From an uncultured Actinomycetes bacterium (lineage in GTDB: Bacteria > Actinomycetota > UBA4738 > JBBDTT01), in the NCBI GenBank assembly GCA_963742735.1, contig CAVUMN010000003.1, forward strand, positions 736,001 through 800,000: a stretch of DNA of 64,000 nucleotides, given 5' to 3'. Of the stretch, positions 1-64,000 are shown piece after piece. The position numbers and the translations under genes are program-made. Numbering within the stretch: position 1 is the first letter of the stretch; each line of letters starts with the position of its first letter. Below the pieces are notes generated by a model that saw only the letters and a program-made list of their open reading frames with translations, made no database searches and was not told where the DNA came from.

Positions 1-322
1 GGAGCGGCTCGACGACTACCGCGGCCGATCGCACGGGGAGGCCGTGGCGGTGGGGATGGCGTTCGCCGCCCGCCTGGCGGCCGACCTGGGGATGTGCGAC
101 CCCGCGCTGGTCGGGCGCCACCTTCGGGTGCTCGCCTCGCTCGGGTTGCCGCACGGCGCCGAGGGCGTGGACGTCGAACAGGTCCTGGAGGTCATGCGTC
201 TGGACAAGAAGTACCGCCACGGCCTGCGGTTCGCCCTGCTCGAGGACGTCGGCCGCCCGCGCCTGGTGGAGGACGTCGCCGAGGACGCCGTGCGCGCCGC
301 GATCGAGGGGCTTCGGTCGTGA
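1..322 (+). CDS. aroB: 3-dehydroquinate synthase, C-terminal part (truncated by window)
   Basis: Open frame from position 2 reads HGEAVAVGM...MRLDKK...LRFALLEDVG; directly upstream of aroQ. Confidence 0.9.
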   Translation, partial: ERLDDYRGRSHGEAVAVGMAFAARLAADLGMCDPALVGRHLRVLASLGLPHGAEGVDVEQVLEVMRLDKKYRHGLRFALLEDVGRPRLVEDVAEDAVRAAIEGLRS

Positions 323-753
323 AGGCCCTCGTCCTGCTGGGGCCGAACCTGGGGGCGCTGGGGCGCCGCGATCCGGAGACGTACGGGGCCGCATCGCTGG
401 AGGACGTCCGGGCCGAGCTGGAGGCGTGGGGGAGCGAGCACGGCCACGAGGTCGAGGTGGCCCAGTCGGATCACGAGGGCGAACTGGTCGGGCGGCTGCT
501 GGCGGCCAAGGAGGACGGCTTCGGCGGGGTCGCCCTGAACCCGGGCGGGCTGACCCACTACTCGATCTCGCTGCGCGACGCGGTCGAGGCCGCGGGCGTC
601 CCCGTGGTCGAGGTGCACCAGTCGAACATCTACGCGCGCGAGGAGTTCCGCCGCCATTCCGTGATCACGGAGGTGTGCGCCGGGGCCATCGTGGGCCTGG
701 GGACCCGCGGGTATGCTCTGGCGTTGGAGGCCCTCCGATGGATCACCGAGTAA
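319..753 (+). CDS. aroQ: Type II 3-dehydroquinate dehydratase
   Basis: GPNLGALGRRDPETYG, NPGGLTHYS, EVHQSNIYAREEFR motifs; GTG start overlaps the aroB stop (GTGA). Confidence 0.95.
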   Translation: MKALVLLGPNLGALGRRDPETYGAASLEDVRAELEAWGSEHGHEVEVAQSDHEGELVGRLLAAKEDGFGGVALNPGGLTHYSISLRDAVEAAGVPVVEVHQSNIYAREEFRRHSVITEVCAGAIVGLGTRGYALALEALRWITE

Positions 754-1812
754 GACGCGAACGACTGGCCGAGCGCCTGCCCGATCTGGGCGTCGACGCG
801 CTGCTGATCAGCCGCCTGGTCAACGTTCGGTACCTGACCGGGTTCACCGGCTCGAACGGCCAGCTGCTGCTGACGGGCCGGGGCGGCAGGTTCTTCACCG
901 ACTTCCGCTACGAGGAGCAGTCCGCGCACGAGGTCCCCGACCTGGAGCGGACGATCTACCGGACGACGTTCCACGACGCCTTCACGCCCGCCTGCTCGGA
1001 CCTGTGGGTGAAGCGGCTGGGCTTCGAGGCCCCCGGCGTCACCTATCAGTTCTTCCGCGACCTCGGCGAGAAGACTCCCGGGGTCGAGCTCGTCCCGATC
1101 GGGCCCGAGGTCGAGAAGCTCCGCTGGGTCAAGGACCCCGAGGAGCTCGGGAAGATCCGCCGGGCCCAGGCCATCACCGACGAGGGCTTCGAGAAGGTCA
1201 TCGGCAAGCTCGCCGAGGGGCATGACCGAGCGCGACGTCGCCCTGGAGCTCGAGTTCGCCATGCGAGCGGCCGGCGGCGACGGCCTGGCCTTCGACACCA
1301 TCGCCGCGTTCGGCGAGAACGCGGCCGAGCCCCATCACGCGCCGACCGGCCGGGCCCTGGCCCGCGGCGACGTCGTCAAGCTCGACTTCGGCGCGCTGGC
1401 CGATGGCTACCACTCGGACATGACCCGGACGGTGGCGTTCGGCGACCCCGGCCCGAGGATCCGCGAGATCTACGCGATCGTGCAGGAGGCCCAGCAGGCC
1501 GGGATCGACGCGGTCCGCGCGGGCGTGGTCGGCCGCGACGCCGACGCCGTCGCGCGGAAGGTCATCGCCGATGCCGGGTACGGCGAGCAGTACGGGCACT
1601 CGCTCGGCCACGGGGTGGGCCTGGAGATCCACGAGGGCCCGACGCTGCGGGCCGCCTCCGAGGAGGTCCTCCCGGCCGGCGCGGTGGTCACCGTGGAGCC
1701 GGGCATCTACCTTCCCGGGGTCGGCGGCGTGCGCATCGAGGACATGGTCGAGGTGACCGAGGACGGATGCGTGCCGATGCCCTCGACCCCCAAGGACCTG
1801 CGCGTCCTGTAG
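738..1812 (+). CDS. Xaa-Pro aminopeptidase (M24B, YqhT/PepQ-like), split by a +1 frameshift at the G-run 1217-1220
   Basis: Creatinase_N-like region (NVRYLTGFTGS) from ATG 738; M24 catalytic domain (DFGA, YHSDMTRT, HSLGHGVGLEIHE, TVEPGIY, GVRIED) in the frame of 1222..1812; usual position upstream of efp. Confidence 0.9.
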
Positions 1813-1832
1813 ATCGACGAAAGGAACCCCTG

Positions 1833-2399
1833 TTGAGCGTCTCCACCAACGACCTGAAGCGGGGCATGACCCTCGACCTGGACGGCACGCTGTTCCAGGT
1901 CCTGGAGTACCAGCACCACAAGCCCGGCAAGGGCAACGCCGTCGTGCGGACGAAGCTCCGCAACGTGAAGACCGGGGCGGTCCTGGACAAGACCTTCAAC
2001 TCCGACGAGAAGGTCGGCATGGCCCGAGTGGACCGCAACGAGATGCAGTACCTGTATCGCGAGGGCGGCGACCTGGTGTTCATGGACTCGACGAGCTACG
2101 AGCAGCTCCACGTCCCGGCGGAGGCCGTCGGCGACGCCGTGAAGTACCTGGTCGAGGGGATGTCGCCGGTCGTCGCCACGCATGAGGGCCAGGTCCTGGG
2201 CGTGGAGCTCCCGGCGTCGGTGGTGCTGAAGGTCACCAAGAGCGACCCCGGCGTGAAGGGCAACACCTCCAGCGGCGCGACCAAGCCGGCGACGCTGGAG
2301 ACGGGGATCACCGTCCAGGTCCCGCTGTTCGTCGAGCAGGGCGACTCGCTGAAGATCGACACCCGCACCGGCGAGTACCTCACCCGCGAGAAGGGCTAG
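1833..2399 (+). CDS. efp: Translation elongation factor P
   Basis: HHKPGKGNAVVRTK, KPATLETG, VPLFV, IDTRTGEY; TTG start preceded by AAGGAA. Confidence 0.97.
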   Translation: MSVSTNDLKRGMTLDLDGTLFQVLEYQHHKPGKGNAVVRTKLRNVKTGAVLDKTFNSDEKVGMARVDRNEMQYLYREGGDLVFMDSTSYEQLHVPAEAVGDAVKYLVEGMSPVVATHEGQVLGVELPASVVLKVTKSDPGVKGNTSSGATKPATLETGITVQVPLFVEQGDSLKIDTRTGEYLTREKG

Positions 2400-2406
2400 C
2401 CGCCGC

Positions 2407-2811
2407 GTGCCCCGGCGTAGGACCGCGCGCCGCCGGGCCATCGACGTCCTGTACCAGGCCGACCTGACCGAGCGCGCCCCGAGCGAGGTGCTGGCCGAGC
2501 GCGACGCGCTGGAGCGGATCGCCCCCGTGTACGCCCGGGAGTGCGTGCTCGGCGTCCAGGACCGGCTCGGCGAGATCGACCGGGTGCTGGGGGAGGCGGC
2601 GGAGGGGTGGACGGTGGCCCGGATGCCGGCGGTGGACCGGGCGATCCTGCGCCTGGCCGCCTACGAGATCCTGTATCGCGATGACGTGCCGGACGCCGTG
2701 ATCATCAACGAGGCGGTGGAGTCGGCGAAGGAGCTTTCGACGGAGGCGTCGCGGGGGTTCGTGAACGGCCTGCTGGGCAAGATCGCGCGAGACCGCGCGG
2801 CCGCGGGCTGA
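2407..2811 (+). CDS. nusB: Transcription antitermination factor NusB
   Basis: RRTARRRAIDVLYQ, RMPAVDRAILRLA, INEAVE, FVNGLL; follows efp. Confidence 0.95.
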   Translation: MPRRRTARRRAIDVLYQADLTERAPSEVLAERDALERIAPVYARECVLGVQDRLGEIDRVLGEAAEGWTVARMPAVDRAILRLAAYEILYRDDVPDAVIINEAVESAKELSTEASRGFVNGLLGKIARDRAAAG

Positions 2812-2816
2812 GCCGC

Positions 2817-3011
2817 CTAGTCGGGCGGAGGGGACTTCTTGGCGTCGGCGGGCTCGTCCTCGTCGACCTGTCCCTCGCGGAGGCCCTCCTTGAACTCCTT
2901 GGAGGAGCGGCCGAGCGAGCGCGCGAGCTCGGGGAGCTTCCGCGCCCCGAACAGGAGCACGATCGCAACCACGATCAGGATGATCTCGGGCGGTCCGATG
3001 TTCGCCAGCAC
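2817..3011 (-). CDS. tatA: Twin-arginine translocase TatA/E subunit
   Basis: IGPPEIILIVVAIVLLFGARKLPELARSLGRSSKEFKEG. Confidence 0.93.
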   Translation of the reverse strand: MLANIGPPEIILIVVAIVLLFGARKLPELARSLGRSSKEFKEGLREGQVDEDEPADAKKSPPPD

Positions 3012-3049
3012 GCGATCAGTCTACGCCCGCGGTGTATGCTTCGGGACGA

Positions 3050-4630
<1,581 letters not shown>

Positions 4631-4634
<4 letters not shown>

Positions 4635-5911
4635 AGACGCTCTTCAAGGGAGCGCGCGTGGTGGACCCGGCCTCCGGGCGCGACGAGACCGCCGACGTGC
4701 TGGTCGTCGACGAGGCCATCGAGGCGGTGGGCAACGGCGGCGCGAAGGGCGCCGGCGTGGTCGACGCCGCGGGCCTGGTGCTGGCCCCGGGGTTCGTGGA
4801 CCTCCACGCCCATCTGCGCGAGCCGGGCCGCGAGGACGCCGAGACCATCGAGACCGGCTCCCGCGCGGCGGCGATGGGCGGCTACACGGCGGTGTGCGCG
4901 ATGCCCAACACCGAGCCGGTGGCCGACAACGCGGCGGTGATCATGGAGGTCCGCAACCTGGCCGACAAGGCCGGGCTGGTGGACGTCCACCCCGCCGGGG
5001 CCATCACCAAGCGGATCGAGGGCGAGGAGCTCGCGGAGATCGGCGAGATGGCCGAGCTCGGGGTCCGCCTGTTCACCGACGACCACAACTGCGTGCAGTC
5101 CGCCCAGGTCATGCGGATGGCCCTGGAGTACGCGAAGGCGTTCGACGTGGTGCTCTCCCAGCACGCCCAGGAGGGGACCCTCTCCGAGGGCTGGCAGATG
5201 CACGAGGGCTACTACTCGAGCCTGCTCGGCCTGAAGGGCACCCCGGGCGAGGCGGAGTCGATCATCGTCGCCCGCGACCTGCAGCTGGCCGCGCTGACCG
5301 CCGGCCGCATCCACTTCACGCATCTCTCCGCCGCTCGCTCCGCCGAGCTCATCGCGCGCGAACGCGACGGTGACATCCGGGTCAGTGCGGATGTGACTCC
5401 CCACCACCTCACCTTCACCGACGAGGACCTTCAGTCCTACGACACGAATCTGCGGTTCAACCCTCCGCCTCGGTCCTTGGACGACCGGTCGGGTCTCCGG
5501 GCTGGCGTTCAGCGGGGTGTCATCGATGCGATCGCCACCGACCACGCGCCGCATGCCGTCGAGGACAAGGAGGTTGAATTCGATCAGGCCCGTCCGGGCA
5601 CCATCGGGCTCGAGACGGCCCTGGCCGCGTCCCTCACGGCGCTCGAGATCGACCTTCCCGGCCTCGTCGGCGCGATGTCCACGAACCCGGCCCGGATCCT
5701 GGGGCTGGCCGACCAGGGGGGGCCGATCGAGCCGGGGCGGCCGGCGAACCTCGTCCTGTTCGACCCGGCCGCGGAGTGGACGGTCGGAGAACGCCCGTTC
5801 GCGTCGAGGTCGCGGAACTCCGCCTTCCTGGGGCGCACGCTCACCGGCCGGGTGGTCCACACGATGCTCCGGGGCCGGTTCACCGTGCGCGACGGCGAGG
5901 GGGCCTGGTGA
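4631..5911 (+). CDS. pyrC: Dihydroorotase
   Basis: [29 protein letters not shown]; GTGA coupling to pyrB. Confidence 0.96.
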
Positions 5912-7032
5912 CGTCGCGGGACGCGCTCCTGGTCCTGGAGGACGGCACGTCCTTCCGCGGACGCGGCTTCGGGGCGACCGGGGAGACGTTCGGCGAGGCC
6001 GTGTTCAACACCGGCATGTCCGGCTACCAGGAGGTCCTGACCGATCCCTCCTACGCGAATCAGATCGTCACCATGACCAGCCCGCAGATCGGCAACTACG
6101 GCGTGAACGACGCCGACGCCGAGTCCGACCGGATCCAGGTGGCCGGCTTCGTGGTCCGGGAGGTGTCACGCCGCGTCAGCAACTGGCGGTCCGAGCGCTC
6201 CCTGCAGGAGGAGCTCGAATCGGCCGGGGTGATCGGCATCGAGGGCATCGACACGCGCCGGCTGGTCCTGCACATCCGCACCCTGGGGGCGATGCGCGCG
6301 GGCATCTCCACCGAGGACCTCGACCCGGCGAGCCTGGTCGCGCGGGTGAAGGAGCAGCCGGGCATGGAGGGCGCCGACCTGGCCAAGGAGGTCTCGACGC
6401 GCGAGCCGTACGCGGCCGCCGACATCGCCGGGGAGCTCCCCGCGTTCCAGGGTCAGCGGTACCGTGTGGCCGCCTACGACTTCGGGATCAAGCGAAACAT
6501 CCTCCGCCTGCTGGAGGCCAACGGCTGTGAGACCACCGTCTACCCGGCGGAGACCCCTGCCGAGACGATCCTGGAGGGCGGCTACGACGGCGTCTTCCTG
6601 TCGAACGGGCCGGGCGACCCCGCGGCCACCCGCTACGGGATCGAGGCCATCAAGGGGCTGCTCGGCAAGACGCCGGTGTTCGGGATCTGCCTGGGCCACC
6701 AGCTGCTCGGGCTGGCGCTCGGCGGGCGGTCGTACAAGCTCATGTTCGGGCACCGGGGCTCGAACCAGCCGGTACTCAACCGCGACACCCGCAAGGTCGA
6801 GGTCACCAGCCATAACCACGGGTTCGCCATCGAGGGCGCCTCGCTCGAGGGCGGCTCCGACTTCGGCGAGGTGAGCCTGACCCACTGGAACCTGAACGAC
6901 GACACGCTCGAGGGCCTCCGCTGCCACGACGTGCCCGCCTTCTCGGTCCAGTACCACCCCGAGGCCGCGCCCGGCCCCCACGACAGCCGGTACCTGTTCG
7001 ACCGCTTTCGCGAATTGATGGGGGCTCAGTAA
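5908..7032 (+). CDS. carA: Carbamoyl-phosphate synthase small subunit
   Basis: GEAVFNTGMSGYQE, LSNGPGDP, FGICLGHQ, QYHPEAAPGPHD. Confidence 0.97.
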   Translation: MTSRDALLVLEDGTSFRGRGFGATGETFGEAVFNTGMSGYQEVLTDPSYANQIVTMTSPQIGNYGVNDADAESDRIQVAGFVVREVSRRVSNWRSERSLQEELESAGVIGIEGIDTRRLVLHIRTLGAMRAGISTEDLDPASLVARVKEQPGMEGADLAKEVSTREPYAAADIAGELPAFQGQRYRVAAYDFGIKRNILRLLEANGCETTVYPAETPAETILEGGYDGVFLSNGPGDPAATRYGIEAIKGLLGKTPVFGICLGHQLLGLALGGRSYKLMFGHRGSNQPVLNRDTRKVEVTSHNHGFAIEGASLEGGSDFGEVSLTHWNLNDDTLEGLRCHDVPAFSVQYHPEAAPGPHDSRYLFDRFRELMGAQ

Positions 7033-7035
7033 CCG

Positions 7036-10000
7036 ATGCCGAAGCGGACCGACCTGCGGACGATCCTGGTGATCGGGTCCGGGCCGATCGTGATCGGGCA
7101 GGCGTGCGAGTTCGACTATTCGGGGACCCAGGCGTGCAAGGCGCTGCTGGCCGAGGGCTACCGGGTGGTCCTGGTGAACTCGAACCCGGCCACGATCATG
7201 ACCGACCCGGAGTTCGCCACCCGGACCTACATCGAGCCGCTCACGGTCGAGTCCGTGACCCAGGTCATCGAGGCCGAGAAACCCGACGCGCTCCTGCCGA
7301 CGCTCGGCGGCCAGACCGCCCTGAACCTCGCCGTCGCCCTGGCCACCGACGGCGTGCTCGAGAAGCACAACGTGCAGCTCATCGGCGCCGGCCTGGAGGC
7401 GATCAACCGCGCGGAGGACCGCCGGCAGTTCGCGGAGACCATGACCGCGGTCGGGCTGCCCCTGCCCCGCAGCGGCTTCGCCTACTCGGTGGAGGAGGCC
7501 CTGGGTGTGGCCGAGGACCTCGGATACCCGGTGATGATCCGGCCGAGCTTCATCCTGGGGGGCGGCGGCACGGGCATCGCCGGCGACGCGGACGAGCTGC
7601 GTACCGCGGCCGGCGAGGGGATCGCCGCCAGCCCGATCGGCGAGGTCCTCGTGGAGGAGTCCGTGGAGGGCTGGAAGGAGTTCGAGCTCGAGGTCATGCG
7701 CGACCTGGACGACAACGCGGTCGTCATCTGCTCGATCGAGAACGTGGACCCGATGGGCGTCCACACCGGCGACTCGATCACGGTGGCCCCGGCCCAGACC
7801 CTCACCGACCGCGAGTACCAGCGGATGCGCGACTACGGCCTGGCCTGCATCCGGGCCATCGGCGTGGACACCGGCGGCTCGAACATCCAGTTCGCGGTCC
7901 ACCCCGAGGACGGCCGGATGGTCCTGATCGAGATGAACCCCCGGGTCAGCCGGTCCTCCGCCCTGGCCAGCAAGGCCACCGGGTTCCCCATCGCCAAGAT
8001 CGCGGCCCTGCTGGCCGTCGGCTACCGGCTCGACGAGATCACCAACGACATCACGGGGGAGACGCCGGCGGCGTTCGAGCCGACCCTGGACTACGTGGTG
8101 GTCAAGGTTCCCCGCTGGGCGTTCGAGAAGTTCCCGGAGGCCGACCGCACCCTCACCACGCGGATGAAGTCCGTGGGTGAGGTCATGGCCATCGGGCGGA
8201 CCTTCAGGGAGGCCCTCGGCAAGGCCTTCCGCTCCCTGGAGAAGTCCGGCTCCGACCTGCTGTCCGACGAGCTCGGCCCGCTGACCGCGCCCGCGCCGGA
8301 GGAGGTCGCCACCCCCACCGAGAACCGCATCGCGTTCGTCGAGGCCGCCCTTCGCGCGGGGCAGTCCGTCGACGAGGTCGCCGGCGTCTCCCGCATCGAC
8401 CCCTGGTTCGTGGACCAGATCGCCCAGATGGGGGAAGCGGCCGACCGGCTCGCCGGGCGGCGACTGTCGAGCCTGGCGGCCGACGACCTTCGCGCGGCGA
8501 AGCGCGACGGCCTGTCCGACCCCCGGATCGCCCGGCTCCTCGGCACGACCGAGGGCGAGGTCCGCGCCGCTCGCCGGGCCGCCGGTGTCCGGCCGGTGTT
8601 CAAGACCGTCGACACCTGCGCCGGCGAGTTCGAGGCCCGCACCCCGTACTACTACTCGACCTACGAGGACGAGACCGAGGTCCGACCTGCCGAGAAGCCC
8701 CGGATCGTGATCCTGGGGGCCGGGCCGAACCGGATCGGCCAGGGCATCGAATTCGACTACGCGTGCGTGCACGCGGCGTTCGCGCTCCGCGAGGCCGGCT
8801 ACGAGACCGTGATGGTGAACTGCAACCCCGAGACGGTCTCCACCGACTACGACACCTCCGACCGCCTGTACTTCGAGCCCCTCACGGTCGAGGACGTGCT
8901 GGCGGTCTGCGAGGCCGAGGACCCGGTCGGGGTCATCGTCCAGCTCGGCGGCCAGACCCCCTTGAAGCTCGCCCACGCGCTGGAGAACGAGGGCTACACG
9001 ATCCTGGGGACCAGCCCGGAGTCGATCGACCTGGCCGAGGACCGGGGCAAGTTCGGCGCCATGCTGAACCGGCTGGAGCTCCCCGCGCCGGCCCACGGTG
9101 AGGCCCGCTCGATCGAGGAGGCCCGCGAGGTGGCCGGGCGCGTGGGCTACCCGGTGATGGTCCGGCCGTCGTACGTGCTGGGCGGCCGCGCGATGGAGAT
9201 CGTCTACGCCGACGAGGAGCTCGCCCGCTACATCCTGAGCGCCACCGCGGCCATGGCGGAGCACCCGATCCTGATCGACCGGTTCCTGGAGGGGGCGATC
9301 GAGGTCGACGTCGACGCGGTCGCCGACGGCGAGCGCATCTACATCGGCGCGGTGATGGAGCACATCGAGGAGGCCGGCGTGCACTCCGGCGACTCGAGCT
9401 GCCTGATCCCTCCCATCGCGCTGTCCGACGACATGCTCGACGAGATCGAGGACGCCACGCGCCGGGTGGCCGACGCCTTGCAGGTCCGCGGCCTGATCAA
9501 CATCCAGTTCGCCGTGAAGGGCGAGCGGGCGTGGATCCTGGAGGCGAATCCGCGGGCGTCCCGGACGATCCCGTTCGTGTCGAAGGCCACCGGGGTGCCC
9601 CTGGCCAAGGTCGCCGCCCGAGTGATGGCGGGAGAGACCCTGGAGGCGATGGTGGCCGAGGGCCTGCTCCCCGACGAGCCGCAGCGGTACCGCCACCTGC
9701 CCCACGTCTCGGTGAAGGCGGCCGTGCTCCCGTTCGGGCGGTTCCCGGGCGTCGACACCGTGCTCGGGCCGGAGATGAAGTCCACGGGCGAGGTCATGGG
9801 CATCGACCACGATCTGGGCTCGGCGCTGGCCAAGGCCCAGACCGCGACCGGGGCGGCCTTGCCGAAGACCGGGACGGTGTTCGTGAGCGTGAGCGACCGG
9901 GACAAGCGCAGCATCCTGTTCCCGGCCAAGCGGCTGGCCGACCTGGGCTTCGAGATCCTGGCGACGCGGGGGACGGCCTCGCTGCTCTCCCGGGCCGGGG

Positions 10001-10296
10001 TGACGGTGCAGGTGGTGCCGAAGATGGCCGAGGGCCACCCCAACGCCGCCGACCTGATCGCCTCGGGGCGGGTGGACCTGGTCATCAACACCCCGTTCGG
10101 GCGGGGGGCGCGGGGCGACGGGTACTTCATCCGCACGGCGGCCGCGCGGGCGGGGGTGCCCTGCGTGACGACCGTCCCGGGCATCCAGGCGGCCGTGCAG
10201 GGGATCGAGGCCCTGCGGCGGGAGACGGCCACGGCCCGCGCGTTGCAGGATTACCTCATGGAACCGCCCCGGGCCGAGCACGAGGTGTCCCCGTGA
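7036..10296 (+). CDS. carB: Carbamoyl-phosphate synthase large subunit
   Basis: MPKRTD...[17 protein letters not shown], duplicated ATP-grasp halves, C-terminal MGS domain. Confidence 0.98.
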
Positions 10297-11218
10297 TCCG
10301 GGCGCAGTGCGAGGTGCTGAGCACGCGGCGGGTCGGCTCGTACCACTCGATCACCATCGTGGCCCCCGAGATCGCCGACGAGGCCCGCCCCGGCCAGTTC
10401 GTGGAGATCGGCGTCCCCGCGGGGCGCTCCGTGCTGCTGCGCCGGCCCTTCTCGATCCACCAGGCCTCCCGGCGGGGCGGCTGGGCGGGGACGCTCGAGG
10501 TCGTCTACGACGTGCACGGGCCGGGCACCGAATGGCTGACGACCGTCCACCAGCACGACGTGCTGGACGTGGTGGGGCCCCTCGGGCGGGCGTTCACGAT
10601 CCCCGGCCCCGAGCTGAACAACTGCCTGCTGGTGGGCGGCGGCTACGGGGCGGCCCCCCTGTACTTCCTGGCCGAGGAGCTCCGGGCCAAGGGCAAGCGC
10701 GTGGACATGGTCATCGGCGCCCGGGACCAGGAGCGGGTGTTCAAGGCCGTGGAGGGCAAGCGACTGGCCGTGGCCATCCGGATCACCACCGAGGACGGCT
10801 CGGCCGGCGCCCGGGGGAAGGTCACCGACGTGCTCCCCACGATGATCGGGCAGTACAGCGCCCAGGTCGTCTACGCGTGCGGGCCGAACGCCATGCTCCG
10901 GGCCATCGCCGAGTACTGCCGGGATCAGGGCATCCCCTGCCAGGTCGCGGTCGAGGAGCTCATGGCCTGTGGACTGGGGGTGTGCTGGACGTGCGTGGTC
11001 CCGGTCTGGCGGCGCGAGGGCAAGTACTGGGACAACCTCCGGTCGTGCCGCGAGGGGCCGGTGTTCAACGGCGCCCGCGTGCACTGGGACAAGTGGATGG
11101 GCGCTCGCGCCGACGTCCCCGCCGAGCCGGCCGGCAACGGCCAGGAGCCGGAGGGCGCCCCCCGGAGGGCTACCCGACGATCCCGCCCGTGCCCATCGCC
11201 TCGGACCGGGAGCGATAG
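10293..11218 (+). CDS. pyrK: Dihydroorotate dehydrogenase electron transfer subunit (probable frameshift near the 3' end; as assembled it reads to 11255)
   Basis: [34 protein letters not shown]...SCREGPVF 2Fe-2S motif. Confidence 0.9.
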
Positions 11219-12181
11219 ATGCCCAAGGTCCGGGGTTCGCTCGCGGTCGACCTGAACGGCCTGCACCTGCCCACCCCGATCCTGGGGGCCTCGGGGACGT
11301 TCGGCTCGGGCGCCGAGATGGGCGAGATCATCGACCTCCGCCGCGTCGGCGGCATCATCACCAAGAGCGTGACCCTCAAGCCCCGCAAGGGCCTGCCCAC
11401 CCCGCGGATGGTGGAGACCCCCTCCGGCATGCTCAACGCGATCGGCCTGCAGAACCCCGGGGTGGAGGGATTCATCGCCAAAGACCTGCCGATCATCGCC
11501 GAACTGCAGACCCCGGTGATCCTGTCGATCGCCGGGGAGACCGTAGAGGAGTTCGTCTCGGTCGCCGTGCGGGCCAACGAGTTCCCGAACATCGTAGCCA
11601 TCGAGGCCAACATCTCTTGTCCGAACGTGGCCCGGCGGAACCAGGTGTTCGCCTGCCATCCGGACGCCGCCTCCGAGGTGGTGGGGGCCGTGTCCCGGAC
11701 CTCGCGGCTGCCCGTGTTCGCCAAGCTCACCCCGGACGTGACCGACATCGTCGAGATCGCCGACGCGTGCGTGCGGGCGGGGGCGCACGGGATCTCGCTC
11801 ATCAACACGCTGCTGGGGATGGCCATCGACGTCGAGACCGGCCGGCCGAGGCTCGCCGCGCTCACCGGGGGGCTGTCGGGGCCGGCCATCCGCCCCGTGG
11901 CCGTGCGGGCCGTCTACCAGGTCGCCCGGGCGTTCCCGGACGTGCCGATCATCGGCATGGGGGGCATCGCCACCGCCGAGGACGCCGCGGAGTTCATCCT
12001 GGCCGGGGCGTGGGCGGTGGCCGTCGGCACCGCCAACTTCTACAACCCCCACGCCACGATCGAGATCGCCCAGGGCCTCAAGGAGATCCTGGCCCGAAAG
12101 GGCCTCCAATCGCCCGCCGAGCTCAGGGGGAGGGTGGTTGGAGCCCAGCCGGTTCCGGAACCCGCTCATCGCGGCGGTTGA
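11219..12181 (+). CDS. pyrD: Dihydroorotate dehydrogenase (class 1B) catalytic subunit
   Basis: [34 protein letters not shown]. Confidence 0.96.
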
Positions 12182-12821
12182 CACGGCCGACCCCGAGCGG
12201 GCCGAGGCCCTGGCCAGGGCCCTGGCGGGGGCGGTGGCCATGCTCAAGGTGGGGTTGGAGCTGTTCGTGGCGGAGGGGCCCTCGGCGGTGGAGCGCGTCC
12301 GGGCCCACGCCCCCGTGTTCCTGGACCTGAAGCTCCACGACATCCCGAACACGGTCCGCGGCGCCGCCCGGTCGGCCGGCGCGCTGGGGATCGAGCTTCT
12401 CACCGTGCACGCCCTGGGGGGTCCGGCGATGGTGAGCGCGGCCGTGGAGGGCGCCGCCGAGGGGGCGGGCCGCGCCGGCGTCGAAGCCCCGCGGATCGTG
12501 GCGGTCACGGTGCTGTCCTCGCTGGCGGGGGAGGGCCTCGCCTCGCCGGCGTCGCTCGCGTTCGAGGCGGTGGAGGCGGGCGCGGCCGGCGTGGTGGTCT
12601 CGGGCGAGGACGTGAAGGAGGTCCGGGAGGCGTTGGGCGAGGAGGCCCTGCTGGTGGTCCCCGGCATCCGCCCGGCGGGCACGAACGGGCACGACCAGGT
12701 GCGGGTGCTGACCCCGGCCGAGGCTCTCGAGGCCGGGGCCGACTACCTTGTCGTGGGACGCCCGATCACCGAGCACGCGGATCCTCGCGCCGCCGCCGAG
12801 TCCATCGTCCGCTCGCTGTGA
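12138..12821 (+). CDS. pyrF: Orotidine-5'-phosphate decarboxylase
   Basis: [31 protein letters not shown]. Confidence 0.96.
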
Positions 12822-13378
12822 ACACGGCCGAGGCGCGGGCGCTCCTGGAGTCCTGCGGGGCCGTGCTGTCCGGACACTTCCAGCTCACGAGCGGACGGCA
12901 CTCCGACACCTACATCGAGAAGGGCCGGGTGTTCGAGGACCCCGCCCTGACGTTCCGTCTTGCGGGCGAGCTGGCTCGGGCCCACCCGGAGGCGGCGGCC
13001 GTCGTGAGCCCGGCGGTGGGAGCGATCCCGCTCGGGTTCGCGGTGGCCCACGCGGCGGGCGCGCGGTTCCTCTTCGCCGAGCGCGAGGAGGGACGGATGG
13101 GGCTGCGCCGTGGGTTCGAGCTCCGGGCCGGGGAGCCCACCCTGATCGTCGAGGACGTGATCACCACGGGCGGCTCCGCCGCCGAGGTGGCCGAGCTGGT
13201 GCGGGCCGCCGGCGCGCGCCTGCTGGGGGTCGGGGCGCTGGTGGACCGCAGCGCCGAGCCGCCGCCCTTCGAGCTCACCGCGGTCCTGCGGATCGAGGCC
13301 CGGTCCTGGGACCGGGGGGAGTGCCCGCTGTGCGCCGAGGGCCGGCCGCTCACCGAGCGGGGGTCGCGGCATCTCTAA
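12818..13378 (+). CDS. pyrE: Orotate phosphoribosyltransferase
   Basis: [26 protein letters not shown]-binding loop. Confidence 0.95.
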
Positions 13379-13462
13379 TTGGGGCGACTCGGCCGCCCTG
13401 TAACCCTGGAGTCGAGGTTCAGGCTCGACCCAAAACCGCAGGTCGCTGACCGAAAGTCCGCG

Positions 13463-13492
13463 TTGCTCCCGCGAACGGGCGGGGAGTAGAAT
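13463..13492 (+). promoter_or_regulatory. Putative housekeeping-sigma promoter of mihF-gmk
   Basis: TTGCTC-N18-TAGAAT followed by a strong SD (AAGGAGG at about 13520). Confidence 0.55.
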
Positions 13493-13531
13493 CCGCCGGC
13501 AGTCCTGGGGAAGACCAACAAGGAGGACTTG

Positions 13532-13846
13532 ATGCCCCTGCCCATCCTCACGGATGACCAGCGCAAGCAGGCCCTTGCGAAGGCCGCCGAAGCGCGCAAG
13601 GTGCGGGCGGAGCTGAAGGGCCGGCTGAAGGCCGAGAAGGCCTCCCTCCGCGACGTGCTGGCGAAGCAGGGCGACGAGGTCATCGGCAAGATGAAGGTCT
13701 CCGCGGTGCTCGAGGCCCTCCCGGGGGTGGGAAAGGTCCGGGCCCGCAAGATCATGGAGCGCCTGGACATCTCCATCAGCCGGCGGGTGCGCGGCCTCGG
13801 GGCCAAGCAGAAGGAAGCCCTGCTCGCCGAGTTCGGCAAACGCTGA
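13532..13846 (+). CDS. mihF: Actinobacterial integration host factor (mIHF/sIHF)
   Basis: LTDDQRKQALAKAAEARKVRAELK...KMKVSAVLEALPGVGKVRA...RRVRGLG; lies between the pyr genes and gmk. Confidence 0.95.
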   Translation: MPLPILTDDQRKQALAKAAEARKVRAELKGRLKAEKASLRDVLAKQGDEVIGKMKVSAVLEALPGVGKVRARKIMERLDISISRRVRGLGAKQKEALLAEFGKR

Positions 13847-14424
13847 GCCCTCCCCCCGCCCCGGTCCCGGTTCTGGTCATCACCGGCCCCTCCGGCGTCG
13901 GCAAACGAACCGTCGGCCAGGCGCTGCTCGCCCGGTTCCCCGATCTGGTGTGGTCGGTCTCGGCCACCACCCGCTCGCCACGCGCCGGGGAGGTCGACGG
14001 TCGCGACTACCACTTCATCTCGCCCCCGGACTTCGACCGCCTGATCCAGGCGGACGCCTTCCTGGAGTGGGCCGACGTGTACGACCATCGCTACGGGACG
14101 CTGGGCCGGCCGATCGACATCGCCCGGGCCGAGGGCCGGCCGGTCCTGCTCGAGCTCGACGTCCAGGGGGCTCTGGCCGTCAAGGCCCGGATCCCCGACG
14201 CCGTCCTGGTCTTTCTGGTGCCCCGCGACGAGGCCCAGCTGGAGGAGCGGCTCCGGGCTCGGGGGACCGAGGACGAGCCCGCCCTGCAGCGGCGGCTGGC
14301 GGCCGCGCGGGAGGAGATGGCCCAGGCCGGCCGGCTCGACCACGTGGTGGAGAACGACGTGCTGGACCGGGCAGTGGACGATGTCGCCGCTATACTTGAG
14401 GCCGTCTCAGCCCCCGAGGAGTGA
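13843..14424 (+). CDS. gmk: Guanylate kinase (probable CTG start)
   Basis: [11 protein letters not shown]-loop lies upstream of the first canonical start (13948); [31 protein letters not shown]. Confidence 0.93.
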
Positions 14425-14681
14425 TCCCTATTCTGATCGAGCCCAAGATCGACGACCTGATGGACAAGGTCGATTCCAAGTTCAGTCTCGTGATCCTCGC
14501 CGCCAAGCGCGCGCGGGAGATCAACGCGTACTACAGCCAGCTGGGGGAGGGCCGCGGCGAGTTCGTTCCGCCCCTCGTCGAGGTCGGCGGCCTGAAGGAC
14601 AAGCCGCTCGCCGTGGCGCTGCAGGAGATCGCCGAGGCCAAGACCGCCTACGAGCGTCCCGAGGCCCCGGGCATCAAGTAG
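14421..14681 (+). CDS. rpoZ: RNA polymerase omega subunit
   Basis: [30 protein letters not shown]...[10 protein letters not shown]. Confidence 0.95.
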
Positions 14682-14700
14682 CCAACCCCCCCAGGGAGGC

Positions 14701-15933
14701 GTGCGCGTGACCGAGGACGGTTCGCTCGCCGGCAAGCGGGTCCTGGTCGGCGTGACCGGTGGCATCGCCGCCTACAAGGCCGCCTACCTGGTCCGCCTGC
14801 TCGTGCAGGCCGGGGCGCAGGTGCAGGTCGTCATGACCCCCTCCGCTACCCGATTTGTCGGTCCCGCGACGTTCGAGGCGCTCACCGGCCGCCCGGTCCC
14901 TCTGGACGTGTTCGAGCACCCCGAGCGGGTGATGCACGTCCGCCTGGCCCACGAGGCCGACCTGGCCATCGTGGCGCCGGCCACCGCGAACACGCTTGCC
15001 AAGCTCGCGCTGGGGCTGGCCGGCGACCTGCTGTCCTCGACCCTGCTCGAGGCCCGCTGTCCGCTGGTGGTGGCCCCGGCCATGCATACCGGCATGCTGG
15101 AGAACCCCGCGACCTCGGAGCACCTCCGCACGCTGGCCGGACGGGGGGCCACGATCGTCGGGCCGGCCTCGGGCGCGCTGGCCGCCGGCGACGAGGGCCC
15201 GGGGCGGATGTCGGAGCCCGAAGAGATCCTGGCCGCGGCCGAGCGCGCGCTGGGCGCCGTCCACGACCTGGCCGGGCGCCGGATCCTGGTGACCGCGGGT
15301 CCCACCCACGAGCCGATCGATCCCGTCCGGTACCTGGGCAACCGCTCCACGGGGCTGATGGGCTTCGCCATCGCCGAGGCCGCGCTGCGGCGCGGGGCCG
15401 ACGTCGTGCTCGTGGCCGGCCCCACGGCGCTGAGGCCCCCGAGCCGGGCCCGGACGACGCGCGTGGAGACCGCCGAGGAGATGCGCGGGGCGGTGCTCGA
15501 GGCCGCCGAGGGCGCCGACGCCGTGATCATGGCCGCCGCCGTGGCGGACTTCCGCCCCGACGGGGCGGCGGAGCACAAGCTGAAGAAGGAGACCGGCCCG
15601 CCGAGGATCACGCTCGTGCAGACCACCGACATCCTTCGCGAGCTCGGAGAGGGAACGGGCGCGCAGGTGCTGGTGGGTTTCGCCGCGGAGACCCGGGGCG
15701 TCGAGGAGGCGGCCCGCAAGAAGCTCGTCGAGAAGAACGCCGACCTGATCGTCGGCAACCAGGTGGGGGAGCCCGGGACCGGCTTCGGGGCCCGCACCAA
15801 CCGGGCCGTGATCGTGGCCCGCGAGGGCGAGGACCTCCCGCTGCGCGAGTACACGAAGGACGAGCTCGCCAACGTGATCCTGGACCGCGTGCGCGAGCTG
15901 CTGGAGGCCCGGCCAACCCCGGGACCTGGATAG
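14701..15933 (+). CDS. coaBC: Phosphopantothenoylcysteine decarboxylase/ligase
   Basis: GVTGGIAAYKA, APATAN, PAMHTGM, VTAGPTHEPIDPVRYLGNRSTG, VGFAAET. Confidence 0.96.
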   Translation: MRVTEDGSLAGKRVLVGVTGGIAAYKAAYLVRLLVQAGAQVQVVMTPSATRFVGPATFEALTGRPVPLDVFEHPERVMHVRLAHEADLAIVAPATANTLAKLALGLAGDLLSSTLLEARCPLVVAPAMHTGMLENPATSEHLRTLAGRGATIVGPASGALAAGDEGPGRMSEPEEILAAAERALGAVHDLAGRRILVTAGPTHEPIDPVRYLGNRSTGLMGFAIAEAALRRGADVVLVAGPTALRPPSRARTTRVETAEEMRGAVLEAAEGADAVIMAAAVADFRPDGAAEHKLKKETGPPRITLVQTTDILRELGEGTGAQVLVGFAAETRGVEEAARKKLVEKNADLIVGNQVGEPGTGFGARTNRAVIVAREGEDLPLREYTKDELANVILDRVRELLEARPTPGPG

Positions 15934-15971
15934 GTGACGAGGTTTTCCCAGTCACCTAGACTTCGCCGGTC

Positions 15972-17168
15972 ATGACGCGACCCCACCTGTTCACCTCCGA
16001 GTCGGTCACCGAGGGCCATCCCGACAAGCTCGCGGACCAGATCTCCGACGGCGTCCTGGATGCGATCTACGCCGCGGATCCCAAGCCTGAGGAGGTCCGC
16101 GTCGCGTGCGAGACTCTGGTGACGACGGGGCTGGTGGTCGTCTCCGGCGAAATCCGCACCGAGGCCTACGTGGACGTCCAGAAGGTCGTTCGCGACACCA
16201 TCACCAACATCGGCTACACCGACGCCAAGTTCGGGATCGACGGCCAGACCTGCGGCGTGGTCACCTCGATCCACGAGCAGTCCCAGGACATCGCCCAGGG
16301 CGTGGACCACGCGTTGGAGGAGCGCGACGAGGGCTCGCACGACCTGCTCGACCGGATCGGGGCCGGCGACCAGGGCATGATGTTCGGCTTCGCGTGCGAC
16401 GAGACCGAGGAGCTCATGCCGGTCCCGATCTCCATGGCCCACCGGCTGGCCCATCGCCTGTCCGACGTGCGCAAGGCCGGGGTGATCCCGTACCTGCGCC
16501 CCGACGGCAAGTCCCAGGTCACCATCGCCTACGAGGGCGGCCGCCCGGTCCGCGTCGACACGGTCCTGATCTCCACGCAGCACAAGGAGGAGGTCGACCT
16601 CGAGACCCTGTTGGCCCCGGACGTCCGCGAGCACGTGATCGAGCCCGTGCTCAAGGAGTACGCCCTGGATTTCGAGGACTACCGCTCGCTCGTGAACCCC
16701 ACCGGCCGGTTCGAGCTGGGCGGCCCCGCGGCCGACACCGGCCTGACCGGGAGAAAGATCATCGTGGACACCTACGGCGGCTACGCCCCGCACGGCGGCG
16801 GCGCCTTCAGCGGCAAGGACCCCACCAAGGTCGACCGCTCGGCCGCGTACATGGCCCGCTACGTGGCCAAGAACGTGGTGGCCGCCGGGCTGGCCACGAA
16901 GTTCCAGCTGCAGCTCGCGTACGCGATCGGCACGGCCCACCCGGTCTCGATCAACTTCGACGCCTTCGGGACCAGCGAGGTCGACCCCGACCGGCTCGAG
17001 TCCGTGCTCCGCGAGCTGTTCGACTTCCGGCCGGCGGCGATCATCCGCGACCTGGACCTCCGCCGCCCCATCTACCAGGAGACCGCCTCGTACGGACACT
17101 TCGGCCGCAAGGGGTTCTCCTGGGAGGACACCGGCCGGGCCGACGAGCTCCGCCGCGCCTTCGACTGA
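15972..17168 (+). CDS. metK: S-adenosylmethionine synthetase
   Basis: [35 protein letters not shown]. Confidence 0.98.
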
Positions 17169-17172
17169 GCCC

Positions 17173-18960
17173 GTGAGCCGGCCGATCTCCGGCCGGCACG
17201 TCGACGTCGTCGTCCGCGTTCCCCGCCTGGCGGTCGACCGCCCCTTCACGTACCGGCTTCCCGAGGGGATGGACGCCGGGACCGGCTCGCTGGTCGAGGT
17301 CCCGTTCCACGGCCGGACCGTCCAGGCCTGGGTGATCGGCGACGCGGCCGAGATCCCCGCCCGCGTCTCCCAGGTCCGCCGGGCGGTCTCCGCGGTCCGG
17401 TTCTTCGACGAGCGGCTCGTGGCCCTGGCCCGGGCGCTCGGGCACCGCTTCGTGACCCCGCTCTCGGTCGTGATCGACCGGGCGATCCCGCCGCGGACCG
17501 TCTCGGAGGAGAACGTCCCGGCCGGCCCCCCGGCGGCCGTGCCCACCACCTTCCAGGCCGGGCGGCTGGACATGTACCGGCCCGGCCTGGCCGAGACGCT
17601 CGGCCGGGGCGGCGGGGGGTACCTCATCCGCCCGCTGCCCCGCGACGAGTCGGACCTGGTCGTCGAGGCGGTGGGGCGCTGCCTGATGGGGGGCCGGGAC
17701 GCGATCGTCGTGGTGCCCCAGGCCGAGCCCGTGCCCCACGCGGCCCGGGCGCTGGCGGAGGCGTTCGGCGACTCGGTCGCCCTGTTCCTGGGCGGCGAGC
17801 CCCGGGAGCGCTACCGCACGTGGCTGGACATCCTCGGGGGCCGGTACCGCGTGGTGGTGGGGACCCGGCCCGCGGTCTTCGCGCCGGTGCACGCGCTGGG
17901 GCTGGTGTGGGTTCACCGCGAGGCCCACGTGGGGCACCGCGAGGAGCGCTCCCCGTCCTGGCACGTGCGCGACGTGGGCCTGCTCCGCGCGTCCATGGAG
18001 AACGCGGTCGGCGTGGCGGCCGGACTGTTCCCCTCGGCCGAGGCACTGGTGCCGGGCCGGCTGTTCGTCGGCCGCGCGGCCCGGTCCGAGGAGCAGCGAG
18101 CGTGGCCGATCGTCGAGGCCGTGAAGCCCGGGCCCGAGGGGCGGGCTCCCCGCGTGCTCCAGGCGGTCCGCGACGCGAGCGCCGGGTTCCTGATGGCCAG
18201 CCGCCCCGGGTACGGCGTGGCCCGCGTCTGCCGCAACTGCAAAGAGCCGGCCGCGTGCGCCCGCTGCGAGGGGCCCCTCGAGCAGCACAAGGGCGTGGTC
18301 CGGTGCGCCGTCTGCGGGGCGGAGGGCGTGTGCGCGAACTGCGGGGCGCGCGACTTCGGCGTCCAGCGGCGTGGAGCGGAGCGCGTGGCCGAGTGGGCCG
18401 CCCGGGTCGCCTCCGTGACCGTGCGCGAGGCGGACGGGCCTCCCGAGGGGCGGGGGATCACGGTGGGGACCACGGCGAGCGTGCCGGACGCCGGGCCGCG
18501 AGGTCTGGACTTCGTGGGGATCCTCGATGCCGACCGGATGCTCCGCCGCCCGGGCCTGTCGGGCCCGGAGCGGGTGGTGGCCACGTGGTTCGAGGCGGCG
18601 GCGTGGGCCCGGCCGCGTCCCGGGGGCCGGGTGATCCTCGAGACCGGCGAGCCCGGCGACCCGGCCGTCCAGGCGCTGGTCCGCAACGAGCCGTGGCTCT
18701 TCCTGAAGGCGGACGCCGAGCGGCGCGCGGCGGCGGGATTTCCTCCCGGGTACCCGGTGTTCCGGGTGGTGGGGACGGCGGCGGTCGCCGCGGGGATCGC
18801 GGAGCTGGCGCCGGCCAACCTTCTCGTCTCGGAGGCCGGAGACGAGCGGGTATGCTTGGTCACCGTCTCGCCGGACGCGCTCGACGCGTTCGTCGCACGG
18901 ATCCGCGGGTGGGCTCGCACCGGCGAGGTGCGCCGGGTGGAGGCCGAGCCCCACCTGTAG
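17173..18960 (+). CDS. priA: Primosomal protein N' (actinobacterial type with degenerate helicase motifs)
   Basis: N-terminal DRPFTY...VEVPF 3'-DNA-binding domain, four CxxC pairs, position between metK and def/fmt. Confidence 0.88.
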   Translation: MSRPISGRHVDVVVRVPRLAVDRPFTYRLPEGMDAGTGSLVEVPFHGRTVQAWVIGDAAEIPARVSQVRRAVSAVRFFDERLVALARALGHRFVTPLSVVIDRAIPPRTVSEENVPAGPPAAVPTTFQAGRLDMYRPGLAETLGRGGGGYLIRPLPRDESDLVVEAVGRCLMGGRDAIVVVPQAEPVPHAARALAEAFGDSVALFLGGEPRERYRTWLDILGGRYRVVVGTRPAVFAPVHALGLVWVHREAHVGHREERSPSWHVRDVGLLRASMENAVGVAAGLFPSAEALVPGRLFVGRAARSEEQRAWPIVEAVKPGPEGRAPRVLQAVRDASAGFLMASRPGYGVARVCRNCKEPAACARCEGPLEQHKGVVRCAVCGAEGVCANCGARDFGVQRRGAERVAEWAARVASVTVREADGPPEGRGITVGTTASVPDAGPRGLDFVGILDADRMLRRPGLSGPERVVATWFEAAAWARPRPGGRVILETGEPGDPAVQALVRNEPWLFLKADAERRAAAGFPPGYPVFRVVGTAAVAAGIAELAPANLLVSEAGDERVCLVTVSPDALDAFVARIRGWARTGEVRRVEAEPHL

Positions 18961-18997
18961 AACCACGAACGACGACCCGCCGGGGAGGGAGTGACGG

Positions 18998-19543
18998 ATG
19001 GCGAGGCGCCCACGCGAGCCGAACCCGCACATCCTGCCGATCCGCATCTTCGGCGACCCCGTGCTGAAGGAGCGCTCCCGTGAGGTCGAGGTGTTCGACG
19101 ATGCGCTTCGTCAGCTGGCCGCCAACATGCTGGTGACGATGTACGACGCGCCGGGGGTCGGGCTGGCCGCACCCCAGATCGGCCGGGCCATCCGGCTCGT
19201 CGTGTGGGACGACGGCGAGCACGGTCCCCAGGCCATGGCCAACCCCGTCCTGTCGAACAAGGAGGGCGAGCAGGAGGACGACGAGGGCTGCCTGTCGGTT
19301 CCCGGCCTGTACTTTCCCGTCCACCGCCTGAGCCGGGTGCGAGCCGACGGCTTCGACCTGGACGGGCAGCCGATGACCGTGGAGGGTGAGGGGCTCCTGG
19401 CCCGCATCCTGCAGCACGAGTTCGACCACCTGGAGGGCACGCTGATCCTGGAGCGGATCAGCCGCGAGGACCGGGCCCGCGCGATGGCCGAGATCCGCGA
19501 CGCCGAGATGGGGCTTGCCTCCCGCTTCTCCAGAAGCCGCTAG
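18998..19543 (+). CDS. def: Peptide deformylase
   Basis: GVGLAAPQIG, EGCLSVPG, QHEFDHLEG. Confidence 0.97.
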   Translation: MARRPREPNPHILPIRIFGDPVLKERSREVEVFDDALRQLAANMLVTMYDAPGVGLAAPQIGRAIRLVVWDDGEHGPQAMANPVLSNKEGEQEDDEGCLSVPGLYFPVHRLSRVRADGFDLDGQPMTVEGEGLLARILQHEFDHLEGTLILERISREDRARAMAEIRDAEMGLASRFSRSR

Positions 19544-19546
19544 CCG

Positions 19547-20470
19547 GTGCGGGTCGCGTTCCTCGGGAGCGACCGGTGGTCGGTCCCGTCGCTGGAGGCC
19601 CTCGCCGAGTCCCCGCACCAGGTGGAGCTGGTCCTCACCCGCGAGCCCAAGCCGGCCGGCCGGGGATCCAGGCTCACCCCGACCCCCGTGGCCGATTCGG
19701 CCCGCGCGCTCGGTCTGCCGCTGGGCGAGGTGCCGAGCGTGGTGCGCGACGAGGGCCTCGAGCGCCTGCGGGGTGCGGCTCCGGAGGCGCTGGTGGTCGT
19801 GGCCTACGGCGAGATCCTCCCCGCAGAGGTCCTGGAGCTCCCCACGCGAATGCCCGTGAACCTGCACTTCTCGCTACTTCCGGAGCTGCGGGGGGCCGCC
19901 CCCGTCCAGCACGCGATCCTGCGGGGGCTGGTGGCCACCGGCGTGACCACCATCCGCATGGACGAGGGCATGGACACCGGGCCGATCCTGCTCCAGGCCG
20001 AGGAGGCGATCCTGGACGACGACGACGCGGGCTCGCTCGGCGGGCGGCTGGCCGCGCGGGGGGCGACGCTGCTCGTGGAGACCGTGTCGCGCCTGGAGTC
20101 CGGGGACCTGGCGGAGCGGCCGCAGGATTCGTCCGGCGCGACGATGGCGCCGAAGCTCGGCAAGGCGGACCGCGACCTCGACTGGTCCGAGCCGGCCGGG
20201 GCGGTGGTCCGGCGGGTCCGGGCCCTGGCCCCCGAGCCGGGCGCGACCGCCCGCTACCGGGACAAGGTCCTGAAGGTGTTCCGGGCCCATCCCGTGGAGG
20301 GAAGCGGGCCGCCGGGCGAGGTGGCGCTCGTCTCCAACGACGGGCTGGCCGTCGCCGCCGGCGAGGGGCTGGTCGCGCTGGACGAGGTCGCCCCGGAGGG
20401 GCGGCCCAGGATGAGCGGAGGTGAGTTCGTTCGTGGCTACCGGCCCGAGCCAGGGCAAGCCCTCCAGTAG
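19547..20470 (+). CDS. fmt: Methionyl-tRNA formyltransferase
   Basis: VVVAYG, NLHFSLLPELRGAAP, MDEGMDTGPI. Confidence 0.96.
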   Translation: MRVAFLGSDRWSVPSLEALAESPHQVELVLTREPKPAGRGSRLTPTPVADSARALGLPLGEVPSVVRDEGLERLRGAAPEALVVVAYGEILPAEVLELPTRMPVNLHFSLLPELRGAAPVQHAILRGLVATGVTTIRMDEGMDTGPILLQAEEAILDDDDAGSLGGRLAARGATLLVETVSRLESGDLAERPQDSSGATMAPKLGKADRDLDWSEPAGAVVRRVRALAPEPGATARYRDKVLKVFRAHPVEGSGPPGEVALVSNDGLAVAAGEGLVALDEVAPEGRPRMSGGEFVRGYRPEPGQALQ

Positions 20471-21785
20471 TTCCTCGAGGAGCCGGGGCCGGCGCGCGAC
20501 GAGCGACGTCCGGCGCCTGGCCCTGCGCGTCCTCCGCCGGGTCATCGAGCACGGCGCCTACTCGAACCTGGCGCTGTCGGCCGAGCTCTCCCACGCCAAG
20601 CTCTCCAAGCAGGACCGCGACCTGGCCTCGGAGCTGGTCCGGGGGACGCTGCGGCGCAAGGTCACGCTCGACTGGTACCTCGAGCAGGTCCTGGACCGGC
20701 CCATCGCCCGGGTCGAGCCCGGGGCGCTGGCGGTGCTCGAGCTCGGCGCGTACCAGCTGCTGTTCACGCGCATCCCGCCCCACGCCGCCGTCGGCGAGAC
20801 GGTCTCGCTCGCGGAGGAGCGGGCTCGGGGGTTCACGAACGCGGTCCTGCGCCGGCTCGCCCGGCGGACGCCCGAGCTCCCGTCGAAGCCGGACGACGAG
20901 TCGACCGCCGTCCGCACCGGCCTGGTCACGTGGGCCGTGCGGGAGCTTCGACGGCTGCTGCCCTCCGACCAGGTGGAGGCCGCCGCCGCGGCCCTGGCGT
21001 CGCAGGCCCCGCTCTCCCTTCGCGCGAACGCGTGCCGCGCCACCGTCGAGGAGGTCGCCGAGGCCCTGCGGGAACGGGGCGACGAGCCGCGCCCCGGCGG
21101 CCTGCACCCCGACGTCCTGCTGCTGGACGGCGGCGACCCGGTTCGGCTGCCCGGATTCAAGGAGGGGCGCTTCGCCATCCAGGACCAGGCGTCCGCGCTG
21201 GTCGTCTGGGCGCTCGATCCCCAGCCGGGGGAGCGGATCCTGGACGCGTGCGCCGGCCCGGGAGGCAAGGCCGCCGACATCGCCTGCCGTGCGCCGGGGG
21301 GGCCGACGGTCGCGGGCGACCTGACCGAGCGCCGGGCCCGCCTGGTCACCGAGACCGTCGAACGCCTGGGGGCGCCGGTGCACGTCCTGGTCCAGGACGC
21401 CCGGCATCCCGCGCTGAGGGAGGGGGCGTTCGACCGGGTGCTCGTCGACGCGCCGTGCTCCGGCCTCGGCTCCGCTCGCCGCCGCCCCGAGCTGCTGTGG
21501 CGGCCGATGCGCAACGACCTGTCGCGGATGGCCCGTCTCCAGGTAGCCATCCTTTCGGGCGCCGCGGCCCTGGTCCGGCCGGGGGGCGTGCTGGTCTACT
21601 CGGTGTGCACGTTTCCCCGCGCCGAGACCGACGCCGCGTGCGACGCGTTCCTTCGCACCAACGAGGGGTTCACGCCGGACCCGTTCGAAGGCCCGGACGG
21701 CCGGGCGGCGCGGATGCGGCTGTGGCCTCACCGCCACGGGACCGACGCGATGTTCGTCGCGCGGTTCGTGCGCGGCGGCGGCTAG
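20421..21785 (+). CDS. rsmB: 16S rRNA m5C967 methyltransferase RsmB/Sun
   Basis: NusB-like N-domain, IQDQAS, DACAGPGGK, DAPCSGLG, YSVCT; start uncertain. Confidence 0.92.
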   Translation: MSSFVATGPSQGKPSSSSSRSRGRRATSDVRRLALRVLRRVIEHGAYSNLALSAELSHAKLSKQDRDLASELVRGTLRRKVTLDWYLEQVLDRPIARVEPGALAVLELGAYQLLFTRIPPHAAVGETVSLAEERARGFTNAVLRRLARRTPELPSKPDDESTAVRTGLVTWAVRELRRLLPSDQVEAAAAALASQAPLSLRANACRATVEEVAEALRERGDEPRPGGLHPDVLLLDGGDPVRLPGFKEGRFAIQDQASALVVWALDPQPGERILDACAGPGGKAADIACRAPGGPTVAGDLTERRARLVTETVERLGAPVHVLVQDARHPALREGAFDRVLVDAPCSGLGSARRRPELLWRPMRNDLSRMARLQVAILSGAAALVRPGGVLVYSVCTFPRAETDAACDAFLRTNEGFTPDPFEGPDGRAARMRLWPHRHGTDAMFVARFVRGGG

Positions 21786-21796
21786 ACTTCGGCACC

Positions 21797-22459
21797 GTGC
21801 CCGCCAAGCTCGCCGCCTCCATCCTGTCCGCGGATTTCGCGCACCTCGCCGACCAGGTCGCGCTGGTCGAGCCCTACGCGGAGGCCCTGCACATCGACGC
21901 GATGGACGGCCAGTTCGTGCCGACCATCGGGATCGGGCCGCAGGTCGTCGCCTCGCTGCGGCCCGTGTTCAACCTGTTCTTCCACTGCCACCTCATGGTC
22001 CGGGAGCCGGAGAAGCAGTTCGCAGATTTCGCGAAGGCCGGGGCGAACCTGATCACCCCGCACCTCGAGGCGGTCGAGGATCCGGCGCGGGCCATCGCCG
22101 CCCTCCAGGCGCTGGACGTCCAGCCCGGCCTGGCCATCAACCCCGAGACGCCGGCGGAGGCCTTGTTCCCGTACCTGGACGAGCTGGCCGACGTGATCGT
22201 GATGACCGTGAACCCGGGGTGGGCCGGCCAGGCGTTCCTGCCGGAGGGCCTGCCGAAGGTCGCCGCCCTCCGCGCGGAGATCGACCGCCGCGGGCTGGCC
22301 ACCGACATCGAGGTCGACGGCGGCATCAACGAGGAGACCGGCCGGCAGTGCCTGGAGGCCGGGGCAACGGTCCTGGCCGCGGCGTCGTCGATCTTCAAGG
22401 ATCCCGACCCGTCCGAGGCCGCCCGCCGCCTGGCCGCCGTGGCCCACGGGGAGGACTGA
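21797..22459 (+). CDS. rpe: Ribulose-phosphate 3-epimerase
   Basis: SILSADF, HIDAMDGQFVP, HLMV, MTVNPG, EVDGGIN. Confidence 0.96.
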   Translation: MPAKLAASILSADFAHLADQVALVEPYAEALHIDAMDGQFVPTIGIGPQVVASLRPVFNLFFHCHLMVREPEKQFADFAKAGANLITPHLEAVEDPARAIAALQALDVQPGLAINPETPAEALFPYLDELADVIVMTVNPGWAGQAFLPEGLPKVAALRAEIDRRGLATDIEVDGGINEETGRQCLEAGATVLAAASSIFKDPDPSEAARRLAAVAHGED

Positions 22460-22488
22460 GGGCCGCCCCCCGCGAATTGAACCGTCCT

Positions 22489-24360
22489 ATGCGCGCTCGC
22501 ATCCTGGCCACGGCCGCCCTCGCGGCGATCGTCGTGGCCTCGCTCCCCACCGGCCCGGCGCAGGCGACGCCCGTCATGTGTGCCGAGGGGGACGTCACCA
22601 CCGACGGCCGGGTCTTCCCCGAGCCCCGGGTGAGCGCCACCTTCCTGCGCTTCGACGAGTTCGAGTGCGCGATCGAGCTCGTCGAGTCGCGGTACCCGGA
22701 CCTGGTCGAGGTCACGGTGGCGGGGGAGTCCGAGGGCGGTCACCCGGTCTACGACGTGCTGCTCACGGATGAGACCGTGAAGGCGAGGAAGCGGAAGCTG
22801 CTGGTGGTCTCCTCGATCCACGGCGGCGAGGTTGGCGGCCGCGAGGGCGCCGTGCGGTGCATCGAGGACCTCCTCGACGAGCGCTTCCTGGCGGGCGAGG
22901 AGTGGGTGCAGAAGGTCCTCGACCGCTTCGTCATCCACTTCCTGTTCCCGAACCCGGACGGATGGGTGAACGGCGACATCACCGGCAGCCCGGGCGCCGG
23001 CGTGATGTCCACCCGCGGCAACGTGGACGGCTTCGACCTGAACCGGCAGTTCCCGGTGAAGGGCTACATCTACAACGAGAACGAGAGCTACTCGCAGCCC
23101 GAGGCGCACGACGTGGTCCGCTCGCTGTTCGGGACGGCGCAGAAGCGGCGGGACTGGTACCTGGGCACCGACAACCACGGACAGGGACCCGACACCTATG
23201 CCGCCGCCGGCCTGCAGATCGTCGGCCAGTTCGACTACCAGAAGTCCGAGACGCTGGCGCGGTTCGCCGACGGGATCACCGAGGCGATGGCCGAGTACGA
23301 CGTCCTTTCGGCCCTCGCCACGCTGAACGAGGCGACCGGCGGGGACCTCGGGCCGTACCACTGGGGGACCCTCTACGACATGCTCGGGTACTCGGCGTCG
23401 GGCTCGTTGATCGACTACTACAACACCGAGTCGGCCACCGACGGATGGGGGTTCGCCACCGAGCTCACCGCGGGCACCGAGGTGAACTGGGTCACCCACC
23501 CGGGGCTGCTCAACCAGGTCTGGGTGGACTCCATCCGCGCCATCAACTACACAATGTTTCGCCAGGCCGTGGACCCGAAGCGATTCACGTATCGGGTCAA
23601 GGGCCGCGCCGCCTACGTGTTCGACCCCCAGGTGGTGACGAATACCGACGCCAACGGCGCGGGGTTCTTCGACCCCGAGGCCGTGCCGGCCGTCAAGCAG
23701 CAGCCCTACCGGGTCACGCGGATGCGGTTCTTCTCCGACCTCAACCGGTACGCCTCCCGCCCGCTGACGAAGGTCCGGGTGGGGGACCTCGTCTCGGGCC
23801 GGGTGAACCTCAACCGGTTCGACAGCCTCGTCCTGGCCAACGACGCGATCCCCGAGCGGACGAACCCGGCCCGGTGGTACGGGTTCCTCAAGCGGTGGGT
23901 GTCCCGCGGCGGGAACCTGATCGTCACCGACGCCGCGGCCGGGGTGCTGGCGAAGCTCGGGATCGTGGCCCCGGACGCGATAACGGTCGAGACCGGCTAC
24001 GTCGGCTCGGTCGAGGAGTTCGTGGACCGCGCGCACCCGCTGAACGCGGGCCTGCGCGGCGTGGCCAGCCAGACCTACGACACCGTGCCCATCGGCTACG
24101 CGTTCCCGCCCGCCGGGAACAACGCCCCGAACTGGAAGGTGGACCAGGCCGCCTGGGAGGCGGCCGGCGGGTACACGGCCGGGCTGAACGGCGAGGGCAA
24201 GACCATCTACGGCGAGGTGCCTCTGGGGACGGGGACGGTCCGATTCCTGGGTGCGCTCCTGCCGGACCCGACCGAGGCCTTCTATCACCCGTACGGGCTG
24301 CAGAGCTACGCGGTCACCTACACCGGCTACACGCTTCTGCAGAACATGCTCAACGCGTGA
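22489..24360 (+). CDS. Secreted M14-family zinc carboxypeptidase-like protein with C-terminal accessory domain
   Basis: Signal peptide ending AQA; IHGGE (HxxE), NPDG, RGN..DLNRQF, DNHG. Confidence 0.8.
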   Translation: MRARILATAALAAIVVASLPTGPAQATPVMCAEGDVTTDGRVFPEPRVSATFLRFDEFECAIELVESRYPDLVEVTVAGESEGGHPVYDVLLTDETVKARKRKLLVVSSIHGGEVGGREGAVRCIEDLLDERFLAGEEWVQKVLDRFVIHFLFPNPDGWVNGDITGSPGAGVMSTRGNVDGFDLNRQFPVKGYIYNENESYSQPEAHDVVRSLFGTAQKRRDWYLGTDNHGQGPDTYAAAGLQIVGQFDYQKSETLARFADGITEAMAEYDVLSALATLNEATGGDLGPYHWGTLYDMLGYSASGSLIDYYNTESATDGWGFATELTAGTEVNWVTHPGLLNQVWVDSIRAINYTMFRQAVDPKRFTYRVKGRAAYVFDPQVVTNTDANGAGFFDPEAVPAVKQQPYRVTRMRFFSDLNRYASRPLTKVRVGDLVSGRVNLNRFDSLVLANDAIPERTNPARWYGFLKRWVSRGGNLIVTDAAAGVLAKLGIVAPDAITVETGYVGSVEEFVDRAHPLNAGLRGVASQTYDTVPIGYAFPPAGNNAPNWKVDQAAWEAAGGYTAGLNGEGKTIYGEVPLGTGTVRFLGALLPDPTEAFYHPYGLQSYAVTYTGYTLLQNMLNA

Positions 24361-24363
24361 GAC

Positions 24364-26553
24364 TCAGCTGATCGGTGATCCCGGCCGCTCGCCGGCTGCC
24401 GACGCCACCCGCGCGGCCGCCTGACGGGCCGCGGACAGGTCCTCCTCGGCGGGGGGTGACGTCGAGAAGAGCTCGCGCTCGAACGTCCCCACGACCAGCG
24501 CCACCGCGTCGCCCTCCCGGCGGGCGACCGGATCCTCGGCCAGCAGCCGCCCGAGGTGTTCACGAGGTGTGCGGCTCGCCGGGCGAGGGATGCCGCGCGC
24601 CTCGAAGGTCCGGCACATCGCGACGAACGCCTCGGCCGCCGGCGAGAGCGGCGGACCTCGGTGCCGCCGCCGGCGGAGCAGCAGCGCGAGGGGCACGGCC
24701 AGCAACAGCGCGCCGGCCACGACCGGCCAGGCCCGGGCCGCGGCCACCCCGGCCCGCCCGATGGCCCGCCCCGCGTCCTTCACGGCCTCGCGGACGGGGC
24801 CGGGCACGAGGCCTCCCAGGAACTCGGCGACGTCGCGCAGGACCTGGGCGGCGATCCAGCGGGGCCCGGAGCTCTGCCCGACGTTGGGCACGCCGAAGGT
24901 GGGGTCGAACTGGACCCACCCCGTGAACGGGAAGTACACCTCCACCCAGGCGTGGGCGTCCGCCTCGGCCACCTCGAAGTAGCCGGTGAACACGTTGCGG
25001 GTACCCGGGCCGAAGCCGACCGCGAGCCGGGTGGGGATCCCCACCGCCCGCAGGAGCATGGCCATCGACGTGGCGATGTGCTCGCAGAACCCCTCCCGGC
25101 GCTCGAACAGGAACTCCTCGAGTGGGTCGCGGCCCTCGATCTCTGGGGGGATGTCCAGGTTGTAGCGGGTGTTCGCCCGGAGCCACGACTGGACGGCCAG
25201 GGCCCGGTCGTAGTCGGTGGGGGCGCCGGACGTGATCCGCCGGGCCAGCGCGCGGACCCGCGGCGAGAAGTCGCCTGGGACCTGCGTGTAGCGCTCCAGG
25301 TCGAACCCCTCGGAGTAGTTCACCGACTGCCGCAGCAGGAACGGGTCCCGCGAGGGGATCGTGGAGACCACGCTGTAGACCATCCCCTCCTCGAGCAGGA
25401 GGGGCGAGATGACCGAGCCGTACGCGTCGACCTCCACGCCGGCCGCCGGGAAGTACAGCTGCCGGGGCTGATACGCGCCGAACACGATGTTCGGCTGCTC
25501 GACCTGCACGTAGAAGGTCTGCACCAGCTCCTCGCCCACGCCGACCACATCGTGGTCGGGGACGGGGATCGTGAGGGGGGCGGGGCCGCCGACCGCGTCC
25601 AGGCTGGTCAGCGACGCGGACCACCGCACGCCGTCGAAGGCGTCGTAGGCCTGCCCCCGCCACAACGACGGCTCGGGGGAGCGGACCTTCAGGACGACCC
25701 GGTCCGACAGCATGCCGCGCGATCGGAGGTCGACGCCGGCGCCGAACCCCGGGTACCCCAGCCCGCTGAACGGCGCGGGGTTGTCGCCGCGCGACGCCGG
25801 CAACGCGGGGTTCACCACGCCACCCCCGCCGGACTGGACGCGCTGGGCGACCGAGAACGGCAGCGCGGTCACGTTCATGCCCTTCAGGCGCGGGAGGGAG
25901 ATGAACAGCAGGCCGGTGACCAGGACCCCGACCACGGCGATCCGGATCCCCGTCCGGGCCGCGCCGAGCAGGTTCCGCCGGGGCCGGGGTGGCCCGCTCG
26001 GGCCGAGCGCGATCGCCGTCGCCGACGCCTCGGCCGACCGGTGCTGCGACACGTACAGCCACAGGCCGGCCAGGATCGAGTACGGCAGCAGGAAGAGCAG
26101 GAACGTCGTGTCCAGCGAGAGCGATCCCGCCTCGGCCATGAGGATCACGCTCGAGGCGATCGAGAACGCCAGGTCCCGCCGCCGGGGGAGGTCGAAGGAG
26201 TGCAGGATCTGCACCCACAGGAACAGCGACGCCAGCGAGGCCCGGGCCTCGTCCACGGAGACGGCCAGGTTCACCTGGAGCAGGAACCCGCCCAGGGACG
26301 CCAGCAGCCCGACGGCCAGGACGATCTTCAGGACCACGTTCTTCTCGTGCCGGCGCACGTGAGAGAAGGCGTAGCCGACCGGGACGAGCACCAGCGACCC
26401 GATCGCGGTGGCGGCGTCCACCGCGCCCTGGACGATCACCGCGACCACCGAGACGAGCACGACGGCCAGGACCAGCGCGCGCAGGCGCACCGAGTCCTCC
26501 GGGCCCTCCTTCGGCCTGCGCAGCAGCCGGATCTCGGGCGGGCGGCCGCTCAT
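24364..26553 (-). CDS. Membrane-bound transglutaminase-like protein (TgpA/DUF3488 type)
   Basis: N-terminal TM helices; GFCEHIATSMAMLLR..GIPTRLAVGF, HAWVEVYF..GWVQFDPT triad; ATG overlaps the DUF58 stop. Confidence 0.9.
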   Translation of the reverse strand: MSGRPPEIRLLRRPKEGPEDSVRLRALVLAVVLVSVVAVIVQGAVDAATAIGSLVLVPVGYAFSHVRRHEKNVVLKIVLAVGLLASLGGFLLQVNLAVSVDEARASLASLFLWVQILHSFDLPRRRDLAFSIASSVILMAEAGSLSLDTTFLLFLLPYSILAGLWLYVSQHRSAEASATAIALGPSGPPRPRRNLLGAARTGIRIAVVGVLVTGLLFISLPRLKGMNVTALPFSVAQRVQSGGGGVVNPALPASRGDNPAPFSGLGYPGFGAGVDLRSRGMLSDRVVLKVRSPEPSLWRGQAYDAFDGVRWSASLTSLDAVGGPAPLTIPVPDHDVVGVGEELVQTFYVQVEQPNIVFGAYQPRQLYFPAAGVEVDAYGSVISPLLLEEGMVYSVVSTIPSRDPFLLRQSVNYSEGFDLERYTQVPGDFSPRVRALARRITSGAPTDYDRALAVQSWLRANTRYNLDIPPEIEGRDPLEEFLFERREGFCEHIATSMAMLLRAVGIPTRLAVGFGPGTRNVFTGYFEVAEADAHAWVEVYFPFTGWVQFDPTFGVPNVGQSSGPRWIAAQVLRDVAEFLGGLVPGPVREAVKDAGRAIGRAGVAAARAWPVVAGALLLAVPLALLLRRRRHRGPPLSPAAEAFVAMCRTFEARGIPRPASRTPREHLGRLLAEDPVARREGDAVALVVGTFERELFSTSPPAEEDLSAARQAAARVASAAGERPGSPIS

Positions 26554-27773
26554 CGGGTCACCTCCGGGACCGCGGACAGCGACTCGGCCAGGTCGTGGCC
26601 GGCGGCCAGCCGCGACACCGTCGCCCCCCGCGAGACGAGCATCAGCGACGCGCGTCCGGCGCCCTCGCCGTCGAGCGCCGGCTCGCGACCCGGGGTGAAC
26701 GTGGCCGCGTCGACCAGGCTCACCTGGATCGCGACGCCCCGCGCCGCGAGCGCCGCCACCAGGGCCGGGGCCCGCTCCAGGTTCGCGGCCCACGTGGGCG
26801 CGACGATCAGGACGGCGTCGGGGTTTCCGAGCGACGCCATCGCCTCGACGAGGCCGTCGAGGGGCACGCCTCCCTGCGCGCGGGCCGCCGCCAGCCCGGT
26901 GAGCAGCTCGCCACGCGACGCGGACGCCACCGTCTCGACCCGGCCGTCGCGGCCGGCGGCGAGGCCGACCGAGGCTCCCCGGGCCAGCGCGTGGACTCCT
27001 ACCGAGGCGGCGACGGCGCAGGCGAGGTCGAGCGCGGTCTCCGGGTCCTCGGGGGCCGAGTCGGCCCACGTGTCCAGCATGATCGCCAGCCGGCGGGGTT
27101 CCTCGCGCTCGAACTCGCGGACGATCAGGGTCCCGTGGCGGGCGGTCGACGGCCAGTGGACGTGGCGAAGGCTGTCGCCGCGCCGGTACTCGCGGATCCC
27201 CATGAAGTCGCCGCCGGCCCCGTGGCGGGGGGCGGTCTGCGGCGAGGGCTCGGTGCGGGCCGGCCGGTCGAGCAGGGGTACCCGGCCGAGGGGTACGACC
27301 CGCGGGTAGATCACCGTCCGCCCCCCCGCCGGGACCCGCCGGCGCGCGGTGGCCACGCCGAACGGGGCGGACGAGGACACGACGACCGGGTCGCCCTCCA
27401 CCATCCCGCGCCTCGCCGGCGCGCGGGGGGTGGACGCGCGGGCGTGCGCGCGCGGACCGAGCGAGGGCACGAACGCCGACGCCGGCGCGATGAACGGGTC
27501 GGTCACGAGCACGGAGAGCTTGGGGCGCCGCGTCGTGTTGCGGATCACCAGGTCGACCGAGACGGCTTCTCCGGCGGTCGCCTCGGCCGGAGCCCGGCGC
27601 TCGACCTCGATGCCCCGAACCTGGCGCGCGGGCAGGATCCACCCGGTCACCGCCGCGCCCAGCAGGAGGGCGGCGAGGGTCAGGACCCATCCGGACTGGA
27701 CGTTCGTCCCGACCAGGAACAGGATCGCCGCCCCGCCGATCAGCCCGACGGCCCGGCGGCGTGGACGGGGCAC
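26550..27773 (-). CDS. DUF58 domain protein
   Basis: GIREYRRGDSLRHVHWPSTARHGTLIVREFE. Confidence 0.9.
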   Translation of the reverse strand: MPRPRRRAVGLIGGAAILFLVGTNVQSGWVLTLAALLLGAAVTGWILPARQVRGIEVERRAPAEATAGEAVSVDLVIRNTTRRPKLSVLVTDPFIAPASAFVPSLGPRAHARASTPRAPARRGMVEGDPVVVSSSAPFGVATARRRVPAGGRTVIYPRVVPLGRVPLLDRPARTEPSPQTAPRHGAGGDFMGIREYRRGDSLRHVHWPSTARHGTLIVREFEREEPRRLAIMLDTWADSAPEDPETALDLACAVAASVGVHALARGASVGLAAGRDGRVETVASASRGELLTGLAAARAQGGVPLDGLVEAMASLGNPDAVLIVAPTWAANLERAPALVAALAARGVAIQVSLVDAATFTPGREPALDGEGAGRASLMLVSRGATVSRLAAGHDLAESLSAVPEVTR

Positions 27774-27780
27774 GACCGGC

Positions 27781-28743
27781 CTAGACGGGCTCGTCCACGC
27801 CGAGCGGGACGGGGACCTGCTCCAGGACCTCGTCGATCACGCCCCGGGCCCGCAGCGCCGTCGAGCCGCCCTGCGTCCGCAGCATCAGGCGGTGGGAGAG
27901 GATGGCCGGGACCAGGGCCTTGAGGTCGTCGGGGAGCGCGTAGTCGCGGCCGCGCACCATTGCGAGGGCCTGCGCGCAGTGGGTCAGGGCCAGGCTCGCC
28001 CGGGGCGACGCGCCCAGGGCCACATCCCGGTGCGACCGGGTGGCCTCGACCAGCGCCACCGCGTACTCGACGATCGCCGGCGCGACGTGCACCTCGCGCA
28101 CCAGGTGCTGCATCCGCACGAGCTCGTCCGCCGCCAGGACCGGCGCGAGGTCCTCGATCGGGTGCCGGCGGAGCTGCCGCGAGACGACCTCACGGGCCTC
28201 GTCGCCCTCGGGGTAGTCGACGTGAAGGGCCATGGTGAACCGGTCGAGCTGCCCCTCGGGGAGCGGATAGATCCCGTGGTGCTCGGCAGGGTTCTCCGTC
28301 GCCACCAGGAAGAACGGCGTGGGCAGGGGATGGGTGAGGCCCTCCACCGTCACCTGCCGCTCCTCCATGGGCTCCAGGAGCGCGGACTGCGTGCGCGGTG
28401 TTGCCCGGTTGATCTCGTCGACCAGGACCACGTTGGCGAACAGGGGGCCGGGGATGAACCGGAACTCGTGGCGGTCCTGGTCGTACACCGACACGCCGGT
28501 GACGTCCGAGGGCAGCAGGTCCGGGGTGGCCTGCACCCGGTTGAACGTGCCGTCGATCGAGCGGGCGATCGAGCGGGCGAGCATCGTCTTGCCGACCCCG
28601 GGGACCCCCTCGACCAGGAGGTTGCCGTCGGCCAGCAGGCACACCACCGCGGCCTCGACGATCGATCGCTTTCCGGAGATGACGCGCTCGACGTTCGCGA
28701 TCAGGCGGCGGACGTTCTCGGCGCGGTCGGGGCCCGTGGACAC
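27781..28743 (-). CDS. moxR: MoxR family AAA+ ATPase
   Basis: EGVPGVGKT, RVQATPDLLPSD, VDEINRATPRTQSALLE, YPLPEGQLDRF, GASPRA; start is GTG 28743 or ATG 28752. Confidence 0.93.
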   Translation of the reverse strand: MSTGPDRAENVRRLIANVERVISGKRSIVEAAVVCLLADGNLLVEGVPGVGKTMLARSIARSIDGTFNRVQATPDLLPSDVTGVSVYDQDRHEFRFIPGPLFANVVLVDEINRATPRTQSALLEPMEERQVTVEGLTHPLPTPFFLVATENPAEHHGIYPLPEGQLDRFTMALHVDYPEGDEAREVVSRQLRRHPIEDLAPVLAADELVRMQHLVREVHVAPAIVEYAVALVEATRSHRDVALGASPRASLALTHCAQALAMVRGRDYALPDDLKALVPAILSHRLMLRTQGGSTALRARGVIDEVLEQVPVPLGVDEPV

Positions 28744-28825
28744 AGCACGCATTGTCCCAGGTGGGAGCGGGTTCGCGGAAGGGAGAACCCTTCCAGACGC
28801 GCCGGTATACTCGGGTGAGAAGACA

Positions 28826-28954
28826 AGCTCGTCTTCGGGGCGGGGTGTGATTCCCCACCGGCGGTGAGAGTCCGCGACCCTCTGGCATCCGGTCAGGGGT
28901 GGACCCGGCGAAACTCCGGGACCGACCGTACAGTCGGGATGAGAGAGGACGGGC
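28826..28954 (+). ncRNA. FMN riboswitch (RFN element)
   Basis: TCTTCGGGGCGGGGTGTGATTCCCCACCGGCGGT...AGTCCGCGA...GACCCGGCGAAACTCCGGGACCGACCGTACAGTCGGGATGAGAGAGGA; upstream of ribD; -10 TATACT at 28806-28811. Confidence 0.95.
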
Positions 28955-29026
28955 AGCGACGACCGCGGCGCCTTCGGCGCGCCGCCCTCGCCCGCTTCCC
29001 TTCCCCCCGCTCCGGAAAGGCACGAC

Positions 29027-30151
29027 GTGACTGAACATCCGGGAGCGGAATCGCCCGCGGGCGACGAGGACCTCATGCGCCGGGCGATCCACCTGGCCGA
29101 GCGGGGGCGGGGCCTGGTGTCCCCGAACCCCCTCGTCGGCGCGGTCCTGGTCCGAGACGGTGAGGTCGTGGGCGAGGGGTGGCACGAGGGACCCGGCACG
29201 CCCCACGCCGAGATCGGCGCACTCCAGGCCGCCGGCGAGCGCGCCCGCGGCGCGACCCTGTACGTCACCCTCGAGCCCTGCAGCCATCAGGGCCGGACGC
29301 CCCCGTGCGCGCCGGCGGTCGTCGAGGCCGGCGTGACCCGGGCCGTCGTGGCGATGCAGGACCCCAACCCACTCGTCGACGGCGAGGGCCTGAGCCTGCT
29401 TCGCGACGGTGGCCTCCAGGTCGAGGTCGGCGTTGCCGCCGCCGCGGCCGAGGAGCAGAACCTGGCCTTCGTCCACCACGTGCGCACCGGCCTGCCCCAC
29501 GTGACCCTCAAGATGGCGGCCTCGCTCGACGGCAAGGCCGCCGCGCGCGACGGGTCCTCCAAGTGGATCAGCGGCGAGGAGTCCCGCCGGCGCGTCCACC
29601 GCATGCGGGCCGCGGCCGACGCGATCATGGTCGGCGCGGCGACCGCGGCGAAGGACGACCCGGCGCTCACGTGCCGGGACCCCGGCTACCACGGCAAGCC
29701 GAAGCTTCGGGTCCTGGTCGACGGCCGAGGGATCGTCCCCGCCACGCACACCCTGTTCGACGGCGAGGCCCCGACGCTGGTCGCCACCACGCCTGCGGCG
29801 GACGAGGCGCTCGTCGAGGCGTGGAAGCGCGCGGCCGACGTCGTGGTCTACGAGACCCCGGAGGGGGTCGTCCCCCTCGAGGCGCTGATGAAGGACCTGG
29901 CCGCCCGCGGGGTCCAGTCGGTGCTCCTGGAGGGCGGGCCGACGCTGGCCGAGGACGCGATCCGGGCCGGCGTGGTCGACCGCGTGACGTTCTTCTACGC
30001 GCCGATCCTGGTGGGCGGCGCCGGGGCGCCCGGGATCCTGATGGGGGCGGGGGTCGCGACGATCGGCCAGGCGATCCGGCTGGAGGACGTTCGCTACGAG
30101 CGCTCCGGCGACGACCTGGTGGTGGTGGGGGATGTTCACCGGCATCGTTGA
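29027..30151 (+). CDS. ribD: Riboflavin biosynthesis deaminase/reductase
   Basis: PNPLVGAV, HAE, TLEPCSHQGRTPPC, KMAASLDG, LLEGG. Confidence 0.96.
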   Translation: MTEHPGAESPAGDEDLMRRAIHLAERGRGLVSPNPLVGAVLVRDGEVVGEGWHEGPGTPHAEIGALQAAGERARGATLYVTLEPCSHQGRTPPCAPAVVEAGVTRAVVAMQDPNPLVDGEGLSLLRDGGLQVEVGVAAAAAEEQNLAFVHHVRTGLPHVTLKMAASLDGKAAARDGSSKWISGEESRRRVHRMRAAADAIMVGAATAAKDDPALTCRDPGYHGKPKLRVLVDGRGIVPATHTLFDGEAPTLVATTPAADEALVEAWKRAADVVVYETPEGVVPLEALMKDLAARGVQSVLLEGGPTLAEDAIRAGVVDRVTFFYAPILVGGAGAPGILMGAGVATIGQAIRLEDVRYERSGDDLVVVGDVHRHR

Positions 30152-30707
30152 GCACCTCGGGCGCGTGACGTCGATCGAGGGGCCCCGGCTCACGGTCTCG
30201 GCGGGCCCGGTGGCGGCCGACGCGAACCCGGGCGACTCGATCTCCGTGAACGGTGTCTGCCTGACGGTGGTCGCGCGCGACGGCGAGGACCTGGCGTTCG
30301 ACCTGGCCGAGGAGACGCGTTCCGTGACGACCCTTGGGAGGCTGGCGCCGGGCGATCCGGTCAACCTGGAGCGGCCGGTCACCCTGGCCACCCGGCTCGG
30401 GGGCCACGTGGTGCAGGGCCACGTCGACGGGGTGGGCACGGTGCGCGAGGTGGCCCCGGCCGGGGGCGGACGCGAGGTCGCGATCGGGCTCCCGAACGGG
30501 CTCGGGCGGTACCTGGTGGCGAAGGGGTCGGTCACCGTGGACGGCGTGAGCCTGACCGTGGCCGCGCTCGACGACGACTGCTTCCGGGTGGCGCTGATCC
30601 CGCACACCCTGGCCGTGACGACCCTCGGCTCCCTCCGTGAGGGCGACGCGGTGAACCTGGAGGTCGACGTGCTGGCGAAATACGTCGAGCGGCTGATGCA
30701 GCCATGA
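30132..30707 (+). CDS. ribE: Riboflavin synthase
   Basis: [31 protein letters not shown]. Confidence 0.96.
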
Positions 30708-31942
30708 GCGAGGAGGAGCCCGTGTTCGCGAGCATCGTGGAGGCCGTCGACGACATCCGCGCCGGGAAGGTCGTGATCGTCGTCGACGACGCCGACCGCG
30801 AGAACGAGGGCGACTTCATCATGGCCGCCGAGCTCGCCACCCCGGAGGCCGTCAACTTCATGGCCACCCACGGGCGCGGGCTGATCTGCCTGCCCACCAC
30901 CGGCGAGCGGCTCGACGAGCTGCGGATCCCGCTGATGGTCAGCCAGAAGGACGGCACACACGAGACCGCGTTCGCGGTCTCGATCGACGCGAAGGACATC
31001 ACCACGACCGGCACGAGCGCGCACGACCGCGCGGCCACGGTGCTGAAGGTCTGCGACCCCGGCGCGCAGCCGGACGACTTCCTGATGCCCGGCCACTGCT
31101 TCCCTCTGCGGGCCCAGGAGGGCGGCGTCCTCAAGCGGGCCGGCCACACCGAGGCGGCGGTCGACCTCGCCAAGCTCGCCGGCCTGTTCCCGGCCGGAGT
31201 CATCTGCGAGATCATGCATCCCGACGGGACCATGGCCCGGCTCGACGAGCTCGGCCGGGTGGCCAAGGAGCACGACCTCAAGCTCATCTCGATCGCCGAC
31301 CTGATCGAGTACCGGCGGCGCCAGGAGGTGCTGGTCGAGCCCGTCGCCGAGGCGAAGATCCCGACCGACTACGGCGAGTTCCGTGCGGTGGCGTACCGCA
31401 GCGTCGTGGACGACCGCGTTCACGTGGCGATGGTCCTCGGTGAGATCGACTCGGCGAGAGACGTCATGGTCCGCGTGCACTCCGAGTGCCTGACCGGCGA
31501 CGTGTTCGGCTCGCTGCGCTGCGACTGCGGCACCCAGCTGGCCGACGCCCTGAACCGGATCGGCCAGGAGGGCGCCGGCGTTCTCCTGTACATCCGTGGC
31601 CACGAGGGGCGGGCGATCGGGCTCGCGCACAAGCTCCGCGCCTACCAGCTGCAGGAGGACGGGCAGGACACCGTGGAGGCGAACGAGGCCCTCGGGTTCC
31701 CGGCCGACCCCCGCGACTACGGCATCGGCGCGCAGATCCTGCACGACCTCGGCGTGCGCTCGATGCGCCTGCTCACGAACAACCCCTCGAAGCGGGCCGG
31801 CCTCGAGGGCTACGGCCTGTCGATCGCCGAGCGCATACCGCTGCAGACCAAGCCCACGGAGCAGAACCTCGAGTACCTGCGGACCAAGCGGGAGAAGCTC
31901 GGCCACCTGCTCGACAACCTCGACGGCGTGGAGGCGACGTGA
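30704..31942 (+). CDS. ribBA: Bifunctional DHBP synthase / GTP cyclohydrolase II
   Basis: [43 protein letters not shown]. Confidence 0.97.
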
Positions 31943-32421
31943 CCGTTCACCGGGGGACGACCGACAGCTCGCGCGGACGGCGATTCGCGGTCGTCGCCTC
32001 CCGGTTCAACGAGCTCGTCGTCGAGCGACTGGTCGAGGGCGCGCTCGCGGCGTTCGCGCGCCACGGCGTCCCCACCGAGGACGTGGAGGTCGCCTGGGCG
32101 CCCGGCGCGTTCGAGCTGCCGATCGTGGCCCGCCGCTTCGCGCGCGGCGGCGAGGTCGACGCGGTGGTCTGCCTGGGCGCGGTGATCCGGGGGGAGACGC
32201 CCCACTTCGACTTCGTGGCCGAGGGAGCCGAGCGGGGGATCATGCAGGCGATGCTCGAGACCGACGTGCCGATCCTGTTCGGCGTGCTGACCACCGAGAC
32301 GATGGAGCAGGCCCTGGACCGCGCCGGAGGGGGCCACGGGAACAAGGGCTGGGACTCCGCGCTCGCCGCCATGGAGATGGCCTCGCTGCTGGACGACCTG
32401 CCCGGGAAGGGGGCGCCGTGA
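31939..32421 (+). CDS. ribH: 6,7-dimethyl-8-ribityllumazine synthase
   Basis: [32 protein letters not shown]. Confidence 0.96.
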
Positions 32422-32768
32422 TCGTCGACAAGCCGTGGGGCAAGGTCACCACGTACGCGCTGAACCAGCCGTCCTCGATCCGCCTCATCACAATCGAGCC
32501 GGGTCAGGAGACGAGCGAGCACTACCACCAGCTCCGCGACGAGAACTGGGTCGTGCTCGATCCGGGCCTGCGCATCCAGATCGGCAACCGCCAGATCGAC
32601 GCCAAGCCGGGGGAGGAGTACGTGGTCGCCGCCGAGGAGCCGCACCGGATCACGAACACCGGCGAGACCCGGGGGCGGGTCCTGGAGGTCGCCCACGGCT
32701 ACACGAGCGAGGACGACACGTTCCGCCTGCAGGACGACTACGGCCGCTCGCTCGACCCCGACTGGTAG
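32418..32768 (+). CDS. Cupin protein resembling the C-terminal domain of type II phosphomannose isomerase
   Basis: KPWG, SEHYHQLRDENWVV, PHRITN, EDD.FRLQDDYGR; GTGA-coupled to ribH. Confidence 0.8.
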   Translation: MIVDKPWGKVTTYALNQPSSIRLITIEPGQETSEHYHQLRDENWVVLDPGLRIQIGNRQIDAKPGEEYVVAAEEPHRITNTGETRGRVLEVAHGYTSEDDTFRLQDDYGRSLDPDW

Positions 32769-32907
32769 CCACCCTCGCGGCCGGGGTAGGCAGCCCCCGG
32801 GGGACGCTCCTATACTCTCTGGCCTGAACGATGTACTCGACGTCGTGGTGGTACGGCCGCACGCCGATGGCGCGCGGCCCTTTTGTGGGAGGTGATGCGG
32901 GGTCCAG

Positions 32908-33539
<632 letters not shown>

Positions 33540-33543
<4 letters not shown>

Positions 33544-33728
33544 AGCAGAAGACGCACCGGGGCGCGGCCAAGCGGTACCGGATCACCGGTTCCGGCAAGG
33601 TCATGCGCCGCAAGGCCACCGGCAACCACATGCTGGGAAAGAAGTCGGGGAGCCAGAAGCGCCGCATCACCGGGACCGCCGTGGTCGGTCCCGAGGCGAA
33701 GGTCATCAAGAAGCTCCTGGGGCGCTGA
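33540..33728 (+). CDS. rpmI: 50S ribosomal protein L35
   Basis: [19 protein letters not shown]; lies between infC and rplT. Confidence 0.96.
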
Positions 33729-33731
33729 GCG

Positions 33732-34088
33732 ATGGCCAGGATCAAGCGAAGCGTTCACGGCCGCAAGAAGCACCGCGAGGTGCTCGAGCAGGCCAAGGGG
33801 TACCGCGGCGCGCGCTCCCGCAGCTACAAGAAGGCCAAGGAGCAGCTCCTGCACTCCGGCGTCTACGCGTACCGCGACCGCCGTGACAAGAAGGGGCAGT
33901 TCCGCCGCCTGTGGATCACCCGGATCGGCGCGGCCGCCCGCCAGAACGGCATGACCTACTCCACGTTCATCTCCGGCCTCACCGCCGCCGGCGTCGAGCT
34001 GGACCGCAAGATCCTCGCCGACCTCGCGGTGAACGACCCGAAGGCCTTCGGCGACCTGGTCGAGGCCGCCCGAGGGGCACGGGCGTAG
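33732..34088 (+). CDS. rplT: 50S ribosomal protein L20
   Basis: [35 protein letters not shown]. Confidence 0.98.
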
Positions 34089-35524
34089 CCGCCTCCCGCA
34101 TCTCGAGCACCAAGAACCCCCACGTCCACGACGCCGCACGCCTGAAGAAGCGCGCGCTGCGCGAGAAGGACCGCCGGTTCCTGGTCGAGGGGCGGCAGGG
34201 GGTGGCCGAGGCGCTCGAGGCTCGCCGGGTCGAGACCCTCTTCCACGCCGAGGGCACGCACGACGACCTGGCCGAGGTGGCGTCCTCGCTCGGTGCCCGC
34301 GTGGTCGCCGCCACCGAGGACGTCCTCAAGCACCTGACCTCCACCGTCACCCCGCAGGGGATCGTGGCGGTCGCCTCCTACCTGGACGTCCCCCTCGACG
34401 CGGTCCGGGACCCGAGGCTCGTCGCGGTGCTGTGCGCGGTCCGCGACCCGGGCAACGCCGGGACGATCCTTCGCTCGGCCGACGCGGCGGGGGCGGACGC
34501 GGTGGTGTTCGCCGGGGAGTCCGTCGACGTCTACAACCCGAAGACCGTCCGCGCCTCCGCGGGCTCGGTGTTCCATCTTCCGGTGGTGCGCTCGGTCGCG
34601 GAGCCGGAGGCAGTGGAGTCCCTGCGCGGCTCGGGGCTGCAGGTCCTGGCGGCGGACGCGAGCGGCGAGACGAGCCTGGACCAGGTGGACCTGTCCCGCC
34701 CGACCGCGCTGCTCTTCGGCAACGAGGCGTGGGGCCTGCCGCCCGAGACCGCCGCGCTCGCCGACGCGACCGTGCGGATCCCCATGCGGGGCCGGGCCGA
34801 GTCGCTGAACCTGGCCGCCGCGGCGACGCTCATGCTGTTCGAGGTGTCGCGGCCCGCGCCCGCAGTCGGCGGGGACGACCTCGCCCGGTGGATCTCGGGG
34901 TCGGCCCACGACCTGCGCTCGCCGCTCACCGGGCTGACCGGGTTCACGCTGATGCTCTCCCGCCGGTGGGACCGGCTCTCGGAGGACCAGCGGCGCGAGC
35001 TCGTGGAATCGATCGGCGTGGACGCCGAGCGGGTCGGACACAACATCAAGCGGGTGATCGACGCGGCCCGCGCGGGGCTGGGAACCCTGAAGCCGGGGGA
35101 GGAGCGGATCGACGTCCGCGACCTGGCGACGAAGGCGCGGGACGCCCTCGCCGCCCGCGAGCAGACGATCTCGCTCGACCTGCCCGACGCCGAGGTCCGC
35201 GTGCTCGGCGACCCGGACCGGCTGGGGATCGCCGTGATCGCCCTGGCGGAGGCGGCGGCGTGGTGGGGCGACTCCGACGACCTCGCGACGATCCGCGTGG
35301 AAGCCGGCGAGGGCGAGGGGCGCGTCGTCGTCACCCGTCCCGGGAAGCCCGAGCCGTGGCCGTTCACCCCCGAGGGCACCGGCCGGGGCACTGGCCTGGC
35401 CCTGCTCGCCGCGGAGGGCGTCCTGCGGGTCCACGGGGGCCGGCTCGAGCACGAGATCGGCGAGGCCGGGCTCAGGTTCACCGCCACGATCCCCGCGGGC
35501 CCTGTGGCAGACTCGCCCGCATGA
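34085..35524 (+). CDS. TrmH/SpoU-family RNA 2'-O-methyltransferase fused to a HisKA plus degenerate HATPase_c module
   Basis: SPOUT motifs [40 protein letters not shown], then in frame AHDLRSPLT (H-box) and GTGLAL...HGGRL; start uncertain and apparently non-canonical. Confidence 0.85.
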
Positions 35525-36582
35525 CCACGGACCCCCAGGACGCCGTTCGCTCGCTCGAGGCCGAGGTGGCGCGGGCCCGCGGGGCCGCCGCCGCCGCGTC
35601 GACCCTCGAGGACCTCGAGCAGGCCCAGGTGGCGCTGCTCGGCCGCAAGGCGCCGCTGTCGGCGATCAAGCGTTCGCTCGGCGAGCTCGACGAGGCCGGG
35701 CGCCGCCTGGTCGGACAGGCCACGAACGAGGCTCGCGCCGCGATCGAGTCGGCGCTGGCGGAGCGGCGCGCCGAGCTCGAGGGGGGCGCTGCCCGGGAGC
35801 GGCTGGATGCCGAGCGCATCGACGTCACCCTCCCCGGCCGGGCGAACCGTCCCGGCTCGCTCCATCCCCTGGCGGTCATCGAGTACCGCATCGTCGAGAT
35901 CTTCGAGCGGATGGGCTACCGGGTCGTCGAGGGCCCGGAGATCGAGACCGACTGGTACAACTTCCAGGCCCTCAACATCCCGCCCGACCACCCGGCCCGG
36001 ACGGTCAAGGACACGCTGTACGTGGACGTGCCCGGCCGCGACGACCTCCTCCTGCGCACCGAGACCAGCGCGATGCAGATCCACACCATGGAGTCGCAGC
36101 CGCCGCCCGTGTACATCGTCTCGCCGGGGCGGACGTTCCGCCGCGACACCCAGGACGCGACCCACTCCCCGGTGTTCCATCAGATCGAGGGGCTGGCGGT
36201 CGACGAGGGACTTTCGTTCTCCGACATGAAGGGCACCCTCGAGGCGTTCGCGCAGGGCATGTTCGGCCCGGACCAGCGGGTGCGCCTGACGGCGTCATAC
36301 TTCCCGTTCGTCGAGCCCGGCGCCCAGGTCGAGGTGTCCTGCTTCATCTGCGGCGGCGTCGGCTGCCGGACGTGCGGCAACGGCTGGATCGAGATCATGG
36401 GGTGCGGGATGGTCCACCCCAACGTCCTGGAGAACGTCGGCTACGACTCCGAGCGATATACGGGGTTCGCGTTCGGGATGGGGATCGAGCGGGTGGCGAT
36501 GCTCGTGTACGGCCTGCCCGACATCCGGCTGCTGTTCGAGAGCGACGTGCGGTTCCTGTCCCAGTTCCAGGCGGTCGGATGA
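35521..36582 (+). CDS. pheS: Phenylalanine--tRNA ligase alpha subunit
   Basis: NFQALNIPPDHPAR, DATHSPVFHQIEG, YFPFVEP, GFAFGMGIER; CxxC..CxxC insert. Confidence 0.97.
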   Translation: MTTDPQDAVRSLEAEVARARGAAAAASTLEDLEQAQVALLGRKAPLSAIKRSLGELDEAGRRLVGQATNEARAAIESALAERRAELEGGAARERLDAERIDVTLPGRANRPGSLHPLAVIEYRIVEIFERMGYRVVEGPEIETDWYNFQALNIPPDHPARTVKDTLYVDVPGRDDLLLRTETSAMQIHTMESQPPPVYIVSPGRTFRRDTQDATHSPVFHQIEGLAVDEGLSFSDMKGTLEAFAQGMFGPDQRVRLTASYFPFVEPGAQVEVSCFICGGVGCRTCGNGWIEIMGCGMVHPNVLENVGYDSERYTGFAFGMGIERVAMLVYGLPDIRLLFESDVRFLSQFQAVG

Positions 36583-38963
36583 GGGTCCCGTACGCCTGGC
36601 TCCGCGAGCTCTGCCCGGTCGAGCAGACCGTCGAAGAGCTCGCCGAGCTGCTCACGGCCAAGGGCATCCACGTCGAGGGCATCCTCCGGCCCTGGGGCGG
36701 GCTGTCCGGCGTGGTCGCCGCCCGGGTGATCGAGGTCCTGGACCACCCGAACTCCGACAAGCTCTGTCTGGCCCGGGTCGACGCCGGATCGCTGGGCGAG
36801 CATCCCGTGGTGGTCGGCGTCCGGAACATGGCCGCCGGCGACGTCGTGCCGTACGCGCCGCCCGGCGCGCGGGTGCCGGTCCTTGACGAACCTCTGTCGG
36901 CGAAGGAGCTCCGCGGCGAGACGTCCGAGGGGATGTTGTGCTCGCCTCGCGAGCTGGCGATCTCCGCCGACCACACCGGCATCCTGGTCCTGCCCGCCGG
37001 CGTGGACCCCGGGGCCGACGTGGCCGCCGCGTTCGGGCTCGACGACGCGGTCATCGACATCGAAGTCGAGCCCAACCGGCCCGACCTGCTGTCGGTGCTC
37101 GGCGTGGCCCGCGAGGCGTCGATGGCCACCGGCGTCCCGTTGATCGAGCCGGACCTGTCCGTCCCCGAGGGCGAGGAGCAGGCCGACGCCGTGGCGACCG
37201 TGAAGATCGAGGACCTCGAGCGCTGCCCGCGCTACCTGGCTCGGGTCATCCGCGGGGTGACGTCGAGGCCGGCGCCGATCGTCGCCCAGGCCCGGCTGAC
37301 GGCCGCCGGCATGCGCCCGATCTCCGCGGTGGTCGACGCGACGAACTACGTGCTCCTGGAGCTCGGGCACCCGCTGCACCCGTTCGACCTGCAGCTGCTG
37401 GCGGGGCCGGGAATCGTGGTCCGCCGCGCGGAGGACGGGGAGCGCTTGGTCACCCTCGACGGCGTCGACCGGAAGCTGACCGACGAGGATCTGGTCATCG
37501 CCGACCTGGAGAAGCCCGTGGCCGTCGCCGGCGTGATGGGCTCCGCCGTGGCCGAGGTCTCTGAGCAGACCTCCGACGTGCTGCTGGAGAGCGCGTACTT
37601 CTCGCCCCTCGGCGTCCTGCGCACCGCGCGGCGGCTGGGCCTGCGGACCGAGGCGAACATGCGCTTCGAGCGCGGGGCCGACCCCGAGGCGGTGCCCCGG
37701 GCGGCCGACCGGGCGGCCCAGCTCATCGCGGAGTGGTCCGGCGGGACCGTCGTGGCCGGCGTGATCGACGGCGGCGAGCCGCCCGCTCGTCGTCACGTGG
37801 CCGTGCGCCCGGAGCGGGCGTCGCTCCTGCTGGGCTTCGAGGTGAGCGCCCCCGACATCCGGGAGGCGTTCGGCCGCCTGGGGATCCGCGCAGCCCAGAC
37901 GGACGGCGTGGTGGACGTCGAGGTCCCCGGCTACCGCGTGGACCTGGATCGCGAGGTCGACCTCATCGAGGAGGTCGTGCGGGTCCGCGGCTACGAGGAG
38001 GTCGGCGCGTCCCTGCCCGGCGTGCGCCAGCGGGGCGGGGAGATGGAGTCCTACGCCTTCCGCCGACGGGTTCGCCACGCGCTGGCCCGGGCCGGCGTGC
38101 GCGAGGCGATGTCGCTGTCGTTCGCGAACCGCGACGACCTGGCGCTGATGGGCGTCGACCCGGACGCGCAGCTGAAGGTCGGCAACCCCCTCGCCGCCGA
38201 CGAGGGATGGATGCGCCCCTCACTGATCCCCGGCCTGGTCAGGGCGCTGGCCCGCAACCGCGCGCGCCAGGTGCCGGGCGCGGCCCTGTTCGAGACCGGC
38301 CACGTGTTCACGTCCGACGAGGCCCCGTACCGGGAGTGGGAGCAGGTCGCGTTCGCGTTCAACGGCTCGGCCGGGACGTGGTGGGGCGGCCACGCCCGCG
38401 AGTTCGACTTCTACGACGCCAAGGGCGCGCTCGAGCTGCTGATGGCCGGCCTGGGGATCAAGGACTGGTCGCTGGGGGAGCCGGCGGGCGCGCCGTTCCA
38501 CCCCGCACGATCGGCGCGCGTGCTCATCGCCGGCGAGCCGGTGGGGGAGATCGGCGAGCTCGACCCGGGCGCCCTGGAGCCCTACGACGTGCCCGGCCGA
38601 GCTTCGGCCGCCTGGCTGCCGATGGACGTCCTCGCGGAGCACGCGACCGACCTCCTGACCTACGCGGAGATCCCGAGGTTCCCGCCGGTCCGCCGGGACC
38701 TGGCCTTCGTCGTGGACGCCTCCGCCGGGGCCGAGGCGGTCCGCGCCGCCCTGGTCGAAGCCGGAGGTGACCTGGTCGGCGACGTGGTCCTGTTCGACGT
38801 GTTCACCGGCCGCCCCATCCCCGAGGGCAAGAAATCCTTCGCGTTCGCCGTGGACTTCCGCGCCCCCGACCGAACCCTGACCGACGACGAAGCCGACGCC
38901 GTGGTGACGCGCATCGTCGACCGCCTGGCCAAGGACTTCGGCGCCCAGCTTCGCACCGGTTAG
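36579..38963 (+). CDS. pheT: Phenylalanine--tRNA ligase beta subunit
   Basis: HPNSDKL, SEGMLCS, PNRPDLLS, RFERG, DLIEEV, C-terminal FDX-ACB domain (RRDLAFVV). Confidence 0.97.
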   Translation: MRVPYAWLRELCPVEQTVEELAELLTAKGIHVEGILRPWGGLSGVVAARVIEVLDHPNSDKLCLARVDAGSLGEHPVVVGVRNMAAGDVVPYAPPGARVPVLDEPLSAKELRGETSEGMLCSPRELAISADHTGILVLPAGVDPGADVAAAFGLDDAVIDIEVEPNRPDLLSVLGVAREASMATGVPLIEPDLSVPEGEEQADAVATVKIEDLERCPRYLARVIRGVTSRPAPIVAQARLTAAGMRPISAVVDATNYVLLELGHPLHPFDLQLLAGPGIVVRRAEDGERLVTLDGVDRKLTDEDLVIADLEKPVAVAGVMGSAVAEVSEQTSDVLLESAYFSPLGVLRTARRLGLRTEANMRFERGADPEAVPRAADRAAQLIAEWSGGTVVAGVIDGGEPPARRHVAVRPERASLLLGFEVSAPDIREAFGRLGIRAAQTDGVVDVEVPGYRVDLDREVDLIEEVVRVRGYEEVGASLPGVRQRGGEMESYAFRRRVRHALARAGVREAMSLSFANRDDLALMGVDPDAQLKVGNPLAADEGWMRPSLIPGLVRALARNRARQVPGAALFETGHVFTSDEAPYREWEQVAFAFNGSAGTWWGGHAREFDFYDAKGALELLMAGLGIKDWSLGEPAGAPFHPARSARVLIAGEPVGEIGELDPGALEPYDVPGRASAAWLPMDVLAEHATDLLTYAEIPRFPPVRRDLAFVVDASAGAEAVRAALVEAGGDLVGDVVLFDVFTGRPIPEGKKSFAFAVDFRAPDRTLTDDEADAVVTRIVDRLAKDFGAQLRTG

Positions 38964-38967
38964 AGGT

Positions 38968-40494
38968 TCAGGCCGGTTCGAAGTTGTTCAGGATCGAAAG
39001 CGCTTCGTCGATGGTTTCCTCATCGGCGGAGGGATGAATGAGGATGCCAGCTTCGAAGCCACGCCCAACGTCCTGGAAGAGCCACCAGTACCAGTCCTGT
39101 GTCCCGTCGCACCCCTCGTATGCGGGGTCCGCTGGCACTTTCCCTTCGAGTGTGAACGGTTCCGGCCGCGGATCCAGCTCCTCAGGCGTTTCCTGAACAG
39201 GCTCCGATATCCACACGAGTGCGCCGCCTCGGGGCAGAGCGAGCACCGCATCGTGATACGGCCCGAGGTTGCAGTCTTGCGCAATGCCGCCCGTGGGAGG
39301 GAAGTCCCAGGTACCCGCGACGAGCAGCATAGGTGAGTCGTGTTTGGGATCCGGCACCGGTCCCTCAACGGCGCGCCAGCCTGCCGGGATCAGGACGGTG
39401 TATCGCGCTTCAGTGTTCTCGAGGAGTTGAGGGTCGTCGTCCCCTCCGAGCGCCTCTTCGAAGAGCGGCGGAGGGTACTCGACTCTCAAGCCTGCCCGTA
39501 TCAGCTCAGCAAGGTCACTTACCACCGGGAGCGCGCCGCCCGGTTCAGCATCCACATAGACGTAAAGACTGTCGACTTGCCAGAACGCGCGTGTGGAAGT
39601 TGCGAGGAGATCGACGCCGTCGACCTCAGCGATCCTTCGGCCTCCCGGAAGGGGATACGGCCCGTGGGGAGGCGCCTCCACCGCCCGGAGGGTGAATTGG
39701 GAGGCGCTTCCGCCGGCCCGGACGATGAACGCCTCGAGCGTGTCCCCCTCGATCACGTCTCCAGCTTCCTGTACGACCAGCTCAACCCACTGAGACGGAG
39801 GGCACGAATAATGCGACCAGCGCCCGCTGAGATGGCAGGGCGGCTGAAACCCCGCCCGTACCCGGAGCGAGTCGAGGACGGCGTACGCCTGATCGATCGT
39901 TGCCTGTGGAGAATTGGGAGTCCACGCCACGGCTGCCTCGAAGTACCGACCACCGTCACGGAACCGAAATGTGATGCCGTCAAGTGGCGTTCCCGAGCCG
40001 CAGAAGACTTCCGCGAAGGTCCCTAATGGATGGATGCCAGCGAACGACGCCTGGATGCGAGGGGGGAAGCGGCTTGGCCTCATGTGCGATCCCTTGGGGT
40101 ATTCGACGATCCACACCGCGGCGCCGTCCTCTGGCAGATCCCTGTGACATTGACTGGACGACCGAATCGGCCAAGAGCCCGCAAGGACGATTTGGTGTGG
40201 GGCGTTCCCAATTCCACGTGGGCCCGGACGGACCGACCAATCGCGGGGGATCGTCACGCTGAAGTCCCCGTTCTTGCCAAGGACTGTTGTGCTCGGTTGC
40301 CGCCGGTCGGCCGGGCTTCCCTCATTGCCGGACAGCATCACCAGCGGGAGGGCGATTCCTGTGATCACGATCAGCGTCGAGATCGTGGCCGCGAAGAGCC
40401 GACGCCGCCGCAACCGCCGAGCTCGGCGCTGTACCGCGGCCAGGTCAGGGGAGGGCACGGTCGCCCTGCGTATCCGTTCCCGCAACTCATCCAT
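38968..40494 (-). CDS. Putative anti-sigma-like single-pass membrane protein with a duplicated extracytoplasmic domain
   Basis: Short N-terminus, ARRLRRRR, TM helix, then a large extracellular region; overlaps the stop of the upstream ECF sigma gene. Confidence 0.7.
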   Translation of the reverse strand: MDELRERIRRATVPSPDLAAVQRRARRLRRRRLFAATISTLIVITGIALPLVMLSGNEGSPADRRQPSTTVLGKNGDFSVTIPRDWSVRPGPRGIGNAPHQIVLAGSWPIRSSSQCHRDLPEDGAAVWIVEYPKGSHMRPSRFPPRIQASFAGIHPLGTFAEVFCGSGTPLDGITFRFRDGGRYFEAAVAWTPNSPQATIDQAYAVLDSLRVRAGFQPPCHLSGRWSHYSCPPSQWVELVVQEAGDVIEGDTLEAFIVRAGGSASQFTLRAVEAPPHGPYPLPGGRRIAEVDGVDLLATSTRAFWQVDSLYVYVDAEPGGALPVVSDLAELIRAGLRVEYPPPLFEEALGGDDDPQLLENTEARYTVLIPAGWRAVEGPVPDPKHDSPMLLVAGTWDFPPTGGIAQDCNLGPYHDAVLALPRGGALVWISEPVQETPEELDPRPEPFTLEGKVPADPAYEGCDGTQDWYWWLFQDVGRGFEAGILIHPSADEETIDEALSILNNFEPA

Positions 40495-40945
40495 CGACGA
40501 GCTCACCCCGCCTCAATGCGGCTCGCGCCTTCGCGAGATGGGATTTCACGGTGCCCTCCTCGCATCCCATCGTGTCCGCGACGTCGGCGATCGGAAGGTC
40601 GACCACGTAGTGGAGCAAGACCGCTTCCTGCTGTCTCGGGGGCAGGCTCCGTATGGCTCGCCACACGTCCAGGGCCCGGTCGAGATCGTGCTCCTGGGGA
40701 GCCGACGGCTCGACTCCAGGTCGCCTTCTCAGCGCTCGGCGCACTACGTTCAAAGCCGTCGTCGTCACCCATCCAGCCACCCATGGCCGATCCTTCAGTC
40801 GCCGCCAGCGTTCGAGCGCCCGCGCGAATGCCTCCTGCGTTGCCTCCTCCGCCAGCCCGGGATCGCCGCACAGAGCCAGCGAGGCCCGGTACACCGACCC
40901 GAACTCCGATTCGTAGAGCTCCTGAAAGCGCTCGTCGATCCGCAC
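40487..40945 (-). CDS. ECF-family RNA polymerase sigma factor (SigE-like)
   Basis: Region 2 (AEEATQEAFARALERW) and region 4 (LPPRQQEAVLLHY..DLPIADVADTMGCEEGTVKSHLAKAR). Confidence 0.92.
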   Translation of the reverse strand: MRIDERFQELYESEFGSVYRASLALCGDPGLAEEATQEAFARALERWRRLKDRPWVAGWVTTTALNVVRRALRRRPGVEPSAPQEHDLDRALDVWRAIRSLPPRQQEAVLLHYVVDLPIADVADTMGCEEGTVKSHLAKARAALRRGELVDG

Positions 40946-41004
40946 GTGGCCCCATTCAAGTCCCGAACCCATCCGGAGGTGTACTCGCTCGCTAGACTGC
41001 TCGC

Positions 41005-41925
41005 ATGAGCAGGGACTTCCTTTCCATCGACGACCTCTCGAACGAGGAGCTGCTGGCGCTGCTCGAGCTGGCGGCGAACGTCAAGGCCAATCGAGGGGAG
41101 TACGCGAACCGGCTGGCCGGGAAGAGCGCGGCGTTGATCTTCGAGAAGCCGTCCACGCGGACCCGGGTGTCGTTCGAGGTGGCCTGCGCGGACCTGGGGA
41201 TTCACCCGCTGTCCCTCACGAGCTCCGACCTCCAGCTCGGCCGCGGGGAGACCATCGAGGACACCGGCCGCGTCCTGTCGCGCTACGTCGACGTGATCGT
41301 CCTGCGGACGTTCGGCCAGGACCGGCTAACCCGCCTGGCCGAGGCGGCCGACGTGCCGGTGATCAACGCCCTCTCCGACTACTCGCACCCGTGCCAGGCG
41401 CTGGCCGACCTCCAGACGATCCGCGAGCGCACGGGTCGCCTCGCCGGCCTCACCCTCGCCTACCTGGGGGACGGGAACAACGTCACCCACTCCCTGCTGT
41501 TCGCCGGCGCCAAGGCCGGCATGAACGTGCGCGTGGCCACGCCCGAGGGCTTCGAGCCCGACGAGGCGGTCGTGAAGCGGGCTCGGGAGATCGCCGAGGA
41601 CACCGGCGGGTCGGTCCACATCGGCAACGACCCCGCCGCCGCGTGCCAGGGCGCGCACGTCCTGTACACCGACGTGTGGGCGAGCATGGGCCAGGAGTCC
41701 GAGTCGGCGGTTCGGGGCTCGATCTTCCCGCCGTTCCGGATCGACGCGGCGGCGGTCGCCCGGGCCGCCCCCGACTGCATCGTCCTGCACTGCCTGCCGG
41801 CCCACCGGGGCGACGAGATCACCGACGACGTCATCGACGGCCCGCGCTCCGCGGTGTGGGACCAGGCGGAGAACCGCCTGCACGCCCAGAAGGCCCTGCT
41901 GCTCTGGCTTCTCGGCGGTGCCTGA
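41005..41925 (+). CDS. argF: Ornithine carbamoyltransferase
   Basis: FEKPSTRTRVSFE, HPCQALAD, GDGNNV, TDVWASMG, LHCLPAHRG, QAENRLH. Confidence 0.96.
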   Translation: MSRDFLSIDDLSNEELLALLELAANVKANRGEYANRLAGKSAALIFEKPSTRTRVSFEVACADLGIHPLSLTSSDLQLGRGETIEDTGRVLSRYVDVIVLRTFGQDRLTRLAEAADVPVINALSDYSHPCQALADLQTIRERTGRLAGLTLAYLGDGNNVTHSLLFAGAKAGMNVRVATPEGFEPDEAVVKRAREIAEDTGGSVHIGNDPAAACQGAHVLYTDVWASMGQESESAVRGSIFPPFRIDAAAVARAAPDCIVLHCLPAHRGDEITDDVIDGPRSAVWDQAENRLHAQKALLLWLLGGA

Positions 41926-41928
41926 GCC

Positions 41929-42555
41929 CTAGCCCGCCGGCTCGAACTGCAGCGCTTGCACGATCACCCCGACCTCGTCGCGCGTCGCCTGATCCGCGTC
42001 CTCGCCGAGGAACACCTCGAGCCGGATCGCGTTGCCCCCGCCCACGCACCAGGTCGCGACGCGCCACTCGAACGAGTCGTAGGCGCCCCGCGCCTTGAAC
42101 TCGCCGAGCGTCGCGGCCGGCGGCGTCCCCAGCTCCATGGACCCGAGCGACTCCGGCGGCGTCGTCGGCAGGGTCGACCCGCAGGCCACCTCGGCGATCT
42201 GGAAGAACGCCGCGGTCACGTAGGCGCCGTCGGGCGGCAGCGGCCGCGGGTCGAGCTCGGCCGCGCAGGTCTCCCCGCTGCCGATCATCCGCTTGAAGCT
42301 CACCAGCGCCACGTCGTGGGTCGAGGCGTGGGCGTCGTCCGAGGTCTCGCAGTTGACCGAGGCGCTCCCCACGAACCAGGCGTCGGGGGCGGCGAGGGTG
42401 AGCGTGCCGGCGGAGGACTCGGCCGAGGCCTGCCGTCCCAGCCCGATCACGTCAGGGCCGGGCCCGGCGCTACGGCTCAGGCGGGCGATCAGGACGCCCC
42501 CGGCCGTTCCGGCGACCGCGGCGATCAGCAGGATGGGGAAGACCCGGTTTCGCAC
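41929..42555 (-). CDS. Hypothetical exported or membrane-anchored protein
   Basis: N-terminal hydrophobic segment; TACACT 7 nt upstream of GTG; resembles the repeats in the 38968..40494 protein. Confidence 0.65.
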   Translation of the reverse strand: MRNRVFPILLIAAVAGTAGGVLIARLSRSAGPGPDVIGLGRQASAESSAGTLTLAAPDAWFVGSASVNCETSDDAHASTHDVALVSFKRMIGSGETCAAELDPRPLPPDGAYVTAAFFQIAEVACGSTLPTTPPESLGSMELGTPPAATLGEFKARGAYDSFEWRVATWCVGGGNAIRLEVFLGEDADQATRDEVGVIVQALQFEPAG

Positions 42556-42593
42556 GGCGGAGAGTGTACGAGGGCGCCGCTAGACTCCCGCCC

Positions 42594-44312
42594 GTGCCCA
42601 GGCCGAACGACGAGGTCGCGGACGTCCTCCAGGAGCTCGCCGACCTGCTGGCGATCATCGGCGGCGATCCGCACAAGCCACGGGCCTACGAGAAGGCGGC
42701 CCGCTCGATCGGCGGCTACCACGCCGACGTCTCGACGCTGGACCTGAAGGGCATCCTGGCCATCCCCCAGGTCGGCAAGTCGATCGCCGTGAAGGTCCAG
42801 GAGTACCTGTCCACCGGCGCGATCCAGGCCGTCGAGGAGGCCCGGCTGCAGATCCCGGCGGGGGTCCGGGACCTCATCGCCATCCCCACGCTCGGGCCGA
42901 AGAAGGCGATGGTCCTGTACTCCGAGTTCGGCATCGGCTCGGTGGACGCCCTGGCCGAGGCCCTGGACGCCGGCCGCCTGGAGGGCATGAAGGGCTTCGG
43001 CGCCAAAACCGAGGAGAACATCCGCCGCGGCATCGACCAGCTGCGCTCCGCGTCGGGCCGCGCCCAGCTGAACGTCGCGATGGGCCTGGCCGAGGACCTG
43101 CTGGCCGAGCTCCGCGAGCTGAAGGGCGTGAAGGAGGCGGACTACGCCGGGTCGCTGCGCCGCATGCGAGAGACGATCGGCGACATCGACCTGCTCGTGG
43201 CCAGCACCAAGCCCGGCCCGATCATGGACGCGTTCACCTCGCACCCCCTCGTCGAGCACGTGAAAGCGCACGGCGACACGAAGTCGAGCATCCGGACCGT
43301 CCGCGGCCTGGACGTCGACCTCCGCGTGGTCCCCCCCGAGTGCTGGGGCGCGGCCATGCAGTACTTCACCGGCTCGAAGGCCCACAACATCCGCATCCGT
43401 GAGATGGCGGTGCGCAAGAAGCTGAAGCTCTCCGAGTACGGCCTGCACCGGGTCGACGACGACTCGCTCGTCGCGGCGGAGACCGAGGAGGAGGTCTACG
43501 AGCACCTCGGCATGCCCTGGATCGCGCCGACCCTTCGCGAGGACCGCGGCGAGGTCGAGGCCGCCCTGAAGGGCGAGCTCCCCGGCCTGGTCGAGCTGAG
43601 GGACCTGAAGGGCGACCTCCACACCCACACGATCCTGACCGACGGCCTGGCCACGCTCGAGGAGATGATCGCCGCCGCCCGCGAGCGCAAGTACGCCTAC
43701 TACGCCGTTACCGACCACGCGGAGCTGCTGTACATGCAGCGCATGACCCGCGAGAAGATCCTCGCCCAGCGCGAACGGGTCCGGGCCCTGGAGTCCGAGG
43801 GGACGATGAAGCTGCTCCACGGCACCGAGCTCAACATCCAGCCCGACGGCTCGGTGGACTGGGACGAGGAGTTCCTGGACGGCTTCGACGTGTGCGTGGC
43901 CAGCGTCCACAGCCACTTCACGCAGTCGAAGGAGGAGATGACCCGCCGGTTCATCCGGGCCATGGAGCACCCGAACGTGAACATCATCGGCCACCCCACG
44001 ACCCGCCAGATCGACCGGCGTCCTCCGGTCGACGTGGACCTCGACGCGGTGTTCGCGGCCGCCGCCCGGACCGGCACGGCCATGGAGGTCAACTCCTACC
44101 CGGACCGGCTCGACCTGAAGGACGACCACATCCGGCTGGCCCTCGGGCACGGAGTCAAGTTTGCCGTCGACACCGACTCCCACGCCGTGCCCCACCTGAA
44201 CGGGATGCGCTACGGGATCGGGCAGGCCCAGCGAGGGTGGCTCACCCCCGCCGACGTGATCAACACGTGGTCGTTGGCGAAGCTCCGCCGGTTCCTCGCC
44301 AAGGGCCGGTGA
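42594..44312 (+). CDS. polX: DNA polymerase X family with C-terminal PHP domain
   Basis: HhH motifs, AGSLRR..ETIGDIDLL, YFTGSKAHN, PHP motifs DLHTHT, TDH, DSH. Confidence 0.94.
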   Translation: MPRPNDEVADVLQELADLLAIIGGDPHKPRAYEKAARSIGGYHADVSTLDLKGILAIPQVGKSIAVKVQEYLSTGAIQAVEEARLQIPAGVRDLIAIPTLGPKKAMVLYSEFGIGSVDALAEALDAGRLEGMKGFGAKTEENIRRGIDQLRSASGRAQLNVAMGLAEDLLAELRELKGVKEADYAGSLRRMRETIGDIDLLVASTKPGPIMDAFTSHPLVEHVKAHGDTKSSIRTVRGLDVDLRVVPPECWGAAMQYFTGSKAHNIRIREMAVRKKLKLSEYGLHRVDDDSLVAAETEEEVYEHLGMPWIAPTLREDRGEVEAALKGELPGLVELRDLKGDLHTHTILTDGLATLEEMIAAARERKYAYYAVTDHAELLYMQRMTREKILAQRERVRALESEGTMKLLHGTELNIQPDGSVDWDEEFLDGFDVCVASVHSHFTQSKEEMTRRFIRAMEHPNVNIIGHPTTRQIDRRPPVDVDLDAVFAAAARTGTAMEVNSYPDRLDLKDDHIRLALGHGVKFAVDTDSHAVPHLNGMRYGIGQAQRGWLTPADVINTWSLAKLRRFLAKGR

Positions 44313-44917
44313 CTCCGGCCTCGCTCCGGCCGCTCCCGCGGCGCTTCTACGCCCGCCCCTCCCTGGAGGTGGCCCGAGACCTGCTCGGCTGCCTGCTGGT
44401 TCGCCACGAGCCCGGGGAGATCGTCGCGGCACGCCTGGTGGAGGTCGAGGCCTACGAGGAGGGCGACCCCGCCAGCCATTCGTTCCGCGGGCCGACCGCC
44501 CGCACCGAGGTGATGTTCGGCGCGCCCGGTCACCTGTACGTGTACTTCACCTACGGCATGCACTTCTGCTGCAACGTCGTCACCGGCCGGCCGGGCGAGG
44601 GGAGCGCGGTCCTGCTCCGGGCCGCCGAGCCCGTGGACGGTCTCCCCGCGATGGCCCGCCGCCGCCGGACGGACGACCCCCGCCTGCTCTGTGCCGGCCC
44701 GGGCCGCCTGACCCAGGCGTTCGGGATCGGCCGGGAGGACAACGGGCTCGACCTGGTCCGCGGTCCCGGCCTCGTGATCGCCCGGGGCGAGCCGGTCCCG
44801 GAGGCGCAGGTGCATCGCGGGCCGCGGATCGGGATCCGGGTGGCCACCGACCGGCCGTGGCGGCTGTCGGTGGCCGGCAGCCCGTACCTCAGCCGTCGGG
44901 TGCGTTCGCCGGGTTGA
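44309..44917 (+). CDS. mpg: 3-methyladenine DNA glycosylase (AAG/MPG family)
   Basis: VARDLLG, VEVEAY, DPASHS, YVYFTYGMH, AVLLRA, GPGRL, PRIGI. Confidence 0.94.
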   Translation: MTPASLRPLPRRFYARPSLEVARDLLGCLLVRHEPGEIVAARLVEVEAYEEGDPASHSFRGPTARTEVMFGAPGHLYVYFTYGMHFCCNVVTGRPGEGSAVLLRAAEPVDGLPAMARRRRTDDPRLLCAGPGRLTQAFGIGREDNGLDLVRGPGLVIARGEPVPEAQVHRGPRIGIRVATDRPWRLSVAGSPYLSRRVRSPG

Positions 44918-47375
44918 CCCAGATCGTGACGGTGGTCCCCTCCTCGGCCTCCTCGCCGCCGGAGGGGCTCTGGCTCCACACCCGGTTCGGTACGGCCGAG
45001 CAGTCGGGGTCCGTGGGCTCACACCGCCACTGATTCACGAGGTCGACCACGTAGCCCATCGCCTCGAGCGTCTCGATCGCGTCGGCCCGGGGCATGCCGA
45101 CCACGTCCGGTACCTTCCCGTCGAACGAGCCGGGGGAGGGCGGTGGGCGAGAGTCGGTGGCGACCACCAGGCCGATGGCCGTGCCCATGTAGGCGTCCTG
45201 GCCGGGGCCGGGGTCCTGGCTGAGCACCGAGCCCGGCGCCTGGCCCGGCGCGTACTCCTCCGTGACGGCGGCGGCGAAGCCGTTGGCCTGCAGGGTCGCT
45301 TGGGCCTCCTCCAGGGGCAGTCCCACCACCGAGGGGACGGGGAGCAGCTGCGGCTCGCTGGGCTCGGCGCACCGCTCGCGGGGCTGGGTGCCGGCCGGGT
45401 AGCGGACCTCGCGGATCAGCTGGGGCGGCGTGAACTTGTTGGGCAGGCACCCGCGGGTGAAGTCGATCTTGATCGTCACGTAGCCGAACTCCGGCCGGGG
45501 GAAGTCGCGCGCGGGGAGCCCCTGCACCGCCCGGACCATGAACGCGTGCCAGATCTGAGCCGGCCAGGACCCGCCGGTGACGTGGGGCAGGCGCGTCCGA
45601 GGGGCGACCATCTCGATGCCCCCGCGGGGGAACCCCACCCAGACGGCCGCGGCCAGCTGGGGTACGTAGCCGGCGAACCAGGCGTCGCGCCACTGCTGCC
45701 CGGTCCCGGTCTTGCCCGCGGCCGGGCGGTCCAGGGCCGCGGCGGTACCGGTGCCGGACAGGACCACCTTCTTGAGGATCTCGGTGGTCACCCAGGCGAC
45801 CGCGGGGTTGACGACCTGGTCGAGGCGCGGCTTGTTCTGGACCAGCACCTTCCCGCTCGCGTCCTGGATCTTGGTGATCGCGATCGGGCGGGTGTGGGCG
45901 CCGTTCGTCGCGAGCGTCCCGTACGCCGACGCCATCTCCAGCGGGTTGACCGGGCTCGTCCCGAGGATCGTCGAGGGGTAGTTCACGAGCTTGCTGCGGA
46001 TCCCCATCTTGTGGGCCGTCTCGTTCAGGAGCCGGGCGCCCAGGAACGGGTCGCCCCCGCCGATGTCCCTGACCACCTGCGCGTAGACGACGTTCACGCT
46101 GTTGATCGTGGCCTGCTCCAGCGTGATCGACCCGAACGCCGAGCCGTCGTAGTTCTGCACGGGCCACGACCCTCCGCCGGGCAGCGGCAGGACGATGCCC
46201 GAGCCGGCGGTGTAGATCCGGTCCGGAGGGATCCCCCGCTCAAGCGCGGTGACGAGCCCGAACGGCTTGAACGACGAGCCGGCGGAGCGCCCGACGGCCC
46301 CGTCGGCCGTGGCCAGGTTCACCTTCGCCACCGGGTCCTTGCGCGAGAAGAAGTCCCGGCCCCCGACCATCGCCTTGATGTGCCCCGTCCGCGGGTCGAC
46401 GACCGTCATCGCCCCGTACGGGTCGGTCCGGTAGATCAGGACGTCGCTGACGGCCTTCTCCGCGAAGCCCTGCAGGCGGGGGTCGAGCGTGGTGTAGATC
46501 CGCAGGCCCCCGGTGTACAGGGCCTTCTCACGCTCTTCCTTGGTGGCGCCGAGCCGGCGGTCCGCGATCACCTGGCGGCGCACGTAGTCGACGAAGTGCG
46601 CGGCGGGGTAGCGGCGCGTCTCGGGGGGAACCTTCAGGCCGAGCTGCCTTCCGCCGGTGAGCTCCTCCTGGGCCCGGGTGATGTAGCCCTGCTCGCGCAT
46701 CAGGCGCAGGACCAGGTTCCGCCGCTCGATCGCGACCTCGGGATGGTCGATCGGGTCGTAGTCGGTAGGCGCGGCGATCACCCCGGCGAGCGTCGCGGCC
46801 TGGGCCAGGGTGAGCTCGCTCGCGTCGCGGGAGAAGTAGTGGTGGGCGGCGGCCTCGACCCCATACGCGCCGTCGCCGAAGTACACCGTGTTCAGGTACT
46901 TGCCCAGGATCTCGAGCTTCGGGTACTTTTGCTCGAGTTCCCAGGCCAGCCGTGCCTCCCGCAGTTTGCGGTTGAGCGTCCGCTCGCCGCCGGTCAGCAC
47001 GTTCTTCACGTACTGCTGGGTGATCGTCGAGCCACCCTCGACGATCGCGCCCTCGGTGGCGTTCACGTAGAGGGCCCGCATGACCGCCTTGAGGTCCACG
47101 CCGCGGTGCTCGTAGAACCGGGAGTCCTCGATGGCGACGACGGCGTTTCGCATGTGCTCGGGGATGTCGAGGATCGGCACGAGCGTGCGGTCCTGCTCGG
47201 CGTGCAGCGTCGTGAGGATCGTCCCGTCGGCCGCGTAGACGATCGAGGTCTGGGCGAGCGGGATCTCCGCCGGCTCGTCGTCGGTGAGGTCGGGCAGCCG
47301 GCACGCCGCGGCCGCGAGGGCCACGAGAACGAGCAGGAGCGCCAGGGGAGTGCGCAGGAGGGCTCGACGTGACAT
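44889..47375 (-). CDS. Class A penicillin-binding protein (transglycosylase-transpeptidase) with two C-terminal PASTA domains
   Basis: EDSRFYEH.GVD, GGSTITQQ, RKLRE, SSFK (SxxK), SVN, KTGT; VPSVVG and VPDVVG PASTA starts. Confidence 0.93.
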   Translation of the reverse strand: MSRRALLRTPLALLLVLVALAAAACRLPDLTDDEPAEIPLAQTSIVYAADGTILTTLHAEQDRTLVPILDIPEHMRNAVVAIEDSRFYEHRGVDLKAVMRALYVNATEGAIVEGGSTITQQYVKNVLTGGERTLNRKLREARLAWELEQKYPKLEILGKYLNTVYFGDGAYGVEAAAHHYFSRDASELTLAQAATLAGVIAAPTDYDPIDHPEVAIERRNLVLRLMREQGYITRAQEELTGGRQLGLKVPPETRRYPAAHFVDYVRRQVIADRRLGATKEEREKALYTGGLRIYTTLDPRLQGFAEKAVSDVLIYRTDPYGAMTVVDPRTGHIKAMVGGRDFFSRKDPVAKVNLATADGAVGRSAGSSFKPFGLVTALERGIPPDRIYTAGSGIVLPLPGGGSWPVQNYDGSAFGSITLEQATINSVNVVYAQVVRDIGGGDPFLGARLLNETAHKMGIRSKLVNYPSTILGTSPVNPLEMASAYGTLATNGAHTRPIAITKIQDASGKVLVQNKPRLDQVVNPAVAWVTTEILKKVVLSGTGTAAALDRPAAGKTGTGQQWRDAWFAGYVPQLAAAVWVGFPRGGIEMVAPRTRLPHVTGGSWPAQIWHAFMVRAVQGLPARDFPRPEFGYVTIKIDFTRGCLPNKFTPPQLIREVRYPAGTQPRERCAEPSEPQLLPVPSVVGLPLEEAQATLQANGFAAAVTEEYAPGQAPGSVLSQDPGPGQDAYMGTAIGLVVATDSRPPPSPGSFDGKVPDVVGMPRADAIETLEAMGYVVDLVNQWRCEPTDPDCSAVPNRVWSQSPSGGEEAEEGTTVTIWVNPANAPDG

Positions 47376-47443
47376 ACGAGGAACAAAGTCTAGCCACGCC
47401 ACCTGCGAAAACTGGGAGGTCGGCTCACGTACCATCGGCGCCT

Positions 47444-48622
47444 GTGAGCGGCCTGGAGATCCTGATCGACGACGCGGCGGAGGTCGTCCCCGCCGAGGAG
47501 CTCGAGCGCAAGCTCGCCCTGGGCCGGCCGCTGCGGGTGAAGCTGGGGCTCGACCCCACGGCCGAGCACGTGACGCTCGGGTGGGCCGTGGTCCTGCGCA
47601 AGCTCCGCGCGTTCCAGGACGCCGGGCACGTCGCGGTCCTGATCGTGGGCGACTTCACCGCCCGGGTCGGCGACCCGAGCGGCAAGTCCGAGACGCGGCC
47701 GCGCCTGGAGAAGGACGTGGTCAAGGCCTACGCGGACCGGCTCCTCGACCAGTTCAAGCTGATCGTGAGCGAGGAGCGCCTGGAGATCCGCTACAACTCC
47801 GAGTGGCTCGAGCCCTTGACCATGGAGGAGGTCCTGGGCCTCACCAGCAAGTACACCGTGGCCCGGATGCTCGAGCGAGACGACTTCGCGAAGCGCTACG
47901 AAGCGGGCAAGCCGATCTCGGTGATGGAGTTCCTGTACCCGCTCATGCAGGCGTACGACTCGGTGGCCGTGGAGGCGGACGTGGAGCTCGGCGGGACGGA
48001 CCAGCTGTTCAACCTGCTGGTCGGCCGGGAGATTCAGCGCGACTACGGGCAGGAGCCCCAGGTCGCGTTCACCATGCCGCTGCTGGAGGGGATCGACGGC
48101 GTCCAGAAGATGAGCCAGTCGCTCGGGAACTATGTCGGGATCACCGAGGAGCCCGAGGAGATGTTCGGCAAGCTCATGCGGATTCCCGACGAGCTGACCG
48201 CCAAGTATCTGCGCCTGTGCACCGACGCGGCCCCCGCCGACGAGGCCCTGCCCCCCGTGAAGGCCAAACGGAACATGGCCCGGACGATCGTGGCGACCTA
48301 CCACGGCGAGGCGGCCGCCGACGCCGCCGAGGCCAGGTTCGACACCGTCCACGTTGAGCACGAGCTCCCCGAGGACGTGCCAGAGATCCCCCTGCCCCCC
48401 GACGCCGTGAAGGACGGCGCGGTGTGGCTTCCCCGGCTCCTCGTCTCCGCGGGACTGGCCGAGTCCAACGGCGACGCCCGCCGCTTGATCGAGAGCGGGG
48501 GCGTGAGGGTCAACCAGCAGGCGGTGACCGACCCGGCGACGGAGTTCAGCCCCGAGGACCTCGCCGGCGCCGTGGTGCAGGTCGGCCGCCGGCGGTTCGT
48601 GCGGATCGCCGCGTCCGGCTAG
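47444..48622 (+). CDS. tyrS: Tyrosine--tRNA ligase
   Basis: KLGLDPT, GDFTARVGDPSGKSETR, EFLYPLMQAYDS, GGTDQLFN, C-terminal S4 domain; class I motifs deviant (TLGW, KMSQS). Confidence 0.95.
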   Translation: MSGLEILIDDAAEVVPAEELERKLALGRPLRVKLGLDPTAEHVTLGWAVVLRKLRAFQDAGHVAVLIVGDFTARVGDPSGKSETRPRLEKDVVKAYADRLLDQFKLIVSEERLEIRYNSEWLEPLTMEEVLGLTSKYTVARMLERDDFAKRYEAGKPISVMEFLYPLMQAYDSVAVEADVELGGTDQLFNLLVGREIQRDYGQEPQVAFTMPLLEGIDGVQKMSQSLGNYVGITEEPEEMFGKLMRIPDELTAKYLRLCTDAAPADEALPPVKAKRNMARTIVATYHGEAAADAAEARFDTVHVEHELPEDVPEIPLPPDAVKDGAVWLPRLLVSAGLAESNGDARRLIESGGVRVNQQAVTDPATEFSPEDLAGAVVQVGRRRFVRIAASG

Positions 48623-48625
48623 GCC

Positions 48626-49213
48626 TCAGACCGACGCCGTCGGCCCGGGCGACTCGGGGGTCTCGCTGGGGGAGGGGTCCGGGCTCGGCGCTGGGGTGAT
48701 CCGATAGTCCACGAACGTCACCACCGCGGTGGGGCCGCTCGGGTTGTCGGCGATCAGGACGACGATCGGCCGCGGGCGCCCCTGCAGCGGGATCGTGAAC
48801 AGCACGTCGTCCTCCTCGGCGGGGTGGCGCCCCCACTCGATCTCGGTGGCGAAGGCGTCCAGGCACGCGGCGTAGAACCCCGCGACCAGGGCCACCCGCG
48901 AGGACGCCTCGAACTCGAAGCCGCGGCCGGCGATCCGCCGGGCCGGGGTGCCGATCGGCTGGTAGGGGCCGGCGTACTCCTCCGGCCCCTGGAGCAGGGC
49001 GGTGGGGGGGACCGGGATCAGCCCGGGCATGCCCTGCGTGCGTGCCGAGCGCGGGAAGCACTCGCCGAGCTCGGGAGGATCCGACGCGAAGCTCGGGATG
49101 GGGGCCGGGGGCGAGCCGAGCGGCGACTGGGGCGGCTCGGGGACCGGCTCGCCCGTGCAGCCCGTGAGCGTCACGAGCACGGCCAGGAGCGTCGGCAGGG
49201 CGGCCCGTCTCAT
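48626..49213 (-). CDS. Hypothetical lipoprotein
   Basis: MRRAALPTLLAVLVTLTGC signal peptide and lipobox; Pro-rich linkers; TAGCCT 8 nt upstream of ATG. Confidence 0.65.
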   Translation of the reverse strand: MRRAALPTLLAVLVTLTGCTGEPVPEPPQSPLGSPPAPIPSFASDPPELGECFPRSARTQGMPGLIPVPPTALLQGPEEYAGPYQPIGTPARRIAGRGFEFEASSRVALVAGFYAACLDAFATEIEWGRHPAEEDDVLFTIPLQGRPRPIVVLIADNPSGPTAVVTFVDYRITPAPSPDPSPSETPESPGPTASV

Positions 49214-49305
49214 CGGGGGTGAGGCTATCCCGGCGCGGGCCGGAATGCCCGGGGCCGTGTCCAGGTTGTACCGATTGACCGCATCTGTGCCCCCTCGGGG
49301 CGGCG

Positions 49306-49335
49306 TTGACGCTCGAACGAGCACGGGTGTACCAT
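49306..49335 (+). promoter_or_regulatory. Putative rRNA operon promoter
   Basis: TTGACG-N18-TACCAT about 400 nt upstream of 16S. Confidence 0.65.
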
Positions 49336-49730
49336 CACCGATTGGTGTCGACCCCCGCGGGTCGGGGAGAAGGGCGTCTTCGCACTTGAAGCACTCTTCG
49401 ATTGACAAGCGAATGGAGGCAGGAACGACGGCCTGACATGCTCAGGTTCCGTTCCTGCCGCCGGCTCGTCCGGCGGCTTTCGTTTGTCGGGGAACCCCCG
49501 CGGGCTCGCACCTTGAGAACCGAACAGTGTGCCAAAAGCCAGTGCAGCAACTCCCGTCCTTTGATGGGAGGGTGCGCGCGAGCGTGCCCGAACGAAGAAG
49601 GCGGAATGTACTAACCAGCCGGACAACCGGCCGGATCGGAAGGACCGAGATATGCGTTAGCCCATCTCGGTCGCTCCGGTATGAATCTCGACGGCAGAGC
49701 TCGGCTTCGGCCGGGCGACGCCGAGAGACT

Positions 49731-51264
<1,534 letters not shown>

Positions 51265-52076
51265 AGCCATTGGCAAAACCTGGACCCGCTCGAGGAGAGT
51301 TCGGTACTCCTCCCGCGGACCGTCCGGGGGTTCCAGGTCAATCACTGGTTATTCCGGTCGCGTTCAGCGTGCCGAGAGCACTTAGTACGCCCAGCAATGG
51401 GAGTGGAACGGAGCTCGAGGTTCGCCGGCCGTGTCCGGGGCACACTGTTTGGTCCTGAGGGTGCGAGCCCTCGGGCGGGAGAAGCTGTCCCGTCCGTGAC
51501 CTTGAGAACCGCATAGCGAGCGCGAGCATCTACAGTCAAGTTAGTAAGGGCTTACGGTGGATGCCTTGGCGCCAGGAGCCGATGAAGGACGCGTGAGGCT
51601 GCGAAAAGCCCCGGGGAGCCGCCAACAAGGCTGGGATCCGGGGGTGTCCGAATGGGGAAACCCGGCCGGGGTCATGCCCGGTCACCCAGGTCTGAATACA
51701 TAGGGCCTGTGGAGGGAACCGCGTGAACTGAAACATCTCAGTAACGCGAGGAAGAGAAAGCAACCGCGATTCCCCAAGTAGCGGCGAGCGAACGGGGATG
51801 AGCCTAAACCGGTGCGGCGTGATACCCCTGCGGGGTTGCCGTGCCGGGGTCGTGGGACCCACATGCGAGTGCGCAGGAGCTCGCGGGGAGTTACAAAGTT
51901 AGCGGATAGTCGAAAGCCATGGAAAGGGCTGCCACAGCGGGTAAGAGCCCCGTAGGTGAAATCTGACTGACCTCCCTCGTGGTGTTCCCGAGTAACACGG
52001 GACCCGAGAAATCCCGTGTGAATCTGGGGGGACCACCCCCTAAGGCTAAACACTCCCTGGCGACCGATAGTGAACC

Positions 52077-52107
<31 letters not shown>

Positions 52108-52606
52108 GGGAGGGGAGTGAAACAGTACCTGAAACCGTGAGCCTACAAGCTGTCGGAGCTCGTCGTTGGGTAACCAGCGGCGGGTGACGGCGTGCCTTTT
52201 GAAGAATGAGCCGGCGAGTTAGCCGTATGTGGCGAGGTTAAGTCTCTGGACGAAGCCGTAGCGAAAGCGAGTCTGAAATGGGCGTCCAGTCGCATGCGCT
52301 AGACCCGAAGCCGAGTGATCTATCCATGGGCAGGTTGAAGCGGAGGTAAGACTCCGTGGAGGACCGAACCCACCAGGGTTGAAAACCTGGGGGATGACCT
52401 GTGGATAGGGGTGAAAGGCCAATCAAACTCGGTGATAGCTGGTTCTCCCCGAAATGCCTTTAGGGGCAGCCTCGGGCGTTCAGTATCGGAGGTAGAGCAC
52501 TGAACGGGTTAGGGGGCCTACAAGCTTACCGACCCCGATCAAACTCCGAATGCCGATACTCCAGAGCCCGGGAGTGAGGGTGCGGGGGATAAGCTCCGTA
52601 CCCGAG

Positions 52607-52639
<33 letters not shown>

Positions 52640-52679
52640 CAAGTTCGTGCTAAGTGGGAAAGGATGTGGGATTGCCCAG

Positions 52680-52714
<35 letters not shown>

Positions 52715-53637
52715 GAAAGAGTGCGTAACAGCTCACTGGTCAAGTGGTCCCGCGCCGACAATGTAACGGGGCTAAAGCACGACACCGAAGCTGCGGCATT
52801 CCTCGTATGGCTCGGCCTCGTTGGGCAACCTTCGAGGTCCAGGCCGAGGGATGGGTAGGGGAGCGTTCTCACGCGAGAGAAGCGGCGGGGTGACCCAGCC
52901 GTGGATGCGTGAGAAGTGCGAATGCCGGCATGAGTAGCGAGAGAGGGGGGAGGAGCCCCTCCGCCGATTGTCCAAGGGTTCCTGGGGAAGGTTCATCCGC
53001 CCAGGGTTAGTCGGGCCCTAAGCCGAGGCCGACAGGCGTAGGCGATGGAAGACAGGTTGATATTCCTGTACCAGCTCATTCGCGCCAAGGCCGAATCCAG
53101 GTTGCTAAGGGAACCCCCTTCGGGGGGCTACCGACCCACCTGGTACTAGGCCAGCGAAGGGGGGACGCAGGAGGGTAGGTGGACCCAGGCGATGGTTGTC
53201 CTGGGGTAAGCGTGTAGGGGGGTCCCCCAGGCAAATCCGGGGGGCCATCAACTCCGAGGCGTGATACCGAGCCGCATCAGGCGAAGCCACTGATCCCATG
53301 CTGCCGAGAAAAGCCTCTAGCGAGCGAGTGAGCTGCCCGTACCCCAAACCGACACAGGTGGACAGGTAGAGAATACCGAGGCGATCGAGATAACCCTGGT
53401 TAAGGAACTCGGCAAGTTGCCCCCGTAACTTCGGGAGAAGGGGGGCTTCGGTAGGGTGAGATCCTTCGCGGATCGAGCCCGATGAAGCCGCAGAAACCAG
53501 GCCCAAGCGACTGTTTACTAAAAACACAGGTCCGTGCGAAGTCGCAAGACGCTGTATACGGACTGACGCCTGCCCGGTGCTGGAACGTTACGGGGATGGG
53601 TTAGCTCTTCGGAGCGAAGCTCTGAACCTAAGCGCCA

Positions 53638-53719
<82 letters not shown>

Positions 53720-54170
53720 CGACTTGGGCACTGTCTCAACCGGGGACTCGGCGAAATTGCAATACGAGTAAAGATGCTCGTTACCCGCGGAAGGACGGAA
53801 AGACCCCGGAACCTTTACTGCAGCTTGGTGTTGGGTTCTGGTATGCGCTGCGTAGGATAGGCGGGAGGCTTTGAAGCTCGGACTCTGGTTCGGGTGGAGC
53901 CAACCTTGAAATACCGCTCTGCGTGTACTGGGACTCTAACCCGGGTCCATGATCTGGATCGGGGACAGCGCCAGGTGGGCAGTTTAACTGGGGCGGTTGC
54001 CTCCTAAAAGGTAACGGAGGCGCCCAAAGGTACCCTCAGTCTGGTCGGCCATCAGACGCCGAGTGCAAGGGCACAAGGGTGCTTGACTGCGAGATCGACG
54101 GATCGAGCAGGTGCGAAAGCAGGGCCTAGTGATCCGACGGTGGCATGTGGAAGCGCCGTCGCTCAACGGC

Positions 54171-54202
<32 letters not shown>

Positions 54203-54240
54203 TTCCCAAGAGTCCATATCGACGGAACGGTTTGGCACCT

Positions 54241-55047
54241 CAACATCTGGGGTGAGGCGGGAGAAATCCCGTTCCAAGTATCGGCTTATAACGGCGAACC
54301 CCTAGCTGTCAGAGGCTCTCTCTACAGTGGGCAACGCCGTGGGAAGTCTGTCGGGAGTGCAGCGAGAGATCGTCATCGGGAGCTTGCTCGGCGATGGCGG
54401 GATGCGCTGCAAGACCAACGCGCTTCTCGAGATCAATCATTCCTTCCGCCAGCGAAGCTACGTCGACTGGAAGTACAGCCGGCTGGCCGAGCTGGTAGCC
54501 ACGCCACCCAAGGTGCGACGTGGGAACGGCGGCAGGATCGCGTATCGATTCACGACGCGAAACCTGCCGGCGCTGACTCCCTACTTCGAGCTCTTCTACG
54601 GAGAAGGAAGCAAGCGCGTTCCATTCGTGGAACTCGCCCCGCTCACCCTTGCGGTGTGGTTCATGGACGATGGTTCGAGATCGAGAAACGCGGTGTATCT
54701 GAACACTCAACAGTTCGACGAGGCGAGTCAGATCCGTCTCCTCGAGCTTCTGCGGGAACAGTGGGGGATCGAAGGATCGCTCAATCGGGACAAGACCTAT
54801 CACCGGATTCGCATCTCGGTGACGGGGACGGCCCGGCTGGGCGAGATCGTCGGCCCGCATCTGCTTCCCGAGCTCAGATACAAGCTCCCGCAAGTGACCC
54901 CGTAACGACTGAGGCCGCGGCCTCGGTGGCGGACCACTGCCTGGTACTCCCAGGCAAATCTACGGCCGCCACAACACGCCGACCCCTCGCCTTTGGTCAG
55001 GCAGGGTGAAGACATAGTCTGCGCCACTGGTAACAGTGGATCCCGTG
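54241..55047 (+). mobile_element. Group I self-splicing intron in 23S rRNA after U2500 (E. coli numbering), IA-like with P7 extensions
   Basis: 5' exon ends in U, intron ends in G; P1, P3, P4, P7, P9 and P10 pairings can be read by eye; S element AAGACATAGTC. Confidence 0.93.
54327..54905 (+). CDS. Intron-encoded LAGLIDADG homing endonuclease (two-motif, LAGLIDADG_2 / I-SceI-like)
   Basis: IVIGSLLGDG and LAVWFMDDG helices, YVDWKY, YRFTT, LNTQQF, terminal LRYKL. Confidence 0.9.
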   Translation: MGNAVGSLSGVQREIVIGSLLGDGGMRCKTNALLEINHSFRQRSYVDWKYSRLAELVATPPKVRRGNGGRIAYRFTTRNLPALTPYFELFYGEGSKRVPFVELAPLTLAVWFMDDGSRSRNAVYLNTQQFDEASQIRLLELLREQWGIEGSLNRDKTYHRIRISVTGTARLGEIVGPHLLPELRYKLPQVTP

Positions 55048-55063
55048 CGATGTCGGCTCGTCG

Positions 55064-55114
<51 letters not shown>

Positions 55115-55133
55115 CGGTACGCGAGCTGGGTTT

Positions 55134-55164
<31 letters not shown>

Positions 55165-55283
55165 TCCGTGGGCGTAGGAAACTTGAGGGGAGCTGTCCCT
55201 AGTACGAGAGGACCGGGACGGACGCACCTCTGGTGTGCCAGTTGTCGCGCCAGCGGCACGGCTGGTTAGCCACGTGCGGAAGA

Positions 55284-55314
<31 letters not shown>

Positions 55315-55508
55315 TTGCCCCGAGATGAGGTTTCCCATCCCTTTGTGGAGTAAGGCCCCTCGCAGACTACGAGGTTGATAGGCCGGAGGTGTACGCACGG
55401 CAACGTGTTCAGCCGACCGGTACTAATAGGCCGAGGACTTGACTTTGCTCGCGCTCGCTATGCGGTTCATCCAAGGTAACCGCTCGCACACCTCGCAAGA
55501 TCCGAGGT

Positions 55509-55627
55509 TTCTCGGTGACCATAGCGGAGGGGTCACACCCGGTCCCATCCCGAACCCGGAAGTTAAGCCCTCCTGCGCCGATGGTACTGCCCTGGAGACG
55601 GGGTGGGAGAGTAGGTCGTCGCCGGGA
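55509..55627 (+). rRNA. rrf: 5S ribosomal RNA
   Basis: CACACCCGGTCCCATCCCGAACCCGGAAGTTAAG...GATGGTACTG...GGGAGAGTAGGTC. Confidence 0.97.
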
Positions 55628-55636
55628 TTATTCGCA

Positions 55637-55670
55637 CGAGAGCCGCCTTTCGAGGCGGCTCTCGGCGTTT
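55637..55670 (+). terminator. rRNA operon intrinsic terminator
   Basis: CGAGAGCCGCC-TTTCGA-GGCGGCTCTCG perfect 11-bp stem followed by GCGTTT. Confidence 0.8.
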
Positions 55671-55695
55671 GGGGCCCCTTCTGTACTCTCTGCGC

Positions 55696-56634
55696 ATGGC
55701 CGGTCGCAGGTACCAACCCACTCGAGGCGCTCGCGGTCCGTCGCGCCGTCCGCCGGCGGGGCGTGACCCGCGCAAGCGGCTCGTCCAGCAGGTGGAGCGG
55801 TCCGCCAAGCCGGGGTTGGGGCGCCAGGCCGGCGAGCTCGTGGAGAAGGCCGTCGACAAGCTCGGGCGGGGCGACCCGAAGGCCGCCCTCGAGCCCGCGG
55901 TCCGGGCCCGCGAGCTGGCCCCCCGGGCGCCGGCCGCGCGCGAGGTTCTGGGTATGGCCCTGTACGCCCTCGGCCGTTACCAGGAGGCACTCCGCGAGCT
56001 CCAGGCGTACCGGCGGATCACCGGCCGGGCCGACCAGAACCACCTGATCGCCGACTGCTTCCGAGCGCTTGGCGCACCGGAGAAGGCCGTGCCCATCGCC
56101 GAGGAGGCCATGCGCGCACAGATCGCCGAGGAGCCGCGGGCCGAGGCCACGGTCGTGGGGGCCTCCGCCCTGGCCGATCTCGGTCGCTACGCCGAGGCCC
56201 TCGCCCTGCTGCATCGCTGGCGGCCCGACCCCACGAAGGGCACGCGCTCCTGGGACCTGCGGGTCCGCTACGTGCTGGCCGACGTCCTGGAGAAGCTCGG
56301 CCGAACCGACGACGCCCGCGAGGCGTTCGAGGGCATCCTTCGCCACGACACCGACGCGTTCGACGTCCATGACCGCCTCGCGGCGCTGCCGGCGCCTCCG
56401 CGCGCGGCCGCCCCCGACCGCCCCGCCCGCGCGAAGGGCAAGGCGGCGGCCGGGAAGGGGGCCGCCGCCGCGAGGAAGCCCGTCGCGCCCAAGAAGCCGG
56501 TGGCTCGGAAGAAGCCGGTGGCCAGGACGAAGCCCGTCGCGCGGAAGAAACCCGTCGCGCGCAAGAAGCCGGCGGTCAGGAAGACGATGGCGGCTCGGAA
56601 GCCGTCGCCGCGCGGGCGCGGACGTAGCGGCTGA
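55696..56634 (+). CDS. Tetratricopeptide-repeat protein with a Lys/Arg-rich histone-like C-terminal tail
   Basis: TPR-like helices (AREVLGMALYALGRYQEAL, ADCFRALG, YVLADVLEKLGR); KKPVAR repeats. Confidence 0.85.
   Translation: MAGRRYQPTRGARGPSRRPPAGRDPRKRLVQQVERSAKPGLGRQAGELVEKAVDKLGRGDPKAALEPAVRARELAPRAPAAREVLGMALYALGRYQEALRELQAYRRITGRADQNHLIADCFRALGAPEKAVPIAEEAMRAQIAEEPRAEATVVGASALADLGRYAEALALLHRWRPDPTKGTRSWDLRVRYVLADVLEKLGRTDDAREAFEGILRHDTDAFDVHDRLAALPAPPRAAAPDRPARAKGKAAAGKGAAAARKPVAPKKPVARKKPVARTKPVARKKPVARKKPAVRKTMAARKPSPRGRGRSG
56473..56598 (+). repeat. About 7 imperfect 18-nt tandem repeats encoding (K/R)KPVAR
   Basis: AAGAAGCCGGTGGCTCGG-like units in phase with the TPR ORF. Confidence 0.85.
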
Positions 56635-57538
56635 GGCCCATCGCGTTCATCCGGACCGAGGACAGCAGCTCGTAGCGCTCGATCAGCCACGGGTCGCGCT
56701 TGCGCGGATTGAACTCGCTCGCGACGCGAACCTCCAGGAGCTCCGTGATCCGGTCGAGGTCCGCCTCGGGCTCCTCCGCCAGGATCTCCTCCACCACCCA
56801 CGTCCACTTGCGCAGTCGATGCTCGGCCAGCTCGCACAGATGGTCGACCTGGGCGGCCGGGCCGAAGTGGCTGAACAGCAGCGCGCTCGGCTTGCGGTCG
56901 CGGATCCGGTGGACGCTCTGTACGGCGAGGTCCAGGTCGAACTCGGGGGGCGGCGTGGCCGGACGCAGGATGCCCACGTCGGACAGGAACACGCCGAGGG
57001 CGTCGCCGGTGAACAGGGCCTGTGTGTCGGAATCCACGAGCGCTACCTGGTGCCCCGCGTGGCCCGGCGTGTACATGACATCGAGCGAGCGGTTGCCGAA
57101 CGAGATCGTGTCGCCCTCGTCGATCGAACGGAGCCGTTCGGCGGGGATGGGGACGATCGGGCCGTACAGGCGATTCAGCTCCTCCTCGCCGCCGTAGACA
57201 CGCGCCGCGCTCGCCGTGAGCTTCGCCGGGTCCACCAGATGCGGCGCGCCCCGCGCGTGGACCCACACGGTCGCCTTCGGGTAGTGCTCGATCAGCGCGC
57301 CGGCACCGCCGGCGTGGTCCAGGTGGATGTGCGTGACCACGACGTGCGCGAGGTCCTCGGGGCCGATCCCCAGCGAGTCGAGCCCCGCGCGAAGGGCGTC
57401 GACCGACGTGGTCGGGCCGGTCTCGACGATCGCCGGCTGGTCGGCGTGGATCAGGTACGCCGACGTCACCCGCTCCTGGCCGCACATGACCGTGTCGATC
57501 GCGGTGATGCCGGCCGCCGCCTCGAACGTGCTCGCCAC
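56576..57538 (-). CDS. MBL-fold metallo-hydrolase
   Basis: THIHLDHAGG, TPGHAGH, FTGDA, SHFG. Confidence 0.92.
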   Translation of the reverse strand: MASTFEAAAGITAIDTVMCGQERVTSAYLIHADQPAIVETGPTTSVDALRAGLDSLGIGPEDLAHVVVTHIHLDHAGGAGALIEHYPKATVWVHARGAPHLVDPAKLTASAARVYGGEEELNRLYGPIVPIPAERLRSIDEGDTISFGNRSLDVMYTPGHAGHQVALVDSDTQALFTGDALGVFLSDVGILRPATPPPEFDLDLAVQSVHRIRDRKPSALLFSHFGPAAQVDHLCELAEHRLRKWTWVVEEILAEEPEADLDRITELLEVRVASEFNPRKRDPWLIERYELLSSVRMNAMGLSRYVRARAATASEPPSSS

Positions 57539-57623
57539 GGGCGGCAGTCTACCGGGGGGTCTGTCAGTGCCCCCTGATAGCGTCGAGCCGATCGACCTCC
57601 CCCGGGTGTCGAGAGGAGGAGGC

Positions 57624-57935
57624 ATGGTCACGGTCAACGTCGTGGTCCTGGCGGGAACGCTCGCCGCGGACCCGGAGGTCATCGAGCTGCCGTCGGGGGA
57701 CCTGGTGTCGAAGCTCCGGCTGCAGGTCCCGGAGACGGGCAAGCGGGTGCTGCCGCTCGCGATCTCCGCGTGGACGGCGCCCACCCGGCGCGCGTCGAAG
57801 GACCTCACCAAGGGCGACCGGGTGATGGTCCAGGGCCACCTTGAGCGTCGGTTCTACAGGAACGGCGGCGGCGCGAGCTCCATCACCGAGGTGGTCGCCA
57901 AGGAGATCCGGCGGCTCCCGGAAAACCCCGACTGA
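57624..57935 (+). CDS. Short single-stranded DNA-binding (OB-fold) protein without acidic tail
   Basis: VNVVVLAGTLAADPE...KGDRVMVQGHLERR...TEVVA; strong SD GAGGAGG. Confidence 0.85.
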   Translation: MVTVNVVVLAGTLAADPEVIELPSGDLVSKLRLQVPETGKRVLPLAISAWTAPTRRASKDLTKGDRVMVQGHLERRFYRNGGGASSITEVVAKEIRRLPENPD

Positions 57936-57997
57936 GCAGGGAGAAGTCGGTTCCGCGCGAATAGGAAAGGAGGCAACCGGAAGGGTAGGGTTCGCAC

Positions 57998-58486
57998 ATG
58001 GCTTTCAGAGAGGGTTCAGACACCCGGATCCGCTACGGGCGCGTGCTGGGGCTGCTGTTCATCGCGGCCGGCTTCTCCGTGATCGGCGTCGCCTGGAACG
58101 GCGCCGCGAGCGTGGCGTGCGTCGACTGTCAGTTCCCGTACCTGATCTCCGGCGGCGCGACGGGCCTGGGCCTGATCGTGCTCGGGGGGACCCTCCTGGT
58201 GATCTCGTCCCTGCGGGCCGAGCGCATGCACCTGCAGGACACGCTGGAGTCCGGCCGTGGGCTCGTGGCGGGCAACGGGGCGGAGGTCGCGGGGAGCCGT
58301 ACCGGCGCCACCTCGAACGGGAGCGTGGTCATCGGCCGCTCCACGTACCACCGCCCGGACTGCCGGCTGGTGAAGGGCAAGACCGACCTCGAGCGGGCCT
58401 CGGTCGCCGAGGCGGCGGCCAGCGGGCTGAGCGCGTGCCGGGTGTGCAACCCGGCGACGGCGGACGCGGCCTCGGCGAAGAAGTAA
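57998..58486 (+). CDS. Two-TM membrane protein with a C-terminal Ada-like metal-binding motif
   Basis: TM helices around QFPYLISGG; YHRPDC...ACRVCNP. Confidence 0.7.
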   Translation: MAFREGSDTRIRYGRVLGLLFIAAGFSVIGVAWNGAASVACVDCQFPYLISGGATGLGLIVLGGTLLVISSLRAERMHLQDTLESGRGLVAGNGAEVAGSRTGATSNGSVVIGRSTYHRPDCRLVKGKTDLERASVAEAAASGLSACRVCNPATADAASAKK

Positions 58487-58502
58487 GCGGCGGGCCCGGC
58501 CG

Positions 58503-59219
58503 TCAGGCCGGCGTGCCCAGGTACGCCTTGCGGATGTCCTGGGTCTCCATGAGGGCCTTGCGGTCGCCCTCGTAGATGATCTGGCCCTTCTGCATGATGA
58601 ACGCGCGGTCGACCACCTTGAGGGCGCCCACGTTCTGCTCGACCAGCAGGACCGTCACCCCGTCCTCGTTGATCCGCTTCACGATCTTGAGCACGTCCTG
58701 GACGAGCTTGGGGGACAGGCCCAGGGAGGCCTCGTCGATGAGCAGGAGGCGGGGCTTGGCCATCAGGCCCCGGCCGATGGCGAGCATCTGCTGCTCGCCG
58801 CCCGACAGCGTGCCGGCCATCTGGCTGCGGCGCTCCCCGAGGACCGGGAAGTAGTCGTAGACCTGGTCGGCCCGCTCGCGCACGAACTTCGCGTTCTTGC
58901 GCTGGGGCCAGGCGCCCATCCGCAGGTTGTTCGCCACCGACAGCGCCGGGAACACGTGGCGGCCCTCGGGGACCAGCACGATGCCGAGCTTGACCAGCTC
59001 CGTCGTGTCGAGCTTGTGGATGGGCTGGTCGTCGAACCGGATGCGTCCGGCCCACGCCTTGAGCATGCCGGCGATGGACAGCACGGTGGTGGTCTTGCCG
59101 GCGCCGTTCAGGCCGAGCATCGCCGCGGTCTCGCCCTCGTTCAGGCTGAAGGACACACCGTGCAGGACCGGCGTGGCGCCGTAGCCGGTGTAGATGTCGT
59201 CGACCTCGAGCAAGGCCAT
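58503..59219 (-). CDS. ABC transporter ATP-binding protein, LivF-like
   Basis: GLNGAGKTT, VPEGR, LSGGEQQMLAIGR, LLVEQN. Confidence 0.93.
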   Translation of the reverse strand: MALLEVDDIYTGYGATPVLHGVSFSLNEGETAAMLGLNGAGKTTTVLSIAGMLKAWAGRIRFDDQPIHKLDTTELVKLGIVLVPEGRHVFPALSVANNLRMGAWPQRKNAKFVRERADQVYDYFPVLGERRSQMAGTLSGGEQQMLAIGRGLMAKPRLLLIDEASLGLSPKLVQDVLKIVKRINEDGVTVLLVEQNVGALKVVDRAFIMQKGQIIYEGDRKALMETQDIRKAYLGTPA

Positions 59220-60004
59220 CAGTGCGCCTCCGCGTCCTCGACCTCGCCGCCCAGGTAGGCGGTGACCACCTCGGGATGGCGCTGGATCTCCTCCGGGGGC
59301 CCGTCGGCGAGCAGCTGCCCGAAGTTCAGCGCGAACACGTAGTCGCACACCTCGACCACCAGCGGCACGTGGTGCTCGATCATCAGGATGGTCAGGTTCA
59401 GCGCCGAGCGCAGGAACGTCAGCGTCTCGCCCAGCGTGTGGGCCTCCTCCGGGCTCATGCCCGAGGACGGCTCGTCCAGCAGCAGGATGTCCGGGTCGGT
59501 GGCCAGGGCCATTGCCAGGTCGCACAGCTTCTGCGTGCCGTACGGGAGCCCGCCCACGCTCTCGTAGGCCAGGTGGAGCAGACCCAGGAAGTCCAGGATC
59601 TCCTCGGCGTTGCGCCGCAGCTGGCGCTCTTCGGAGAAGGATTGCGGCGAGCCGATCATGCCGCTCAGCGGCCCGTAGGCGACGTGAGCGTGCTGCGCGG
59701 TGAGGACGTTCTCGAGGACCGTCAGGGTGCGGACCACGCCGAGGTTCTGCCACGTGCGTCCCATCCCCAGGGCGGCGCGCTTGTGGGGTGCCAGGCCGGA
59801 GACGTCCTTGCCGCGGTAGGTCACCGTGCCCCGGTCCGGCTTGTAGATCCCGGACAGGCAGTTGAACAGGGTCGTCTTGCCGGCGCCGTTCGGCCCGATC
59901 AGCCCGACGATCTCCCACTCGCCGACCTGGATGTCCACGCCGTCGAGGGCCTGCAGGCCGCCGAAGCGGATGCTCATGTCCTTGACGTCGAGGACGGAGG
60001 TCAT
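59219..60004 (-). CDS. ABC transporter ATP-binding protein, LivG-like
   Basis: GPNGAGKTT, LPYGTQK, LLLDEP, IEHH, VVTAYLG. Confidence 0.93.
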   Translation of the reverse strand: MTSVLDVKDMSIRFGGLQALDGVDIQVGEWEIVGLIGPNGAGKTTLFNCLSGIYKPDRGTVTYRGKDVSGLAPHKRAALGMGRTWQNLGVVRTLTVLENVLTAQHAHVAYGPLSGMIGSPQSFSEERQLRRNAEEILDFLGLLHLAYESVGGLPYGTQKLCDLAMALATDPDILLLDEPSSGMSPEEAHTLGETLTFLRSALNLTILMIEHHVPLVVEVCDYVFALNFGQLLADGPPEEIQRHPEVVTAYLGGEVEDAEAH

Positions 60005-61398
60005 CGCTTCCTCCGACGCGTCGATCCGCCGTTGCCCTTGGTGGCGAGCTCGGGGGCGACCGGCAGCTCGCCGGTGTCCTCGACCGCGGGTTCGGCCTTG
60101 CCGTCGCCGGCCGCCTCGGCGATCGCTGCCGGCGTCAGGGGGGCGTGATGGGTGACCGCGCGCCCCATCGCGGCCTGGGCGCGGCGCAGGTAGAGACGCA
60201 GCAGGGAGACGACGAGCACGGCCAGGACGACCCCGAGGACGACGCCGATCCCGAGCTTGAACAGCCCCGAGCCGTCGAGCAGGGCGAAGCCCAGGATCAC
60301 GCCGAGCAGCAGCGGGAACCCCGCCATCTGGCCGGCCTCGTGCGTCGACTCGACGAGCAGGCCGCCCGAGAACCACCGCCGGAACGGCAGCAGCTGCTGG
60401 CCGATGCCGCCGGGATACAGCGTGATCGTCAGCAGGAGCAGCAGCGCGCCGAACAGCGGGGACAGCGTCTGGATCAGGACCTCGCCCACCAGCGGCGCGT
60501 TGAAGAACCCGCCGCCGGCAAGGTCCTGCACCACGAACGGGAAGATCGCGAAGAACACCGACCCGGAGATGACGCCGGCGCGCGACCCCAGGCCGCCGAC
60601 CACGGACATGAGCAGCCACACGAGCGCGCCCAGGAAGAAGAACTCGTTGTTGGTGACGATCTGGATCCAGTGCGCGAACAGGGAGCCGGCGACCCCCGCC
60701 ATGAAGCCGGTGAGCATGAAGGCGAACAGCTTGTACGCGGTCACGTTGATCCCCAGGGTCGCGGCGACCCGCTCGTCGTTGCGGATCGACACGATGGCCC
60801 GGCCCATCTTCGACTTCACCAGCCGCCAGTCGACGAAGACGAAGAGGCCGAGGAAGGCGATGCACAGGTAGGCGTAGGCGTGGCTCGACTCGAACGCGGC
60901 CGGACGCGGCGCGAGGGCACCCGAGCCGCCTCCCGTGAACGCTCGCCAGTTGAAGATCGTCGTCTCGGCCATCAAGCCGAAGGAGAGCGTGATCAGTGCC
61001 AGGTAGAGACCCTTGATCCGCAGGGCGATCAGCCCAAGGACGAGGGCGAGGACCGCGCCGCTGAGACCCGCCAGGGGAAGCGCGATCTCGAACCCGAGGT
61101 TCATCTCCGTGACGACGAAGGCCGAGATGAACGCGCCGATGCCGACGAAGGCCTGATGTCCCAGCGAGATCTGCCCGGCGTGTCCGGTGAGGACGTTGAT
61201 GGAGAGCCCGATGATGCCGAAGATCGCGGCCAGGGCGATGCGGTCGTCCCACACGATGTCGCCGAGGAGCGGGGTCGCCAGGATCGCGCCGACCAGGATG
61301 ATCGAGCCGATGACCCGGGCGGCGAAGCCCCGGGAGTCCGGCCGGAACCGGACGTGGGTCGTGGCGCCCTCGGTCAGCGTCGCCGCGGCGGTCGCCAC
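60001..61398 (-). CDS. ABC transporter permease, LivM-like
   Basis: GQISLGHQAF, YLALITL, IRNDERVAATLGIN, VGGLGS. Confidence 0.92.
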   Translation of the reverse strand: MATAAATLTEGATTHVRFRPDSRGFAARVIGSIILVGAILATPLLGDIVWDDRIALAAIFGIIGLSINVLTGHAGQISLGHQAFVGIGAFISAFVVTEMNLGFEIALPLAGLSGAVLALVLGLIALRIKGLYLALITLSFGLMAETTIFNWRAFTGGGSGALAPRPAAFESSHAYAYLCIAFLGLFVFVDWRLVKSKMGRAIVSIRNDERVAATLGINVTAYKLFAFMLTGFMAGVAGSLFAHWIQIVTNNEFFFLGALVWLLMSVVGGLGSRAGVISGSVFFAIFPFVVQDLAGGGFFNAPLVGEVLIQTLSPLFGALLLLLTITLYPGGIGQQLLPFRRWFSGGLLVESTHEAGQMAGFPLLLGVILGFALLDGSGLFKLGIGVVLGVVLAVLVVSLLRLYLRRAQAAMGRAVTHHAPLTPAAIAEAAGDGKAEPAVEDTGELPVAPELATKGNGGSTRRRKR

Positions 61399-61399
61399 C

Positions 61400-62272
61400 T
61401 CAGGCCTCCTTCCCCAGGAGGCCCTGGGGCCGGATCATCAGCACGAGCAGCAGCATCGCGAAGACCGCGAGGTCCGATCCGCCGGGGACGCCCAGCTGCT
61501 GGTTGAGCAGGTAGATCCCCAGCGCGTTCTGGGCCACCCCGACCATCAGGCCGCCGATGAACGCACCCGGAAGGCTGGTCATCCCGCCGAGGACGGCGGC
61601 GACGAACGCGGGCACCAGCGAAGTGGACGTCATGAACCCGGGCGTGAAGATCGTGATGGGCGCCTGGAGGATGCCGGCGATCCCGCCGAGCAACGCGGCG
61701 CCGGCCCAGATGAACCGGCTCATGCCCGGGACGCTGATGCCGACGATCTGGGTGGCCAGCGGGTCCTGCGACGTCGCCAGGATCGCCAGGCCCCGGTCGG
61801 TCCGGAAGAAGATCGCCAGCACGACGGCGAGCCCCGCCAGGGCCACGGCCACCAGGACCTGCTGGGGGATCACGCCCGCCCCGAAGATGAACAGCGGGTC
61901 GCCCTGGACCAGCGGCTCCAGGTAACGGGGCTCGGGCTTCCCGAACAGGATCGTCAACGAGATGATGAACAGGGCGACGCCCACCGTCGCCACCAGGAGC
62001 GCGATCTTCGACGCGTTCAGGAGCGGACGGATGACCAGCCGCTCCACGATCAGGCCCAGCGCCACCGCGGCCACCAGCCCGATCGCCACCGCCACCAGGT
62101 AGGGGAGCTTGATGTTCTGATACATCGCCCACGTGGTGTAGGCCGCGACGGTGCCGAACTCGCCCTGGGCGAAGTTGAAGACCCGCGTGCCCTTGTAGAC
62201 GAGGACCAGGCCGACCGCCAGCAGGCCGTACACCGCACCCTGGAACAGCCCGATGATCGTGAACTTCAGCAC
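61400..62272 (-). CDS. ABC transporter permease, LivH-like
   Basis: GAVYGLLAVGLVLVY...FNFAQG, AAVLGG. Confidence 0.92.
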   Translation of the reverse strand: MLKFTIIGLFQGAVYGLLAVGLVLVYKGTRVFNFAQGEFGTVAAYTTWAMYQNIKLPYLVAVAIGLVAAVALGLIVERLVIRPLLNASKIALLVATVGVALFIISLTILFGKPEPRYLEPLVQGDPLFIFGAGVIPQQVLVAVALAGLAVVLAIFFRTDRGLAILATSQDPLATQIVGISVPGMSRFIWAGAALLGGIAGILQAPITIFTPGFMTSTSLVPAFVAAVLGGMTSLPGAFIGGLMVGVAQNALGIYLLNQQLGVPGGSDLAVFAMLLLVLMIRPQGLLGKEA

Positions 62273-62305
62273 GGTGCCGGGCCCTCCCCGCCGGGTGCCA
62301 CTACG

Positions 62306-63628
62306 TCAGAAGGAGCTCTTGAAGGCCTCGATGGTCTCGTGGTGCCCGTTGTCGCCGGTGCAGACAACCTGCAGCACGTGGACCTGCTTGGCGCCGAACC
62401 GGTTCTCGGGCGTGTACTGGATGTCGGGGTACACCCCCGAGTGCAGACGCGCGGTCTCGGCCGTGGCGATGAACGACTCGCGGCTGATGCTCGGCCCGGT
62501 CATGTCGAACAGCTGGTGCAGGCTCTTCGCCACCCCCCACAGCAGGAACATGATGTCGTCGGTGCCCCCGGCATTCCGGAACGCCGGGTCGTACTTGTCG
62601 CTGTCGAAGAACGCCGGGGCCGGCGAGAAGAACACCGCGTTGTCGACCGAGCCGCTCGCCCGGCAGCCGGTCGAGGCCACCGTGTCCAGGCCCATGGTCA
62701 CCCCGACGCCCGCGTACTGCGGGCGGCACTGCGAGGCGGCGGCCATCTCCAGGAAGTACGTCGGCGCCACCAGCGGGTACACCACGTCGAAGTTCTTCAC
62801 GCTGCCGGTGCACAGGTTGCCGGCCATGCTGCCGCCGCGCTCGTTCTTCTCAGGACGGAACACCCGGACGCCGGGGAACGCCTGGGTGAACGAGCTCACG
62901 GCGTCGTCGAAGTTCGGGGTGTTCGTGGCGACCATCGCGATGTTCGAGCCGTCGGTCGTGTAGTGCTTCTTGATGTACTGCGCGAGGAGCGGACCCTGCT
63001 GCGCGTACGACATCGACAGGGCGAAGTAGTTCTCCAGTCCGCGGATGCCGATCTCGGTGACGCCGGCGGACAGGTACGGGACGCCCTTGCTGGCGGCGTA
63101 GCGCGCGCAGGACTGGATCTGGTCGGTGCCGCCGCCGCCGATGAGCAGGAACACCTTGTCCTGCTCGACCATCTTCTGGCAGACCTGCTTGGCGTGGGAC
63201 GGGTTGTACTGGTCGTCCTCGAAGACCGTGACGACGTTGCGGCCGAGGATCTTCTTGCCCTTCCAGTACAGGTCCTTGCCGGTGCGGAACGAGGTCGGGC
63301 TGATCGGAGCGGCGCCGGTGAGCGGCGCGTGGATCCCGATCTTGATCGTGGTCGAGGTGATGCCGGTGCGGTCCCCCGCGCCGGGCGGCGGCGCGACGGT
63401 CGGGCCTCCGTCGTCGTTCCCGTCGGGGCCGGTGGGATCGGTGGGGTTGTCGTTGTCGGGGTCGGTGGGGTCGCTAGGGTCGACGATGCCGTCCGGGTTC
63501 TCGCCGGTGAGGTCGGCGGGGATCTCGCCGGCGGCGACGGCGTCCTCGTGGACCCCGGCCTTCTGGCCGCAGGCCGCGGCGAGCAGGACGAAGGCGAACA
63601 CAGCGGCGAGCTTGCGCAAGTTGGTCAT
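62306..63628 (-). CDS. ABC transporter substrate-binding lipoprotein (LivJ-like fold) with Asp/Pro-rich linker
   Basis: LLAAAC lipobox, GITSTTIKIGIHAPLTG, EDDQYNP. Confidence 0.88.
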   Translation of the reverse strand: MTNLRKLAAVFAFVLLAAACGQKAGVHEDAVAAGEIPADLTGENPDGIVDPSDPTDPDNDNPTDPTGPDGNDDGGPTVAPPPGAGDRTGITSTTIKIGIHAPLTGAAPISPTSFRTGKDLYWKGKKILGRNVVTVFEDDQYNPSHAKQVCQKMVEQDKVFLLIGGGGTDQIQSCARYAASKGVPYLSAGVTEIGIRGLENYFALSMSYAQQGPLLAQYIKKHYTTDGSNIAMVATNTPNFDDAVSSFTQAFPGVRVFRPEKNERGGSMAGNLCTGSVKNFDVVYPLVAPTYFLEMAAASQCRPQYAGVGVTMGLDTVASTGCRASGSVDNAVFFSPAPAFFDSDKYDPAFRNAGGTDDIMFLLWGVAKSLHQLFDMTGPSISRESFIATAETARLHSGVYPDIQYTPENRFGAKQVHVLQVVCTGDNGHHETIEAFKSSF

Positions 63629-64000
63629 GAGGGCTTCCTCTTCAGTTTCGATTGGGCGTTGGCGAAGTCGGCCTTGATCGCCGCCCACAGGGCGACGAAC
63701 GGTGCGGCCAGGCGGGACGGGCGGGTGGCGTCGAGCGCGCCGGCGGTCCAGCCCCGGCGCTCGGCGTTGCGGGCCCGGATGGCGGCGATCACGCCGTCGG
63801 GGCGGGTGCTGGCGGCGGACTCGAGGATCACCGAGCGAACCCCGGAGAGCGCGACGAGCCCGACCGGCAGCAGCAGCCACACGTAGCCGGGCAGCTTCGG
63901 CTCGGCGGTGGAGACGGGGGCCTCACCGCCGTTCGTCCCGGGCTCCTCGACCGGCGGCGTGGGGTCCGGCGTCGCCACCGGGGTGTCGGGGGTGAAGTCC
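63625..64000 (-). CDS. C-terminal part of a hypothetical membrane-anchored protein (truncated by window)
   Basis: Frame open to the window edge; Pro/Thr linker then a TM segment; stop overlaps the ATG of the substrate-binding protein gene. Confidence 0.6.
   Translation of the reverse strand, partial: DFTPDTPVATPDPTPPVEEPGTNGGEAPVSTAEPKLPGYVWLLLPVGLVALSGVRSVILESAASTRPDGVIAAIRARNAERRGWTAGALDATRPSRLAAPFVALWAAIKADFANAQSKLKRKPS

Follow-up and report, generated by a model that had tools for sequence, protein, structure and literature searches.

The 23S rRNA gene of an uncultured, soil-type Actinomycetes bacterium is interrupted by several hundred nucleotides at a conserved site, which raises the question of what this insert is and whether it can leave the transcript and move between genes. 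The locus was analysed in a window of 64,000 nucleotides (bases 736001-800000 of contig C3), and a first-pass annotation had read the insert as an intact mobile group I intron in a lineage without such introns. Our analysis makes it very probable that the insert is a group I intron of IA type with an endonuclease gene in its P6 loop, one that would splice and home at U2500/C2501 of the only assembled 23S rRNA gene.

The position of the insert was established in several ways. The Rfam bacterial LSU model (RF02541) matched the 23S rRNA gene (51534-55446, forward strand) as one continuous full-length hit of 2680 bits, and MAFFT global alignment with the E. coli 23S gene (L086) placed an 807-nt insertion directly after E. 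coli position 2500, the remaining insertions in this alignment being of just 13-68 nt. When RF02541 was run on the region alone, the match fell into two parts at model positions 2526/2527: the 5′ one stops at GGCACCU, and the 3′ one resumes at 55048. The ungapped BLAST match to E. coli stops at locus base 2693, which corresponds to 23S base 2500, and the uninterrupted 19-mer of the insertion site is that of E. coli 2494-2512. The split of the conserved GGCACCU site at 54241-55047 proposed by the first-pass annotation is borne out by Rfam, MAFFT and BLAST, and the alignment of the exons to the E. coli gene puts the junction right after U2500. Together, these results place the insert at the U2500/C2501 junction, within the conserved core of the peptidyl-transferase centre. 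A large insertion in domain III of the 23S rRNA is said to mark the high-GC Gram-positives; when it was looked for in the E. coli alignment, the largest candidate was a 68-nt insertion after E. coli 1400, the others being smaller.

Table 1. Coordinates of the features of the interrupted 23S rRNA gene in the window (homologues: 71 same-site introns).
Feature	Position	Strand	Partner or components	Evidence
23S rRNA 5′ exon	51534..54240	+		Ends at E. coli U2500 equivalent; RF02541 and E. coli 23S alignment
P1	54236..54254	+	54236-41/54249-54	U54240.G54250: wobble at the 5′ splice site; U.G in 70/71 homologues, N in the remaining one
Group I intron, 807 nt, site L2500 (assigned from core helices)	54241..55047	+		Exact MAFFT insertion; core helices covarying in 71 homologues
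Putative P10 guide strand	54243..54247	+	3′ exon 55049-55053	Complementary in 27-66 of 62-69 ungapped homologues, by position
P2 hairpin	54256..54273	+	GAAA loop 54263-66	5/5 pairs compensatory
P3 5′ strand	54281..54285	+	54978-54982	3/5 pairs compensatory; 96.3% paired; P3 in the Rfam alignment of the L077 homologue
P4 around P5 and variable P5 extension	54291..54340	+	P4 54291-96/54335-40; P5 54300-02/54329-31	P5: 2/3 pairs compensatory
Predicted homing-endonuclease ORF, 192 aa, GTG start, I-SceI-like LAGLIDADG	54327..54905	+		Motifs LLGDGG, FMDDGS; PF03161 E 4.3e-36; I-SceI E 7.3e-10
P6 5′ strand	54341..54348	+	54341-43 and 54346-48 (AA bulge); partner 54896-54901	99.8% paired; 2/6 pairs compensatory; helix also assigned by Rfam in ORF-less L077
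P6 3′ strand	54896..54901	+		Homologue alignment
P7 5′ strand, after conserved J6/7 (GUAAC)	54907..54911	+	55015-55019	4 pairs invariant in 71/71; fifth is G.U in 55/71
P7.1 hairpin	54912..54924	+		3/3 pairs compensatory; 70.5% paired vs 46.2% shuffle mean
P7.2 hairpin	54926..54972	+	Inner hairpin 54939-55	7/7 outer pairs compensatory; inner hairpin predicted from sequence only
P3 3′ strand	54978..54982	+		Covariation in homologues
P8 hairpin	54984..55006	+		7/8 pairs compensatory
J8/7 and P7 3′ strand (UGAAGACAUAGUC)	55007..55019	+		Family-conserved; aligns to Rfam consensus UgAAGAUAUAGUC in the L077 homologue
P9 hairpin, GUAA loop	55024..55039	+		5/6 pairs compensatory
Terminal G (omega G)	55047	+		G in 49/71 homologues, A in 22/71
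23S rRNA 3′ exon	55048..55446	+		Begins at E. coli C2501 equivalent; Rfam and MAFFT alignment

Analysis of the insert revealed a full group I core, with P1-P9 in canonical order and the P3/P7 pseudoknot (Table 1). Across 71 homologous introns, 3815 of 4154 pair cells (91.8%) hold standard pairs, a proportion that fell to 38.2-45.4% in a control in which the 3′ partners were slid by 1-3 columns; compensatory double changes, each in at least two sequences, were present in 35 of the 60 pairs, in comparison with 17-21 in the slid control. Column shuffling was run on nine variable helices, P3, P4 and P9 among them (P1, P7 and P10 excluded), and in each of the nine the observed pairing exceeded that of all 500 shuffles; this control ignores the relatedness of the sequences and deals with helices derived from the window's own sequence, both of which favour the observed values. 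P4 has a C-G pair in the window where 67 of the 71 homologues have U-A. No variation was found in P1 or P7 across the 71 homologues, and hence no covariation support for either, and covariation in P10 is impossible because its 3′ strand is the invariant exon. Helices P1, P3, P4, P7 and P9, which had first been drawn from the window alone, occupy the positions then given; all are kept in the homologues, with compensatory changes in P3, P4 and P9. The proposed P10 (54243-47/55049-53) is complementary in most of the homologues, and the U.G wobble of the 5′ splice site is likewise present, as is the last intron base, G55047. The hairpins noticed between P7 and P3′ number two, both of them supported by covariation. 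Judged by its core helices, the U.G pair of P1 and the terminal G, the insert appears to be a genuine group I intron.

A search with the Rfam group I model (Intron_gpI, RF00028) gave no match on the window at gathering thresholds, nor on 54150-55150 at E-values up to 10; the only extra Rfam row on the latter piece was an sRNA match at chance level (E 2.7), which was discarded. The miss is not read as evidence against a group I intron, since homologues that lack the ORF do match the model. These inserts, of 257-291 nt and at the same site, scored 40.2, 38.5 and 26.8 bits in L077, L041 and L037 (E 1.2e-7, 3.8e-7 and 1.2e-3, respectively), all below the 50-bit gathering score, and the RF00028 alignment of L077 assigns P3, P4-P6, P8 and P9 as drawn for the window. 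The ribozyme parts of the window intron share 78-86% local identity with the three ORF-less introns (e.g., 113 of 141 columns), and the model has no counterpart of either the 550-nt ORF in P6 or the 60-nt P7.1/P7.2 insert. The idea that a group I covariance model would recognise the element held for its ORF-less same-site homologues and failed for the window itself.

Regarding the subgroup, hairpins P7.1/P7.2 (or P7.1/P7.1a) between P7 and P3′ are said to have served Michel and Westhof, in 1990, as a criterion for subgroup IA (IA3). The presence of extra P7.1 and P7.2 hairpins in the window would fit an IA-type architecture, as had been suggested from the first inspection. Archaeal introns at LSU/2500 were found with an IA3 subtype covariance model, as described in PMC6125680; for a chloroplast intron at this site, Table 4 of PMC2997540 gives subgroup IB rather than IA.

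The loop of P6 is filled by an ORF, and the homing-endonuclease gene claimed for the intron was recovered by Pfam as one of the LAGLIDADG type. The match to PF03161 (LAGLIDADG_2) reached 124.8 bits against a cutoff of 25 and covered profile positions 1-166 of 168, and the closest solved structure was I-SceI, with residues 12-189 aligned, both motifs included. The acidic residues of the two catalytic motifs are retained in the translation, and the product is predicted to be an I-SceI-family endonuclease that acts as a monomer with two LAGLIDADG motifs. The dN/dS values ranged from 0.117 to 0.268 in nine of nine comparisons (176-177 codons), and the lengths of homologous ORFs cluster at 187-194 aa. 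These data indicate that the endonuclease ORF is intact and under purifying selection. The first eight or so codons of the ORF overlap the P5′, P4′ and P6 strands, and its last three codons overlap P6′. Because the end codons double as P5/P4/P6 strands, translation of the ORF and folding of the ribozyme would be mutually exclusive on one RNA molecule.

The distribution of the element was studied through its relatives. A total of 2304 protein relatives of the endonuclease were found, many of them on contigs of about 1 kb, and 496 genome stretches were matched. Among the best 80 of these 496 loci, 70 carry an insert of 769-908 nt at the same site, and 14 of the carriers are labelled Actinomycetota. 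The best 15 genome matches (L006-L020) are, with the exception of L008, MAGs labelled Actinomycetota, Thermoleophilia, Gaiellales, Solirubrobacterales or Acidimicrobiia, and all 14 of these have an insert of 803-824 nt at the site. The family is also present, within the same best 80 loci, in Acidobacteriota, Chloroflexota, Omnitrophota, Elusimicrobia, Proteobacteria and many Patescibacteria, the last label being that of 28 of the 71 positional homologues. Three short DNA matches (L003-L005, E 3e-4 to 7e-4) obtained when the intron was compared with 60 relatives were taken as chance or conserved fragments. In the endonuclease tree, the window falls within a clade of 14 Actinomycetota-labelled copies, adjoining L009 and L016, whose 23S exons are also the most similar to those of the window; L008, labelled Acidobacteriota, is nested in this clade and could be a binning error. 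The phylum assignment is based on the closest named 23S exons together with this endonuclease clade. The claim of a lineage free of such introns is not supported, given the 14 Actinomycetota-labelled carriers, the place of the window's endonuclease inside their clade and the wide bacterial spread. The element is not unique but belongs to a family that occupies this site across many bacterial phyla. Among Actinomycetota genomes it is rare: the intron is present in 2 of 294 genomes of the order and in 3 of 401 genomes of a phylum sample (G000, the genome of the window, is counted in both), the positives besides G000 (G293 in the order; G410 and G460 in the phylum sample) being unpublished genomes, as are some of the other genomes counted. 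Intron-minus alleles, proposed early on as a thing to look for in related genomes, were found as an empty site in 158 of the 294 order genomes.

These observations bear on the mobility of the element. It is conceivable that the ribozyme is functional and the element immobile, being inherited vertically, with an ORF that is kept for another role (e.g., as a maturase that helps the intron to fold) or that has not yet decayed. This would agree with the clustering of the Actinomycetota-labelled endonucleases, with the coincidence of nearest copies and nearest exons in L009 and L016, with an intron GC content (61.1%) that matches that of the exons (59.7%), and with the absence of any endonuclease copy above 80% protein identity from the 5.8 billion proteins searched. 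However, under the patchy spread described above, pure vertical descent needs very many losses; both catalytic acidic residues and low dN/dS values have been kept; and the nested position of L008, unless it results from misbinning, also speaks against it. We consider an immobile element unlikely. For the mobile intron that we prefer, the endonuclease would cut intron-less copies of the conserved 23S site, and repair from the intron-bearing copy would spread the element (homing).

The arrangement of the core suggests how the intron would be removed. The internal guide GGGGUG would pair with the exon end CACCU, the resulting U.G marking the 5′ splice site, which would be attacked by an external guanosine held in P7. 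The terminal G55047 would then replace the external guanosine, and the freed 3′-OH of U2500 would attack the G55047/C55048 bond, so that the exons would be rejoined as GGCACCU-CGAUGUCGG and the intron released. None of the public sequencing runs reached a share of one half of the sampled words; the highest values were 0.28 and 0.21 in DNA runs and 0.12-0.14 in RNA runs, and runs X1, X2, X3 and X8 yielded only short contigs from many organisms. One contig of DNA run X2 spans the joint of 54240 to 55048, its shorter side being 30 letters long, as expected from any intron-less bacterium. In RNA run X8, two low-depth contigs lie inside the intron, at 54266-54436 (3 differences) and 54700-54841 (7 differences), which indicates that related introns are present in an RNA library.

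An insert or a break between U2500 and C2501 is not something that the ribosome is expected to tolerate. This expectation stands against an insert that would remain unspliced, either retained in the mature 23S rRNA or excised without ligation to leave a fragmented 23S rRNA, as in intervening sequences processed by RNase III. The RNA runs, made up of short contigs of many organisms, gave no junction reads from this organism, and an unspliced 23S group I intron is reported in the title of Everett et al. 1999, cited in PMC11270868. Nevertheless, the 807-nt insert sits in the peptidyl-transferase core; the covarying group I core, the U.G pair and the terminal G have all been kept and would be needless for RNase III excision; and the intervening sequences described in the main text of PMC11270868 are simple stems at other sites. 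The lack of splicing is, altogether, very improbable.

The intron that we take to be spliced is present once in the genome (G000; 3.08 Mb in 5 contigs), as is the flanking exon, and no uninterrupted 23S site was found there; a second rrn copy could be missing from the assembly, because the genome is 88.9% complete. The rrn operon lies inside a large contig, and the longest contig that bears the protein measures 962,622 bases. Since the sole assembled 23S copy carries the intron, ribosome function should depend on its exact splicing, as the first-pass annotation had proposed. It is hardly credible that assembly or binning joined a foreign intron-bearing 23S fragment into this operon since, even if rRNA operons are often misassembled in metagenome bins, most protein relatives sit on contigs of about 1 kb, and a soil DNA run held only a 232-nt piece identical to the intron and no contig across an exon-intron border, the operon is placed within a large contig, both exons belong to a single continuous full-length 23S match, the nearest relatives of the intron are those of the exons, and the arrangement recurs in 70 other genomes (among the best 80 of 496 loci), with no empty site in the five of five intron-bearing genomes examined.

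The intron that encodes I-SceI is located at L2449 in the mitochondrion, not at L2500. This yeast mitochondrial omega intron (I-SceI structures 1r7m, 3oor and others) resembles the window in having a monomeric two-motif enzyme in an LSU rRNA group I intron, although the identity between I-SceI and the window endonuclease is low. Group I introns of about 800 nt at LSU/2500 have been published for archaea (PMC6125680, Table 1): types IA3.2 and IA3.3 (Nawrocki, Jones and Eddy 2018) share the rRNA site and have 799 and 819 nt vs 807 nt in the window, and their discovery with the IA3 model fits the IA-type extra hairpins seen here. Their hosts are, however, metagenome contigs labelled Euryarchaeota and not bacteria, and the likeness noted is one of site and size class. 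The chloroplast intron Ft.rrl.6 of Floydiella terrestris occupies the same LSU site 2500 (PMC2997540, Table 4), but it is organellar, is listed under subgroup IB and, at 381 bp, is too short for an ORF like that of the window.

Bacterial 23S group I introns have been described, in PMC11270868 and PMC3984707, in domains IV/V of Thermotoga, Coxiella, Simkania and cyanobacteria, several of them with LAGLIDADG genes, in hosts that are thermophiles, intracellular pathogens or cyanobacteria. The 23S introns of CPR/Patescibacteria (PMC11270868, J Bacteriol 2024) are similar in setting, being placed around the peptidyl-transferase centre and in many cases carrying LAGLIDADG ORFs of about 180-210 aa, as in the window. 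The 23S sites with LAGLIDADG_1 ORFs named in the main text of that paper are 1917, 1931, 1952, 2593, 2604 and 2657, not 2500, although its sites 23IS9-11, whose exact positions are given in the supplements, may include 2500. The enzyme characterised there, I-ShaI, is a single-domain LAGLIDADG_1 dimer at 23IS7, unlike the two-motif enzyme of the window. In the same main text, bacteria outside the CPR figure only as a low-frequency background, and neither Actinobacteria nor Actinomycetota is mentioned; the paper also states that no more than 45% of 23S insertions are recognised as group I by Rfam, a rate that matches the failure of the model on the window intron. Site 2500 is unmentioned in PMC4524492, as are introns in PMC6849856, and no published description of a 23S group I intron in Actinomycetota was found in the open literature, with supplements and most subscription journals outside the scope of the search.

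A broader reading of these comparisons can be put forward tentatively, as a possibility to which we give slightly less than an even chance. The window may represent one tip of an old lineage of L2500 introns of which little has been recorded, with hosts far from the CPR, in soil phyla that include Actinomycetota, Acidobacteriota and Chloroflexota, and with an intron phylogeny that would roughly follow the host phylum. The intron would sit in the only rrn operon, with every ribosome dependent on splicing by the ribozyme, and RF00028 would miss the element when the endonuclease gene is present. The lineage might also display all stages of the partnership between intron and endonuclease side by side, namely introns whose P6 holds the ORF, introns that lack it while a separate endonuclease gene stands behind the 5S rRNA gene, and variants ending in A and not G.

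The standard group I model misses this family, so that the rRNA genes concerned can be annotated as too long or broken; the contigs of about 1 kb on which many relatives are found suggest that these introns may also break short-read assemblies. The small I-SceI-like enzymes, predicted to act on a DNA sequence that ranks among the most conserved known, may serve as scaffolds for meganucleases. Group I introns with homing endonucleases in rRNA genes extend beyond the CPR, thermophiles, intracellular pathogens and cyanobacteria to common soil phyla, where they are rare. With one rrn operon, all protein synthesis in the organism would depend on accurate splicing by a ribozyme at the catalytic centre of the ribosome, which would make it a natural test case of the tolerance of bacteria for introns in an essential, highly expressed RNA.

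The insert that interrupts the 23S rRNA gene of the window is a well-preserved group I intron, probably of IA type, located at site L2500 and carrying an I-SceI-like LAGLIDADG gene. Global MAFFT alignment with the 2904-nt E. coli 23S gene (L086) revealed one 807-nt insertion after E. coli position 2500, the remaining insertions being of 13-68 nt each; the four expansion segments listed in the table measure 36-68 nt. E. coli base 2500 was also the end of the ungapped BLAST match, and the uninterrupted 19-mer corresponds to E. coli positions 2494-2512. When region 54150-55150 was searched alone, the Rfam match broke into its 5′ and 3′ exons, the 3′ one starting at 55048 (model position 2527), and no further family appeared at E values up to 10, one chance-level row excepted. 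Since the Rfam, MAFFT, BLAST and 19-mer placements concur, the insert coordinates and the L2500 label proposed in the first-pass annotation are correct. The border shows a 1-base ambiguity at the DNA level because a C starts both the insert and the 3′ exon; the splice sites were placed at 54240/54241 and 55047/55048, as group I rules want a U before the 5′ site and a G before the 3′ site. ARAGORN found no tRNA genes in the whole window (1-64000), the 16S-23S spacer included.

Coordinates of features in the window and in three loci with ORF-less introns
Feature	Sequence	Position	Strand	Remarks
16S rRNA	window	49731-51258		Rfam; sole rrn operon found in window
23S rRNA	window	51534-55446		Rfam; match of 3913 nt, model of 2925 positions
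23S expansion segment	window	51811-51852		after E. coli position 274 (MAFFT)
23S expansion segment	window	51871-51906		after E. coli position 292 (MAFFT)
23S expansion segment	window	52814-52849		after E. coli position 1179 (MAFFT)
23S expansion segment	window	53070-53137		after E. coli position 1400 (MAFFT)
Group I intron	window	54241-55047		L2500
Endonuclease ORF	window	54327-54905	+	192 aa, GTG start
5S rRNA	window	55511-55627		Rfam
FMN riboswitch	window	28827-28954	+	109.1 bits, E 1.8e-24
ORF-less intron / free-standing endonuclease homologue	L037	40-340 / 1038-1607
ORF-less intron / free-standing endonuclease homologue	L041	691-957 / about 1501-2124
ORF-less intron / free-standing endonuclease homologue	L077	443-712 / about 1501-1968

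The order of elements from 5′ to 3′ (P1, P2, P3, P4, P5, P5′, P4′, P6, the ORF, P6′, J6/7, P7, P7.1, P7.2, P3′, P8, J8/7, P7′, P9 and a terminal G) is that of a canonical group I intron with a P3/P7 pseudoknot. The P7 region has two strings, CGUAACGACUG and UGAAGACAUAGUC, that are similar to the classical consensus elements R and S. An alignment of 71 introns (the window and 70 other loci) was made with MAFFT from their 5′ parts and 3′-terminal 215 nt and was not fitted to structure; the helices of the window were projected onto its columns. Standard pairs occupied 3815 of 4154 cells (91.8%) over 60 proposed pairs, vs 38.2-45.4% when the 3′ partner was slid by 1-3 columns either way, and in 35 of the 60 pairs two or more sequences had both partners changed, vs 17-21 in the slid controls, although kinship among the sequences and the drawing of helices from the window itself favour these statistics. 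Compensatory pairs were distributed over P2 (5/5), P3 (3/5), P4 (1/6), P5 (2/3), P6 (2/6), P7.1 (3/3), P7.2 (7/7), P8 (7/8) and P9 (5/6), and for each of these nine variable helices the observed pairing exceeded that of all 500 column shuffles. P1 and P7 were invariant except for the last P7 pair, which changes from G.U to U-U in 14 sequences; the P10 strands were complementary in most of the 71 introns, a helix unable to covary because its exon strand is fixed.

The Rfam group I model RF00028 gave mixed results on the group I assignment of the first-pass annotation: it did not match the intron of the window itself (54150-55150, E up to 10) but did match the short inserts that occupy this site in three loci (L077, 40.2 bits, E 1.2e-7; L041, 38.5 bits, E 3.8e-7; L037, 26.8 bits, E 1.2e-3), all below the gathering score of 50 bits. 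Its failure on the window is accounted for by the ORF, of 550 nt, and the additional hairpins. Local alignment of the 5′ and 3′ ribozyme parts of the window with these three introns gave 78-86% identity, and the alignment of L077 to Rfam placed P2, P3, P4-P6, P8 and P9 on the same sequence blocks as in the window. In L077, P6 reads GGG-AA-GUC...GAC-CCC, with a short loop in place of the ORF, about 70 unmodelled bases separate P7 from P3′ at the place of P7.1 and P7.2, and the counterpart of UGAAGACAUAGUC, namely UGAAGAGAUAGUC, was aligned to the Rfam consensus UgAAGAUAUAGUC.

The ORF product matched nearly the whole Pfam LAGLIDADG_2 profile (E 4.3e-36). Its closest solved relatives were four I-SceI variants (E 7e-10 to 3e-9), followed by one other intron-encoded endonuclease (E 2e-8), and the alignment to them spans residues 12-189 with both motifs, LLGDGG and FMDDGS. 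Because of the Pfam match and this alignment over both motifs, the product is predicted to be a small I-SceI-type enzyme, monomeric and with two motifs. Many homologues have ATG at the position of the GTG start. Comparison with nine Actinomycetota-labelled homologues over 176-177 codons gave dN/dS values of 0.117-0.268, with dS near saturation and the codons overlapping the ribozyme core excluded. The codons for the conserved peptide GN[TA]VGSL at the start of the ORF (54327-54350) double as the 5′ strand of P6 and the 3′ strands of P4 and P5, and those for VTP and the stop at its end (54896-54905) double as P6′ and the first bases of J6/7, so that the same bases serve both protein and ribozyme core. 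This overlap of coding and P4/P5/P6 strands accounts for the conservation of the peptide ends across phyla, and it implies that an RNA being translated through the ORF would not at the same time hold a folded ribozyme.

As the ribozyme is intact and covarying, the rrn copy single and the site essential, we infer that the intron is spliced in vivo. Public sequencing runs leave this at the level of inference, since their contigs are short and from many organisms and the locus is poorly represented: a soil DNA run (X2) contained a contig of 232 nt that matches part of the ORF without a difference (54436-54667), and a soil metatranscriptome (X8) two low-depth contigs inside the intron (54266-54436, 3 differences; 54700-54841, 7 differences).

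The element had been presented as unique, a claim that did not survive the search for relatives. Among 2729 candidates, 2304 endonuclease relatives were found at E up to 1e-3; 119 non-self proteins among the matches listed showed 72-80% identity, many of them on contigs of about 1 kb. A search of GTDB 232, each species being represented by a single genome, gave 496 stretches coding for a relative; in the 80 best of these, the pair of exon motifs was sought, up to one mismatch being allowed. A single insert of 769-908 nt lay exactly between the motifs in 70 of the best 80 loci and one of 257-291 nt in three; one or both motifs were missing from the fetched stretch in the other seven (L024, L032, L033, L056, L065, L075, L085). 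In their record titles, the 70 intron loci are labelled as Patescibacteria/CPR (28), Actinomycetota-type (14), Acidobacteriota (6), Omnitrophota (4), Proteobacteria (4), Chloroflexota (3), Elusimicrobia (3), Vulcanimicrobiota (1) and other groups (7).

The terminal base, directly before CGAUGUCGG, is A and not G in 22 of the 71 introns (L042-L048, L050-L053, L055, L059, L061, L064, L067, L071, L076, L078, L079, L081, L082), mostly with Patescibacteria and Elusimicrobia labels. Assuming a canonical mature rRNA, these introns do without the terminal G that is usual; Coxiella reportedly has a 23S intron that also lacks it. The three short inserts are ORF-less L2500 introns (record titles: L037, Ca. 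Zemynaea palustris; L041, Chloroflexi; L077, Ca. Limnocylindria), and each locus also holds a free-standing endonuclease homologue of 57-62% identity. This homologue is located downstream of the 5S gene in L037 and in L077, where it has an internal stop, and past the end of 23S in L041. Each looks like a separated intron-endonuclease pair.

The intron and its adjacent exon each occurred once in the genome of the window (3.08 Mb, 5 contigs, 88.9% complete), in which no uninterrupted site was found; nor was an empty site found in any of the five other intron-bearing genomes checked. A close endonuclease homologue was present in 2 of 294 genomes of the same order (the second, G293, at 74% identity) and in 3 of 401 genomes of an even phylum sample, the window's own counted, and the uninterrupted 19-mer in 158 of the 294. 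At E up to 1e-10, 22 other genomes of the order (G062, G066, G178, G053, G071, G290, G086, G281 and 14 more) gave matches of 30-39% identity, 21 within open frames of 441-997 aa and that of G062 in a 223-aa frame with a stop; these distant LAGLIDADG domains are probably inteins in host proteins. In a midpoint-rooted FastTree phylogeny of 69 endonucleases (truncated L029 and L072 left out), the window and all 14 Actinomycetota-labelled sequences appeared as one clade. The window adjoins L009 and L016, whose 23S exons are likewise the closest to its own (L016, 83.6% identity over 1402 nt upstream and 89.1% downstream; L009, 90.2% over 305 nt). GC content in the intron (61.1%) matched that of the exons (59.7%), vs 70.7% in the window overall. 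On account of copy number, distribution, endonuclease clade, exon similarity and intron and exon GC, we read the intron as long established in a sub-lineage of Actinomycetota, where it has been retained or has spread patchily, and not as a recent import; the putative host phylum is taken only from the nearest endonuclease and exon neighbours. Nested inside the clade, next to L006, is L008, a 3.5-kb contig with an Acidobacteriota label whose endonuclease has LLGGGA vs LLGDG in others, with loss of the first catalytic Asp; a binning error behind the label is one possible explanation, decay of the copy another.

Group I introns at this site were already known. Nawrocki et al. 2018 describe two archaeal introns at LSU/2500, of 799 and 819 nt (vs 807 nt here) and identified with an IA3 model, and state that all their sites except SSU/1498 were previously known for group I introns (PMC6125680). 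Ft.rrl.6 of the Floydiella chloroplast, listed in Table 4 of PMC2997540, shares site 2500 and differs in being of subgroup IB and 381 bp long. A 2024 J Bacteriol survey of rRNA insertions in CPR bacteria reports nine 23S sites, located around the peptidyl-transferase centre, that harbour group I introns, with no mention of Actinobacteria in its main text (PMC11270868), and a 2014 review of bacterial group I introns mentions neither 2500 nor Actinobacteria (PMC3984707). Our literature search found no published description of 23S group I introns in Actinomycetota. Altogether, the covarying helices, the Pfam match and the insert position uphold the identity of the element as a group I intron with a LAGLIDADG gene at L2500, and what is new is a further well-preserved intron. 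Its family is widespread in uncultured bacteria but has hardly been reported other than from CPR bacteria, archaea and organelles, and its apparently separated intron-endonuclease pairs bear on the formation and decay of mobile introns.
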